A DNA stretch of 61,199 bases, counting the filler, from Globobulimina sp. (Eukaryota), in NCBI GenBank assembly GCA_003354225.1. It is 16 parts of 16 records of this genome, joined end to end, with 100 filler letters (N's around TTAATTAATTAA, not from the genome) between each part and the next. Parts side by side here need not be neighbours in the genome. Positions count along the whole stretch, not along the records: positions 11,508 to 15,240 come from PIVH01002178.1; 15 more parts are not named here. One strand, 5' to 3'. The notes beneath the pieces were generated by a model that was given only the letters and a program-made list of their open reading frames with translations, ran no database searches and was not told the DNA's origin. Position 1 is the first letter of the stretch. The number at the start of each line of letters is the position of its first letter. Made by a program: the position numbers and the translations under genes. Below, piece after piece: positions 1 through 61,199 of the stretch.

Positions 1-367
1 AAATCAAAACTAAACATCTGCTATAAAGTAAGTTGATGGGTGGAACAAAAAAGAAATCTGAACCACTGATCAAATGTGTGTTCAAGTTTCTGTTTTGGAT
101 GTTCTTTTTTTTTGTTCTGGCCGTGAACTTACTAATAATTATAACCTATAGACATAATTTTGTAGACCTGTATAATACTGCCTACGCTATCTGTTTAATA
201 TTGTTGTAGCTAATTTATTGTGGTAAGCGATTAACTCCAAAAGTTGAAGTCCGATGACCACAATGAAAATTAGCTAGCTCAAGAGTTGTGACTGCAGTCC
301 TGCGTAAATCCACAAGTTGATCAATGATAATTAGTGCACTGAGTGGAAAACACTATAAAGTCAATGA

Positions 368-927
368 TCAAATCCATTGACAAAGATTCCAATCCAATTT
401 ATAAGGTTTTAATTCCAATTCAAATGGGTCTCCACATGTGGCATCAGCATAATTCTTATTTTGTTGAAATACAAAAAATCCCCACATTTGGCCGCATGTT
501 GGAACATTTTGCCTGGAACATGATTCATATTGAAATAAGTCCTGATTTATAAATACTTTCGGATACAGACCAATAACACCCGGTCCTTGCACAGCTTCGA
601 CCTTCCCATTATTATCCTTAATAAACCACTTTCGAACTGTCAATTGATATGGCTTTGAATCGGATATATTGCATTCTTGACATCGCATTTTCATTTCAAT
701 CTCTTTATTCATATCATAGTATGCCGTCTGAGTCGGACACTCAATTTCGATATGATACGAAAATAAATAATTACTTTGTTTTATATTTGATATTTCCGCT
801 ATAAATAATGGTGACGCTCTGCATAAAATACCTCTGGTCACACACGAAGAGGTTGCAATATCACACAACGGATATCGTAATACTGGAACATCCTCTTAAC
901 TCCATCTGCAAAGCTTTTGATGAAAGT
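368..927 (-). CDS. ApaG-domain protein (FBXO3/SKIP16-like C-terminus), 5'-truncated and apparently frameshifted near 895
   Basis: YLFSYHIEI...YQLTVRKWFI...VQGPGVIGLYP...FQYESCS...GQMWGFF are ApaG motifs. Upstream TFIKSFADGVK reads in another frame and abuts a retroelement tail at 928. Confidence 0.8.
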
Positions 928-1013
928 GTAGTAGTGGGACAAAATTCAATCAGGCCTGAGGTCTGATTCCAGACTCACATACAGATTGTTGGAACAACCC
1001 TGCCCTGCGGGAG
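928..1013 (-). mobile_element. 3'-end fragment of the (TAC)n-tailed retroelement family (copy A)
   Basis: Minus strand CAGGGTTGTTCCAACAATCTGTATGTGAGTCTGGAATCAGACCTCAGGCCTGATTGAATTTTGTCCCACTACTAC aligns with 38375-38447 and encodes VSLESDLRPD*. Confidence 0.75.
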
Positions 1014-1048
1014 TGTGAAGTGTCACTTTTTTTGGTTTTTTGTCAGCC

Positions 1049-3669
1049 ATGTCTTCGTTTGTTCCGTTCAAAGTCCACAAACGACCAAAAGATTCTGACA
1101 GTCCAAGAACATCTAAAGGCACAACTAATCTCTATGTACGAGTGGTAGAAGCAGTTGGATTGCCATCAAATGATTTACTTCGTGTTTTCTCAGATTTATA
1201 TTGCAAAATACATCTCAAGAATGCCGGCAAACCATCCGATTCCAACAATGCATTCAAATCAGACACCATAAAAAAATCAACTCATCCAATATTCAATACT
1301 GCCACTTCTCTGTATGAATTTCTATGTATATCATATTTAAATTCCATAATAATATATGCTGCATAATATAGCAAAATATGTAAGGATGATTTTCAAAATG
1401 CTTCATTACAAATTGCGCTGTTTGACCATGATGCTATTCATGATGATGATGAATTGGGTGTTGCCTCCATTCCTTTATCATATTTTAAAAAGAATCAATT
1501 ATTTCAAGGATGGCTTCCTTTGCGTAATTCAGAGGAATATAAATCCAAAAAACTAAAACAAAGCAACAACAACAACAATCAACAGGATATAAAACAGGAA
1601 GAAGATAAAAAAGAACCAGAGACTGTCTCCAACAATAAACCAGCAAAAAAAAAGAAGTTTGGTAGGTTTTCGAAAAATAAATTTATGTCTTCTGTCAAGG
1701 ATAAAGTTGCGAAGAACAAAGCACTTAACACTGCATATCAAAATGCCACCAAAGTTAGGATATTCATTATATTCCATATCCTTACACAGTCTGTATATCC
1801 TCGCACAGTGCAGCAATGTTTTTGTTTTTTTGCAGTGTTAGCGCTGTTATGGTAGTCGTGCATAGCACTGCATGTCATTTAATTTTGTTTTAAATTCAAT
1901 TTTATTTTTGCAAACGAATATATTTTATACAGGTAGCCAACAACGAAACGCTCAACACTGTCTATCGAAATGCAACCAAAGTTAAGCCCCATAATGAGCT
2001 AAGCTGTACATGTAAATTACTTTATATTTGTGACCATATATCCCTCCACTTCCAGGTAGCAACAAGTGTGGCACATCAAGTCGCCGACCATGTGACTGGT
2101 GTTTTGCAGCAGCAAGGAAAAACCAGCAGGGACGCAGCCAGAATATATGTTGTTATCCGATATTCCAACAACAAGAAATTCGCTGTAGAACAAAAACAAG
2201 AATCGACGCATTTACGAATTGTGCATCATCCATTACAACCCACACCCACTAAAATATTTGCTTTGACATTCAACGCAGGAAATTGTACTTTGTCTGATTT
2301 TAACGATGCTTTAAGTGACTGGCTACCCAATGACCAAAGTATTGATTTATACGTGTTGGGATTTCAAGAATTAAATCAAAAGAAAAAAGAGGGAGAGAGT
2401 GACGATGAAAATGAAAATGAAAACGAGAACGTGGAGGGAAAAGATGACACGAAATCTGACGACATTGATGATCAACAAACTATGTTAGAACAGTATTTTT
2501 TGGAATATTTAGGTGCTGAGTATGTCAGCGTTACTCATAGAAATATGTGGCAAACGCGTTTGTTTGTATTTGCAAAGAAGATATATTCAGATGTTATATC
2601 CAATGTAGTTTCCGATTTTGCTGCAACAGGACTTGGAGGCATTGGACCGAATAAAGGCGGAGTTGCCATATCGTTTGATTTTGATGGGGTCAGTTTATGT
2701 TTTTTGTCTTGCCATTTGGCGGCACATCAAACCAAAGTTAAAGAGAGGAACGCAATGTATTCCAAAATATGCAAGAATTTGAAAGTCGGATGGCCGAGAC
2801 AGCAAATTTTGGGACAATTTCATTGCATGATATTAATGGGAGACTTGAATTATAGAATTGATTATTTTGGCCAGTCACATGACGACAAACCTGAACCGGC
2901 TACGTTTAAAAAGGCGTGTTTGGTGTTGGAGAATATGGCAAAAAAAGGAGATTCGTATGATGCGCTGTTGAAAGATGACCAATTGAATGTTTGTAGGGAA
3001 AATGGTGATGGTTTTGTGGGGTTTGAGGAGCTGAAGGTTGGGTTTGCTCCCACTTTCAAAATGGAACGGGAGTCAGGAATGCATTACATAGAGAAGAGAT
3101 TGCCAGCGTGGTGTGATCGTATTTTATGGCGTTGTTGTGATGGATTTAAAATTGTGGCAGAACAATATCGAATGTATAGTGATGCGGATATATCAGATCA
3201 TAAACCAGTTTCGTGCATTTTTAATATGTTAAAATGGAGCCGATCGTGCGGGATATCTGATGAATGTAAGAGAGCGGAGATCGAATTTCGGAATGTTTGT
3301 GGCAAAGATTTAATTGTTTCGACTGCCAATGGGAAAACTGATCCGTTTATTCGCTTTCCAAAGCAATTGTTGTTGGGCAAATATGTGGAAAGTGAGAGTG
3401 TGAACGGAGGTGATATTGAAGCATTGGGATTGATGAGAAATAGTTTACCATTTTTGGAGAATTCTTTGTTAATGTTTCAAGTTAAGGAGCGAGAACAGAT
3501 GAGTTCAGTGATGGATATGGATGTGATTGGTTACGGATATATTGCATTGAGAGGATGTGTGAATAAATTGAATAAATGGATACCTTTTCAAGTAGAAGTC
3601 AGTTTGAATGGGATGACAGCTGGGATTTTTAAAGGAGATATAAAATTAGTTTATGAAAGCAGGAAATAA
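1049..3669 (+). CDS. C2-domain inositol polyphosphate 5-phosphatase; predicted exons 1049-1311, 1372-1753, 1933-1980, 2056-3669
   Basis: N-terminal C2 (VRVVEAVGL...DLYCKI...FDHD...DELG); 5-phosphatase motifs GFQE, NKGGV, GDLNYR, PAWCDRILW, SDHKPV; GT-AG introns keep the frame. Confidence 0.9.
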
Positions 3670-3737
3670 ATGTAATGAAGTATTGATGCACAAATTTATG
3701 TGTTGTATAATTTATATTTTATATGTGTTTTTGTTTG

Positions 3738-3837
3738 NNNNNNNNNNNNNNNNNNNNNNNNNNNNNNNNNNNNNNNNNNNNTTAATTAATTAANNNNNNN
3801 NNNNNNNNNNNNNNNNNNNNNNNNNNNNNNNNNNNNN
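3738..3837. other. Artificial contig spacer (N44-TTAATTAATTAA-N44); the same spacer occurs 15 times in the window
   Basis: Identical N-run plus six-frame-stop linker about every 3.83 kb; contig lengths are non-increasing. Confidence 0.98.
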
Positions 3838-3869
3838 GTTCAAGCAATCTGTGAGTCTGGAGTCAGTTA
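3838..3869 (+). mobile_element. Short fragment of the same retroelement 3' region (copy B, no tail)
   Basis: GTTCAAGCAATCTGTGAGTCTGGAGTCAG matches copies A, C and E. Confidence 0.6.
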
Positions 3870-4071
3870 TTTGAACAATCCAAAAACTTCTTTATGGAAC
3901 GCATCACAAAAAGTAGAATTAATATCCTTAACTACATTGCAACTATGAATTATACGCTTGAACATTTTTGTTTGCAAGAAGGGAGTATTATAACTCCATA
4001 AGATTAGTTAAACGGATCCAAACATAGAACCACGACATATAAAAAAGGAAAATAACATATAAAAAAGGAAA

Positions 4072-7020
4072 TTATTGAGTTTGGTCACAGTCACAGATGG
4101 TTGATATTATTTTGCTTGCTATTTCGTATTGTTGTATAATGTTAATGTTATTGTGTAACGAGACAGTTGTTGATGGTCTTGGATTTATTTGAATTTGTTG
4201 TTGTTGATTTTGAGGATCGTCATTAAATTGATTTAATTTTTCATATAACAAATCAATAATTGTTGTATTAATCCAACCTTTTCGAATTGCAGTTTCTTTT
4301 GAATGTAATCCAATTTCCGATAATTGTTTAATTAAATCATCTTTATTTTCAATATATTGCGATTTATAACAAATTGAGTTTGCACTAAATGGAGATAGAA
4401 ATTCTTGATTAGTAATAAATGGTTTCATTAACATGTTATTCATCCATAAATCGTGAAAAAATATGTACCAAAATGCATACTTTTTATTTGTATTAAAAAA
4501 ATTTAATTTATCATAAATCATATTTATACTTTCAATGTATTCATTGTTATCTACTAAATTTTTTAGTTTTTCATTTTGTTCAAATTGCAGCATTTGTTTT
4601 AACTCTTCTTTAGTAACATTATCATTGTTATATATGTAATACCAAAATGCATACGATAATACTTTTTCTTTTTCAATAAATTGATTTATATAAAATTGTG
4701 AATATCGTTTAAAATCTGAACATATTTCTTTTCTTTTTTCTTCATGAACATCTTCTCTATAATTTTGACCTAAAAATCTTGCCAAAACAGGCGTTTCTTC
4801 AAATTTATCATTTAAACCAAAATCTTGACCATACACAGTGATTGCTTCATGATTCCAATTATGATTTCCCCATTCGGCTTCGGTATGTGATCCAGTACCA
4901 TCATTATACTGTAAATATGTTTGAAAACCACGAGTTACATCGATACCATTCCATTCTGATTTAATCCCATTCCTATTTATGCCAAATCGACCATCATTAA
5001 AGGAAAACAATACTTGAACTGATTTTGATTCTGTCTTTTCTCGCGTTTCAGTCTTATTTTCACTATTTCTTATTGTCACGGTTACTGTTCTTGATATTGT
5101 TTTTGTTTTATATTTTTGTATTGGCCAATGACACATTGATTCTTCCAAAGCACGCAATTTTAATCTTATTGCCTTTCTTCTTTGTATATCTTCATTTTTA
5201 TTTGCAATCACTAAGTTATTTAAGTTTTCAATGCCTTTATTTATATCAAACACTTTTCCAGCAACAACGGGTGATATTGAGAATAATGCAGTTGATGCTT
5301 CATCGCCGTCATCACTGAGAAATATGGCACAAAATGGATATGGGATAATATACATTTTTCCAAAAAAAGTTAATGATTTATTTTCCATTTGTTGTACTGC
5401 ACACAGTTTATCATTTTGTTGGCATAAATCAATGCATTCGCCATTCCAAAATACATCCAATCCATTTAAATTATTCATGATATATTTCATAGAAGAAATT
5501 ACTTGCAACTGATTTGTATTAATAATATGATTTAAAAATGATTTATACGACTCAAAGGATTCATTTTCCACAATTTCTTTATTTTCTTCATGTCGTTCAC
5601 CAACTGTTCCGTCAAAATCTAGCAAATATGGAGGTGATCCACCATATTGATATCCTAATATTTTTGCTTCGTATGATTCTCGACTATCATTATCGTCGTT
5701 TGTTTTTAAATTTGGAACTCGCAAATTTTCATCCTGTTTAAATAATGTATCCCAAAATTCATGCCAGATTCTAAATTTTCTTTCTCTTTCAATATCTAAT
5801 TTCGTGCTAAATATTAATGCTTCGTTTGTATCTCTGGTTAATGTAAATGTAATTCGTTGAGTCATTTGTTTTACGATTTTTTGAACAAATTTAAATCCAC
5901 ACAACACATAAAAAATAATAATTATTCCACCCACAAATGTTGCAATGTTTAATAAAACACCAAAAACAATTTCTCCACCGGATATTTGTGATGCAACGCA
6001 GCCTAAAATAGCTATAATCAATGCAGTATATCTGGCAATAATATCAATTTGATCATCAGTATTCTTAATAAAAGGTCGCGACCATGTCGATAAGATTGAA
6101 TATCCCAACAACACAACAATTGTGCATGCCGATTGTATACCTAATAATTGCTTATCTGTATCCTTCCCATCCAAGGCATTTCTATCTCCGATTTGATTGG
6201 TATTTACAAACAACACAACTGGCAATACCAAAATGATTTTAATTACCATAACAATAACTTTATAATGTGCCCAATTCCTTTCATATCCATCATATATAAT
6301 TTTATATGGACATTCATCTTTTTCTAAATCATTTCTATAGTCACCATCTGTGTATCCACCAATTCGCTCATTCCCTTCTGCATCAAATAAGGAAGGGATT
6401 GGCCTATTCGCCACAACAATTCTATACAAAATAATTGGTGCCGGAATGATAAATATACAAAGAACAAAAATAGATAAGATAGTTAAAACAATATATAATG
6501 AGGAACTACAATCATTTGGACCTGGATAAAATTTAATATCACAGGATAATGCTAATACAATATCACGAAATACAGGCAAATATAATGTGGTTAATATCAT
6601 TAATAAAATTTTCAAACGCTTTTTATATCCCTTTCCGCGATTTGACCATGTTTTAACTTGTAATCCTTGATTGACATCATCTGGATCTGAAGATGAACAA
6701 TAAAATATAAGTGAACATATAATTGATACAACAGACATTGTGAGGAATACAATTACGCCAATCCATTTTTGTGTGCTTGCATCGTTCCACCAGCATGAAA
6801 AACAAAATGAAATCGATACAGTAAAATTACCAAAAATACTATTGAATGAATCAGGTAATGCTTCTTCTAATCCTTCAAAAAAAAGGGAAATAATTTGCCA
6901 GAAATCACGAAAAATTTCGATCTTAATAAGGTTTGATACTTTACGTAAACTGCCTGCTCCCAATGATGTTAATGTTTTTATTGTGGGGATTGTTGACGAT
7001 TTGGCATTGTCCCAATTCAT
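4072..7020 (-). CDS. Large multi-pass membrane protein of unknown function (982 aa)
   Basis: Long uninterrupted ORF with about 7-8 hydrophobic helices in the N-terminal 380 aa, then a large soluble region. Confidence 0.8.
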   Translation of the reverse strand: MNWDNAKSSTIPTIKTLTSLGAGSLRKVSNLIKIEIFRDFWQIISLFFEGLEEALPDSFNSIFGNFTVSISFCFSCWWNDASTQKWIGVIVFLTMSVVSIICSLIFYCSSSDPDDVNQGLQVKTWSNRGKGYKKRLKILLMILTTLYLPVFRDIVLALSCDIKFYPGPNDCSSSLYIVLTILSIFVLCIFIIPAPIILYRIVVANRPIPSLFDAEGNERIGGYTDGDYRNDLEKDECPYKIIYDGYERNWAHYKVIVMVIKIILVLPVVLFVNTNQIGDRNALDGKDTDKQLLGIQSACTIVVLLGYSILSTWSRPFIKNTDDQIDIIARYTALIIAILGCVASQISGGEIVFGVLLNIATFVGGIIIIFYVLCGFKFVQKIVKQMTQRITFTLTRDTNEALIFSTKLDIERERKFRIWHEFWDTLFKQDENLRVPNLKTNDDNDSRESYEAKILGYQYGGSPPYLLDFDGTVGERHEENKEIVENESFESYKSFLNHIINTNQLQVISSMKYIMNNLNGLDVFWNGECIDLCQQNDKLCAVQQMENKSLTFFGKMYIIPYPFCAIFLSDDGDEASTALFSISPVVAGKVFDINKGIENLNNLVIANKNEDIQRRKAIRLKLRALEESMCHWPIQKYKTKTISRTVTVTIRNSENKTETREKTESKSVQVLFSFNDGRFGINRNGIKSEWNGIDVTRGFQTYLQYNDGTGSHTEAEWGNHNWNHEAITVYGQDFGLNDKFEETPVLARFLGQNYREDVHEEKRKEICSDFKRYSQFYINQFIEKEKVLSYAFWYYIYNNDNVTKEELKQMLQFEQNEKLKNLVDNNEYIESINMIYDKLNFFNTNKKYAFWYIFFHDLWMNNMLMKPFITNQEFLSPFSANSICYKSQYIENKDDLIKQLSEIGLHSKETAIRKGWINTTIIDLLYEKLNQFNDDPQNQQQQIQINPRPSTTVSLHNNINIIQQYEIASKIISTICDCDQTQ

Positions 7021-7137
7021 AATTAATTACAATAGAAATAAAATTTAATTGCAAATTCATCACGTAATTGTTACGTATATAATTTATTAATTATCATGGT
7101 AATATTATATCAAATCAATGTGATCTCGACTTGATTT

Positions 7138-7573
7138 CTATCCATATTTAGAAGCGCATTTTAAATAATAATATTCTGTTTGTATTCGGGTCTTTGCGAC
7201 GTTCAATGATATTATTGTAGGTTGGATAGTTATGACAAAGAACTTAACGATGAGTTTCAAAAACTAGCTGAAACGATGCATGCGCGATATAATAAAACCA
7301 CAGCACTTGAATAACCCAACGATCCTCCCATTTGACTAAAGGCCAAGCCGCTAAAACGGCATATAAAAATCCGGAGATTAGCATTATAATTACGCTGCTC
7401 GCAATTGAGTCTTTCGTATCAACTATGGTCGAGTTCCTCTGATACTGAAATCTGCAATGTGATATCAACGTTAATATTAAATTTGTAGTTTCTATGATCT
7501 GACACAAATTATCATTCAAACAATTAACAAAATTGGTATCATTAAACTTGATATAATAACTATATAACAAACA
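7138..7573 (-). pseudogene. Partial membrane-protein gene fragment, probably frameshifted in a T-run near 7260
   Basis: Hydrophobic 108-aa ORF; a plausible continuation (LKLIVKFFVITIQP) lies in a shifted frame. Confidence 0.35.
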
Positions 7574-7728
7574 NNNNNNNNNNNNNNNNNNNNNNNNNNN
7601 NNNNNNNNNNNNNNNNNTTAATTAATTAANNNNNNNNNNNNNNNNNNNNNNNNNNNNNNNNNNNNNNNNNNNNCCATGATTTTACTTTAAAAAAAACGTT
7701 TACTCCCTTTACTTTAAAATGATGAAAA

Positions 7729-9768
7729 GGTTTATGTTTTACGGACCGCATGAAAAACATGAAGACCTCCGACTTGAGTGGCGGATGGCGGATGCGAGTG
7801 TCATTGGCCTGTGCATTGTTCGTGGCGTCGGACGTGTTGTTACTGGATGAACCGACCAACCATTTAGATTTCCCATCGGTGATCTGGTTGACTGAATACT
7901 TGTGTTATGAGTATCCAATGGACAAAACTATCCTCGTCGTGTCGCACGATCGCAGGTTTTTGAATGATGTGTGTACCGATATCATGCATTTGGAATATTG
8001 CCGCTTGCGATATTACAAAGGAAACTATGATTCGTTCATCAAGATTCGAAGTGAGATGCGAGTGCATCAAAGAAAACAATACGATCGGCAACAAAAAATG
8101 ATCCGCCATAACGAAGATTTCATTGCGCGCTTCAAAGCCAATAAGAAATGGAGTACGCAGGCACAGTCTCGACAGAAAATGTTAAATCGAGTGGATAAAA
8201 TCTCCAAAGTGTTATGCGATTTAGAATTTCGATTTGCGTTTCCCAAACCGAATAAGATCAAAAACGATTTAATTTGCCATTTGGATGAAGTGACCTTTGG
8301 TTATCATGGTGAGAAGAAAAAAAGAGATAAGTCGAGTTACATATTGACGAATTGCAATTTGCGCGTGAAATTTGGAGAGAAAATTGGCATATTAGGGGCC
8401 AATGGCGCCGGTAAATCCACTTTGATTAAATTAATTATGCAGGAATTGTCACCCGTGTTAGGCACCGCCTATCTACCCAATGGCGTGCAATATGGCTATT
8501 TTGCGCAACATCATTTGGAAGCGTTGGATTATTCATTAACACCGATTGAGTGCCTACAGAAAGAGTTTGGTCGTTCTGTCACCATCCAGCAAATATACGC
8601 ACAATTAGGTATGCCATGCTTTTCCACTTAAAAATAATTTACTAAAAAAAACCTTTCTGTGCGCAATGTCACAATGGCACCGGTGTAGTACAGATGTATT
8701 ATCTTATTTATATTTATATATTTAGGTAGATTTAGTTTAGGCGATAAATTTGCACGCCGTAAGATCGGGACACTTTCAGGTGGACAAAAATCGCGCGTCG
8801 CCTTTAGTATCTTAACCTGGTACTCGCCGCATTTGATCATAATGGACGAGCCGACCAATCATTTGGATATGCCGACCATTGATGCGTTAGCCATCGCGTT
8901 GTCTGATTTCGAAGGCACAATCCTCATCGTGTCGCATGATCAACATTTTGTGGAGACCTGCTGCGACGAGTTCTGGTGTATTGGCAATCGGCAAATTAAA
9001 ATATTTGATGATTTCCAGCGGTGTCGAGAGTACAGCAAAAAAGCGAGAGCTCCCAATGTTTTGCCCCGCGAATTTTCGAGTGTCGAGGTGAGGAAAAAAG
9101 TGGACAGCTCCAAAAATTACAACTTTGAACAACTAAATGCTTTGCAAGAAGAAAAGGAGAAATCTGAGAAACAGAGAGAGGTCAAAAAAGTAATTGTCAT
9201 AAACAAAGAGGAAGTTTTTACCGTGGACCCGGAGCGCGAAATTGACAAAGGTTTGGAAAAAGGATTGACACCAAATCAAATATTGCGACATTTGCGCGGT
9301 GGCTACAAACCGACGGATGGCAATATTATGATTGTGACCAAATTGGGTTTTATTATGTTTCATGATTACTTTGATGATAAATCGCAGACTTATAAGGATT
9401 TGGACCATTTTTCATTCTTTTCTGCATGGAAAAATATTATCAATTTTTGTATTCCTACTGCGCATAAATTAAATCAAGCGGAATTGTTGAAAGTGGCGAT
9501 GAAATGTTTTACGACGGCAAAGAGGGACAATGGGAGAAATAAACGATGTGATAATACATATTCGTTTGGTTTGATGTTGGAATCTTTGGTTCGAAGCTAT
9601 GGCATGATCCATATTGAGATTATTGAAGGTTATGTGGAGAGACTCAAAAATAATGAAAAAGAATTGCAGAAATTGAATAAAATGCAAATTGATGTGTTGA
9701 ATCAGATGGATACATTTTTAGCTATGGCGCCAGAAGAAGATGAAGATAGTGATTCTGACAGTGATTGA
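7729..9768 (+). CDS. ABC-F family ATPase (5' partial) with C-terminal extension; intron 8609-8725
   Basis: LSGGWRMR, LLLDEPTNHLD, VVSHDR, YKGNY, GANGAGKST, LSGGQKSRV, MDEPTNHLD: two ABC cassettes with no TM domain. Confidence 0.93.
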
Positions 9769-10023
9769 TTATTATATTTTTATTTCATATATTCTATTAC
9801 GTAGGTTTTATGTACGAGTTTGTTTTTTTTTGTTTGTAATTCTCCGTTTATTGACTTTCTTGATTTATTCACACAAATCAACTGCTTAACTTGGACGGCT
9901 TCCAATGTTCAGTGCAAGGATAAGAATGCAATAAAAAAGATACGTTTTTGTATGAATCATTTGCTAGAAAATATGAAAAGACCAAAAAAAAGATCAATAA
10001 ATAGAGTACACTCATTCCTTAAA

Positions 10024-11407
10024 TCATTGTTTATGATATTGATTTTTATGTTGCTGCTGATGATGGTGTCTTCTGTCATGTCCATGATGTTTAAATCTCG
10101 GCCCTCTTTGGATCTCTTTTTGATCGCAACCATCATCATCAGACTCATCATGTTTATCATCATCAAATTGCATGTCTTGCAATTCCTTCTTTTGTTTTGT
10201 CGCCGACAATTTCGTATAATACGAACTCTCCGTATCCACAAAGCCTGTCTGTCGCATTAAACTATGTATCTGATCCAATGCATTGCCATTGCCATTGCCC
10301 TGTCCTTTACCCAACAATGGCGACACAGCCGACACCACGGTCTGTATCGGGGATATATTCTGATACAAATATAAATCCGCCACTTCATTATTGCCGATGC
10401 CAACCTGTGGCTGTGGCTCATTCACCTGTGCATACGGCACATAATTCTGCAAACTGTACGGATTGTCATTACTGACGGTGCTCGCCCACACATTGTTCAC
10501 TATGTCCTTCTGATTCACATCCATATCCATGTCATGATGATTATTATGCTGCTAATAGGCATTGTCATTAAAATCAACCATTCCCGACGGCAAATGAAAT
10601 ATAAAATCATTATTATCCTCCAACGGCTCCATCCCTATCCCTACATTGTTCACATTCTGCTGCATATTCTGTTGCACCCAATTCCGCAAATCCATATTCC
10701 TCTCCTGCTCGTTTTGTAACTGCAAAATGCCACTTTGAACAGTATTATTCTCCACATTCACAGCGTGACCATGACCATGCTGTGCCTGTACCGGTACCTG
10801 TACCTGCGGCGTAGCGGTATATGCCAACGGTTCAATATCTAAATCCGCATCAATCTGTTTCATCACTTCATCAATCTCTGCATTATCGCCATACAACGAA
10901 TCTAGAGTATAATTGAATGGGTATGGCACATACTCATTATTCGTGCCATTATAACCATAGTAATCACCATAACCACCATAGCCACCCTGCGCACCGTGAT
11001 CATGACCCTGTTGGTGACCATGACCGTGTTGGTGACCGTGGCCGTGACTGTGACCGTGCACTGCGGGGTGCTGCACAACTGGCTGTGGTTGCGACTGTGT
11101 CTGTGTCTGTGCCATATACACATCGCTCTGTGGTATCATCGGGGTCTTATTATTATTATTATTAACAAGCATCGATACCTCTTCCTGTGACTTTATACTC
11201 CTTCCAGTCACTTCTGACGATGCTTGAGACGCGGTACTCTTCTCCCGATTAATATGATTCTTTTTCCTTCGCCTCTTCCTTTTCTTCTTCTTCTTTTTCT
11301 TCTTTTCCTTCTCCTTCTTTTCCTTCTCCTTTTCCTTTTCCTTCCTCTCTCGTTCCAATTTCTCCCTCTTTTCCCGCGCCACTCTCTCTTTTTCCTCCTT
11401 CTCTTTT
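10024..11407 (-). CDS. Low-complexity (K/E-, H/G-, Q/N-rich) protein, 5' partial, with an in-frame TAG at 10552-10554
   Basis: ORFs 10552-11382 and 10024-10530 share a frame and are separated by a single TAG; composition is continuous across it. Confidence 0.65.
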
Positions 11408-11507
11408 NNNNNNNNNNNNNNNNNNNNNNNNNNNNNNNNNNNNNNNNNNNNTTAATTAATTAANNNNNNNNNNNNNNNNNNNNNNNNNNNNNNNNNNNNN
11501 NNNNNNN

Positions 11508-13427
11508 AAATTTGTTTCTACAATGAAGGTATCCGGTGTTTTATGTTTATACAACGGTACCAACGATGAGATAACATTTTGGTGCATCACAAATGGTGCT
11601 GCTTTCCGTAAGCCATTCTTACAAAAGTCAACCTCACACAAAACCGGACCCGTTCCTATCCGTCGAAACCTATACGCATATTCGTTCCAATATTCTTGGA
11701 AATCCGCTTCTGTTCTGGTTGAATAATAAAACAATCCCAAACCAGAAACAAAATTATCATCCACAGTAGAATTGATATAATTCATTCCAGTATTTATATT
11801 CAACAATTTTGATAAAGCTCCTGTGGTTGAATTGAACCCAACAACGTATGGATTTGTTGCAATTTTGACGTTGAAAGTTTGCGAAACATTTTCTATTTTA
11901 GTCCATTCATCAAAATGTATCATATTCAATGGTGATTCAGGTTTGTTTATCACCGCAAACTCTTTGATAATGCTGTCGAAAAGCTCAATATCATCCATAT
12001 TTGATGATAATTGCAAGGCATTTAATGCATATTCAATACCCCAATCTCTTTGTTCATGCCAACTATAAATCACTTTATTGATTCCTTGATTTGTTGTATT
12101 GTCCATCATCGCTGCTTTCATTGACGGATTGCTCCACGTGTTATTGGTAAAACTCTCAGAACCTAAATTTTGTTCTGCTATTCCAAACTAAATGGTAGTA
12201 TATACCAAAAATATATTTTTTTGTCTCATGTTTAATATTATATGTAAATAAAATATAAAAAAACTTAAAACATAACTGTATGTTCACCATTTTTTAGCAA
12301 CAATCTGCTAAAATTATTAAACGCATAGCTGCTATTTTCATTGGAATGATGTTGCAAATATTGCGTTCTATGTCGCTGAGCAATTCTAAATTTAGTTAAC
12401 TTTAATGGATCTGATGGTGGCCCATATTGCCAGGTATCACCTATTTCTTTATCAATCACATTGAGAGAGTTAATAATCTGTGGATGCCGCATCAAACCAT
12501 CAATATAGTTATCAAAGGTACTGGGATGGACATATGCATTCGGAAACTCTTCTTGTATGCCAGCTAAACCTGGTAATAGCTCTGCATATAAGTCAAAGGG
12601 ACCGTCATTGTCTCCATTCCACGCAAACATAATTGCTTCGGAATAATTATCAATCATAACACTACAAAATTAATAATGACAATTTATAGAAACATATATC
12701 AAATATATTATACGTACACATCTTGCGGGAAAAATCCACCATAATTGCCAGCATGAATCATAGTAATAATTTCTTCATTTGATATAGGATCCAACCACCG
12801 GAATATATTTGGTGTATCCGGTGCAGCGGACCATTCGTTACAGCCGATGGAGATGGCGCGAATCCCATTTTTTTTGAGTACGGGAATGACGGATCTTGTC
12901 ATGGATGGTACGTCTCGCTGTGATAATACAGTTGGAATTTGAAACTGATTTGTTTGATTTGAAATAATTGCAGGAAGATATTTTGTTGATAGCCATACTC
13001 CATATTCCAGCATTGAAGCATCATACAGCTCCAATTGAGAGTTAAATGGAAAAGCATGCCATGTGATTTCTTGTCTGTTGAGTATTGAGTCGAGAAATAA
13101 GTCTTTTTCGTGTGTGGTTGGACAATGCAATCCGGAGTATGGCGGACATTCCAGATATAAAGAAACTAGCCATGACTGCGTGGTATAAACCCAAGAGATA
13201 TTCAAACCCAATGCATTTAGTTCCTCTCCGTATCTTCGTATTTTGGGGAAGTAATCATCAAAATATTTGTTCACCACATTGACCAAAAGATCGGTGTAAC
13301 CACAATCTAAATGATTACTTACCACAATATGCAATTCTTTGATTTCTAAACGATTTTGTTTTGCAGTGCATATCGGTGAATAAAATGCAGTTATTACCAA
13401 ACACAACCAACAAAGACAAGGAGACAT
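11508..13427 (-). CDS. Secreted DUF5054/GH38-like glycoside hydrolase, 3' partial; introns about 12664-12716 and 12188-12276
   Basis: Signal peptide; SNHLDCGYTD, WVYTTQSWL, ITWHAFPFN, SQRDVP, DNDGP, EIGDTWQYG..SDP.K, spliced EHTFG. Confidence 0.8.
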
Positions 13428-13463
13428 AACAAAAACTGAAAATCTTTTAATTTAATTTAATAT

Positions 13464-14768
13464 TTAGTATGTGGATGACAACCAAGCATGTGTAATTTTG
13501 TTAATTTCGTGCTCAGTGAAAGAAGTTGTATATGCATTCAATCTTAAAATGTCACCTTTAAATGCCACACTTTCATATCTATAATCTCTACCAATTAATA
13601 ACTTATTATAATTCCTCGTTATATCATCACCAATATTATTAGTACTCGCATCTAATTTTGCATCAATGTAAATTGATATTTTTCTATTAATTACGTCTCT
13701 CATAAATATAATACAATGCATTTCATCATCAATTAAATTAATATTTCCATATAAATTAATTTGGCCAGAATTCCAATATATTCTTGCTTTGCCATTCCTA
13801 TGTACTTCAAAGTTGCAACAATTGTGATTTGGATATGAGCCCAATATAACACCTATTCGTTGATTATTAGCACATCGTAAGTGGTGTTTGTGTGATATTT
13901 TAATCAGTGTTATCACTGAAAATGATTGTAACGATTGAATATTTTGCATATTGCTTCTATCACTTAATATAAACTCATATTCTTTTTGTTTCTGAATAAT
14001 ATAATTATTCTCATTCCAATAATTTGTAATTTGTAATATTTGATTGGAATTAAAAGCATTGGACCAAACATTTAATCGTAAAATATCTCCTTTGAATGAA
14101 AATTGTTCCAATCGATAATCTCGACCAAATTTAAACGGATTTTGATAAATCGATTTATTTGTTCCACATTTATTTATATTTGCTTCTAATTTGCCATCTA
14201 AATATATTGACATTGTTTTTTCGTTATTATAATCTCGGACAAATGCTAAAATATGTTTTTTGCCATCCACTAAATTATTATTTCCGAGTAAATCGATTTC
14301 ACCGTTGTTCCACCAAAAACGACTTTTTCCATTGGCATGAATTTCAATGTTTATATTTGGTTCAAAATTATAGCAACCCATTATAACTCCGATTCGATCA
14401 TTACCCAAATATGATGGAATTTGTATCATTGTCATTATTGTTAAATCTTCAATGAAATAATTGTTTGTCTTTAAATGATTACATATCTGTGACCATTCAG
14501 AAGTTATTGTAAATTGAGCTATTTCTAAAGCAATTTCATAAGGAATACGTATAATTGATTCTAAATATCTACATAGAAATAACTGCTTTCTTTTATATCT
14601 GTCTAATGTAACAATATTGTTATTACTAATAGCTTTTGTTAGATCCAATCTAGTAATATCACATGATGGATTCGATAAAATGTAATCAATTAAATTGAAT
14701 ACTGTATCTTCATATGAATTTTGCAACAATCGCGCTAAACAACCTGCTAATTTGAGAGGGTCAGACAT
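13464..14768 (-). CDS. Protein with two tandem LamG/concanavalin-A-like repeats
   Basis: Internal duplication RIGVI.G.Y...EIH.NGK.R..WN.G.I.L.GN.NL.D...H...F.RD...SIY.D.KL.A...GRDYR...FKGDILRLN. Confidence 0.8.
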   Translation of the reverse strand: MSDPLKLAGCLARLLQNSYEDTVFNLIDYILSNPSCDITRLDLTKAISNNNIVTLDRYKRKQLFLCRYLESIIRIPYEIALEIAQFTITSEWSQICNHLKTNNYFIEDLTIMTMIQIPSYLGNDRIGVIMGCYNFEPNINIEIHANGKSRFWWNNGEIDLLGNNNLVDGKKHILAFVRDYNNEKTMSIYLDGKLEANINKCGTNKSIYQNPFKFGRDYRLEQFSFKGDILRLNVWSNAFNSNQILQITNYWNENNYIIQKQKEYEFILSDRSNMQNIQSLQSFSVITLIKISHKHHLRCANNQRIGVILGSYPNHNCCNFEVHRNGKARIYWNSGQINLYGNINLIDDEMHCIIFMRDVINRKISIYIDAKLDASTNNIGDDITRNYNKLLIGRDYRYESVAFKGDILRLNAYTTSFTEHEINKITHAWLSSTY

Positions 14769-14802
14769 GGCTGGAATTGTTTTTCTATTAAAAAAAAAAC
14801 AC

Positions 14803-15179
14803 CACTAGCTACCTGTGCCATTAATCACCACACCACGAAGAGTAAATAAATTAGCACACTCCAATCTATTTATAAACACACAAAAATATCTGAAAAATAG
14901 TGAGAGTATATTGTGGAAAGTACGATCCCATACCAAACCCAAACAACAGCCATTCAATAACGTTGCGGACAAACTTGCTGAGATCGGTCGATGTGCCCGA
15001 ATAATTCGAATTATCTGACTGCAAATTATAACTCCACCCAATATGCCAAATATCGCTCCTTCCATTTTAAAGATGGTGTCTCTTTTGATGCCATCAATAT
15101 CCTCGCCGGGATGTTCAAGCAATCGGTGAGTATGGAGCCAGACTTACTCCCTGGCTGAATGTGCCCCTACTACTACTAC
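14803..15179 (+). mobile_element. 5'-truncated retroelement: RNase H C-terminal fragment, short C-terminal peptide and (TAC)4 tail (copy C)
   Basis: WKVRSHT...FNNVADKLAEIG is the RNase H H...N..AD.LA motif. After a frameshift it reads FHFKDGVSFDAINILAGMFKQSVSMEPDLLPG*, then ATGTGCCCC(TAC)4. Confidence 0.75.
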
Positions 15180-15340
15180 CTGACAGTTTCGATGAGCAAA
15201 GCACACAAAAAAAGGGAAGCAAGGATGAATAATATAAAAANNNNNNNNNNNNNNNNNNNNNNNNNNNNNNNNNNNNNNNNNNNNTTAATTAATTAANNNN
15301 NNNNNNNNNNNNNNNNNNNNNNNNNNNNNNNNNNNNNNNN

Positions 15341-15614
15341 AGGAGTCAGGAATTTCCCCATTTTTGGAAAATTGATTGATTGCTGAATAGGCAACCTGGA
15401 CGATTGCTCCGCACAGGGTAGCCTTCGCCATATCAAGTCCCATGGCAGTGATGTTTCTTCCCATAAACTTGATGACCTCCTTGCGTGCCTGGGCGCAACC
15501 GTTCTTCTTAAAATATTCTTTGCGGGGTGGATTCAAGTCATTGTAGTGCTCAAGAGCAGCGAACATGTGTTTGACAGCAGGTTCGGTTTCCTTCAAGAAC
15601 TTTTTTATAGACAT
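15341..15614 (-). CDS. Bacterial hypothetical protein, 3' partial
   Basis: AGGAG Shine-Dalgarno-like site upstream of the ATG; higher GC; no introns. Confidence 0.6.
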
Positions 15615-15728
15615 ATGTTCTTTATTCTCCTTCCCATAAACCTTTACCCGGGTATTTTGTGACAGCTGAAATGCATAGAATATGCGTTTTGAAAATATGC
15701 AAAATTATATACTCGCTAACTCGGGTTA

Positions 15729-16307
15729 TTGCATCAAAAAAGGTGCAACTTTTTTGATGTTTATAAGTCAAAAGGCAAAATCCCCCGGGTATTTTTTGAA
15801 AATGCCGGTGTGCCCAGGGACCTGATTGATTTTATTGATTCGCATATTGAGCAGGCTGAGGAGCTTTTTTCCTGTTTTGTCAGCTATGCAGGCAAGGATG
15901 AAACATTTGCCAATAAACTTTTCGAGAATTTATTGGAACTGGGTATGCGCTGCTGGTTGATCTCGGAGCGGGTGCGTAAAAAAGAGAGATATTATCCGTT
16001 GATTGATGCAGCACTTAATCTCCATGAAAAAGAACTTCTTGTCATGTTGGAGAATTCCCTTGAGAGTGACTGGCTTGAGGGTGAGATTTATACTGCCCTT
16101 GAAAAAGAAGAACAAACAGGGGAGGTGATCCTTTTGCCTATCATACTTGATGATTCGGTAAAGTATTCTGAAAAGCCTTGGGTAGCCAAGGTGCGTAGAT
16201 CAAGGCAGGTGTATGACTTCTCCCTGTGGCAGGATGAAGAAACCTTTAAGGAAATGTTAGACGCACTGACTGAAGAATTGAAATATAGGGGGGACATTGA
16301 ACAGTAA
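15729..16307 (+). CDS. Bacterial TIR-domain (TIR_2) protein; start uncertain
   Basis: YKSKGKIP..F...GVP...FSCFVSY..KD..FA.KL...L...G.RCW...SDWLEGEI..ALE...LLPI.LD...DFS.W, typical of the C-terminal TIR of pentapeptide-repeat-TIR proteins. Confidence 0.85.
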   Translation: MHQKRCNFFDVYKSKGKIPRVFFENAGVPRDLIDFIDSHIEQAEELFSCFVSYAGKDETFANKLFENLLELGMRCWLISERVRKKERYYPLIDAALNLHEKELLVMLENSLESDWLEGEIYTALEKEEQTGEVILLPIILDDSVKYSEKPWVAKVRRSRQVYDFSLWQDEETFKEMLDALTEELKYRGDIEQ

Positions 16308-16365
16308 ACTTAAAAGCCATAATGAAAAATAGTTTTAAGTTAATGAATTTCAGGGAGAGATAGCT

Positions 16366-16602
16366 TTACGAGTTTTTGTTGGGGAAACGTTTCAGGCCGT
16401 ACTCCATCCTGCCGTTTTTATTGATTTTGGCCCAGACCAGTTGGGCATCATATTCCACCATCTCGCCATCGGCTCTAACCTGTATACGGACCTCTTGAGG
16501 CGCACTTGTTTCAAAGCGGATGCCACTCTCTGAAATGTCGATCATGCTCGCCAGGTATATATCATCCTCTATAAAAACAGTAACATTTGAATTTACAGAT
16601 TG
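16366..16602 (-). CDS. Bacterial PilZ-domain protein, 5'-truncated at the junction with eukaryotic DNA
   Basis: IDISESGIRF (DxSxxG motif), AQLVW, EYGL; the N-terminal RxxxR is missing. Confidence 0.75.
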   Translation of the reverse strand, partial: QSVNSNVTVFIEDDIYLASMIDISESGIRFETSAPQEVRIQVRADGEMVEYDAQLVWAKINKNGRMEYGLKRFPNKNS

Positions 16603-16852
16603 TATCAAAAGAAATAGATTTAAATCGTTTCAAAGATTGAATATTGCGGCGGGAGATCAAGTTGGAATGTTAACGTTGGATATGCAAAATCAAAGAACAA
16701 AGTCTCTGGCTGCTGTGACTTTGGATGATAGGGAAAGTAGCACTGGCATTAAAATGCGTGCACGTGCTAAGTCAGTGAGTCTTGTCCGCTCATCTGACGC
16801 ATCAAAAAAAAGAAATTCTGCATCTTCAATTACCACTGTTATCACTGTTTGA
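16603..16852 (+). CDS. 3' end of a eukaryotic-type gene (Ser/Arg-rich tail), 5'-truncated
   Basis: Open frame to TGA followed by AT-rich 3' sequence; no recognisable domain. Confidence 0.35.
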
Positions 16853-16946
16853 ACTTGAAATAAATGTATTTTTTGAATACGTAAAAAAATCTATAGCTCT
16901 AAAATATTTATAAAAACAGGATTAATATTTATCAGAAGTAGTAAAC

Positions 16947-19073
16947 TCATGAATTTCCGTCATATAAATCAATTTTTTGTTTGCCGTCCTGAGTAAATAG
17001 AGCAGGAGATGCAGTTTGATCATTTTCTTGAGTTTGACCAGAAATTAAATCTTTTTTGCTAAATATATCATTGAATGACGATCCAATATTGCTTCGCATT
17101 TTTATTTCTTCCCGTTTATCCAATATCAATTTACACGGTATTACAAATAGAAAATATATGATAAAAATTGCGAAACAACAAGTCGTAATACACAAATGTA
17201 AGAAATTGGAGTGTATTTTATCGATTGTTTCTCGAAATCCTAATATGAGGCAAACAATAATGATCGCAAAGATATTGCGCCAAAAATGTACAATTAAACC
17301 AAATAAAGATACTGGACACTTCACGAAGGAATAATATAATAATGACATTAATGGTGGTACAAAAAAGCCAAATCCAAAGATATATAAAAATACACAAATA
17401 TATATCCATTCGAGTGTTATTTGGTTAGTGTTAGTATCGTAGATCCAGTCATTGGTCAAAAATATATTGATATTTATATCAAATTTGTGTTTTAAAATCG
17501 GCACAAATGAAATGAATGAAAATATACCAAATAAGCAGCAAATTATGCTGGCTAATATCCACTGCGATTTTTGTGCATTATTTGAATCATTTCTTTTGAA
17601 AAAACAAAAACATTTTAAAAAACACTTACAATTCAAATGATTGCAATACCCAGAAATTGCTGATGCTAAAATTAAGCACAAAACCATTCCGCCGATATAT
17701 AATCCCGTATTAATTTCACTTTTCTCACTATCTGCCATTATAAACGATATTTCACACAAAATTAATAATATTCCAATATATCCGCAACTAAATAATATTA
17801 ACAATAATAAAGGCAACGGCTTCTTACATAGAAAATACACCGAAAATATATGAAATCTTTGAATAAATGTCTTGTCCACATTTAAAGGGTCGATATCATT
17901 GATTTTATTTAATTTTGCATTCAATGGATTTGTTAACACGCTCAAAGCAGTTAAAGTTGTATGATCAGACAAACTCAACGTAGACACGTCAATACTTTCC
18001 TTATTATAATTAAAATAATTCTCTTTTTTAACAATTTGAGATGCGTTTGTATTATGCTGTGGTTGTAAATGAATAAATGGTGCTTTCCCGCTAACATTGG
18101 ACTCATTTGAATTATGCAGTTGATTTTGAAAGGCAGATTCCACCGATTTCACTGATTTGGGCGACCTGATCAATATTTTGTTCTTATTCATCTCCAACGG
18201 ATTGTCCTCATTACCAAAGTACGGCCGTTCTTTGCTTGTATTTGAGGACAAAACTGAATGTTTGATGGTGCCGGTCATGCCCAATAATGCACGGCTACTA
18301 AGCCCTAATAAAGCATTATTTGAGTGTGAGATTTCCCTTTGGAATATATTTACATTTGAAAATAATGGACATATAATAATGCCGGTTAATAAAGCACAAA
18401 TTGCTAGAAAATAGAAGATATTTTGCCATCGTGTATAATGTGTAATTAATGCGCCAACTTAGAAACAAAAACATTATTAATTGATTGCGTTTAAGCAACG
18501 CAATTTGAACATACTTGGAGCAGCGGATGAGATGCCAACAATTGCCCGAATTGAGGCCAATAAAGATCATAAAAACTTGGTTCGAACTACATTTAAATTG
18601 TACATGTTATTATTTCTATGTTTGTGCATATTGTTTGTTTCTGAGGTGGTTAAACAGGAAGAATATGCGTGATGGTCTGTGGCGCCATACGGCGTTGCTT
18701 CGCGATTCTTTTTAATATTCCTCGTTGTGGTTGTATAGGAATACTTGCCTTTGGTCAAATTATTTAAAGCATTGGTTAAATATAATTTAATTGACGGATA
18801 GAAGGCGCTGCTGAGCTCGTTTTGTATAATGACCGCGAAGCCGGCACCTAAGCCCTGGAATGTTCTGGATACGATAAATATTTCTATGGAGCGTGACAAT
18901 GCGCACATTATCGATGCTGAGCAATAGAGGATGAGTCCAATGGTTATGATGTAGCCGTATTGTAAATTAAAGCAGTCGTTGACCAGTGAGGTAAACATAA
19001 TTTGCGAAAAGGAATGAAATAAAGTGAATAAAATTAATGATAATTGAATCATAAATGGATCACAATCTAAATT
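16947..19073 (-). CDS. MFS transporter-like gene, 5' partial, intron about 18459-18514, in-frame TGA at 18567-18569 (possible pseudogene)
   Basis: SRTFQGLGAG (MFS motif B region), spliced API-GALITHYTRWQNIFYF, many TM helices. Confidence 0.7.
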
Positions 19074-19464
19074 NNNNNNNNNNNNNNNNNNNNNNNNNNN
19101 NNNNNNNNNNNNNNNNNTTAATTAATTAANNNNNNNNNNNNNNNNNNNNNNNNNNNNNNNNNNNNNNNNNNNNAAAGTGCAATTCCATTTGACATAACTC
19201 CTTTTTAATTATTATAAAATGTCAATCTTTGCTTTTGTTTTCATTATAGTTTACCAACTCAAATTTACACCAACTTTTTTTTACGAGTACCTGAATATAT
19301 CAAGATCTGTTTTATAATGTGGACGGATCACTAGCTAGCAAAGCCAACGATGCCAGACTGAAAAATGGAAACAGCAACAGATGCAATGGTACTGCCCATG
19401 AGTTTTATTCGTGTATACGTATATGTGACGTAATATTGATAATATTGAAACCACACCAATTAAC

Positions 19465-20379
19465 ATGTTACCTAATTTAGCTTTAGGTGCACAAGTAACA
19501 AAATACAACAGAAACTACAAACCGATTAGTGAGTTGTGTGTAAATGACAATGGTAACGTTGCTATCCAAGGCGTTATATCAGACGTTAGAAATGGTGCGT
19601 TCACTTTCAGTTTTGTTATTACTGATCCATACTTTCATTCGATTTATGTAGAAATGTCAAAAAACGATTACGACGAAATATTTCCTTGGTATTTATCTGA
19701 CGATCTTATTATTGATATAATTAATCCAAAAATTATGAAAGCTGAGAAATGGATTAAAAGTACGGTTCCGAATGCTGTTCATCCATATAAATTGCATATT
19801 ACTTTAAATACATTAGTGTGTTTAAAACGTGATTTGCATAAAAACGTAAATATTCGAAACCGTAATTTTTTATGCATCGATAGAATATTCGAAATCGTAA
19901 AATATTCGATACCGTTGAGTCACAATTTATGGGATTATTATTCACCACCATTTACACCATTCTATACGAACCCTATATCGCGTATTCGTCAATTTCGAGA
20001 TTTCAAAATGATTGGTTCGCGCGGACTCAAGAAATGGAATTCCAGGGATAGATTAAAATTTCAACGTAGACGGAAAATGCGGAAATTGTATCAAAATATT
20101 AACGAAACAAAATTAGTAAAAACAATCGATGTTCCGAATGAATTAATTAATTTGATTTGCGAATTTACAATTATCGATTGCACTTATTCAACCGGTGGAT
20201 TGTTTCCTTATAATCACCATTATGAAAAAAGGAAAAGATATTGGCAGACTACGTTACATAATTGGCCCGTTAGAAATCAAGAATTGATTCCAACAAAAAA
20301 TAAAATCCATATTAGGAAAATCTATCCCAAAGACAAAGACTTCAGTGATTTTTGTTTCAATGGACAAAGACTTTCCTAA
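19465..20379 (+). CDS. Hypothetical protein, possible N-terminal OB-fold
   Basis: 304-aa ORF; VAIQGVISDV...FSFVITD...SIYVEM beta-strand pattern. Confidence 0.55.
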   Translation: MLPNLALGAQVTKYNRNYKPISELCVNDNGNVAIQGVISDVRNGAFTFSFVITDPYFHSIYVEMSKNDYDEIFPWYLSDDLIIDIINPKIMKAEKWIKSTVPNAVHPYKLHITLNTLVCLKRDLHKNVNIRNRNFLCIDRIFEIVKYSIPLSHNLWDYYSPPFTPFYTNPISRIRQFRDFKMIGSRGLKKWNSRDRLKFQRRRKMRKLYQNINETKLVKTIDVPNELINLICEFTIIDCTYSTGGLFPYNHHYEKRKRYWQTTLHNWPVRNQELIPTKNKIHIRKIYPKDKDFSDFCFNGQRLS

Positions 20380-20525
20380 TTTATTGTTTCAGTGATATTT
20401 AATTCGTTTCTATATTTACTCAAATTACACCTACCCAACATTCACTAACTCTTTTTACAAGTAATTGAATAGTTTTTACGAGAGGCTGAATAAAAGTGTA
20501 CATATTAAAAAAAAAAGGTATTAAA

Positions 20526-21998
20526 TTACATTAATTTCAGCTTTTTTGAGTTTGAACAAACATTGCTTCTCAACGGCCTTTTTGTTGCCTTCTTCTTAGA
20601 CATTGGCTTAACACCACTTCCCTTTGGATTGGCTCTTCGTCTGTTTCTCTCTGTCACCCGCCAATGTTCATTACGTAACACGTGTTTCGGTCGTCTGGCA
20701 TTAATCTCGGCCAATCTTGATGATCTTCTTGATCCTGTTCCATCCGTATGGCTACCCGATCTTGCCGGAGTTACTGTCACCACCTGATGAGTTGCTGTCG
20801 ACTGACGATTTGCTACACTTGCCAGACTCCCGGTATTTGACAGACCATGCATCCTTTTATGATTTTGTGTATGTTTGCATCTCGCCTGAACGACCTTAGC
20901 ATCGTCGCTAAAAATAATGTCGGATGTTACGTGATACCAATGTACGCTGTTTTGTGCCAACTCATCAATAACTATATCCGTTACTTCTGATATCGATGTA
21001 GTTATCGCCAACGAAGCAGCAGCGGATAAGGCATCCAATTCACTCTTATTACGACGATACCAGCCTTTCATACCTTTTTTCTTTTTTTTTGTTTTTTTCA
21101 TTGTTTTTCTGTGTTTATCAATAACCTTTTTAACGCCGGCACCGAATTTTTTTAATGCTGGAACATTGACAGCATATGCATACGCGATAAATGGCTGCAA
21201 TGCCAAAGACATAACTGAGCATCCATTCAACCACACTTCTCTACCTTCGCCATCAATAACTTTCAGGGTTGGATTCAAATCAAATAGCTCGGTTGAAGTA
21301 TCGTCGCCTTTTTCATCCTCGTTATCGACACATCTGTCCGTAAGATCTAATTTCGAGCCGTCCCACACCATCGATGAATGCCAAACTGAATTTCGGGCAT
21401 TAAATTTTCCATTTTTATGCAACTCAGAGAAATTCGTACGAAATAATTGTCCTTTGGAACTTGATGGTTGATTACAATCAGCTATTTGCCACCAAATAAA
21501 TCCGGAATCTGGAAAATATGTCCCTACGGGATTTCGCATATGCCAATTCCTATTTGAATTCAATGACGAAATATTGTCGTTCTCAGGGACGATCTTGACT
21601 AATGATTGGAACATTAACACCAGCGGCTCTTTTCCCGTATACGCTTTACAAGCAGCCACAGCTTTTTTTTTAAATTGCTCATTGGTCATATAATCAACAT
21701 CATCGTCCCATAAGGCCTTCGCTTTTTGTATTTGCGTGTCATGTTTTACAATAAATTGCGGGAAATATTGGTAATTGAAATCGTTATGGGTCAATCCAGC
21801 GATTATCGCAATATCCTCCTGGACTTGCGGTATTAATGCGGAGACGGTTGCATTTCCCTTCGAAGCATCGAAATAATGCTGAAGCATGGCAATAATAAGA
21901 GCCATAAAATGAAATTTTAATGCGTGCACGCTGATTGATTGTAATACATACATCGGCAATTTTCCAATTCTTTTTGCTGCTGCCACAGTTGCTTGCAT
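20526..21998 (-). CDS. Hypothetical protein with basic C-terminal tail
   Basis: 490-aa ORF; no recognised domain. Confidence 0.6.
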   Translation of the reverse strand: MQATVAAAKRIGKLPMYVLQSISVHALKFHFMALIIAMLQHYFDASKGNATVSALIPQVQEDIAIIAGLTHNDFNYQYFPQFIVKHDTQIQKAKALWDDDVDYMTNEQFKKKAVAACKAYTGKEPLVLMFQSLVKIVPENDNISSLNSNRNWHMRNPVGTYFPDSGFIWWQIADCNQPSSSKGQLFRTNFSELHKNGKFNARNSVWHSSMVWDGSKLDLTDRCVDNEDEKGDDTSTELFDLNPTLKVIDGEGREVWLNGCSVMSLALQPFIAYAYAVNVPALKKFGAGVKKVIDKHRKTMKKTKKKKKGMKGWYRRNKSELDALSAAASLAITTSISEVTDIVIDELAQNSVHWYHVTSDIIFSDDAKVVQARCKHTQNHKRMHGLSNTGSLASVANRQSTATHQVVTVTPARSGSHTDGTGSRRSSRLAEINARRPKHVLRNEHWRVTERNRRRANPKGSGVKPMSKKKATKRPLRSNVCSNSKKLKLM

Positions 21999-22131
21999 GG
22001 TGATCTAACATTAGACATTGTATGACATGGCATAGATCCGAAGATCTGAGGATGCAAACAGATGTCGGCCATACCGTATTGTCCAAGCAAGACTAAAATA
22101 AAGTTTTTCGAACATTTAAATAACATGTTCA

Positions 22132-22906
22132 ATGTCGCATCCCTGTAATTTCGAACTCTGGACATATTGGGGAACCTTATCACGAGACAACAGAAAATAT
22201 CTATGGGACACTCATTTAAACCTGAAAATCAGGAATCACCGCGGTTATCTGCGAAAATATGTAGACAATCCTGGAAAATACCAGACTAAATTTAGCCGAT
22301 TAAAACAAGCGACACCAAACGATCCAAAATATTCTTCATTAAAACGGTCAGTCCAGTCCATTATAGGATTGTTACCAAAGATTTTCGTTGAAAATTTTAA
22401 ATATTATGAACCAGAGAGAAGACGCAATGCAGTAGCAGTAATGCGACATGATATGATAAATCATTACCAACCATCAATACCAACACCAACCATCAATATC
22501 AATAACAATCATAACAACACTCCGTCAAGCAATAACAATTTGAGTGCTGAGTTGGATGCTTCATATATTGGTATGGAACAACAACCGAATAACGATGACA
22601 GTGCTCATGAGTCAACAGTATCGCAATGCGTGAATTCCAACAATCCGATCAATAATAATTCGATATTAACAGTTGACAATACTCAAATAAATATGCATGT
22701 AGAGTATGATGCGAATATCGCATTGGAGTATGATGAAAATATTGGTTCTAATAAGGAAGAGATGGAAATATCAGATGAAAATAACAATGACAATAACCAT
22801 GAGTTGACAGTGTCAGAATTCATGGAAAGACATACGCCCTTCAACCGATCAAGGCAAATCATTTTGATACATCAAGCATCGAAAGATAAAATATTATTAT
22901 CCTCGC
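22132..22906 (+). CDS. Hypothetical Asn-rich protein, 3' partial
   Basis: ORF open to the contig end. Confidence 0.55.
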
Positions 22907-23171
22907 NNNNNNNNNNNNNNNNNNNNNNNNNNNNNNNNNNNNNNNNNNNNTTAATTAATTAANNNNNNNNNNNNNNNNNNNNNNNNNNNNNNNNNNNNNN
23001 NNNNNNATTAAATAAATTAAGGTGCTAAAATTATTAAATTAAAAGAAGAAATAGCAAATCGATATACATTAAATAAATAATAGATGCCAATTACGGACAT
23101 CCAGTCCCGTGTTTGATCGAGTAAATAGATACATTGTTAGGATAAGTAAATAAGTGTGAGATGCAATGGGA

Positions 23172-24134
23172 TTATTTTACTGTTTGAAATTTCGAAGGTA
23201 TCTGGGAAACGCGGTGATATTCAGCAGAAGAGTATTTTGTATAAATTCTTGAATCTTTGTTAACTTTTATAGCTTTTTTGTGTATTGCTTCCATTATAAA
23301 TCGAGTGTCATTCATTGTGTAATTATTCACATACTGCAATACATTATCATCTTGAAACTGTTTCCATGAAAATATCCCCGTTCCAATGCAGCAATAATAC
23401 AATATGCTACATGCTATTTTCGAGGGCAATTCCAATGACAATTTATAGTCATTCATACATATTTCACTGCAATACATCATCAATGATTTCAAAATCTTGC
23501 TTTTTTTATCAATCATTTGCGAACTGGCGCCCGTACTGCGAATATAATAAAAGCCGATCTGATAAAACCTTTCAATGAATGATAACGGAGTCGCTACGGT
23601 TATATCAAAATCAATTGCTCGCAGTATTATAATTTCCATTTGTGTCAATTGTTGGGTTTGGATGGAATTTCCCGACACAGCACAAAAATCATCCGGTACT
23701 GGAGCATATATCTCATGATATTTTGAGGAAATCCAAAGTGCAGTACATCCCAATAACTTTAAGTCATTATTACTAATCATACCGTTGATTGTTCCTAAAT
23801 AGCGATCGATGATATTTACTGCCAAATATAATGTACTGTCAAATAATTCAAATTTACTGTGAACGCAGGCGATCCAATTTAATATCTGAACGCGTGCGTG
23901 CACTGAAACTGATTTCGAGGAAATGTAATCTTTGATTGCTTTCTCATTTTCGAATAAAAATGAGATTACTTCATTAATATAGCGCGATGAATATTTTTCA
24001 TCGTTTTTTAACGCATCATCAAACTTTGACATTTCGCGGGTTTGAATGTTTTCATGTTTTTTACCTTGTCTTGAAGCATGTGGATCATTTGTGATATCTG
24101 TACCAAAACACCGAGAGCTATTACGTACACTCAT
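23172..24134 (-). CDS. B/A-type cyclin
   Basis: D-box-like RCFGTDITN; cyclin box R.QILNW..VHSKF.L...TLYLAVNIIDRYL, LLGCTALWISSKYHEIY, ME..IL..IDFDI. Confidence 0.9.
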   Translation of the reverse strand: MSVRNSSRCFGTDITNDPHASRQGKKHENIQTREMSKFDDALKNDEKYSSRYINEVISFLFENEKAIKDYISSKSVSVHARVQILNWIACVHSKFELFDSTLYLAVNIIDRYLGTINGMISNNDLKLLGCTALWISSKYHEIYAPVPDDFCAVSGNSIQTQQLTQMEIIILRAIDFDITVATPLSFIERFYQIGFYYIRSTGASSQMIDKKSKILKSLMMYCSEICMNDYKLSLELPSKIACSILYYCCIGTGIFSWKQFQDDNVLQYVNNYTMNDTRFIMEAIHKKAIKVNKDSRIYTKYSSAEYHRVSQIPSKFQTVK

Positions 24135-24304
24135 CTGTTTTTCAGTAGTTTTTGAAAACTGTGAATAGCAAACTAATTGTTATTATCTGAGTTGAGTACG
24201 GTTGTAATAATCATCAGATTACATATGATTATGAGTTAAATAATTGTTAAAACAAACATGCATAACACTAAAGTAATAATAACCAAATCAATGTTTCAGT
24301 TTTA

Positions 24305-26731
24305 TTAAATAGCCATTAACTCTTTCACTTTTGGTAATATTTGATGTGCGTACTCCACATTTAATGTTGTGCGTAATTGATTTACTAAGTTATGAACACG
24401 CGGAAAAACAGCATCATATTCTTTACATCTCTCAATTAATTCTTTACATTGAACCAAAATCTCATTCTCAGTCTTGCATTGTAATAATGTCTGTATTTCA
24501 ATCATTATTTCATTATTATGTCCCTTTTCCGGTTCATTTCCATTTCCATTTTCTTTGTCATTGAAATTATCATTATTTTCATCAATAATTTTTTGTAAAT
24601 GTTTAAAACATAAATTTACAGCGCAATTTTCTGGCAAACCAAGTATTGATTTAATAGTTTTTAATAAATTTCTCATTTCATTTAATTCCAAATATATTTG
24701 ATTCATTTTGGGAAAGACGCCTTCAATGCTTTTAATTGTAAATATATGTTGGAAATGTTGAATTATTCGATTACATAAATCATTTGGATTGGAAATTAAT
24801 TCTTTTTGTGCGTTATTGAAATTTTGTTTTGAATTTAAAAGATATTCTTCAGATTGAACCAACTCATCAATCTGTTTTACAATTTCATGTAAAGACAACA
24901 TATTGTTTTCATTCTTTGTTTCGTTTTTATAAATTGTCCGTTTCTTCAAATGTGTGTTTATTTTGGCTCGCAACGTTGTCAATGCATCGACTTTATCCAA
25001 CTGAATCACCCATTCTTTTAATATTGGCAAAACTTGGTCAAATATATTTTTTGGCGAAATTTTCGATATTTTTATTAATTGCGGTGCGTGGTCCGAGGCC
25101 ATTAATATACGGACAATTTTGGAAATATATTGTTCCAAAATAGGAACACATTCCACACACTTTGTGATTTTATTTACATTCGCAACCAAAACAGTAACAT
25201 CATTAATGGATAAAATTCGACATAAATCCTGCAATATTTCCTTCATTATTTGTGTCGGTAATCCATCGATTTCGGTCAACTTTAAAGTATGAATCTGTTT
25301 ATCCCTTTTTATTAATTCTCGTGTATCCATATACTTTCTTAAAGAGGCTGTTTTCTTTGTTTCTGACAGTTGTTTGTTCATTGCATTCAATTCTTGTCTT
25401 AAACGAGTCCATTCTGTGTAACTTGGACGTTTTTCAAGTTGGCCACTCAGACTTTTCGTTTCTTGTTTGCTTTCTACCAAAGCATGTTCCAATTCTTCTT
25501 TCTCTTTGTATATTTTATCTAATTTCTCTCTCAATTTGTGCGATTCCAAACGATTTAAATCTTTTGCCCTTTCGATATCATTCATATTTTCTACTTTCTT
25601 TGTTATTTCGTTTTTTGTTTTCCATTTTAAATCGATAACCACATCATCATCATCATCGTCATCTGACTCATCTGATTGTTGCTGTGATGAAGGAGTATAT
25701 GATACATTCCATGATGACTCATTATCACTTTTCTTCTTCTTCTTCTTTTCGAGTAATTTCTGATTTACGTTTCTTAATTCTTTGCTAAAAACGTATATTA
25801 AATAAAAAAATATATTTTTATTCCGAATGCTATAAAATATATAAAATAAGTACAAAACCGTAAGAATTTAATTTCATTTTGCATTTTTTTCTTTTCTTCT
25901 TGATACATTTGCATAATATCCAATTGTTTTTGATCTTTTTTATTATTTTTCTTTGAATTTCTTTTGTTTATGGACTGGAATACGGCCTCAACGCTCTCTC
26001 TTTTAAGCGCATCTTTTTCGATGGCTTTCTCTATTTTTTCTTTCAGTTTACTGATTTCCTCATTCTTTTTATTGATTATATTTTTGCAATGTTGCAATTG
26101 GTGTTTTATATTTATTAATAAATCATCGTTTTTATTATCAATTTCAATGCTTTTCTCTTTTATTTCTTTAATTTCTTGTTTTAAATCTGTCATTTTTTCC
26201 GATGAAATATGTAATTCTTTCCTAAGCTGTTTATTTTTCGATTTGAAATCATTGGATTCTTGCTCATATTTTCGAAGTTGCTGATTTTCGGATTTTAAAT
26301 CATTTGATTCCCGTTCATATTTATTCAATATTTCTTTAAATCGGTTGCAAATAATGGTATTTGTGGGTATTTCTTCAAATTTGTCATTCGGCTGTTTGGT
26401 CAAAACAGGAAATCCCAATTCGGCCAACATTTCATTAATTTCATGCCAACAATTTTCACCAAAATCAATAGCACTGATTTTAGTATTTGATAAAGTAATA
26501 TTTGTATCCTATTTATATTCAAGTTGTGTAAATATAGGTACATTCCAGAAAGCACTTAACATCATTTCCAACATTGTGCACAGGCAATGATGGTGAAAAT
26601 AAAAAGGGTGTATCAGGTAGGGATATGTTTGTATTATATTCATTTTTGTTGTTGTTATTGCCGTAATTGCTTTGTTTGAATGTCGGAGTAGAAAATCTAA
26701 TTTGTGACAATTTACTGGGTTCTTCGCTCAT
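24305..26731 (-). CDS. CEP70: CEP70-like centrosomal coiled-coil protein (spliced; introns near 25787-25860 and about 26510-26565)
   Basis: Long coiled coil and C-terminal IQHFQHIFTIKSIEGVFPKMNQIY resembling the CEP70 conserved block. Confidence 0.7.
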
Positions 26732-26854
26732 TAATAANNNNNNNNNNNNNNNNNNNNNNNNNNNNNNNNNNNNNNNNNNNNTTAATTAATTAANNNNNNN
26801 NNNNNNNNNNNNNNNNNNNNNNNNNNNNNNNNNNNNNTTGACTGACAATGATGT

Positions 26855-29286
26855 TTAGTGTCTGCCAGCTTCTTTTTCTTTTTCTTTCAACAAAGGAGTG
26901 CTTGGATTAGATACGCCAAGTATTGATTGCATCACTTTCAATGGATTGTTACCACTCAACTCCACCGATGGCGTCACTGCTTGATATTCATCGCCATACA
27001 TTATCTCCAAACTGATGGTATCCTCATGGTCGTCATCAAAGCGCAACTTCACCATATCCTCGGTTAAGATGTCACTTTCCGCATTGTGCACATTGTCCTC
27101 ATATTGCTTTTCAAGCCCATACCGCGAGCGCGATAACCCTCCGATGGCACTGTGCTCATTCATATTCGTGCTCTTATTCTCATCGATTTTCATCTCGTTT
27201 TTGTCTGTCTCAGCATTGCTGCCTCGGATCACAGGCAATTTGGCGAAGGACAGTGCAAATCTCGCTTGTTTATACGCTTCGTTGCGGATATATTTCACCG
27301 ATGGGAGTTTTTTTTTCGCTTTTTTTTTAGTTTTATTATCACTTTGATCAAATCGACTGAGCGCATGGAAACAGTCATCTTTTTGTTTGATTCCAGGCAA
27401 CCATCGTTTGATAATAATGTTTGCCTCTTTGTCCTGCAAAGCAATGTGAAGCATATTTAATATATATTTGACCCGTTTGGACAACTTCCGTTTGCTGGTA
27501 ATGGCCAACTGTTTGCTTGGTATCAATGACAATTTGGTATCTTTCACATAAAATATATTTTGTACGATGATATGAGAAAAATTATCTTGCGGCTCATTGA
27601 ATGATCGGAAATCAATGATTTCCAACTTCAACGAATATAAACTTTTTAATAATCTATTCTGATGGCCCCATTTTCCATACGTTTTCGTATGAATGCAATA
27701 ATACACAAAATGAAACTGGATCGCGCTGTACGATCGATTGGGATTATTGTCTATCGGCGTGGGCGTGATATTATAGTTGTCGTCAAAATCGCTGATTTTG
27801 ATGCTAGGTTTTTGCGACAAAATGAAGGACTGAAGTGACTTTACTGTGGTTTTTCGGGACTGTTGCATGTATAAATGTTTCTGTTTTTTAATTATTTGCA
27901 AGTCTGCACGCAACAGCAACGGTGCAATGATGACAGAAAACAACACCGCCATCAGTATGGAGGTCATTGTATTTTTCGTAATGATTTTTCCACCGTAGGC
28001 TTGCGTGGCTAAAATAAATGCAAATTCGCCCCAAGCAGCCATTGAAAACGAGATCATGCAAAACTCAGTCAATTGTATAGGGCGGCTGGTAGCAAAAATG
28101 CCAGTGGCTAACTTGCCAATAACTGCAATGAAATACAAGCAAGCATCCAATACAATTTTGCGGTCGCTCATGAAGTCCTGGATGGGCACTGCGAAGCCAA
28201 TGGTGCACGCAAAGAATATGCGCAGCATCCACAGCATGATGCGTTTCATCTGCTTGTCCCAGGCATGGTGGATGGTGTGGTCAGTGCACAGCATTATGCC
28301 CGCTAAGAAAGCGCCTAACAAATAAGAGGATTTTACATAAAAACAGATGGGAACCAACACCAACATCGACGAGAACAGCATCAGTAATATGGCATACTCA
28401 TGAAAGGCGATATCGATTCTATCCATTACGTATTTGATAATTTTGGGCGAAACTCGTATTGAGATGAAGCCAAACACCAAGATTAATATCGGTGAGATGC
28501 AAAGTACCCAAACAATGTCGAACATTGAGGGATTGCTGCCGCCTAATTCTTGCAATATGGATAGCAACATTAAGGCGATAACGTCGTCCAATACCGCAGC
28601 GGCGATGATTAATTGCCCAGTCGGGGTGTTTAGTACACCGCCATTCCGCAACACTTCTAATGCAATGCCTGGATATATAGGGACATAATTATACAAATAG
28701 AGACTTTGAATGTTACATACAATACAAAGTAACACATACATACCCATTGATGTTGGCGCAAAGCAGGCGCCAATGGCCACGGCCGTACGTGGCTCGATTG
28801 AGAAGTCCCAAATGAACAACGCTATCACGGAACCAATTGCTAAGGGGAACATTGAGCCAAATACTGCCACCATTAATCCTTTGGTGCCGACTACTTTTAA
28901 CACGCCCATATTGACATCGATGCCAGCTTCCAACACTAACAATAATAAGCCAATGTCGCCGAGTACCACCAATGCGTCCCATTTCGGCACAATATCCAAT
29001 AAGTTTGGACCTAAAATGATGCCGATGATTATTTCTCCTACGAGTGCCGGCATTGCTGTGTATTTAATATTCGTGTTGGATGGTATTGAATGAAAACATT
29101 AGTGAGCTTCAGAGGAAACAGCGGTTGTTTACCCAGACGGACTGATATTTTACCAACCAGCCATAAAGCGGCAAAAAATATCATCATGAAAAGTACATCG
29201 TTAAATATCTGTTCTGCGGTATGATATGTTTGCTCTGCATCACAAACCACAGTCTCCAACAGCATCCTTGACGGACTCATTATCAT
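26855..29286 (-). CDS. CPA2-type Na+(K+)/H+ antiporter with cytoplasmic C-terminal region; two short introns (about 29056-29131 and 28671-28742)
   Basis: PALVGEIIIGIILGP, LLVLEAGID, APTS.GI, IIAAAVLDD, LGAFLAG, WGEFAFI. Confidence 0.9.
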
Positions 29287-29364
29287 TTTGCTAGCTAAAA
29301 AACTCTCAACACTAAAAAACAAATCCAAAATAAATATGCACAATGTCTAATTGAAAACGTCTCG

Positions 29365-29401
29365 GCAACTATGAGTCTGGAATCAGACTTACGTCCTACT
29401 A
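29365..29401 (+). mobile_element. Internally deleted 3'-end fragment of the (TAC)n retroelement (copy D)
   Basis: TGAGTCTGGAATCAGACTTAC joined directly to GTCCTACTA. Confidence 0.6.
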
Positions 29402-29527
29402 TGTATACTTAAAGTGTTTTCAATATATAGATCTATGTATACTTAAAGTGTATACTATGTATACTTAAAGAATCGGACTTACGTCCTACTATTAAAATAT
29501 ATAGATACAAGTGTTTTCAATATATTC
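29380..29527. repeat. Patchwork of short local duplications
   Basis: GAATC(A/G)GACTTACGTCCTACTAT x2, CTATGTATACTTAAAG x3, AAGTGTTTTCAATATAT x2, AATATATAGAT x2. Confidence 0.85.
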
Positions 29528-30567
29528 TAGGACATTCTGAAAGATTTTTCAATGGTTCATTAATATCAAAATGTCTTTTTAAATTTTCCAAGGCTGCCCA
29601 AATTCCACCAGCATGATATGCATGATCTATAGAATAACTGCTTGATGAAATATAAATATTTTCATCATCTTTTGGGTGGAATATATTTTGCAATATATTA
29701 CTTTCAATATATCCATATTTCCATCTCATATAAAATCCATCACTGTTACTATCGTTCCAACCCATTGGATTTACAAATGCTGCAATTGGCAAAGGTATAT
29801 ATTTTTTTGTCAATAATCGTAACTGTTTTGTTGCTTCATCCACCACAAATTTTGATGCAACAATTAAACCATTCATATTATCCGTTTCTATGCCATCATG
29901 CATTGGATATGGATCATCTAAACTTTGTAACGTGTGCCATAAACCAGACTTATCGCCATAAGCATAAATATGAATAGTTGTCAATGTGTCATTGGTCCAT
30001 GCTTTTTCAATATAAAAGCTGACCAAACTATCATCAGTTTGTGAATCTGATGCTAATAATGTTAAATTTTCAGTCAACCAAAAAGCAGAATCATAAATTA
30101 AATTTATTTTATAGGCTTTTACCTGGAACAAAAAATATAGAATCGCGTGGTTTTTATTTTCTGCAAATATATTATATATTAAATACAATACCTGAGGCAC
30201 AGAATTAATTAATGTTTTGGTGTATTGGTTGTCAATGGGTATTGTATATGGCAATAATTGTTTTAATTGAGTTGGGGCGATCGTTAATATAATTTTTGAG
30301 GCATAAACCTTTGAAATGATATTTTCATCATACACATCTTGGATATGTACAATATATGGATATTTAGCTTTGTTTGCATTATTATCGTTATATTTCACAG
30401 CAATCACTTTGTGCTCAAATAAAAATTCATTATTCGATGACGATGATATCTTATCATGCATTCTTCGACAAATTTGATCGTAGCCATGTTTCAAAGTAAA
30501 ATATATTTCTTCAATAGAACCATTGCTTGGATTTCTGTGTGTTTGTTCAATCAATTTAGCTAAATTA
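29517..30567 (-). CDS. Flavin-dependent amine-oxidase-like protein, 5' partial; intron about 30123-30191
   Basis: LKHGYDQIC, FEHKVIAV, ASKIILTIAP, KINLIYDSAFW, ENIYISSSSYS...GGIWAA follow the amino_oxidase family pattern. Confidence 0.6.
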
Positions 30568-30667
30568 NNNNNNNNNNNNNNNNNNNNNNNNNNNNNNNNN
30601 NNNNNNNNNNNTTAATTAATTAANNNNNNNNNNNNNNNNNNNNNNNNNNNNNNNNNNNNNNNNNNNN

Positions 30668-32707
30668 GTGGATCCCGAGGAGCTCACTTGGGGCAAAAAC
30701 CGCTGCTCGGCGCCACAACAATTGTTGTCCAATCCGTACGCCTTATTCTGCGACGCCAATATGAGCGTTATTACCTTGATCCAGATCCTGACCACCAACA
30801 ATTGGCACATTATCATGTACACTGCGCTGCAGGTCACCGATAACTGGCTCAACTCGGTCTATTTCATCACGTTCTTCTTCCTCGGCCCGATATTGGTGGT
30901 CTCTTTGTTGCTGGCGATGTTTTTCAATATGTTTTTCGGCATTTCTGTGCAATCTGAAAACGAGCTGTCTGCGTTTTTCCAGGCGACCGACGCCGAGGCG
31001 GAATCGCTGAAAAAACACATGGAACTGCAACAATTCCGGGAGCAAATGCAAAACGCCGACGACGAGTTTATGCGCGATGTGCCGCTGCCGACCGAGGTGG
31101 GCATTTCTGAGTTGCCGACTGGCGCCAAAATATTAACTATCCGCAGAGCCAAAAATAAGCTCGAAACTGACGACCACGAACAACAAGCCGCAGATACGAA
31201 TGGTGAGATCGACCCAAATGGTGGGCCACAAGGCCCACAACTGTCCGTTGAGACTGAATTAGTGCACATCCCCTTACTGAATGTGGCGCGACAAATCTGG
31301 GACAACATTCCCGGCCAAGACTGGACCGACGAGCGCTCGAACAACACATACAAGCAAACCTTCACTGGCAGAGAAGCCACGAATTATTTGTTGGACGCCG
31401 GGTTCGCGCCCGATGGCGAGGAGGCGGTGGATTATTTGGCGCTGATTATGGACGACATTTGTGCTTTTATGCGGGTCGACGCCGGCAAAGAACAGGAGTT
31501 CGAGAACGATGACAATGCGCACTATCAATGGATCATTGTGCCGGACGAAGAGGACGGTGCTTATGACGGTTTGGCGGAGGAGTACGACGAGGACGACCAG
31601 GTGGCTCTGGAGGACATAATGATTGGTTTCCGCCATTCGTACGGTGGCTATCATCGGCTGTTGAAACAATACCGGGCGGCGGGGATCGATCCGGCTCAGC
31701 AGGCGGCGCGAGATATTGCCGCCAAACACGCCGTGTGCAATACGCCGCTGTCCGAGTTGTCTCAGATGAATACGCCGGGTCAGTCGCCTGTGGACAACAG
31801 CAATACGTCTCCGATGTCGGCGGGAAATGGCGCCACTGCGGGCGGCACGGATTTGGCGCTCGGCCAGAAAATTGTCGCTGTGGCGAAACACGTTCATAGC
31901 AAATCGCAGAAAACCTTGGACGGCATCGCTACCAAACTGCGGAATGAGGAGAAGGAGAAAGAGAGCAAAGAGGAGAAAGTGTCGCCGCTCTCCATCAATA
32001 TCAGCAATTTTAGCCATTTGAATGACGATATGGCGGAGTCGGATGATGAGGGCGTTGTGGTGAGCAACATCGAGAGGAATAGACTGAAAAATACAGTCAA
32101 GCCGCCGAGGTTAGCGACGATAGACTCGACTACGGCGATAATCCACGGATTGGGCGACGTAAAGACGGTGTTTTCCGGCTCGAATACAAATTTTGGCAAT
32201 ATACATAATTTTAAAGCGACTTCTGTGGAGCTGTCGAATACGAACACAAACAAAGCAAAAAAAGCAACTACGCCCAGCACAAAGATGCGGAAGACCCAAT
32301 CGAATGAAACCGACTTCAAACGAACGGGCACCAAAACGCTGCCACAATCTGAAGTTAAGCTTACTATCTTTTGGCCCCACTCTCAATTACAAATTAAACA
32401 TATAAATCTATATACATTTAATTTCCTTCATGTTCCTGCCCTATTCCTCCTGTACTGCAAATAGAGAAATCTAAATCTAAACTTATCCGCAATAAATGAA
32501 ACTGATACTAATTTTAACCACATTAACATTCAGAACGAGGACTCGAGTCAGACTCAGACAACAACGGCGCCTCTGAGTCGATTACAAAAATCCAAATCTG
32601 TCAAAAATAATATTATCAAACCAGGCGGGCTGAACAGAAGTGCGTCATCGAAAAATATATTATTGCGACATTTGGACCGGCCACGCGGCAAAAATCAACA
32701 TCAATAA
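30668..32707 (+). CDS. Two-pore/voltage-gated cation channel C-terminal part (pore, S6, long tail with DEP domain), 5' partial; intron from 32353
   Basis: TLIQILTTNNWHIIM pore helix and filter, VYFITFFFLGPILVVSLLLAMF S6; TFTGREATNYL...EEAV...FEND..AHYQW DEP pattern. Confidence 0.75.
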
Positions 32708-33003
32708 AATAAACATTTTTGCTTTGTTTTGTGAATTGTTTTGTTTATGTTCTGTTCTGTTCTGTTGTTACAGCATATATTTATAATATTATTTGTTCCC
32801 ATCTTTCCATCGTATTCAACTTTTTGTTGTTTTTTTTGTGTAAATGTTCAAACCATTATTTTTTGTTTTTTTGACAATTGACAACGACTTCTAAGTCTAA
32901 ATAAATGCATCTTAATCGCGCTAAATCCAAACTTTCTTAACAAAAAAGATTTTCGCTAATTTAAAAATATGCACTTCAGGCTGTTACACTATCCGTACTG
33001 AGC

Positions 33004-34141
33004 ATGGAAATCAAAAGAAGCAAAAAGATAGCAAATGGAACAGAAGAGTATCGATGGCATTATGATTGGACAACGTGTACATTTCTTGATAAATTAAAAG
33101 TGTATTTGTTTGCCTTCTATGCCTCTCATCTATTATTCCATGCAACATTGTATTCACTCCCATTGTTTGTATTATTATTTTTCAACATCATATCATTCAA
33201 CCTGTTTGTTATGATAATTATCATCTATTTTTCTTCATATTTTTTTTATAAACCATTCGAATGTCGGAAGAACGAGCTACCATGGTATGAAATAATGAAA
33301 ATGTTGTGAAAATATGATGAAAATGTGCATCTAATTAAGGTATTCCGAATGGTTTAAAAAGCATGCCTTTTGGGACTGGGCTAAATTTTATTTAGACTGG
33401 CTTGTAATACGTCGGGGAGCTGACAAACTGTACAAAAATAAACAATTTATTTACTGTGTCCAACCGCATGGCATATTGGCTGTGAATCGAATTCAAATGC
33501 TTGGCGGAGTTTGGTTTAATGAAATCCAGCCTGGCACATTTGGTCGGTATGCTGCAGCAACGCCGCAATTTTATGTGCCGGGGGTCCGAGAAACATCTAT
33601 TTGGGCGGCAGCGGTGGATGCATCTAAAAGAGTATTAAATGCTGTCATAAGTCATGGTGAATCAGTATATTTATGGGTTGGTGGAACGAAAGAATTATTG
33701 ACAACGGATCCAAACAGTACGGAAACAAAATTAGTGGTATTGGACCGATATGGATTCATAAAACTGGCGATCATTAATGGAATTGATATTGTTCCAGTCA
33801 TGCAATTTGGTGAGAAATTCATTTATCGAATGTATACATTTCCATTTTTCATACACAGCATTTTGTATAAATTTTTCAAAACACCGGGGATATTATTTTT
33901 TGGTAAAATTGGATTGATGCCGCATGGAAAAAGAAGAGATGGGACACCGATTCGACTGGGAATGGTGGTGGGAGAACCAATTAAAATAAGAAAAAGTAAT
34001 GTGGATGCTATTGATTTTGAAAAACATATCAAACCAATTCATGAAGAATATATGAAAAGAATGACATATTTGTTTCAGACTTATAAAAAAGAATATCATT
34101 ATGGTGATGAGCAAACATTAACATTTGTTAGTGCCTCTTAA
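33004..34141 (+). CDS. DGAT2/MOGAT-family acyltransferase; intron about 33285-33339
   Basis: Spliced FIYCVQPHGI, WVGGTKE, RYGFIKLAI..G..IVPV.QFGE, MVVGEPI. Confidence 0.88.
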
Positions 34142-34497
34142 CGATATATTCCAAAAGATAACCCCCCCCCTGTTTGGATTGTTCTGGATTTGCAAACCCA
34201 AGACAATTAAAGTTATAACAAACACAGAACAAACCCATAGAAAACCGTTTCTTAGTATTTTGAAGAATCAAATGTATACAACTTATCGACCAGGGGGGGG
34301 GGGGGGTTTTTTTTGAAATATATTGTTAAGGGGCACAAAAAAATTTTTATTTTTTCTCCTCCCCATAATAATTTTTTTTTTTATAATTTTGAAAAAANNN
34401 NNNNNNNNNNNNNNNNNNNNNNNNNNNNNNNNNNNNNNNNNTTAATTAATTAANNNNNNNNNNNNNNNNNNNNNNNNNNNNNNNNNNNNNNNNNNNN

Positions 34498-34616
34498 CCA
34501 TCTCTGACATCAAATATTAACAATTGATTTTCAGGAACAATTGATTTAATTTGTTTGAGTCTCTCTTCATAATATTCCTTTGCCCATTGTTTATCTGTTA
34601 AAAATTTATCAATATT
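34498..34616 (+). repeat. 119-bp terminal direct repeat, identical to 38109-38227
   Basis: The first and last 119 nt of contig 10 are the same sequence. Confidence 0.95.
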
Positions 34617-35072
34617 ATTCTTTAATAAACGTGGCCAATAATATTGTTGTAAACCTTTAATTACTTTCAAAAACTTTGCAGCAAACGTAACTGGTTTAGA
34701 AAATATTATATTTGTTAACTGAACCATACTTGGATACCATTTCGTAAATTCAAAACGTGGAACAATAACCTTACAATTTGGATATTGAGCAAATATTTTA
34801 TCCCAATATAATATGGTTGGAAAATCCATAATTGACTGACATTTAATTTGTTGTAACCATTCATCAAAATCAACCATATCATTCCAATTTGGTTTATCTA
34901 ACTTATTAAATATACCAAAATTATCTCTGCACCACCATGGCATCCCTTTCTTAAGGAGTGCTAAATCCGACACCGCTGCATGCCAAACAGGACCATATCC
35001 CAATATATCCAACGCCAATGCTACTGATCCTGTTCCACCTCGATGGAATCCTGCATGAAGCACCTTTAACTC
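34498..35072 (-). CDS. P-loop sulfotransferase-like protein, N-terminal part; continues at 38227-37919 through the terminal repeat
   Basis: LKVLHAGFHRGGTGSVALALDILGYGPVWH, DFP, YPNCKVI, W..S, VPENQLLIFDV. Confidence 0.8.
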
Positions 35073-35467
35073 AAACCTCTCGCAGCTTTCACCTCATTGA
35101 CGAGTTTGATATTCTGTTTTCTTATTTGAGTTGCATCAATACCATCATTTTTTGCTTGGCAACATTGATGTTTTGAAAAATTTGATGTTTTTACTGCACC
35201 ACCATTTGATACTGTTAATTTATATAATGCTCCTTTGCCAGTTGGACATGAAAGTCCTTTAACACAAATACACCAATCCAACGGTAGTTGCGATTGCGAA
35301 CCAGAACCGCCAACGTGAAGTCTGCAGAAATGTACACGATATTTGTCTGGTAATTTCGATCCAAACTCAATTATTTCCAATTTTTTATCTTTTAATGCTT
35401 GGTAAACACTTAATTTTGATTTTTCATTCCAATCTGTAACTAACTCCATTTCAATCTTGGTAAACAA
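35073..35467 (-). mobile_element. hAT (Hermes-like) transposase N-terminal BED-finger fragment
   Basis: WCICV...C...LYK...TSNFSKHQCC resembles the Hermes-type W.FC..C...Y....TSNL.RH.CC; cut off before the catalytic domain. Confidence 0.55.
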
Positions 35468-35737
35468 TTAATTATTTGATCTGTTGCACGATACGTTATT
35501 CAATGTTGCGAAATACAGTTAATGAGTGTCTAAAATTAGTTGCTAAAAATATACATTTCATATTAATAGATATAGATTATAGCTGTAGCTGCCATGATTA
35601 TTGCATCGTATATCTAGATAACAATTATAATACAATAATTTCAAAAGAATAAAAATACCTTCGGCCTGGACTGTATAAAGTCGTTCGTTTGGACTGTATA
35701 AACTGTTACAAAATATATAAAATTTGAGTTTTGTCAG

Positions 35738-36097
35738 CTAAATCTTGCGTAATTTAGTCGCTGTCGTATTTCTCATCAAATATATATTTTTCTTTAATTC
35801 AATCATTAAAATATCTAAAAAACATTGTTGTTTCTTATTTTCTATGATTTGCATAAATGTTTTTAAGCCATATTGGTTCATATTTGTGCTTTGGAATTTA
35901 TTATAATTATATTCATTTTTTTGCGGAGGATAGTAAAATTCACCTGTCTGTATATATGCAATAGATGGATCAACACCAATATGCCATAATGTAATACTAA
36001 ATAACTGACTAACGTGTATTGGATGGGGAGGACCAACCACATTGCTCACAGATGCCTTGCAATCATTTGAATGTTTGATTGTACAGTAATTCCCCAA
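35738..36097 (-). CDS. Hypothetical gene fragment
   Basis: 119-aa ORF with no recognised motif. Confidence 0.3.
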   Translation of the reverse strand: MGNYCTIKHSNDCKASVSNVVGPPHPIHVSQLFSITLWHIGVDPSIAYIQTGEFYYPPQKNEYNYNKFQSTNMNQYGLKTFMQIIENKKQQCFLDILMIELKKNIYLMRNTTATKLRKI

Positions 36098-36251
36098 ATA
36101 ATTTATTTATTATTGATCAATAATAACAGGTGCAGTGCAGGGGATATATCTTATCGTTTGATGTGCGGTGATATTAAAGAGCGGTTGATTTTTATTCATA
36201 TGATGTTATCTGCAGTTGTTTGAAAACAAACTCAAGTCGACTCTGTTGATC

Positions 36252-37349
36252 ATGCATCGCATCAAACACACAGCAAACCATTTGTCCGCAATCACAAATA
36301 ACAATTTAAACAGTAAATACAGTGTACAAAACCAACCAGGTTTAGGTAAAAAAATTGCGTTAATAGGCAGTGGATTAATTGGTCGCAATTGGGCCGTATT
36401 ATTTGCACGTGCTGGTTATACAGTTTGCATGTATGACATATCAGAACAACAATTACAAAATGCAATAAAAGATTTGCGTGAATTTCGAGTTCCATTGTTA
36501 TCAAAATATGACATGTTATTTGGCTGTGGCATACAGGAGGTACTTGATCGCATTTCGAGTACAACAGATTTGGACAGAGCTCTTATTGATGCTATCCTTG
36601 TCCAAGAAGGTGTTCCCGAATCGATGGAATTGAAACAAAAAGTATTTAAAACAATAGCAGATGCATTGTATCGTGTAAATGGAGCAAATTGTAAAACGAT
36701 AATATCTTCGAGTGCCTCCACCATTGTACCAAGCAAATTAATTAAACAAATGGATGTTTTTCAATCACATTTAATTGTATCCCATCCCGTTAATCCTCCA
36801 ATGGCCATTCCTGTGGTTGAAATATGTCCATCGCCAACAACTGATAAAGATGTAATATTATCGACAAAACGTATTATGCAAAGTATTGGATTAAAGCCAT
36901 GTACAATGAAGAAAGAAGCTGAAGGTTTTATTGTGAATAGATTGCAATATGCATTGTTGCAGGCGGCCTATCAATGTGTGAGTGAAGGGATTGCGTCACC
37001 CGCCGACATTGATAAGTGTGTCAAAGATGGATTGGGACTGCGATGGTCTTTTATGGGGCCCTTTGAAACAATCCATTTAAATGCACCCAATGGAGTTAAG
37101 GATTACTGTGAGCGATATGTGTCCGCTTGTATTCATCCGGTATTATCACAAATGTTTAAACCAGATAAAGATGGCAATGACTCATATGAGAAATGGAGCC
37201 CTCAAATATGGAATAAAATACATAAAAATATGGAAGATAAAATATGTAAAGCTAGCGAAATTCCGACGCGATGCAATTGGCGAGACAGCAGATTGTTAAA
37301 TTTAGCTGTTCATAGAAGAGAACAAGATAGGAATGATCAGAAAATGTAA
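36252..37349 (+). CDS. CRYL1: Lambda-crystallin / L-gulonate 3-dehydrogenase-like 3-hydroxyacyl-CoA dehydrogenase family protein
   Basis: IGSGLIGRNWAVLFARAGY.V.MYD, QE.VPE, SSSAS, HPVNPP, GFIVNRLQYA, GLGLRWSFMGPFET.HLNA. Confidence 0.9.
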   Translation: MHRIKHTANHLSAITNNNLNSKYSVQNQPGLGKKIALIGSGLIGRNWAVLFARAGYTVCMYDISEQQLQNAIKDLREFRVPLLSKYDMLFGCGIQEVLDRISSTTDLDRALIDAILVQEGVPESMELKQKVFKTIADALYRVNGANCKTIISSSASTIVPSKLIKQMDVFQSHLIVSHPVNPPMAIPVVEICPSPTTDKDVILSTKRIMQSIGLKPCTMKKEAEGFIVNRLQYALLQAAYQCVSEGIASPADIDKCVKDGLGLRWSFMGPFETIHLNAPNGVKDYCERYVSACIHPVLSQMFKPDKDGNDSYEKWSPQIWNKIHKNMEDKICKASEIPTRCNWRDSRLLNLAVHRREQDRNDQKM

Positions 37350-37918
37350 TTTATAAATATTTTAATCAACGTTGACTAGTTTATATAAGAGTTCTTTTTT
37401 GTTTTTTGCAAGGACCATGACTACGTATATTTAACTTTTTTGGCTTATTAAAAGATATATCCCAGTGGATAACTTTGTCTTCGGTTTGCAAATCCAGAAC
37501 AAAGTCAGAACAAATTTATCCGGTGACGCAGTCGCCGTTATCCATTCCGAGTAAAATTAAAACAAATCAAATTTTTCAACAATTCTGAGTCATTCAGAAT
37601 CTGTTTTTTGGTTTGCGTATACAAATTTTGTTATGTAAACAAATTGTATTAATCGAATGAGCGTTAGGGCAGTTTAGGGCAGCGGCGAGGAGGGTGTATA
37701 TGTGAAATAAAGAATGAATAAATGGAACTACCAAATTTACAAACAAAAGAAAAAATATTAATTTGGTTTGGATAAATATGTTTTTCATTTTTATTTGTTT
37801 GTTTTTGATGTCTTTAATGTGAACATGGAACCTCCAGACTCTCCACCATCGATCATAGATTTAATGAATAATGGCAAGGTTTATTTTAAGTCGCAAGAAT
37901 AAAGTAAGGTATATGAAA

Positions 37919-38227
37919 TTAAATGGACAAGAATAACTTAACAGCAATTATAGCAAGAACAATGACAAATATTTTAGGTAATAAAAACACCAATAATGCA
38001 CGTGCAAATCTTAAATAGACCGTTTTTCTAAATGTTGTACCAATATTGGTTCTTGGGAATGGAATTTTTGGTGTTGGTGAATCTAAAAATGCACATAATG
38101 GCTCCCAACCATCTCTGACATCAAATATTAACAATTGATTTTCAGGAACAATTGATTTAATTTGTTTGAGTCTCTCTTCATAATATTCCTTTGCCCATTG
38201 TTTATCTGTTAAAAATTTATCAATATT
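37919..38227 (-). CDS. C-terminal part of the sulfotransferase-like protein, ending in a TM helix
   Basis: LLIFDVRDGWEPLCAFL..P.PKIPFPRTN; overlaps the terminal repeat. Confidence 0.85.
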   Translation of the reverse strand, partial: NIDKFLTDKQWAKEYYEERLKQIKSIVPENQLLIFDVRDGWEPLCAFLDSPTPKIPFPRTNIGTTFRKTVYLRFARALLVFLLPKIFVIVLAIIAVKLFLSI

Positions 38228-38327
38228 NNNNNNNNNNNNNNNNNNNNNNNNNNNNNNNNNNNNNNNNNNNNTTAATTAATTAANNNNNNNNNNNNNNNNN
38301 NNNNNNNNNNNNNNNNNNNNNNNNNNN

Positions 38328-38447
38328 TTTAATCTACCACCCGGATCCAGCGATGGATCCATTGACAACCTCACAGGGATGTTCCAGCAATCTGTGAGCC
38401 TGGAATCGGATCTCCGACCCGATTGAATTTTGTCCTACTACTACTAC
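38328..38447 (+). mobile_element. 3' end of the (TAC)n retroelement (copy E)
   Basis: Encodes FNLPPGSSDGSIDNLTGMFQQSVSLESDLRPD* (TGA 38424-38426), then ATTTTGTCC(TAC)4; aligns without gaps to the copy C peptide. Confidence 0.8.
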
Positions 38448-38521
38448 AAAAGAAGTGTTTAGAAGTGTGAGCCTAAAAAGTCAATTGGTTAGAACTCTGT
38501 ACTGTAGAAACCAATTAACTC

Positions 38522-38668
38522 AAGAGCATCCTGTCTTCAGCGTCAGATTTTTATTGGGGCAAGGTATAAGCAAACCGTTTCTGGTGACTGATAAAGGTAA
38601 AAACAATATAGGTTTGCCTTCGTTTCTCAGAAACAATAAAAATCTGACGCTGAAGACAGGATGCTCTT
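38522..38668. repeat. Perfect 35-bp inverted repeat with 77-bp spacer
   Basis: AAGAGCATCCTGTCTTCAGCGTCAGATTTTTATTG (38522-38556) and its reverse complement (38634-38668). Confidence 0.9.
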
Positions 38669-39150
38669 TTAATTGTAGAACATTCCGTGGTTATGGCGCT
38701 GGATTTGTGGGTTTGGGAGGCGATATGAGGGTTTGGGAGGTGGATATTGCTTTTGGGAGGAGGGTGAGATGCAGATGAGGAAGGTGGATATGGTGGAGGA
38801 AGGGTATGGAGGAGGTCGAGGAGGAGGAGAAGGCGGAGGTTCGTCTTCGTATCATATGCGAGCGAACCGAGCCATTTACTAGCAAATTCATCGTGATGAT
38901 TGCTCATTGAGAGCATCTTATTAAATAAGATTTGGGTTCAAATCCCAATCATCACGTTTTTATATTTTTATTTTAATTAGTTTTTTTAAAGTAAATTAAG
39001 GTTTTTTCCAATCGTGTGCGTGTTTTCGTTTCCATTTTATACCATCAATAAAACGGAAACGTTTCTATTTTAGTAGGTAGTCAAATAAAAGTTTTTTATA
39101 GGCGTTTTTTGGAATAAATATATATAGTATTATTAATAGAGTATAATGTT

Positions 39151-40116
39151 TTAATTATTCGACAGAGAAACATGTAACTCTGGAACTTGAATTTCAGATT
39201 TGCTTTTAACAGGTTCTTGCTCGATTTGCTTAATTCTGTTTGTAATAATATACTTTATCCGTTGATCAATACAATTACAACAAATACTATAGCATTTCTT
39301 CCCTGCTTTGTTTTGTAAAAACAAACACCAAAATTTAATCGCATAATCCATTGATAATATGGCCGATGCCATGGCCCATGAATGGACAAAATCGCAGGTA
39401 AATAATATCAAAATAGAGAGTACCACACAAAGTGTTGTCACCATTGAAAGAAAGGATAATAAGGCATATTTTGCGGTGGCTTTCAACATTTGAGTGTCTA
39501 TAGTCGTTTTTGAGTCGGTTGCAAATTGAGTTTCTGCTGGAAACGTTTTTCTCGGTATCATCAAAGTATGCATTCTCTTAAAAAATTGGAACAGCATTGT
39601 AGTGTAAATAATAAATATAACCACAACGGAAAAAAATACAATGATTCGACCAATTTGCAATAGCAAAGAGATGGGGGAATAACGAAACGTAAAATATATT
39701 GCCATACCAATGCATAGACTCGTTATCGATGCAATCACTGCATGTTTTAATTTGGTATATAGCGGTTTAGGTACTTCCAAACTGGTTCCTATAAACACGG
39801 ATTTCAATCTGTTAAGCATGGCCACTGTAAGGATTAATTGTTGTGTTACGTAAAATATGCTGAAAATAGTTCCAAACACTTTCCATAATGATTGGTTGAA
39901 ATAACATGATGAAATCTGTAATATTAATGATATTGAACCAAATACCACACAAAGCGCAACCGATAGGAACGCACGGATAACAAATAGACGCATTTTTTGC
40001 ATGTTGCTTAGACCGTAACTTGCTACAACGATGACAGTGAAGATTAGAATTGAATGAAATGAGTATTGGAATGGAAAGAGTGCTTTGTCTGCAGCTGTAC
40101 ACATGTTTGAAGACAT
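39151..40116 (-). CDS. Seven-TM-like (GPCR-like) membrane protein
   Basis: About 7 hydrophobic segments and a Cys-rich juxtamembrane tail (CYSICCNCID). Confidence 0.65.
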   Translation of the reverse strand: MSSNMCTAADKALFPFQYSFHSILIFTVIVVASYGLSNMQKMRLFVIRAFLSVALCVVFGSISLILQISSCYFNQSLWKVFGTIFSIFYVTQQLILTVAMLNRLKSVFIGTSLEVPKPLYTKLKHAVIASITSLCIGMAIYFTFRYSPISLLLQIGRIIVFFSVVVIFIIYTTMLFQFFKRMHTLMIPRKTFPAETQFATDSKTTIDTQMLKATAKYALLSFLSMVTTLCVVLSILILFTCDFVHSWAMASAILSMDYAIKFWCLFLQNKAGKKCYSICCNCIDQRIKYIITNRIKQIEQEPVKSKSEIQVPELHVSLSNN

Positions 40117-40229
40117 ATTGTAAACGTTTCAGTAAAAAACAGTTTCTCAAATCCGACCTTACTCTTTTTTTTTAGTTTACTTCAACAAAAATTCTCTGAA
40201 CGAAACTGTATCTGTATTTACAATTTGTT

Positions 40230-40667
40230 TTAATTTATGGCCAATAATTCAACTTCAAAAAGCAAGTCTTGTCTTGGTCCAATGGCTCCCGCAGCACCCT
40301 GAGTGCCATAACCGTACGTCCATGATATCTCTAAATTCGCTTTTTGTCCTAAAGACATTTGTATTACACCTTCATCCCAACCCTTTATAACCTGACCTTC
40401 TCCAATCACAAATTTGAATGGCCTGCCTTTTAAACGCGACGAATCAAACGTTTTGCCGTGGTTTGGTCCGCCATGATTTGTTCCAACATAATGCATTGTT
40501 AAATAGTCTCCAGATTTTGGATATGTTTGATTGTCACCATCCGATATTGATACTACCTTTACTCCATCCATAAAAGGTTCAATATTTGAGTAATCCACTT
40601 GTTGTTGCTGTTGTTGTTCTTGTTGTCCATCACTTTCATTATCATTACTACTCGAGGCACAACCCAT
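40230..40667 (-). CDS. FKBP12-type peptidyl-prolyl isomerase with N-terminal MGC extension
   Basis: GV......GD..TYPK.GD...MHYVG...GKTFDSSR....PFKF.IG.GQVIKGWDEGV.QMSLGQKA...YGYG..G...I.P...L.FEVELL. Confidence 0.93.
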   Translation of the reverse strand: MGCASSSNDNESDGQQEQQQQQQVDYSNIEPFMDGVKVVSISDGDNQTYPKSGDYLTMHYVGTNHGGPNHGKTFDSSRLKGRPFKFVIGEGQVIKGWDEGVIQMSLGQKANLEISWTYGYGTQGAAGAIGPRQDLLFEVELLAIN

Positions 40668-41248
40668 GATTTTCTTTTGGCAAATAAAGTTTTTCACTCT
40701 TTTTGTATCCTCACTATTTTTGGTTGCTTGGCTTCTACACGCTTGAATTTATGAAAACACCAAATTATTTAATAATAGAAACATGTTTTGGTCCTTTTGA
40801 AGATCATTTGTTTTATTTAATATTTATGAGAGTAATAATTTAGTCATGATCAATGATATATGATTGCGGATAACCAGCCATAAATGCAAAAAAGTAATTT
40901 TTTTTTTCCTATTGACGAGCCAAGTCTTGTGCTCAAATTAAAATAAATAAGTGGCACCACCCGTACCTGATAAACGTTTTGTAGCTACAACGAAACAAAT
41001 TTCGTTATAGGTACATTTAAAAAGACACACCAATCAAAAAAAGAAAACATAAAACAAATATTGGATTGGTTGTTATCATAAACACAAACGCAACATACAA
41101 ATCATTCAAATCAAAAACGAAGTTAATATCCGGTGCAATTACTTTAATCTAAAATGATTTTTTAATGTTTTGGTTGTGTTAAATTTATTACTATATATTA
41201 TTATTTATAAACTATAATAAAGCATAAAAACATTGATTTTAATATAAT

Positions 41249-42057
41249 TTATTGAATTGTAAAATGATTTTTTAATGATATAATAATATTTTTCTTAATA
41301 AACATCGAAAATTTTGCATAAAAATTGTTTTTCTCAATCATAATATCTAAATTCGTATTATTTTTCAGTCGGCTTAATTTATAATTCATTGCTACATTAC
41401 ATATTTGTTTCACTTTCTTGCTCATTCCACCCAAACTGTCAAATGCCAATGGTATGAATTTATAACCATTTAATAAGTCCGATTCTAATCTTTCTTCATA
41501 TTTTCTATATTTATCTTTCTCGCCAATTTTGCCCGCCATAAAGTGTGATATATTCTCATTCTCTGTATTTAATTTATTTTCATTGCTATAAATATCACTA
41601 ATAATAACGTCTAACATTACTTTGCTAAACTTGCCTTTTTCATATTCAATACTATTATGTACCCAAATATCCGGTTTCTCACTGATTTTTTCTTTTTTTC
41701 TTGATTTTGTTTCATATGTTACGTCCTCAAATTCTGTCTCAAATACTCTAAATAGATAATATGCAATTTCATCGTGCCTGAAATGATGTGCTTTGGGCCC
41801 AAATCTGCATTTATTTATATGCTCAATCACGTGCTCGTTGTGTATATGTTCGTGGCACTGATTACAAATAACTTTCTTATTCTTATCAATCAACGATAAG
41901 CCATACAAAATACGTATAATTAAATTCCAATTGTTATTTTCCATAAACATCTCATTCAACCAATCAATGCCAATAATATTATTAATAAATGCCATACTTT
42001 TATTTGATCTCCTCGCATTCATCAAAATTCTCTTTCTGATACTTGCTTTATTAAATA
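41249..42057 (-). mobile_element. C-terminus of a CRE/R2-group non-LTR retrotransposon ORF (CCHC knuckle and restriction-like endonuclease)
   Basis: CNQC-x11-H-x3-C, RHD, KPD, LDV, K..KY, FIPLAFDSLGG. Confidence 0.85.
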
Positions 42058-42243
42058 NNNNNNNNNNNNNNNNNNNNNNNNNNNNNNNNNNNNNNNNNNN
42101 NTTAATTAATTAANNNNNNNNNNNNNNNNNNNNNNNNNNNNNNNNNNNNNNNNNNNNTGTGTTTGTTATAACGACGTCGGAATAAATTTATAATTGAATT
42201 TTCTGTATACAAAGAGGGGGGTTATCTTTTGGAATATATCGTT

Positions 42244-42307
42244 AATAAAAACATTGTATACAATGCCTTGACCAGAATAAAAACACTGTATACAATGCAT
42301 TGGCCAG
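42244..42307 (+). repeat. Two-copy 32-bp tandem repeat; first unit contains the palindrome CATTGTATACAATG
   Basis: AATAAAAACATTGTATACAATGCCTTGACCAG / AATAAAAACACTGTATACAATGCATTGGCCAG. Confidence 0.85.
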
Positions 42308-42397
42308 AATGGAGAGATAAAATACAGTGCGGTTCTCACTGAATTGTACTACATTCTTGAATCAATCTTTATTTGTTTTTAATATCAAAATATAAAA

Positions 42398-45300
42398 GTA
42401 CCGACAACCGGCAGTCCAACGAGATCCAATGTTATCAGAGCTATTTGGTCAAGTTCTTATTTAGAGATACATATTCATATAAATATTAGTTTTATAACGC
42501 CGCTAAATTCATTATGTGATGATATATTTGATACAGAGACAAATGTGTTGTTAACTGGTTCAATTTGTTCATGGAACGGTATGACAAACAGTCTTATTAT
42601 ACATTTATCGTCGTCATCGACCATTGGAACAAATGATATAATGACGATTAATAATGGCTCATTCGAGTGGAGTGAAGATGGTGCCACTTTTTTTATATTG
42701 GAAAAAGAATCGTTTTATATCGAAGCTTCTTCAAATCCAAAAGAACCATTGATTTTATTGATTGATTATCCGAATGAGATTGGACTATGCGCTCCGTTGC
42801 TGTTGGATGCCAGTTTGAGCACAAATTTAGGCGGAAGAGAGGCTGAACAGATCCTATGGGAAATTATGATAAATAATGATAGAAAATATAGATTTAATGA
42901 TACGTATTTTATATTAATGAATCATAATGACATTGATCCAGGATCTAATATCTCATATTCAATAAATATTACATCGTGGTATGGGGAATCGAATTATTTT
43001 GCTGGCAAAATTATTAAAGCATCGAGCGTAATCCCTCAAATATATCTTTCTGGACCGAATATATTCGATGCATTTACTGATAAAGTGCAAATTGAAGGGT
43101 TTATATCTTTCATCGATTCATGTTTAAATAATTCAAATAATCCGTTATTATCATTAAGATATTCGTGGAGTGTATCGAATGCAATAATTGACGGAGAGAT
43201 AAGGGATGATATAAAATATAATAATTTGGTCTCATTTCTAGCAGCACAGAATGATAATTATTTAATGTTAGATAGACCTACGTTTCTACAAAAAGGCGTA
43301 AATTATGTTTTTAAATTAGATGTTGAATGCCTTGGTGATTTTGATTGTTTCACATCAAATGTATTCTCGTTAGATTATAAATATTCTGATATTCAATGTC
43401 AAATATCTGGCGGGAATAAAAATATTGATTTACCAATCTCTAATATATTAGATTTAGATTTAGAATTAATAGGTAATGAATATACATTTGATTATGACGG
43501 TAATATATTGTTATTTGATTGGGAATGTTCTGTAGATTGTAATTATATCATCGCACCGTCCTTATCATCACCAATCATTAATATGCGGCTCAATACGGAG
43601 ACATTCGTTGTCAATGAAACGTATACTTATCAATTTACATTAACTGTGCAAGATGCAAATGTTACATCGCGTGATTCGTGTCAGTCTGTGATAGATTTAC
43701 AGCTCAACATAATTGTAGATAACATAAATAATAGGGAATCTATCATAGTTTCAATATCTTCTACATCGACTTCAATAAATATTGATGACAGATTGAGGCT
43801 AATTGGCGATGTGAAATATATCGATGGAGCAAATTTAGAAGAAAATGTATTAAAACAACTGAGTTTTGAATGGAGAGAGATTGCAAATAAATTGAGTAAA
43901 AATGATATCTCAAATTTTAGGGTAAATACTGAAAATTCAATTTATTTAATATTAGAATCAAATTGTTTGACACCTGGAATGTTTTACGAATTTGAATTAT
44001 TGGTATTCGATTCAGATAAACGTAATATAAATATTCAAAATGCAACAGCTTCGATATTAATTTATGTAAAATCAGCACCATTAATTATTAAAAATAGTAT
44101 GCAAATCAATCCAATTTGTAACAAACAATTCAATCAATTTATCGATTCATTGACATATTTTGTTGATATTTCCTTTAAAGCCGAAGCCGAGTATATTCCT
44201 TTATGGTATCAAATTGATATGGAATTAAGTAACCAAAATGTTATATATTTACATTCTTATCCATTGACGCAATCGTATTTAACTAATATAATATTACCAA
44301 TTGACTGTAATTTTAGTGTATGGTCTCATGTTACCAACTTTAAAGGAGCCACAGCCTCAGAATATGTTAATTGTTGTACTCAAATATTACGTAATGATGA
44401 CAGTGATTGTTTTTCATATAAATCTGATGTTATTGATGTTTTTATTAATTCAAAAGAAATAAAAACGAATTCTGAAATTAATCGTTATATTTTTCAAACA
44501 TCATCGAATTTATTGCGTTATTTACCAAATATTAAAAACGCAGAGTGTTCATACAATCATTTCAAACAAACCTTAGACATTTTAGTATTATATTATAATT
44601 CATCATATTTTAACTTTTGTGAGACAAATAATTTGTTTGTTATTCAATTATCGCAGACATTATGGACATGGTTTAATGTTGGAATTGAAAATGAAGAATT
44701 TATTAAACGATTGTTAGCAACAACAGATATGGATTATTTTGGGAAAATATATGATTTATTGACTCAGTCATTAGATTCCTGCAGTACTTTAAGAGACATT
44801 CAATCAATGAAAGATTTGTCTGTTTCCACACAATCTGTCGTTACACATCAAGTTGCTGTATTTTATAAAAATGTGGATATAACCTCAAGATTATCTGTTA
44901 TGATAACAGATGGCGATAATTTTAATTTATTATACAACTTAGCAAATGATTTGGTACATATTTTGTCAACTTATTCGAAAATGGATAGTGATATTATCTC
45001 ATTGTCCGACATTTCGATTGAAACAATGGTTTTATTCATACAGAGAGTGTTATATTTGTCGGGATTAAGCGCCATTTCCATCAGTATTCCAACAGAAACA
45101 TTTAATATAACATTTGATAATTTTCAATTATTTACAATAAGAAATGATAACAATACCTTGGATACCATTATACAAAACATTGACATATTATTAGATATAA
45201 ATGGAGCCACACAATCAGATATAATATTGGTTGGGATATCGGTAAATTCAACATCAAATATAACATATCACGGTAATACAGACGAATGTTTATCAAATAT

Positions 45301-45886
45301 AGGAACATTGGATGGCGAAGAAATATCAATCACAGTCTTAAATTCATCAGCAACGGATATATTTATGGTGTTTCATGATGTATCACCTGATGACAATGTA
45401 GTGTGTGTGTGGTATAATGAACAGACAGAAAATTGGGACGCAAATGGTTGTAATACTACATATTTGGTTGAAACAGAAGCAGTAATTTGTCATTGTACCC
45501 ACCTCACTACATTTGCAACAATCAGAAGTCTCCAGGATGAATGTAGTAATATTTCCAATTTATATGTTCAAAATGATTTTACTGTTTACATCCTTTCAAT
45601 ATTCGGTGTATTATTTCTTTGTATATTTTGTTGGATTTTATTCAGATTACTTCGATTAAAATTGGTTTTTGGCGTAAAACATTTATGCCAAAAAATTGCA
45701 GTTCGAGTTGTATCATTGATTGCTTTTTTAGCATTAATTCAATGTTTCATATGTGTGGAATTATATGTATTCAGCGAACAATCATCAGACGAATTGACGA
45801 AATTCCATATTTCAGTATTAACTGTTTTGATGTTATTGCCTTTGTCATTTTATTATGTGGTATTTACCATAATTTTAATTTCATGG
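42398..45886 (+). CDS. REJ/PKD-like ectodomain, GPS(GAIN) and TM receptor (adhesion-GPCR/polycystin-like), partial at both ends
   Basis: LLLDASLS...GGR, YSWS, FDWEC, FEW repeats; GPS CVWYN..TENWDANGC...ICHCTHLTTFA; TM helices follow. Confidence 0.85.
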
Positions 45887-45986
45887 NNNNNNNNNNNNNN
45901 NNNNNNNNNNNNNNNNNNNNNNNNNNNNNNTTAATTAATTAANNNNNNNNNNNNNNNNNNNNNNNNNNNNNNNNNNNNNNNNNNNN

Positions 45987-47173
45987 ATATTTTCCTCAAC
46001 AAATTTGGTATAATTCAGTCCTCTTTGTCTCCAATCTTGCGGAGCCGGCTCATTCTTACAAAATTGATACAAATTAAATAATGGCACCACGGCGGATATA
46101 GTTGGAATTGCATAATAGCTTAATATGGGATATCTCATCCATTGCACCTGATTTCCATCTTCATTGCTTCCAGCAAACGCTTTGTAAAAATCCATAAAAC
46201 TCGCATCAAAAAATAAAAGTGCTGTATGACTGTTTACTGATAATATTCGACGAATAAATAACTCAGAATACCAATTTACTGTTTTAGCTTTCGTTGCCAT
46301 ATCGATTTTATTATCGGGATCAATACCATTTTTGCTTTAGTTATCAGAAAATTGTATCAATATAACAAGGAACAGACAGTTTAAATACCTCAAACGTGCC
46401 CAAACATTGCCATTTTTGGGCATAAAATTATCGTTCACATTGTATTCAGTGATTATAATATCGACGTCTCCATCAAACATATTTGTGAATTCTAGCAACG
46501 CTTCGAAGTTTTCAACAACATTTACAATATTACGGCCACCCGCTGTATATGGAATTACTCGATGCCGATTGTTATCGGATTGAGCTGTACAGTTTGGATA
46601 CTTTGCATTGAGCCAGTATTGGAATTGTTGTCCGTATGCGCTTTGGAGACCGCCCACATTGGTTCCCCCTGTCACAGAGGCACCGATGGTAACAATCGTC
46701 AAACATTTCTTTTCGTAGATGACGGATTTCAATATTTCATGTAAACGTAATGTATTCCCAACTATCGGCCTTGATTGGCGTAGCATGCTCTCTGTAATGT
46801 TAAACTCGCCGCGTGTAGGACGAGCACTTACTGTGATGGGGAATTGCTTTCTTATTTTCGAGGGCATTAAATCATAATACCACTGCAATCGCAACTCTTT
46901 CTTTGTTACTGCTGGAAGTACGCTTGCATTTGCTTGTCGGTATATTATTTTGGTTTCGTTTTTACATATTTGTGAGTTGCTTTTATTGCTGGCGATGGGT
47001 TGCAAGGTCTCACTATTTGTAATTAATTTTTGGATATAGGTTGAATGATTAGTGCTTGTAATTAGAATGTAAATTAGTACGAGATTCCATGCTAATGATA
47101 ATATGAATAATCGTGATGTGTTACAACACAAAATATTTCTTTGTGTGTGTCTTGATGTCAATGCTGTCTGCAT
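45987..47173 (-). CDS. Type II membrane SGNH/GDSL-hydrolase-like protein, 3' partial, with an intron near 46336-46388
   Basis: N-terminal TM; IVTIGASVTGG, AGG, DIIITEYNVND. Confidence 0.65.
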
Positions 47174-47230
47174 AACTGTTGAGTACAGTATGTGTTTTTT
47201 CTCGATTATCTAAAAAACATTTTTTTAAAC

Positions 47231-48045
47231 ATGGCATATCAACCACAAGAACAACAGTATACAGATCAACAACAGTATGTCGATCAACAACAATATGGAG
47301 ATCAACAACAACAACCTGATCAACAACAACAACCTGATCAACAAAATTATAATGATTATAACCATGGCCAGAAACAATATGGAGATAAAAATGAGCAATA
47401 TGATGATCAAAAACAGCAATATGGTGATCAGCAGCAACAGCAACAGCAACAGCAGCAAGAACAACAAATGTCAGCAGATTCTGGTTTTCAATGTTCAATT
47501 TGTTATAAATCATTTACAGCCGATCCACATACAAATGAAATTAAATATAAAACCATTGGAGATAAACATTTACATTTTGAATGTTTTAAATGTTGTAATT
47601 GTTTTAATTTAATTCAAGGCAAATTTAATATTAAAGATGATGGATCTTATTTATGTATAGATTGTATTTCGCAACAATACGGCCAAGACACTAAGATTGT
47701 GGCCATTGATAAAGATAAAGAAGCAGAACAATGTGTAGTTTGTAGCAAAGACTTAACCAAATCATGGTATATAATATACACTTAATTGTATTATTTCTGT
47801 ACTAAATATAAATTACTAGTATAAATATTTATTATTTTAATAGGATTGAGGGTGCAAAAGGTGAAAAATATCATAATTGGTGCTTTAAATGCATGTCTTG
47901 TGGTATGTGTATTGTGTAATGCTATTGTTTTATAAAATTAATTATGTATTTATTTATAGGTACTCCATTGTCCAAAGAACCGGACTATTGTGAATATGGT
48001 GGAAAAAATTATTGTAAACCATGTAGAACAAAGCTTTTTCATTGA
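47231..48045 (+). CDS. Two-LIM-domain protein with N-terminal DQQQY-type repeats; introns 47767-47843 and about 47903-47959
   Basis: CSIC...HFECFKCCNC...CIDC and spliced CVVC...HNWCFKCMSC...YCKPC. Confidence 0.88.
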
Positions 48046-48293
48046 ATTTAATTCTGTTATATTCTGTAAATATAATTATTTTAATGTTTTTGTTTCTAAG
48101 AACGCGACATATGATATGCATCTAATTCCATCGAAGCTCTATCATTTATCTATATATATCTTTTCCTTGTGTGCGATTAATTGTGCGCAGATAATGACAT
48201 ATCAAGATTCAAAATAATGAAGGCGACGCACCAGATCCTTGATTTAAAGATTTTCTTGAACTAAGCTAGTTAGCTTTACACTCACTTTAGAAA

Positions 48294-49715
48294 ATGGCAA
48301 CAACAAAAAGAACCCCAACAGCCAATTCATATAAATGCAAAGAGCCTATTAATAGACCGCTGCCTGGCTTGCCAAGCCTTACTCTAAAAACAACAAATAG
48401 CAATCGAAATAAACGCAATTGCCACATCAACAATACATGTTATACCAATTATAACACACTAAACACAGCATACGGATGCCAAGTATTAAATAATTATAAT
48501 TCCAAGAGTTGTCTCAACCTAACAAATAAAAACATGACAAATAAACGTAATAAAGGCAGAAGAGTTGTCTCAAAGTATACACATACCGCACAGTTGCAAA
48601 GTATAACAAAAATGACTCCAAATATATTAAATAAAAACAAAGCATCAAATGACAATAGACTCCACAAAAGAAGAAGTAACACATTTGGTTTTGGCTTGAG
48701 ACAATCAATATATTCAGTATCAGCAGTGCCATTTGATACACCTACACATGAAAATTGTGATGCATATGATTTATCACTGTCAATAGCACCTGGTCTGCTC
48801 ACAGGTACTGTATATTATATAATATCCATAATATCCACAATATATTATAATAAACATAATTAATATTATTAAATATTTAGGTGATGACAGCTATTGCGCT
48901 AAAAAAGAGACATTAATATCACCAAAATATTCAGCATCCATAATTGCTTCAAATCTACGAAACATTATTGCCGAAAAAGACGCAATTATTGCCGAGAAAA
49001 ACGCAATTATTGGCAAGTTAACTCAACAAATTATTGTCGAAAAGAAGCGTCATACGCAATCACACTCGCACTCGCACTCAATTGTTAAGTATATCATGTA
49101 TCTATTTATAGTATAATTATATATATAATACTTTTGTAACTCAAGGTGGTGAAATTTCAAACTGAGGTCGCTGGATTAAGTAATATTGTACGGGACCATT
49201 TTGCTTTTATTGACCAGCAATCTCTCAAAGTGGACAAAGAAATCGCCAGGTTACAGTCTAAAGTGTCATTAGAGAGCGCAAAAGAAAAGTCATTAAAACA
49301 AGAGAAAGATTTGCTGCGAGGAATATTGAGTTGGTCGAATATGAATATTTTTCTAAATGATATTATATTGATTGAGAATTTACTGAACTCGCTGTATAAA
49401 CCACTACAAGCAAAACAATCGCAGGCCAGACAACGTTTTGCAGAAAATATTAGTATTTATGAAAGAAAGCCCAAACCTATCTGTAAAGTTCAATCCTTTG
49501 TTGAATTATTATTTGCAGAATCTTTACACATCGGTCCATTTAAAAAATGGTTAAAGAAAGTTCAAAATGAGTGTAAAAAACAGAAAATTAAAATAAAACA
49601 TAGTTCTGGCGCCAAAGTTAAAAGTATCGAGAGAGCATTTTACAAAGCATTCTATGTTTATTCTGACGATAAAATGAAAGGATATGAACAAATGACTGAT
49701 GTTTTGCGATGTTCG
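48294..49715 (+). CDS. Spliced protein with coiled coil and the start of a RelA/SpoT-like nucleotidyltransferase region, 3' partial
   Basis: Exons about 48294-48803, 48881-49088, 49146-49715; VKSIERAFYK...MTDVLRCS. Confidence 0.55.
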
Positions 49716-50322
49716 NNNNNNNNNNNNNNNNNNNNNNNNNNNNNNNNNNNNNNNNNNNNTTAATTAATTAANNNNNNNNNNNNNNNNNNNNNNNNNNNNN
49801 NNNNNNNNNNNNNNNATATATGTCACCGCAGATTCAGTTGATTATTAATGGTATCCTCATCGCCTCGTGTCTGCTGGTTCATAATGGAAATGTGCTAAAT
49901 CTTCTTGGTTATGAGATATCTGAAAGGTGACATGCTTTCGAATGTTAGTCTTAGTCAATTGTCAGATTAACAATAATTTAATAAATTATCATGAAAAACA
50001 AACAAAAAAATAACAATTTTGTGTTTGTTGTGATGGAAATGCATATCATTTTTCATTATTTTTTCCTTCTAATCATCGCTTCCATCAAATTCACTCATAT
50101 TTAATTTTCTTATTCCAAATAATTCAATTTTCATCCTATCCTATCCAATTAATATAAATTATATTCTTTCTTATTACGTATCACCAAATACATTTTTATT
50201 ATTTAAATCCATATATTTAATAATAACAAGCCATTATACCCCGTAACTCCACAATTAGCATTCAACAAAGCTTCCATATGATTTCCTTCCGCCCCTTTTA
50301 TTATAATATTTTTTAATAGTTT

Positions 50323-50403
50323 GGATCGCATCAGGATTTGAACCTGAATCTTCTGGACATATCCATGCATTAAACACCAGTGCTCTTTTTGAGCTAAGCG
50401 ATA
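50323..50403 (-). pseudogene. tRNA-like element (degenerate; enlarged anticodon loop), related to 60980-61049
   Basis: TATCGCT-TA-GCTC-AAAAA-GAGC-A-CTGG...TCCAG-AAGAT-TCAGG-TTCAAAT-CCTGA-TGCGATC. Confidence 0.65.
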
Positions 50404-50610
50404 CTTAATTTTCCGTGTAGTGATCCAATCAGTTTTTGGTGTGTTTCCTTTTCTTTTTGGCATGTGTTTGAAAAGATTTTCAAAAATAAATATTGGTCCA
50501 TTCATTTATAAATGTAAAGTTTTTCAGTTTGCAAAGCAAAAAACCGGTCAATTTGCATTCAGCTAATTCTGTCAACAACAAACAGCTAAAAAAACGCAGT
50601 AAAGTCAAGT

Positions 50611-53529
50611 ATGTCTGAAGAGGAGTATAGAATGAGAGGAACCGGCAAAGCCAGTGATGACTATCAATCACAATTATCAGACTCTGATATTATAAAATTG
50701 GAGTTATTAAAAGGTTTAATTGCTAAACATGTCAACTTATCAGACTTAGAATTATCAGAATTAACCGGCTTCGCCAAAACGAAAATCCGTAAAATGAGAG
50801 AACCTCAATTGAATGAGGAGGAGGTGCCGTTATCATGGGATTATGTGTTGGCGTTCGATGTTGGCGACGATGCCGACCCGAAGAAATACGTGAAACCGAA
50901 GAAGAAAGACCTAAAAGCAAAGAAAGAAGACGACAACGACCCGGAATGGGAGAATGGAATGAGCCAAGCAAAATATTATGGGCAGATATTCAATAATTTC
51001 TGGCAGAGATTAGAAGCGGCCAAATTATCGGTGGAGGCCTACAAATCGCAAGAAAACAAAGTGGAAAAGCAAGAGAATGATGAGAATGAGAATGAGAATG
51101 AAGCAGAGGCAGCGGCAGAGGCAGAAGAAGAAGAAGTCAACGCCAAATCAGAGAGCATGTTTTTGATTGTCGGCATCACCGAATCTAATCTAAAGAAATG
51201 GGCCGATGACCGCGACACCGATCTATTAATTGACCCGAAAGGCGGTGTTATTGTTGGCAGAGAGAGAGACTTTGCATTGGCAAAACGAACCATTTTGGCC
51301 GAAAGGAAAGAAGAGGACAGAAAGGAAGAAGCGGAGCAAGAAAGAAAAGGGAACGAGACCTTAGATCTGACGAATTGGAGTTATTTATATGGCGAATATT
51401 CGCAATATGCGGACCAGAGAGTCTATAAACATTACAAACGTTTACCGGATAACGATTCGATTGAGACTGTGTTTGATGAACGGACGCGTTTACGAATTAT
51501 TTATGAATCGATCATTGCCGATACCAACGAAGGCGGCGCAGAGATTCGTATCGCCGACGATTTATTAAACAAAAAGCACCCATTAAAGGCGGTATTTCCT
51601 TTGCATAACGCGGCTGATTTGGAATATTTTAATCGCGAATGGATCAAAAGATTATCGCCAAGCGTTTGGATGTGGTGCCCATTGAGCAGAGTGAGGGACT
51701 ATTTTGGCGAACCGGTGGCATTTTATTTTGCATTCTTAGTATTTTACTTAAAATGGTTGATCTCGCCGGCAATCATTGGGTTAATCTTTTTTGTGTGGCA
51801 AGTGATAGCCGACGAGGTGGCGGTGACTGGCATCCCGTTTTTATGTTTTTTTATGATATTTTGGAGTGTGGCCTTCGTGGATTTCTGGGCCAGAGCGGAG
51901 GCGCGGTACCGGCTCATGTGGGGAATGACCAAATTTGAGCAAAAAGCGGTGGCGCGGCCCCAATTTAGCGGGCAGTGGCAACACGACAACGTCTCTGGTC
52001 TCTGGATCGAAGAGTTTTCCTTATTTCGTCGGGCCTGTCGCGCCTCGGCCATTTACACCTTTGTCTCGATCTGGGTCTCTTGCTGCGTCGTCTCGGTGAT
52101 ATTCATCTTATTGCAGAGGGACGAGAACCCCAACGATTTCATGTTGAAGATCATGTTGGGAGTGGCCAACGCTGTGATGATATTCGTGTTCGACATGATT
52201 TACAAAGTGGTGTCCCGCTACGGCAACGAATGGGAAAATCACAGAACAGAGCAAGACTTCCAAAATGCGATGATTTACAAATCGTTTTGCTTCAAATTCG
52301 TCAATTCCTTCGCGTCGCTCTTTTATTTAGGCTTTATCCGTCCCGGTCAAAATGGGCTGTATTATTATGTCCATTTTTATGACAAAGTGTGTCCGCCGGC
52401 CCCTGCCTTTATGGGTGAATTTTTAGGCAGCTATGATACGAGCGGCGCGCATCAAAACGACTATGCCTGGTACACTGACAATGTCTTACCGACCGACCCC
52501 GACTACGCGTTGTGTCTCGGCGGCGGCGATGAAGGCGATTTGAAGTGTATTGCATTGGTAGAAGACTCAGACAATCAGAACGAAGCCTGGCAAGTCGTGA
52601 CCGACGGCTTTTATCCCGACACCGCTTTCCAATGTCCATCCACTTCGTTACACGGCAATGCTGGCGATAATTTGCAGTATATCTCGGATGTCGACAGTAC
52701 GGATTATGGCAAATGTTATGGAGGCTGTGAATGGGCGCAAACGGCTTTAGAGCAAAATGAAGCGGTTTTGGACGAATTACGCATCCAATTATTAACATTA
52801 TTTTTGACTGCGATCGTGATCCAAAACACATTGGAAGTCGGCATACCTTTGTTATGTCAAAAAATCCGCGATTCGAAAGCAGCTCAATTGTCGAATGAAA
52901 AATCCATCGCCGAGGTCGAGTCTGAAAAGGACCGATATGAGAATACCATCGATGATATGAGCGAATTGATCATTCAGTTTGGTTATGTGACCTTATTTGT
53001 GATGGCCTTCCCATTGACGCCGTTGTTAGCCATCGTGAATAACATCATTGAGATGAAAGTGGACGCGACCAATTTGGTGGCCACCTCGCAACGACCGGAT
53101 CCCAACGGTTCCTTTGGCCTCGGCTCTTGGAATGGCGTCTTAGGCTTTTTTAGTGTGATTGCGGTGGCCACCAATGTCGGTTTAATTACGTGGCGCACCA
53201 AATTGGTGACAGTCTTACTTGGCTCGGATGCCTCCGCACAATGGATATTCTTCAGTGTTTTGAGTGTGGCGTTGGGCATTCTCGTTGGTGTCGAGAAGTG
53301 GGTGATTCCCGACGTTCCCATCCAAGTGGAACAAGCCATTGAGAGACAGCGTCGGGTTGAGTCTGTTTTGATTTTGGGGGCCAGCACTTTTGAGGAAGAT
53401 AAGAAACCCGATATTGAAGACGACGAAGATGCCATTCCATTTGATCCTTCTTTGGAATTTATTGATGTTAAAACTTTGCCCGATGTGCCATATAATTTAA
53501 AGAAAGGAAGAGATAATGAAACTGCTTAA
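50611..53529 (+). CDS. Anoctamin/TMEM16 family Ca2+-activated channel or scramblase (intronless)
   Basis: VFPLH, RDYFGEPVAFYFAFL, WENHRT, FKFVNSFASLFYLGF, ELIIQFGYVTLF..AFPL.PL, NNIIEMKVDA, G.W. Confidence 0.95.
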   Translation: MSEEEYRMRGTGKASDDYQSQLSDSDIIKLELLKGLIAKHVNLSDLELSELTGFAKTKIRKMREPQLNEEEVPLSWDYVLAFDVGDDADPKKYVKPKKKDLKAKKEDDNDPEWENGMSQAKYYGQIFNNFWQRLEAAKLSVEAYKSQENKVEKQENDENENENEAEAAAEAEEEEVNAKSESMFLIVGITESNLKKWADDRDTDLLIDPKGGVIVGRERDFALAKRTILAERKEEDRKEEAEQERKGNETLDLTNWSYLYGEYSQYADQRVYKHYKRLPDNDSIETVFDERTRLRIIYESIIADTNEGGAEIRIADDLLNKKHPLKAVFPLHNAADLEYFNREWIKRLSPSVWMWCPLSRVRDYFGEPVAFYFAFLVFYLKWLISPAIIGLIFFVWQVIADEVAVTGIPFLCFFMIFWSVAFVDFWARAEARYRLMWGMTKFEQKAVARPQFSGQWQHDNVSGLWIEEFSLFRRACRASAIYTFVSIWVSCCVVSVIFILLQRDENPNDFMLKIMLGVANAVMIFVFDMIYKVVSRYGNEWENHRTEQDFQNAMIYKSFCFKFVNSFASLFYLGFIRPGQNGLYYYVHFYDKVCPPAPAFMGEFLGSYDTSGAHQNDYAWYTDNVLPTDPDYALCLGGGDEGDLKCIALVEDSDNQNEAWQVVTDGFYPDTAFQCPSTSLHGNAGDNLQYISDVDSTDYGKCYGGCEWAQTALEQNEAVLDELRIQLLTLFLTAIVIQNTLEVGIPLLCQKIRDSKAAQLSNEKSIAEVESEKDRYENTIDDMSELIIQFGYVTLFVMAFPLTPLLAIVNNIIEMKVDATNLVATSQRPDPNGSFGLGSWNGVLGFFSVIAVATNVGLITWRTKLVTVLLGSDASAQWIFFSVLSVALGILVGVEKWVIPDVPIQVEQAIERQRRVESVLILGASTFEEDKKPDIEDDEDAIPFDPSLEFIDVKTLPDVPYNLKKGRDNETA

Positions 53530-53644
53530 CTCAATTTAAATACANNNNNNNNNNNNNNNNNNNNNNNNNNNNNNNNNNNNNNNNNNNNTTAATTAATTAA
53601 NNNNNNNNNNNNNNNNNNNNNNNNNNNNNNNNNNNNNNNNNNNN

Positions 53645-54922
53645 AAATACCTATGTTGGAGATGAAGCACAAGCAAAACGAGGCATTCTTACTTTGCAAC
53701 ATCCCATAAAATATGGAATTGTCGAGAATTGGGATGATGCAGTATGTATTTATACAATTATTCAATTTAAACCCAAACAACTCAGCAAACAAAAACAACA
53801 AAGGAACAAATGTGGCATCACTCATTCTACAATGAACTGTGCTGTGCTCCGGAAGACCATAATGTTTTATGTACGGAAAGCCCATTAAACCCCAAAGCAA
53901 ACAGAGAAAAAACGACTGAGATTTTCTTTGAAACTTTCTATGTTCCACGTTTTTATATCGCAAACAGCTCTGTTTTGGGGTTGTACGCTTCGGGCCGGAT
54001 AACTGGAGTTGTTTTGGATTCTGGCTATTCTGTAACTACATCGGTGCCTATATTTGAAGGGTATGCTTTGCCAATGGCCATAAGAAGGGAATATTTTGGG
54101 GGTCGAGATATCTCTCAATATTTAACAAAGTTATTGCATGATGCTGGCTATGCATTGAATAGCAGCGCAGAAAGAGAAATGGTGACTGATATTAAGGTAG
54201 TTTTGCAAATAATGGAATTGTATATATATAATTAATAATATTATCCACTATTTTCGGAACTGCCTTAATTATATCAGCAAAAATGGGGTTACATTGCATT
54301 GAATTACGAACGTGAAATGGCGGATTGTGAGAGGAGGAAATGTGTGGAACAAGAATATGAATTACCTGATGGACAGCGACTGATGTTGAATGGGGAGAGA
54401 TTGCAATGTATGGAGTGTTTATTTAAACCATGGTTTGTTGGATTGTATGAAGGCGATGGTGTTCATAAAATGGTCTATGATTCGATAATGAAATGTGATG
54501 TGGAGATAAGACCGGATTTATTTAGTAATATTGTGTTATGTGGAGGCAACACAGCGGTGCATGGAATTGATGATAGATTATGCAAAGAATTACGATGTCT
54601 GACAAGGAGTGATAAAATAAGGAATATTGGAATTATTGGAGATGATAAGAAATATTATGATTTGGTGAACGGATTTATACGGATTAATGGGAATGGCCTA
54701 TATGTTTGTGATGATATTTGTGATTTGGTTTATGAAATATTTAATGATCATTCCAGTTTAAATAATGATGACGCATTAAATGAGAAACTGAAGGAAAGAG
54801 CGTGTAATTCGTGGACTGGCGGATCTATATTATCCTCGTTGGCAACTTTCGAGGAAATGTGGATCAGAAAAGAAGAATTTGAGGAATCAGGAGCTCAGAT
54901 TGTTCATCGTAAATGTACATGA
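53645..54922 (+). CDS. Divergent actin / actin-related protein, 5' partial; introns 53742-53803 and 54197-54278
   Basis: [73 protein letters not shown]. Confidence 0.92.
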
Positions 54923-55246
54923 ATATAATTATATATATGGATTAATGCAACGCTTTCTCATTGGTTTATTGCTGTTTATCCTTTCAATTTTGGATTCTTT
55001 ATGTACATAGCAAATAGCAATTGGTTGTTGATTGAATATGATAGACCAATGAATGTGTGTTGTATTGTCTGTGTAAATTATGATTTTTGTCAGTACATTA
55101 TGATTTTTGCATTGCAGCCACTAGATGATGTTTTTCTCTTTTTCGAAATAATTGCAACCTCAGGCTGCATATGAGAATGTTGTTATTGTCTGTGTAAAGA
55201 TGTTGGAGTTACAACATCGGATCAAAAGCTACATTATGTCATAGTG

Positions 55247-56496
55247 TTAGGATTTTGAGGTCAAATAATCAAAAAAACCTATCCAATTTGCCTTTTTTAA
55301 TTTTTCGCAATGTATTTTATGTTGATTCCAATCATTACGTTGACATTGAACGGAACAGTAATAAACATGTTTACATGCACTACATTTTATTGTTCCTACA
55401 TTCTCTTTACAAACACCGCATGTCGTTCTCCATTTTTCAACCAATTTTAAAGATAAATGTGCTCCATTTTGATAACTATTTCTATAATATTTTGGTTTGA
55501 TTTTCCCGTTTGAATCAACTGAATCAGCATATATTGCAATTCTCCCATCTCCATCATGATCGCTCCAGTTCCATGTCGGGGAAACAGCTGTTATCTCTCC
55601 CAAATTAATAAATTTCTTGGCCTGTAGTAATAGAAATTGTTCTTGCCAATAAAGTCCGTATACACATTAAAAATAATATGCATTTTGCTTAACTATAATT
55701 AAAATCGAACCACCTGAATTCTGACATGCTCCATTGCAAGAAATATATCCTTTATTTATGAATGTATTACATTTAATTGCAATCGTTCCCCCTCCTCGAT
55801 TTGTACTCATTGAGGTTCCTGAGCCATGATATAATTCACTCAGTCGCTCATTGCCATATATCTCACATTGACTGCTACCTTTAGTACCATATGATGCCCA
55901 GCCAGGATTACCATCAGTTATTGTAATTGAGCTTATTGAGGCATATCCCGGACCATTCCATCCGTAATATCCACTTTCATCTGCAGTGATGGTCCCGTTA
56001 TTAATTATTTGATTACCTACAATTACAATACATCCACCTTTAGGATTACGACATGAATCGATATCACACAAAGACCTCGACCAACTATCAGTTGATACCG
56101 TGGTAAATCTACTAATTCTTAGACTGTTGCTTGATTGCAATTGCGTTACATTTAATATCTCACCACTTTTAAATGCAACATCTCTATCAACGTCAATGGC
56201 CTTTTTAGTATTAATTTAAAATATAATGTTTTTGATAAAATATAATGTATACAAAAGAAACATACATTATAGAATGAGATAATTAAATTTGTGATTTCAT
56301 GTGGTTTTGAAGAATGTTTCATCTCTCTAATAAATCCAGATACAGTCATTACATTCATTCTATTTAGGTTTTGTATGGATGCTACATTCAGATCTTTTAA
56401 TTCTTGTACAATATCTAATTTTAATTCTTGTAAAATATCAACTTCGTTTTCAACATCACCCAATCCCGTCATCGGAAATTTTAAAATGATCACCAA
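55247..56496 (-). CDS. Multi-exon gene or gene fragments: GFIR-motif region, Gly-rich region and C-terminal MYND zinc finger
   Basis: CGVC......KCSACKHVYYCSVQCQRNDWNQHKIHC (MYND); linkage of ORFs 55247-55603, 55667-56140 and 56152-56496 is inferred. Confidence 0.65.
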
Positions 56497-56949
56497 TCAC
56501 ATGTTTCATTATTAATAATATACGTTTAATAATGTATGAACATTTCTCATTGTTGGTATTACACCAATTATATCTGCCGGCGCCGCCATCTCCAATTTTC
56601 ACTACAAATGGCTCATTGCAATCCAATCGGAATAGATCCGATGTTTCCGTGTAACCAAAACAATATTTTTCTAGTTCCGTGGCAAATAACAAGCGTTGGT
56701 TTGCCTAGTTTGCTGAATTTGCACAGTGTTGAATTCGCGCAGAAACGTGTTATTTGTCACAGAACCTTGATTCTCTTTTGCCACCAAACCATTGGCATGG
56801 ATCAATTGTAATATACTACCAAAGTGTGGGAGGGTCAATCGATAATTCCATGGCCAATATAGGCAAAGGCTCATGGCTTAATTCTTAAAATTTGAAACAA
56901 CAAAACTTTAACTTGAGTAGAATAATCATCTGTCTTTTGCCAAGAAAAT

Positions 56950-57372
56950 ATGGATTACACTAATCCAAAATCACAATCATCAAAACCAAAGAAAAAAAAA
57001 CCCACAAAATGTTCATGGTGTGAACGTAAACGAGAACGTAATGATTTATGTAACGTATGTCGTCAAAAAGTAGAATCCCGCGCCCGTCGCCTCATGGAGC
57101 AAAAACTCGAAGGCGATATGGAAGTGATTCAGAAAGTTAGTCCTTTTCAAAACATCCAACCGTTTTTGTTTAATATCAAACCAAACCGCTTTTATATACA
57201 TATACATACATTAAATTAACATACAATATACGCAGGTAATGAGATATTTAAATCAAAACATCCAACCCACGCAATTGAGCAACACACAAATAATGTCGTT
57301 GATTTTAGAATGTTTCCCTTTTCTCGTATGTACGTATATACTGGCCGCACTCTGAAACAACAACGCACAAAA
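56950..57372 (+). CDS. Hypothetical protein with CxxC...CxxC, spliced, 3' partial
   Basis: CSWC...CNVC; GT at about 57136 and AG at about 57235. Confidence 0.45.
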
Positions 57373-57757
57373 NNNNNNNNNNNNNNNNNNNNNNNNNNNN
57401 NNNNNNNNNNNNNNNNTTAATTAATTAANNNNNNNNNNNNNNNNNNNNNNNNNNNNNNNNNNNNNNNNNNNNGTATGCAAATCAGCAAATGTAAGCCAGT
57501 AAAGTCACAAGTGAATGCAAACTGTACATTTACAATTTGTTTTTCGTAAACCCAATGCAAACTGATGTATACAAATAGTTTATTTATGCAAACTGAATGT
57601 AAACTCAATTCAATGATTTCAATTTATTATATTTATAACACCAAAAACCGATGTAAAGAAACATTGAGATTAATTAGTTTTGAAAAAAAAAATACGAATT
57701 GAAAATCCTAAAACCAAAAACAAAACGATCTATTAATCAATATGCATTATGCACATC

Positions 57758-58288
57758 TCATTTCCCTGCAACAGCGTCACCAACAGACTGGCCACATTGC
57801 CAATGTTTAAAATAAACAACACACACAGCTTGAGCCAAAAAATACATCAATTGATATGAAACATTAAGCAATAATACAACTCTGTTTCCATTCGGATTAT
57901 GCGCATGTTTTACTACAGAAAGAGGCAAAGCAAATCCTAACCATAATAATGTACCTAACCATAACGCATCATTGGTCGTATTACATTCTGTTTTATCCGC
58001 TAAATGACCGACGACACAGCTCATCACTAAATAAACAGCCAATGTTGCAATCTGAATAATTGAGTTATACATGAAAAAAAATTTCAAGTGTATATATTTG
58101 TATGTATTCACCTTTGCTTTTTTTCCATCCTTAGCCATTTCTTTCATATCAACACCTTGTGCTTCACACCATACCTCACCAAAAATCGGACCATACCACA
58201 ACATTCCAAATACCATACTTAATAATAACGCAGTAATATACCCAACATTGCTCATTTGGCACACTGAATCTACGACGGTATCAAACAT
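57758..58288 (-). CDS. DUF1761-family small membrane protein; probable in-frame intron 58052-58111
   Basis: MVFGMLWYGPIFGEVW...G, LG.LLWLGF, LLLNVSYQL. Confidence 0.75.
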   Translation of the reverse strand: MFDTVVDSVCQMSNVGYITALLLSMVFGMLWYGPIFGEVWCEAQGVDMKEMAKDGKKAKVNTYKYIHLKFFFMYNSIIQIATLAVYLVMSCVVGHLADKTECNTTNDALWLGTLLWLGFALPLSVVKHAHNPNGNRVVLLLNVSYQLMYFLAQAVCVVYFKHWQCGQSVGDAVAGK

Positions 58289-58715
58289 GATATCTTAATC
58301 TATTTTTGTTCGGACACTGACTCAAAAAATATGAATGATGCTTTCAATTAAAAAACTTTTCACAAAATTTTCAGTCACACTTAAGTTGACTAGCTTACTT
58401 CGTTAAAACCTTAAAATCACTGTTATCACCTCACAAACGACAAATTTTTAGTTTTCTGGCTGTCCACCTGTGCAAATAAATTCAATGCAACCTACAATAT
58501 CACCAACGCATATACCTATCGCACAACCAACGGATTTGACATTATATTGTTTCTATTTGTCCATATTATATCTGCAAATGAATGGTATTTGCAGCACAAT
58601 TGGTAGTTTTGGTACAAAGACGATTGATCAGTTCATGATCCTTTCAAAAGTTAACCCACTTTTGCTTTGTATAAAGTAGTAAGTTTTTTTTACTTTAGAT
58701 TTTTTTTCTTGGATC

Positions 58716-60134
58716 ATGTCCAGCACAGAAGAAGAAGATGAATATCACTCATCATCAGAAGAAGCATTACGAGTAATAAAAAAGAAACAGAAACCAAAGA
58801 AACACAGAAAACAACACATAAAAGACGTCGACCGGCACGCGAAAATTGAAGAAAACATTGAAAATCTGGTCAAACTATTCCTAGATTTACGATTCCAACA
58901 TACAAACATTCATGTTTAGCTTTCTCTATTTTTGATTTTCAAATCCACCAAAAACAAAGCAACTCACAATCAGCCAACAAAAGACCCGGCGATTATTTAT
59001 TTATGTCGTGTGTTTAAACATTTTCTGTTAAAAAAAGATCGCAAACTTTATTATAATCGAATGCTGCAAACATTAACGGACAATCACGAAGTGTCCAGTG
59101 CCTGCATTCTAAAATTAAGAAACATATTTAATGCGATTCCATCCGGTGGCTTTGAATATAAATCAAAGGACAAAGCAAAAAGAAGACTATCACGGTGTTG
59201 GTGGTTAAACGAAAATCATTTTGATTATGAATTCTCACTGAAACAAATAAAACGAACACGCGAGTTATTAAAATATGGCGCATTGCAATATGAGCATAAC
59301 AATGCAGATAACAATGCCTCTGAAAAAAAGAAAAAATGGCAATGGATTGGTGACGGTGTGTATGAGGAACAAGATAACATTACAAAATACAGTGCGATTA
59401 ACAACGGTGTGGATACATTTTATGTGAATGACATTATTCAAGCAAAGAGTGCCTTGGATATTGAGATGCGACCATGGATTGCGCGCATTATTCAGTTGCA
59501 TGAGGAGCATAATAATGGGCAGAAAAAAGTAATTTTGCGTTGGTTTTGGTTTTGGAATCAAATATTGAATGATTGCAAGGATGAAAATGAGATAAAAACA
59601 TTGGAAAAGAATGCAAGGAATGTGTTAGGACACAATGGCGGATATCCGCCGCGAGCATGTGATATATTTGAAGGTGTGGTGAACGCAGAAAAATGTATGG
59701 ATGAAAACCCGGTTGGTACAATGTTGAAAATTGTGCAGGTGACATGCAATGGTTTGGGTGGGAGATATAAGGAGTTATTGGACGGTGTCAATGTATTTGA
59801 ATGTAATTATTTTTTTGCGCCGAAAAACAAAATGTTTATTAAGAAAAAGGCAAAGGATTTGAGTGAGGATCAACAGAGATTGATGAAGCAATATAATAAT
59901 AATAATAATAATAATAATGCGGATATGTGTGAGGAGGAGAAAGAAAATGGAATGAATTCGAATGTTAAGAATAACCAAATGGAAATTGATGACGAGGATG
60001 ACTTAGATTTAGATTTGGGAGATATTGCTGGCGACAATGATGTTGGATTTACAATGTGCGGTAATGGCAAAAAAAAGGAAAAGGAAAATTTATCAGACAT
60101 TCAATCGGATAAATCTTTGGATGATACTCTATAA
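58716..60134 (+). CDS. BAH-domain nuclear protein (one intron between about 58869 and 58972)
   Basis: YSAI...VDTFYVND...PWIARIIQLHE......VILRWFW...DENPVGTM..IVQV...FECNYFF. Confidence 0.75.
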
Positions 60135-60786
60135 AAACTACGAAAATGGATTATTTCCATTCAATAAATTGATTCAAAATTTTAACTTCCCGATCGATCC
60201 AATTTTGCATCGCCAATTTCTTTCATTTCACTCAAAAAATATTGTTTAAAATAATTCCTTAAATATTTCCTTACACTCATCACTAACCGATGTCGAACAG
60301 GGCAATTTGTGGTTCATTGAATTTCACAAACATATGCGTCGCAACACGGTTCTCTGCCTAATCTAGATTGCCTGGCTGAGCGGGACCGAAAGTTTAGCTG
60401 ACACATATTTGCCATTTGCTGAGATAATTACATAGCCATAGAAATGTTGCCCGATTTGAGAGACATAATTACATCTTAGATTTGAGAGACACTTTGAAAT
60501 ATTCATTGCAACGCTACAATAATGAGTCAGACTCAAAGACAAACGAGAAATGGAACGAATCGATCAGGACTGCATTTACGCTACGGACATTTGATACAGT
60601 GATGAGAGAGGAAACATTGTTGACAGTGGCCACTATGTTGGGCAATGGTGGGACACACATTGTGGGAGTGATGGGCGATGACAATGAACCGCGCTGAATA
60701 TTATAATCGCTGATATGTGATCACCAATAAATGGACAATTTAATTAAAATTTCAGTTCGGAAAAATGCAAAACTATTAAATATGCT

Positions 60787-60859
60787 AGCCAGCAGCGGGA
60801 TTTGAACCCGCGACCCCCTGCTTACGAAGCAGGTGCAATAACCGCTATGCTATGCTGGC
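60787..60859 (-). tRNA. tRNA-Thr(CGT)
   Basis: GCCAGCA/TGCTGGC acceptor, D-arm, CCTGC-TTCGTAA-GCAGG anticodon arm, GCGGG-TTCAAAT-CCCGC T-arm; no encoded CCA. Confidence 0.93.
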
Positions 60860-60870
60860 ATGGTGCGTAT

Positions 60871-60921
60871 TGGAGAACCGGGTTTCGATTCCAGTGCCTC
60901 AACGTTGCTAACGTTACGCTC
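60871..60921 (-). pseudogene. 5'-truncated tRNA-Ala(AGC) fragment
   Basis: AACG-TTAGCAA-CGTT anticodon arm, eukaryotic Ala-type ATCGAAA T-loop, 3' TTCTCCA; acceptor 5' strand and most of the D-arm are absent. Confidence 0.7.
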
Positions 60922-60979
60922 ACATAAATATCACCAAATTTTTACCATTTTACATTCTCAATTCATTCATGTGTTGTCG

Positions 60980-61049
60980 AGGCCGCCTCAGGGATTGAAC
61001 CTGAATCTTCCGGATCATACATCCAGCGCTCTACTTGAGCTAGGCGATA
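60980..61049 (-). pseudogene. tRNA-like element with 5-nt D-loop and non-canonical anticodon loop (TGTATGA)
   Basis: TATCGCC-TA-GCTC-AAGTA-GAGC-G-CTGGA-TGTATGA-TCCGG-AAGAT-TCAGG-TTCAATC-CCTGA-GGCGGCC. Confidence 0.7.
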
Positions 61050-61199
61050 ATCCATATGCATACCAATTGCAATCAAATTCGGAAGGAAAATCGGTTAATA
61101 ATAAAATGTTAATGGTTCCCGATGAAACACAACCTTTAAGAATTCAATTTTGACTTTCAATGTTTTTATTTTGAATAATCTGTAAAAAACTGTAAATTC

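Follow-up and report, generated by a model that had tools for sequence, protein, structure and literature searches.

A family of APE-type LINEs in a Globobulimina genome assembly with two predicted hairpins within the last codons of ORF2

Introduction

Retrotransposition of zebrafish L2 requires a stem-loop in the 3' UTR, to which the ORF2 protein (ORF2p) binds, and in the stringent LINEs ZfL2-1, ZfL2-2 and UnaL2 a short tandem repeat comes after a 3' stem-loop that shows compensatory changes (excerpts of PMC4176376). A hairpin combined with a microsatellite has been described for RTE LINEs, where the start of the target-site duplication (TSD) correlates with the repeat (excerpts of PMC6007223), and monocot L1 elements also possess a 3' hairpin (excerpts of PMC3747384). 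The family analyzed here shares these respective features with each of the three groups. Unlike ZfL2, whose tail is drawn in the 3' UTR in the excerpts of PMC4176376, it has two hairpins inside the last 18 codons of ORF2, with the first base of the stop codon included; in addition, its covariation alters amino acids, and it possesses an RNase H.

With respect to domain arrangement, the plant Ta11-type and oomycete L1 elements (excerpts of PMC5348765) resemble the family in their APE-RT-CCHC-RNase H order, in which RNase H closes ORF2 on the C-terminal side, and perhaps in an ORF1 with a tentative RRM. On the other hand, their RNase H is archaeal-like with Arg at the fourth position, whereas that of the family has His and matches Pfam RNase_H and not RVT_3; they end in poly(A) and not in a TAC tail, and the RT of the family is just weakly similar to that of human L1. 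The I group (I, Ingi, Nimb, Loa, R1, Tad1, Loner, Outcast; membership after excerpts of PMC4640811) also combines APE, RT and RNase H, but has the CCHC after RNase H (excerpts of PMC5348765), where the family has it before. As far as the excerpts of PMC5348765 go, a CCHC upstream of RNase H occurs only in plant and oomycete L1 with Arg-type RNase H, and is downstream in other non-LTR elements with RNase H. RNase H has also been reported for Proto1 and Dualen/RandI (excerpts of PMC4640811), and short-repeat tails for RTEX and RandI (excerpts of PMC3747384); Proto1, RTEX and Dualen/RandI are, like the family, protist or algal LINEs, compared here by their partial descriptions only.

Penelope-like elements keep a spliceosomal intron in their genomic copies, as does our candidate, but belong to another class with a telomerase-like RT, whereas the family has a non-LTR RT and an APE (excerpts of PMC4209133); splice sites have also been reported for TART. 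Foraminiferal retroelements appear to be poorly described, no paper devoted to them being among the 20 matches listed, of 128, in our literature search. That search, which mostly left subscription papers and Repbase Reports outside its scope, returned nothing on this family, on hairpins within ORF2 or on ORF1 introns in LINEs, and the excerpts of PMC11203168, PMC8226300 and PMC13746701 held nothing decisive on the family.

Results and Discussion

Five copies in the window

The window, which is the whole stretch of 61,199 nt that was analyzed, consists of 16 unlinked contigs of about 3.73 kb each, with N spacers between them; the assembly searched comprises 70.2 Mb in 48,370 contigs. The closest match (75%) to a host enzyme encoded in the window comes from the foraminifer Bolivina argentea, and by this single gene the host would be foraminifer-like. 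A first-pass annotation of the window had described five related copies of a retroelement ending in RNase H, a conserved peptide and a short TAC repeat. All five were found where it had placed them, except that the start of copy C had to be moved from 14803 to about 14814-14816, after a TSD. The features are as follows.

14809..14815, + strand: copy C, 5' TSD of 7 bp, identical to the 7-mer at 15176-15182; its last 2 nt also fit the element
14816..15000, + strand: copy C, C-terminal half of RNase H, with the His loop (WKVRSH) at 14914-14931 and the last Asp helix (NNVADKLA) at 14956-14979; a frameshift follows directly
15001..15101, + strand: copy C, variable C-terminal extension of ORF2
15102..15130, + strand: copy C, hairpin 1 (lower stem 8 bp, upper stem 3 bp, loop 4 nt), ORF2 codons -18 to -9
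15136..15156, + strand: copy C, hairpin 2 (stem 6 bp, loop 9 nt), the final base being the T of the stop codon
15156..15158, + strand: copy C, ORF2 stop TGA
15159..15167, + strand: copy C, 9-nt 3' spacer, which is the entire 3' UTR
15168..15179, + strand: copy C, (TAC)4 tail, its final 4 nt common to the 3' TSD copy at 15176-15182
924..1023, - strand: copy A, 3' end of about 90 nt of the Ser/Asp subfamily, with small internal duplications and a 6-bp TSD (1018-1023/924-929) detected by eye and missed by the script
3838..3866, + strand: copy B, 29-nt fragment at a contig start, with neither stop nor tail
29365..29401, + strand: copy D, damaged fragment in which the 3' arm of hairpin 2, the stop and the spacer are deleted and most of the tail is gone
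38328..38447, + strand: copy E, the final 120 nt of an element of the Ser/Asp subfamily, truncated on its 5' side by the start of the contig, with both hairpins, TGA, spacer and (TAC)4 at 38436-38447
38448..38482, + strand: end of an unrelated MITE-like inverted-repeat element adjoining the tail of copy E

Copies C (about 365 nt), E and A are 5'-truncated LINE ends with intact 3' ends, whereas B and D are damaged fragments. The terminal peptides of copies C and E, each followed by TGA, a 9-nt spacer and (TAC)4, were as the annotation had described them, and so was the RNase H motif of copy C; the latter lies in a different frame from the peptide. Copy E is 100% identical to the 3' end of another genomic locus, L071. 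Within the window, blastn aligned A with E (83% over 75 nt, E 1e-15), C with E (73% over 79 nt, E 7e-7) and B with C (90% over 29 nt, E 4e-4), and, at E<=0.01, did not align copy D with any other copy; nevertheless, copy D contains an exact instance of the 18-nt family motif. A second partial repeat follows copy D at about 29470-29491.

A degenerate form of the 18-nt motif, which provides a practical tag for annotating the family, matched the 70.2-Mb assembly 183 times, with 0 matches for the reversed control. As repeats collapse in such assemblies, this figure is a lower bound on family copies; even so, the earlier term "high-copy" overstates it. The window exaggerates the abundance of the family, since it holds 4 exact matches where 0.16 are expected. 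The motif does not derive from a library adapter, because ORF2 runs into it without a break and TSDs flank it, and an Rfam scan of the family end returned no family at gathering score (a single chance row, E 0.82).

Full-length elements and the domains of ORF2

A search with copy C gave 96 candidate genomic matches, of which 40 were scored against it, and the longer ones extended upstream into a whole RNase H. RT and APE were found further upstream, as expected from the annotation's assignment to the non-LTR (LINE) retrotransposons, and the element can be securely classed as an APE-type non-LTR retrotransposon. The element at locus L031 spans about 9.27 kb, with an ORF1 of 1057 codons from stop to stop and an ORF2 of 2027; three others (L033, L035, L128) resemble it, and the ORF2s of a second subfamily have about 1850 aa. 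A pyrimidine-rich start is followed by a leader of about 1 kb, ORF1 and ORF2, the latter encoding in order a variable leader, an N-terminal domain with no family match, APE, RT, CCHC, His-type RNase H and a 58-aa extension before TGA. Thus RNase H lies near the C-terminus of ORF2, its last catalytic helix being 58 residues from the end, and there is almost no 3' UTR, the (TAC)1-4 terminus beginning about 9 nt after TGA; both points had been anticipated from the copies of the window.

Pfam detected RVT_1 (2e-26) and EEP (9e-7) in ORF2; at E<=1 it recognized RNase H in 10 of 11 families and gave no match to RVT_3. The catalytic D-E-D-H-D residues were invariant in all 11 aligned RNase H sequences, two outside proteins included, and the RNase H model (pLDDT 82) had E. 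coli RNase HI as its best Foldseek match (E 1e-6); by sequence, the sole matches in the PDB were weak ones, across the N-terminal 50 residues, to LC11-RNase H1 (E 0.05-0.1). A pattern check located the CCHC about 160-170 aa ahead of RNase H in five of six family ORF2s, the sixth, with a YTDD-type RT motif, having been missed by the pattern. At the position where L1 has a metal-binding Glu, the APE of the element has Asp. The region before APE contains about 250 conserved residues with no family match (approximately residues 1-440 of L031 ORF2) and then a motif at about 445-455 that is common to a deeper clade of outside proteins (P0059, P0061, P0063, P0084, P0003); for this region, an ESM Atlas feature comparison gave just one row, at 0.85. 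Internal deletions or insertions were observed in L082, L032 and L120, all of which keep the 3' hairpins, with L082 remaining in frame across its deletion.

With an RT query, rows of the family numbered in the dozens, at 57-95% identity and often within long open frames, and beyond the family came other LINE groups at 25-33% (at least 139 matches, with 138 of 294 candidates scored). It follows that the lineage has diversified into many families, of which several have intact frames. As the full best explanation of these results, an APE-type lineage present in a foraminifer-like host as many diverged, often intact families can be put forward with considerable confidence.

Two predicted hairpins within the last 18 codons of ORF2

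Among 85 distinct motif-bearing copies with enough sequence, TGA was found at the same offset in 69, a tail 6-12 nt later in 73 and 1-4 repeat units in 72, 12 copies being damaged; the 3' ends are thus coterminal and the 5' ends vary, as had been proposed. Thirty-five of 42 distinct ends were aligned, leaving out five that are truncated or damaged in hairpin 1, L026, in which one pair is broken, and copy A, because of its duplication. RNAalifold predicted two hairpins unaided, both within the last 18 codons. Over 17 pairs and 35 ends, 99.7% of the 595 cells were paired, compared to 22-39% in a slid control, and the covariation score (0.259) was reached by none of 500 shuffles; in each stem, the search motif constrains a portion of one arm and leaves the partner arm free. 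Two-sided changes were detected in 5 of the 17 pairs and represent few events (about 5-7), as the 35 ends are related. One pair occurs in three states (C-G, A-U and G-C); in another, both subfamilies show a change from A-U to G-C, and G-U forms were observed as well. A further two-sided change merely divides the two subfamilies and accounts for Pro/Gly in copy C versus Ser/Asp in copy E, so this amino-acid swap tracks a base pair.

Folded singly, 10 of 12 ends formed both hairpins and two folded otherwise, with modest z-scores (-0.3 to -2.6). A metagenome scan revealed four related loci in one assembly, the host of which may be a very close relative, and the two with complete ends both fold into two hairpins. 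Across 15 ORFs at 46-90% identity, the synonymous difference was 0.23 in the last 20 codons versus 0.43-0.59 in 21 other full windows. A single codon was used in 4 of 10 terminal invariant degenerate columns compared to 3 of 97 elsewhere (p 0.001), and the paired Leu, Gly and Val codons were fixed in 15 of 15 ORFs.

Because zebrafish L2 ORF2p binds a required 3' stem-loop, we infer by analogy that the two hairpins may constitute a 3' recognition signal located within coding sequence. The annotation had emphasized a conserved C-terminal peptide; conserved it is, yet the evidence speaks mainly for the underlying RNA structure, and the pattern of codon use suggests that the peptide is kept largely because the RNA is. 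Unpaired third positions vary synonymously, so some constraint on the protein is also possible.

Target-site duplications and insertion

The TSDs that the annotation had suggested tabulating were sought in 47 truncated copies with both flanks, 9 of which were skipped for damaged ends. TSDs of at least 6 bp were present in 14 of the remaining 38 copies, compared to 3.3% of 1406 mismatched pairs, and absent at that length from 24; one locus is counted twice in this set, as an inverted duplicate, and three lie in a repeated context. The TSDs usually open with 1-4 nt that also fit the TAC tail, a feature described for RTE elements too (excerpts of PMC6007223). Eight of the 17 copies with a TSD of at least 5 bp start 54-59 nt ahead of the stop, which corresponds to the base of hairpin 1, but this pile-up of short copies is a hint only, because short-read assembly and alignment edges both favor it. 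A fixed 5' end at query position 35, which had led us to consider a SINE or a solo LTR, proved to be merely the truncation point of copy C.

The 35-nt MITE-like inverted-repeat end next to copy E (also at L148-L162 and L165) gave 287 matches with at most 2 mismatches, often as outward-facing pairs, and three LINE tails of different subfamilies adjoin the same base of it; L030, L120 and L124 lie in a related repeat. An imperfect, MITE-like palindrome of about 165 bp (38512-38675) also adjoins copy E.

ORF1, a candidate intron and stop-free leaders

A pyrimidine-rich start, located about 0.85-1.15 kb ahead of the ORF1 core, is common to six loci. Nine of 12 loci were processed for a candidate intron, one of them without the region; in all eight that remained, an out-of-frame ATG and 5-8 more codons are followed by G|GT...YAG of 58 or 70 nt in phase 1, the removal of which would restore the ORF1 frame. 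Genomic copies retain this candidate intron, and a host intron candidate, judged by eye, is similar to it.

In 7 of 7 loci, the 5' leader has no stop over 280-337 codons in the ORF1 frame, whereas the other sense frames contain 15-34, with a probability of 1e-8 to 1e-10 per locus for such an open frame. Between closer pairs, substitutions in this leader are about equally distributed over the three codon positions, unlike in the ORF1 core, and the amino acids drift. Likewise, the ORF2 leader, which reaches from the ORF1 stop to the first conserved motif of ORF2, is stop-free over its 167-215 codons in 5 of 5 loci, and an ATG or GTG lies no more than about 12 nt from the ORF1 stop. With 44 and 26 occurrences where 24 would be expected per frame, out-of-frame ATGs are not depleted in the 5' leader, which argues against simple scanning. 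In one contig set, which is probably from the source sample and so not independent, L031 had a depth of about 14-17 versus 4 on its flank; none of the joints listed (15 of 22) fell at the intron, and contigs are unable to show absence.

On balance we lean towards an ORF1 protein (ORF1p) translated from a spliced mRNA with a first exon of 6-9 codons, with the unspliced RNA serving as template, as the arrangement of the sequence suggests. It is also conceivable, on a more tentative footing, that on the unspliced RNA, ribosomes traverse ORF1 by way of the stop-free leaders and so re-initiate at ORF2 in cis.

No sequence homolog of ORF1 was found among 7017 candidates of 385-1227 aa, in Pfam or in the PDB. 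An AlphaFold model from 22 sequences was alpha/beta with a pLDDT of 61, 254 of its 701 residues being below pLDDT 50. In this weak model, residues 202-300 aligned with RRMs (Z 5.4, rmsd 3.6, 76 aligned) and with the central domain of human L1 ORF1p (Z 4.9, rmsd 3.2, 75 aligned), both under the Z of 8 that guides use of the tool; it suggests a long helix and an RRM. Foldseek gave no match to the model at E<=0.001 in the PDB or BFVD. A reading of ORF1 as a capsid, from ESM Atlas clusters of hexon and NCLDV major capsid proteins (0.92, 178/256), was dropped in view of the alpha/beta model, weak as it is, and no jelly-roll capsid was among the matches listed in its structure searches.

Relatives of the family

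A word-indexed protein search detected two close unnamed proteins (62-63% identity in RT), followed by a drop to 35% or less, and a profile search across 1.84 billion representatives added intermediates. RT identity descends in steps from 51-63% for close unnamed relatives to 34-41% for a deeper clade and about 30% for all else. In an IQ-TREE tree of 51 RT sequences chosen from 172, the family grouped with P0001, P0002, P0054, P0060, P0059, P0061, P0063 and P0084 (UFBoot 100), whereas FastTree with all 172 supported the same group without P0084 (0.97) and its extension to P0084 poorly; both trees contain mostly unnamed proteins, and the members of the clade are almost all unnamed. All five outside clade proteins with a full C-terminus (P0001, P0002, P0061, P0063, P0084) have the CCHC ahead of a His-type RNase H. 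This lineage fits neither arrangement given in the excerpts of PMC5348765; by domain order it does not belong to the I group, and by RNase H type it does not belong to the L1 elements with Arg-type RNase H. Against the structures of R2 and L1, the RT gave similar and weak scores (E 3e-26 and 3e-21). That the lineage constitutes a new clade is about as likely as not. Ambal is another protist or algal LINE, the I factor has a trinucleotide tail as the family does, and Dualen carries a second, restriction-like endonuclease; an endonuclease of the Dualen kind was not seen in the family ORF2.

P0063 is a single ORF of 5035 residues present in two near-identical records. Two close RT fragments (P0055, P0060) stand under bacterial MAG names and are probably mis-binned eukaryotic DNA. 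The genome contains other LINE groups, one (L133-L138, L144-L147) with an ORF2 of about 1200 aa without RNase H and another (L139-L143) with an ORF2 of about 1450 aa and RNase H ahead of the CCHC, of which L139-L141 are far from the family in the RT tree.

Alternative explanations

If the terminal 18 residues were kept for protein function, the base-pairing would be incidental. Retention of the peptide in the outside relative P0002 (62% RT identity), purely synonymous variation at unpaired wobble positions and a terminal segment that is helical in the predicted model would agree with this; nevertheless, paired four- and six-fold degenerate codons are fixed in all 15 ORFs, unlike in the rest of the RNase H region, amino-acid swaps track base pairs, and P0001 has about half of the terminal residues changed at the same length while keeping every RNase H catalytic residue, which leaves this explanation very improbable. 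Equally hard to uphold is that the copies of about 75 nt represent an element of their own, SINE-like and non-autonomous, that is based on the hairpins: nearly half of the TSD-bearing copies do start at the base of hairpin 1, but the short copies have no common 5' head, include both subfamilies and form a continuum with shorter (28-43 nt) and longer (61-576 nt) ones. A preference of the family for promoter regions, to which the annotation had been led by copies A, C and D, whose 5' ends lie about 25-80 bp from a divergent host ATG, seems improbable too. In a crude ORF test, which misclassed copy D on account of its short first exon, 5' flanks (n = 31) comprised 11 gene starts, 15 gene ends and 5 neither, and all 3' flanks (n = 61) comprised 13, 30 and 18, following the control positions (n = 585; 204, 266 and 115) and revealing no bias to start codons; the genome being gene-dense, any intergenic insertion lies near a gene end.

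As for ORF1, it could be a single frame of about 1060 codons from near the 5' end, the ATG exon and GT-AG signals being a coincidence or a relic. The frame is open from the 5' end of the element through the candidate intron in every locus examined, so a long unspliced ORF1 could be the sole product, and the intron is kept in genomic copies. However, across 8 of 8 loci, with ORF1s at 39-93% identity to the reference, the out-of-frame ATG, the G|GT donor and the YAG acceptor share one phase, even as the intron sequence drifts; a 5'-end motif recurs about 40 nt ahead of the exon ATG in several loci (by eye), and the first in-frame ATG varies between codons 20 and 154. Translation without splicing is rather unlikely. 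The family might also be an ordinary member of a named RNase H clade (Proto1, RTEX-like, Dualen/RandI or a branch of L1) that is new just for its host, and hairpins with microsatellite 3' ends are indeed common in RTE, L2 and plant L1 (excerpts of PMC6007223, PMC4176376 and PMC3747384). The stepwise fall in RT identity, the similarly weak scores of the R2 and L1 structures and a CCHC-RNase H order matching neither arrangement in the excerpts of PMC5348765 count against such a placement, which we regard as possible but doubtful.

Proposed mechanism

The most far-reaching reading, which we offer tentatively and hold to be less likely than not, is an undescribed LINE clade with an RT-CCHC-His RNase H order derived from an independent RNase H capture and with a retrovirus-like split expression, in which ORF1p would come from spliced mRNA, unspliced RNA would be stop-free from its 5' end, ORF2p would be made in cis and the double hairpin would be formed by the element's own codons. 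By analogy with the zebrafish elements, the family itself is probably a stringent-type LINE. The spliced mRNA would give an ORF1p with a coiled coil, an RRM-like domain and Cys/His motifs, and on the unspliced RNA, the putative template, ribosomes would pass the leaders and ORF1 and re-initiate at ORF2 in cis. ORF2p would then recognize the double hairpin on its own RNA, APE would nick the target, pairing of the TAC repeats with the nicked end would prime reverse transcription, and RNase H would remove the template; synthesis may often halt just beyond hairpin 1, giving rise to copies of about 75 nt.

Hairpins within ORF2 codons and a retained ORF1 intron would both be unusual for LINEs. If the model holds, the element would provide a clear natural example of a LINE with dual coding, in which an RNA signal overlaps the C-terminus and stop of ORF2. 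A ribosome finishing ORF2 would therefore have to unwind the structure to which ORF2p is to bind, which would make a testable model for cis preference. Retention of the intron would contradict the expected loss of introns from LINEs, such retention being usually reserved for Penelope-like elements. A further, apparently independent acquisition of RNase H would also be implied, in a combination of order and type absent from the excerpts of PMC5348765.

Other features of the window

On the - strand, an ORF end at 41249-42057 contains a CCHC and a PD...D motif (by eye), which resembles the restriction-like endonuclease end of another non-LTR element. A bacterial-looking segment (15341-16307) with a TIR-like ORF (15720-16307, by eye) is continuous, within a single contig, with a eukaryotic transporter gene that has introns, and represents a chimera, a contaminant or a transfer. 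An exact 119-bp terminal repeat of one contig (34498-34616 and 38109-38227) divides one gene, and we read it as the assembly overlap of a tandem or circular unit. Finally, two related tRNA-like repeats (50327-50403 and 60984-61049; 73% over 77 nt) possibly belong to a SINE or tRNA pseudogene family.
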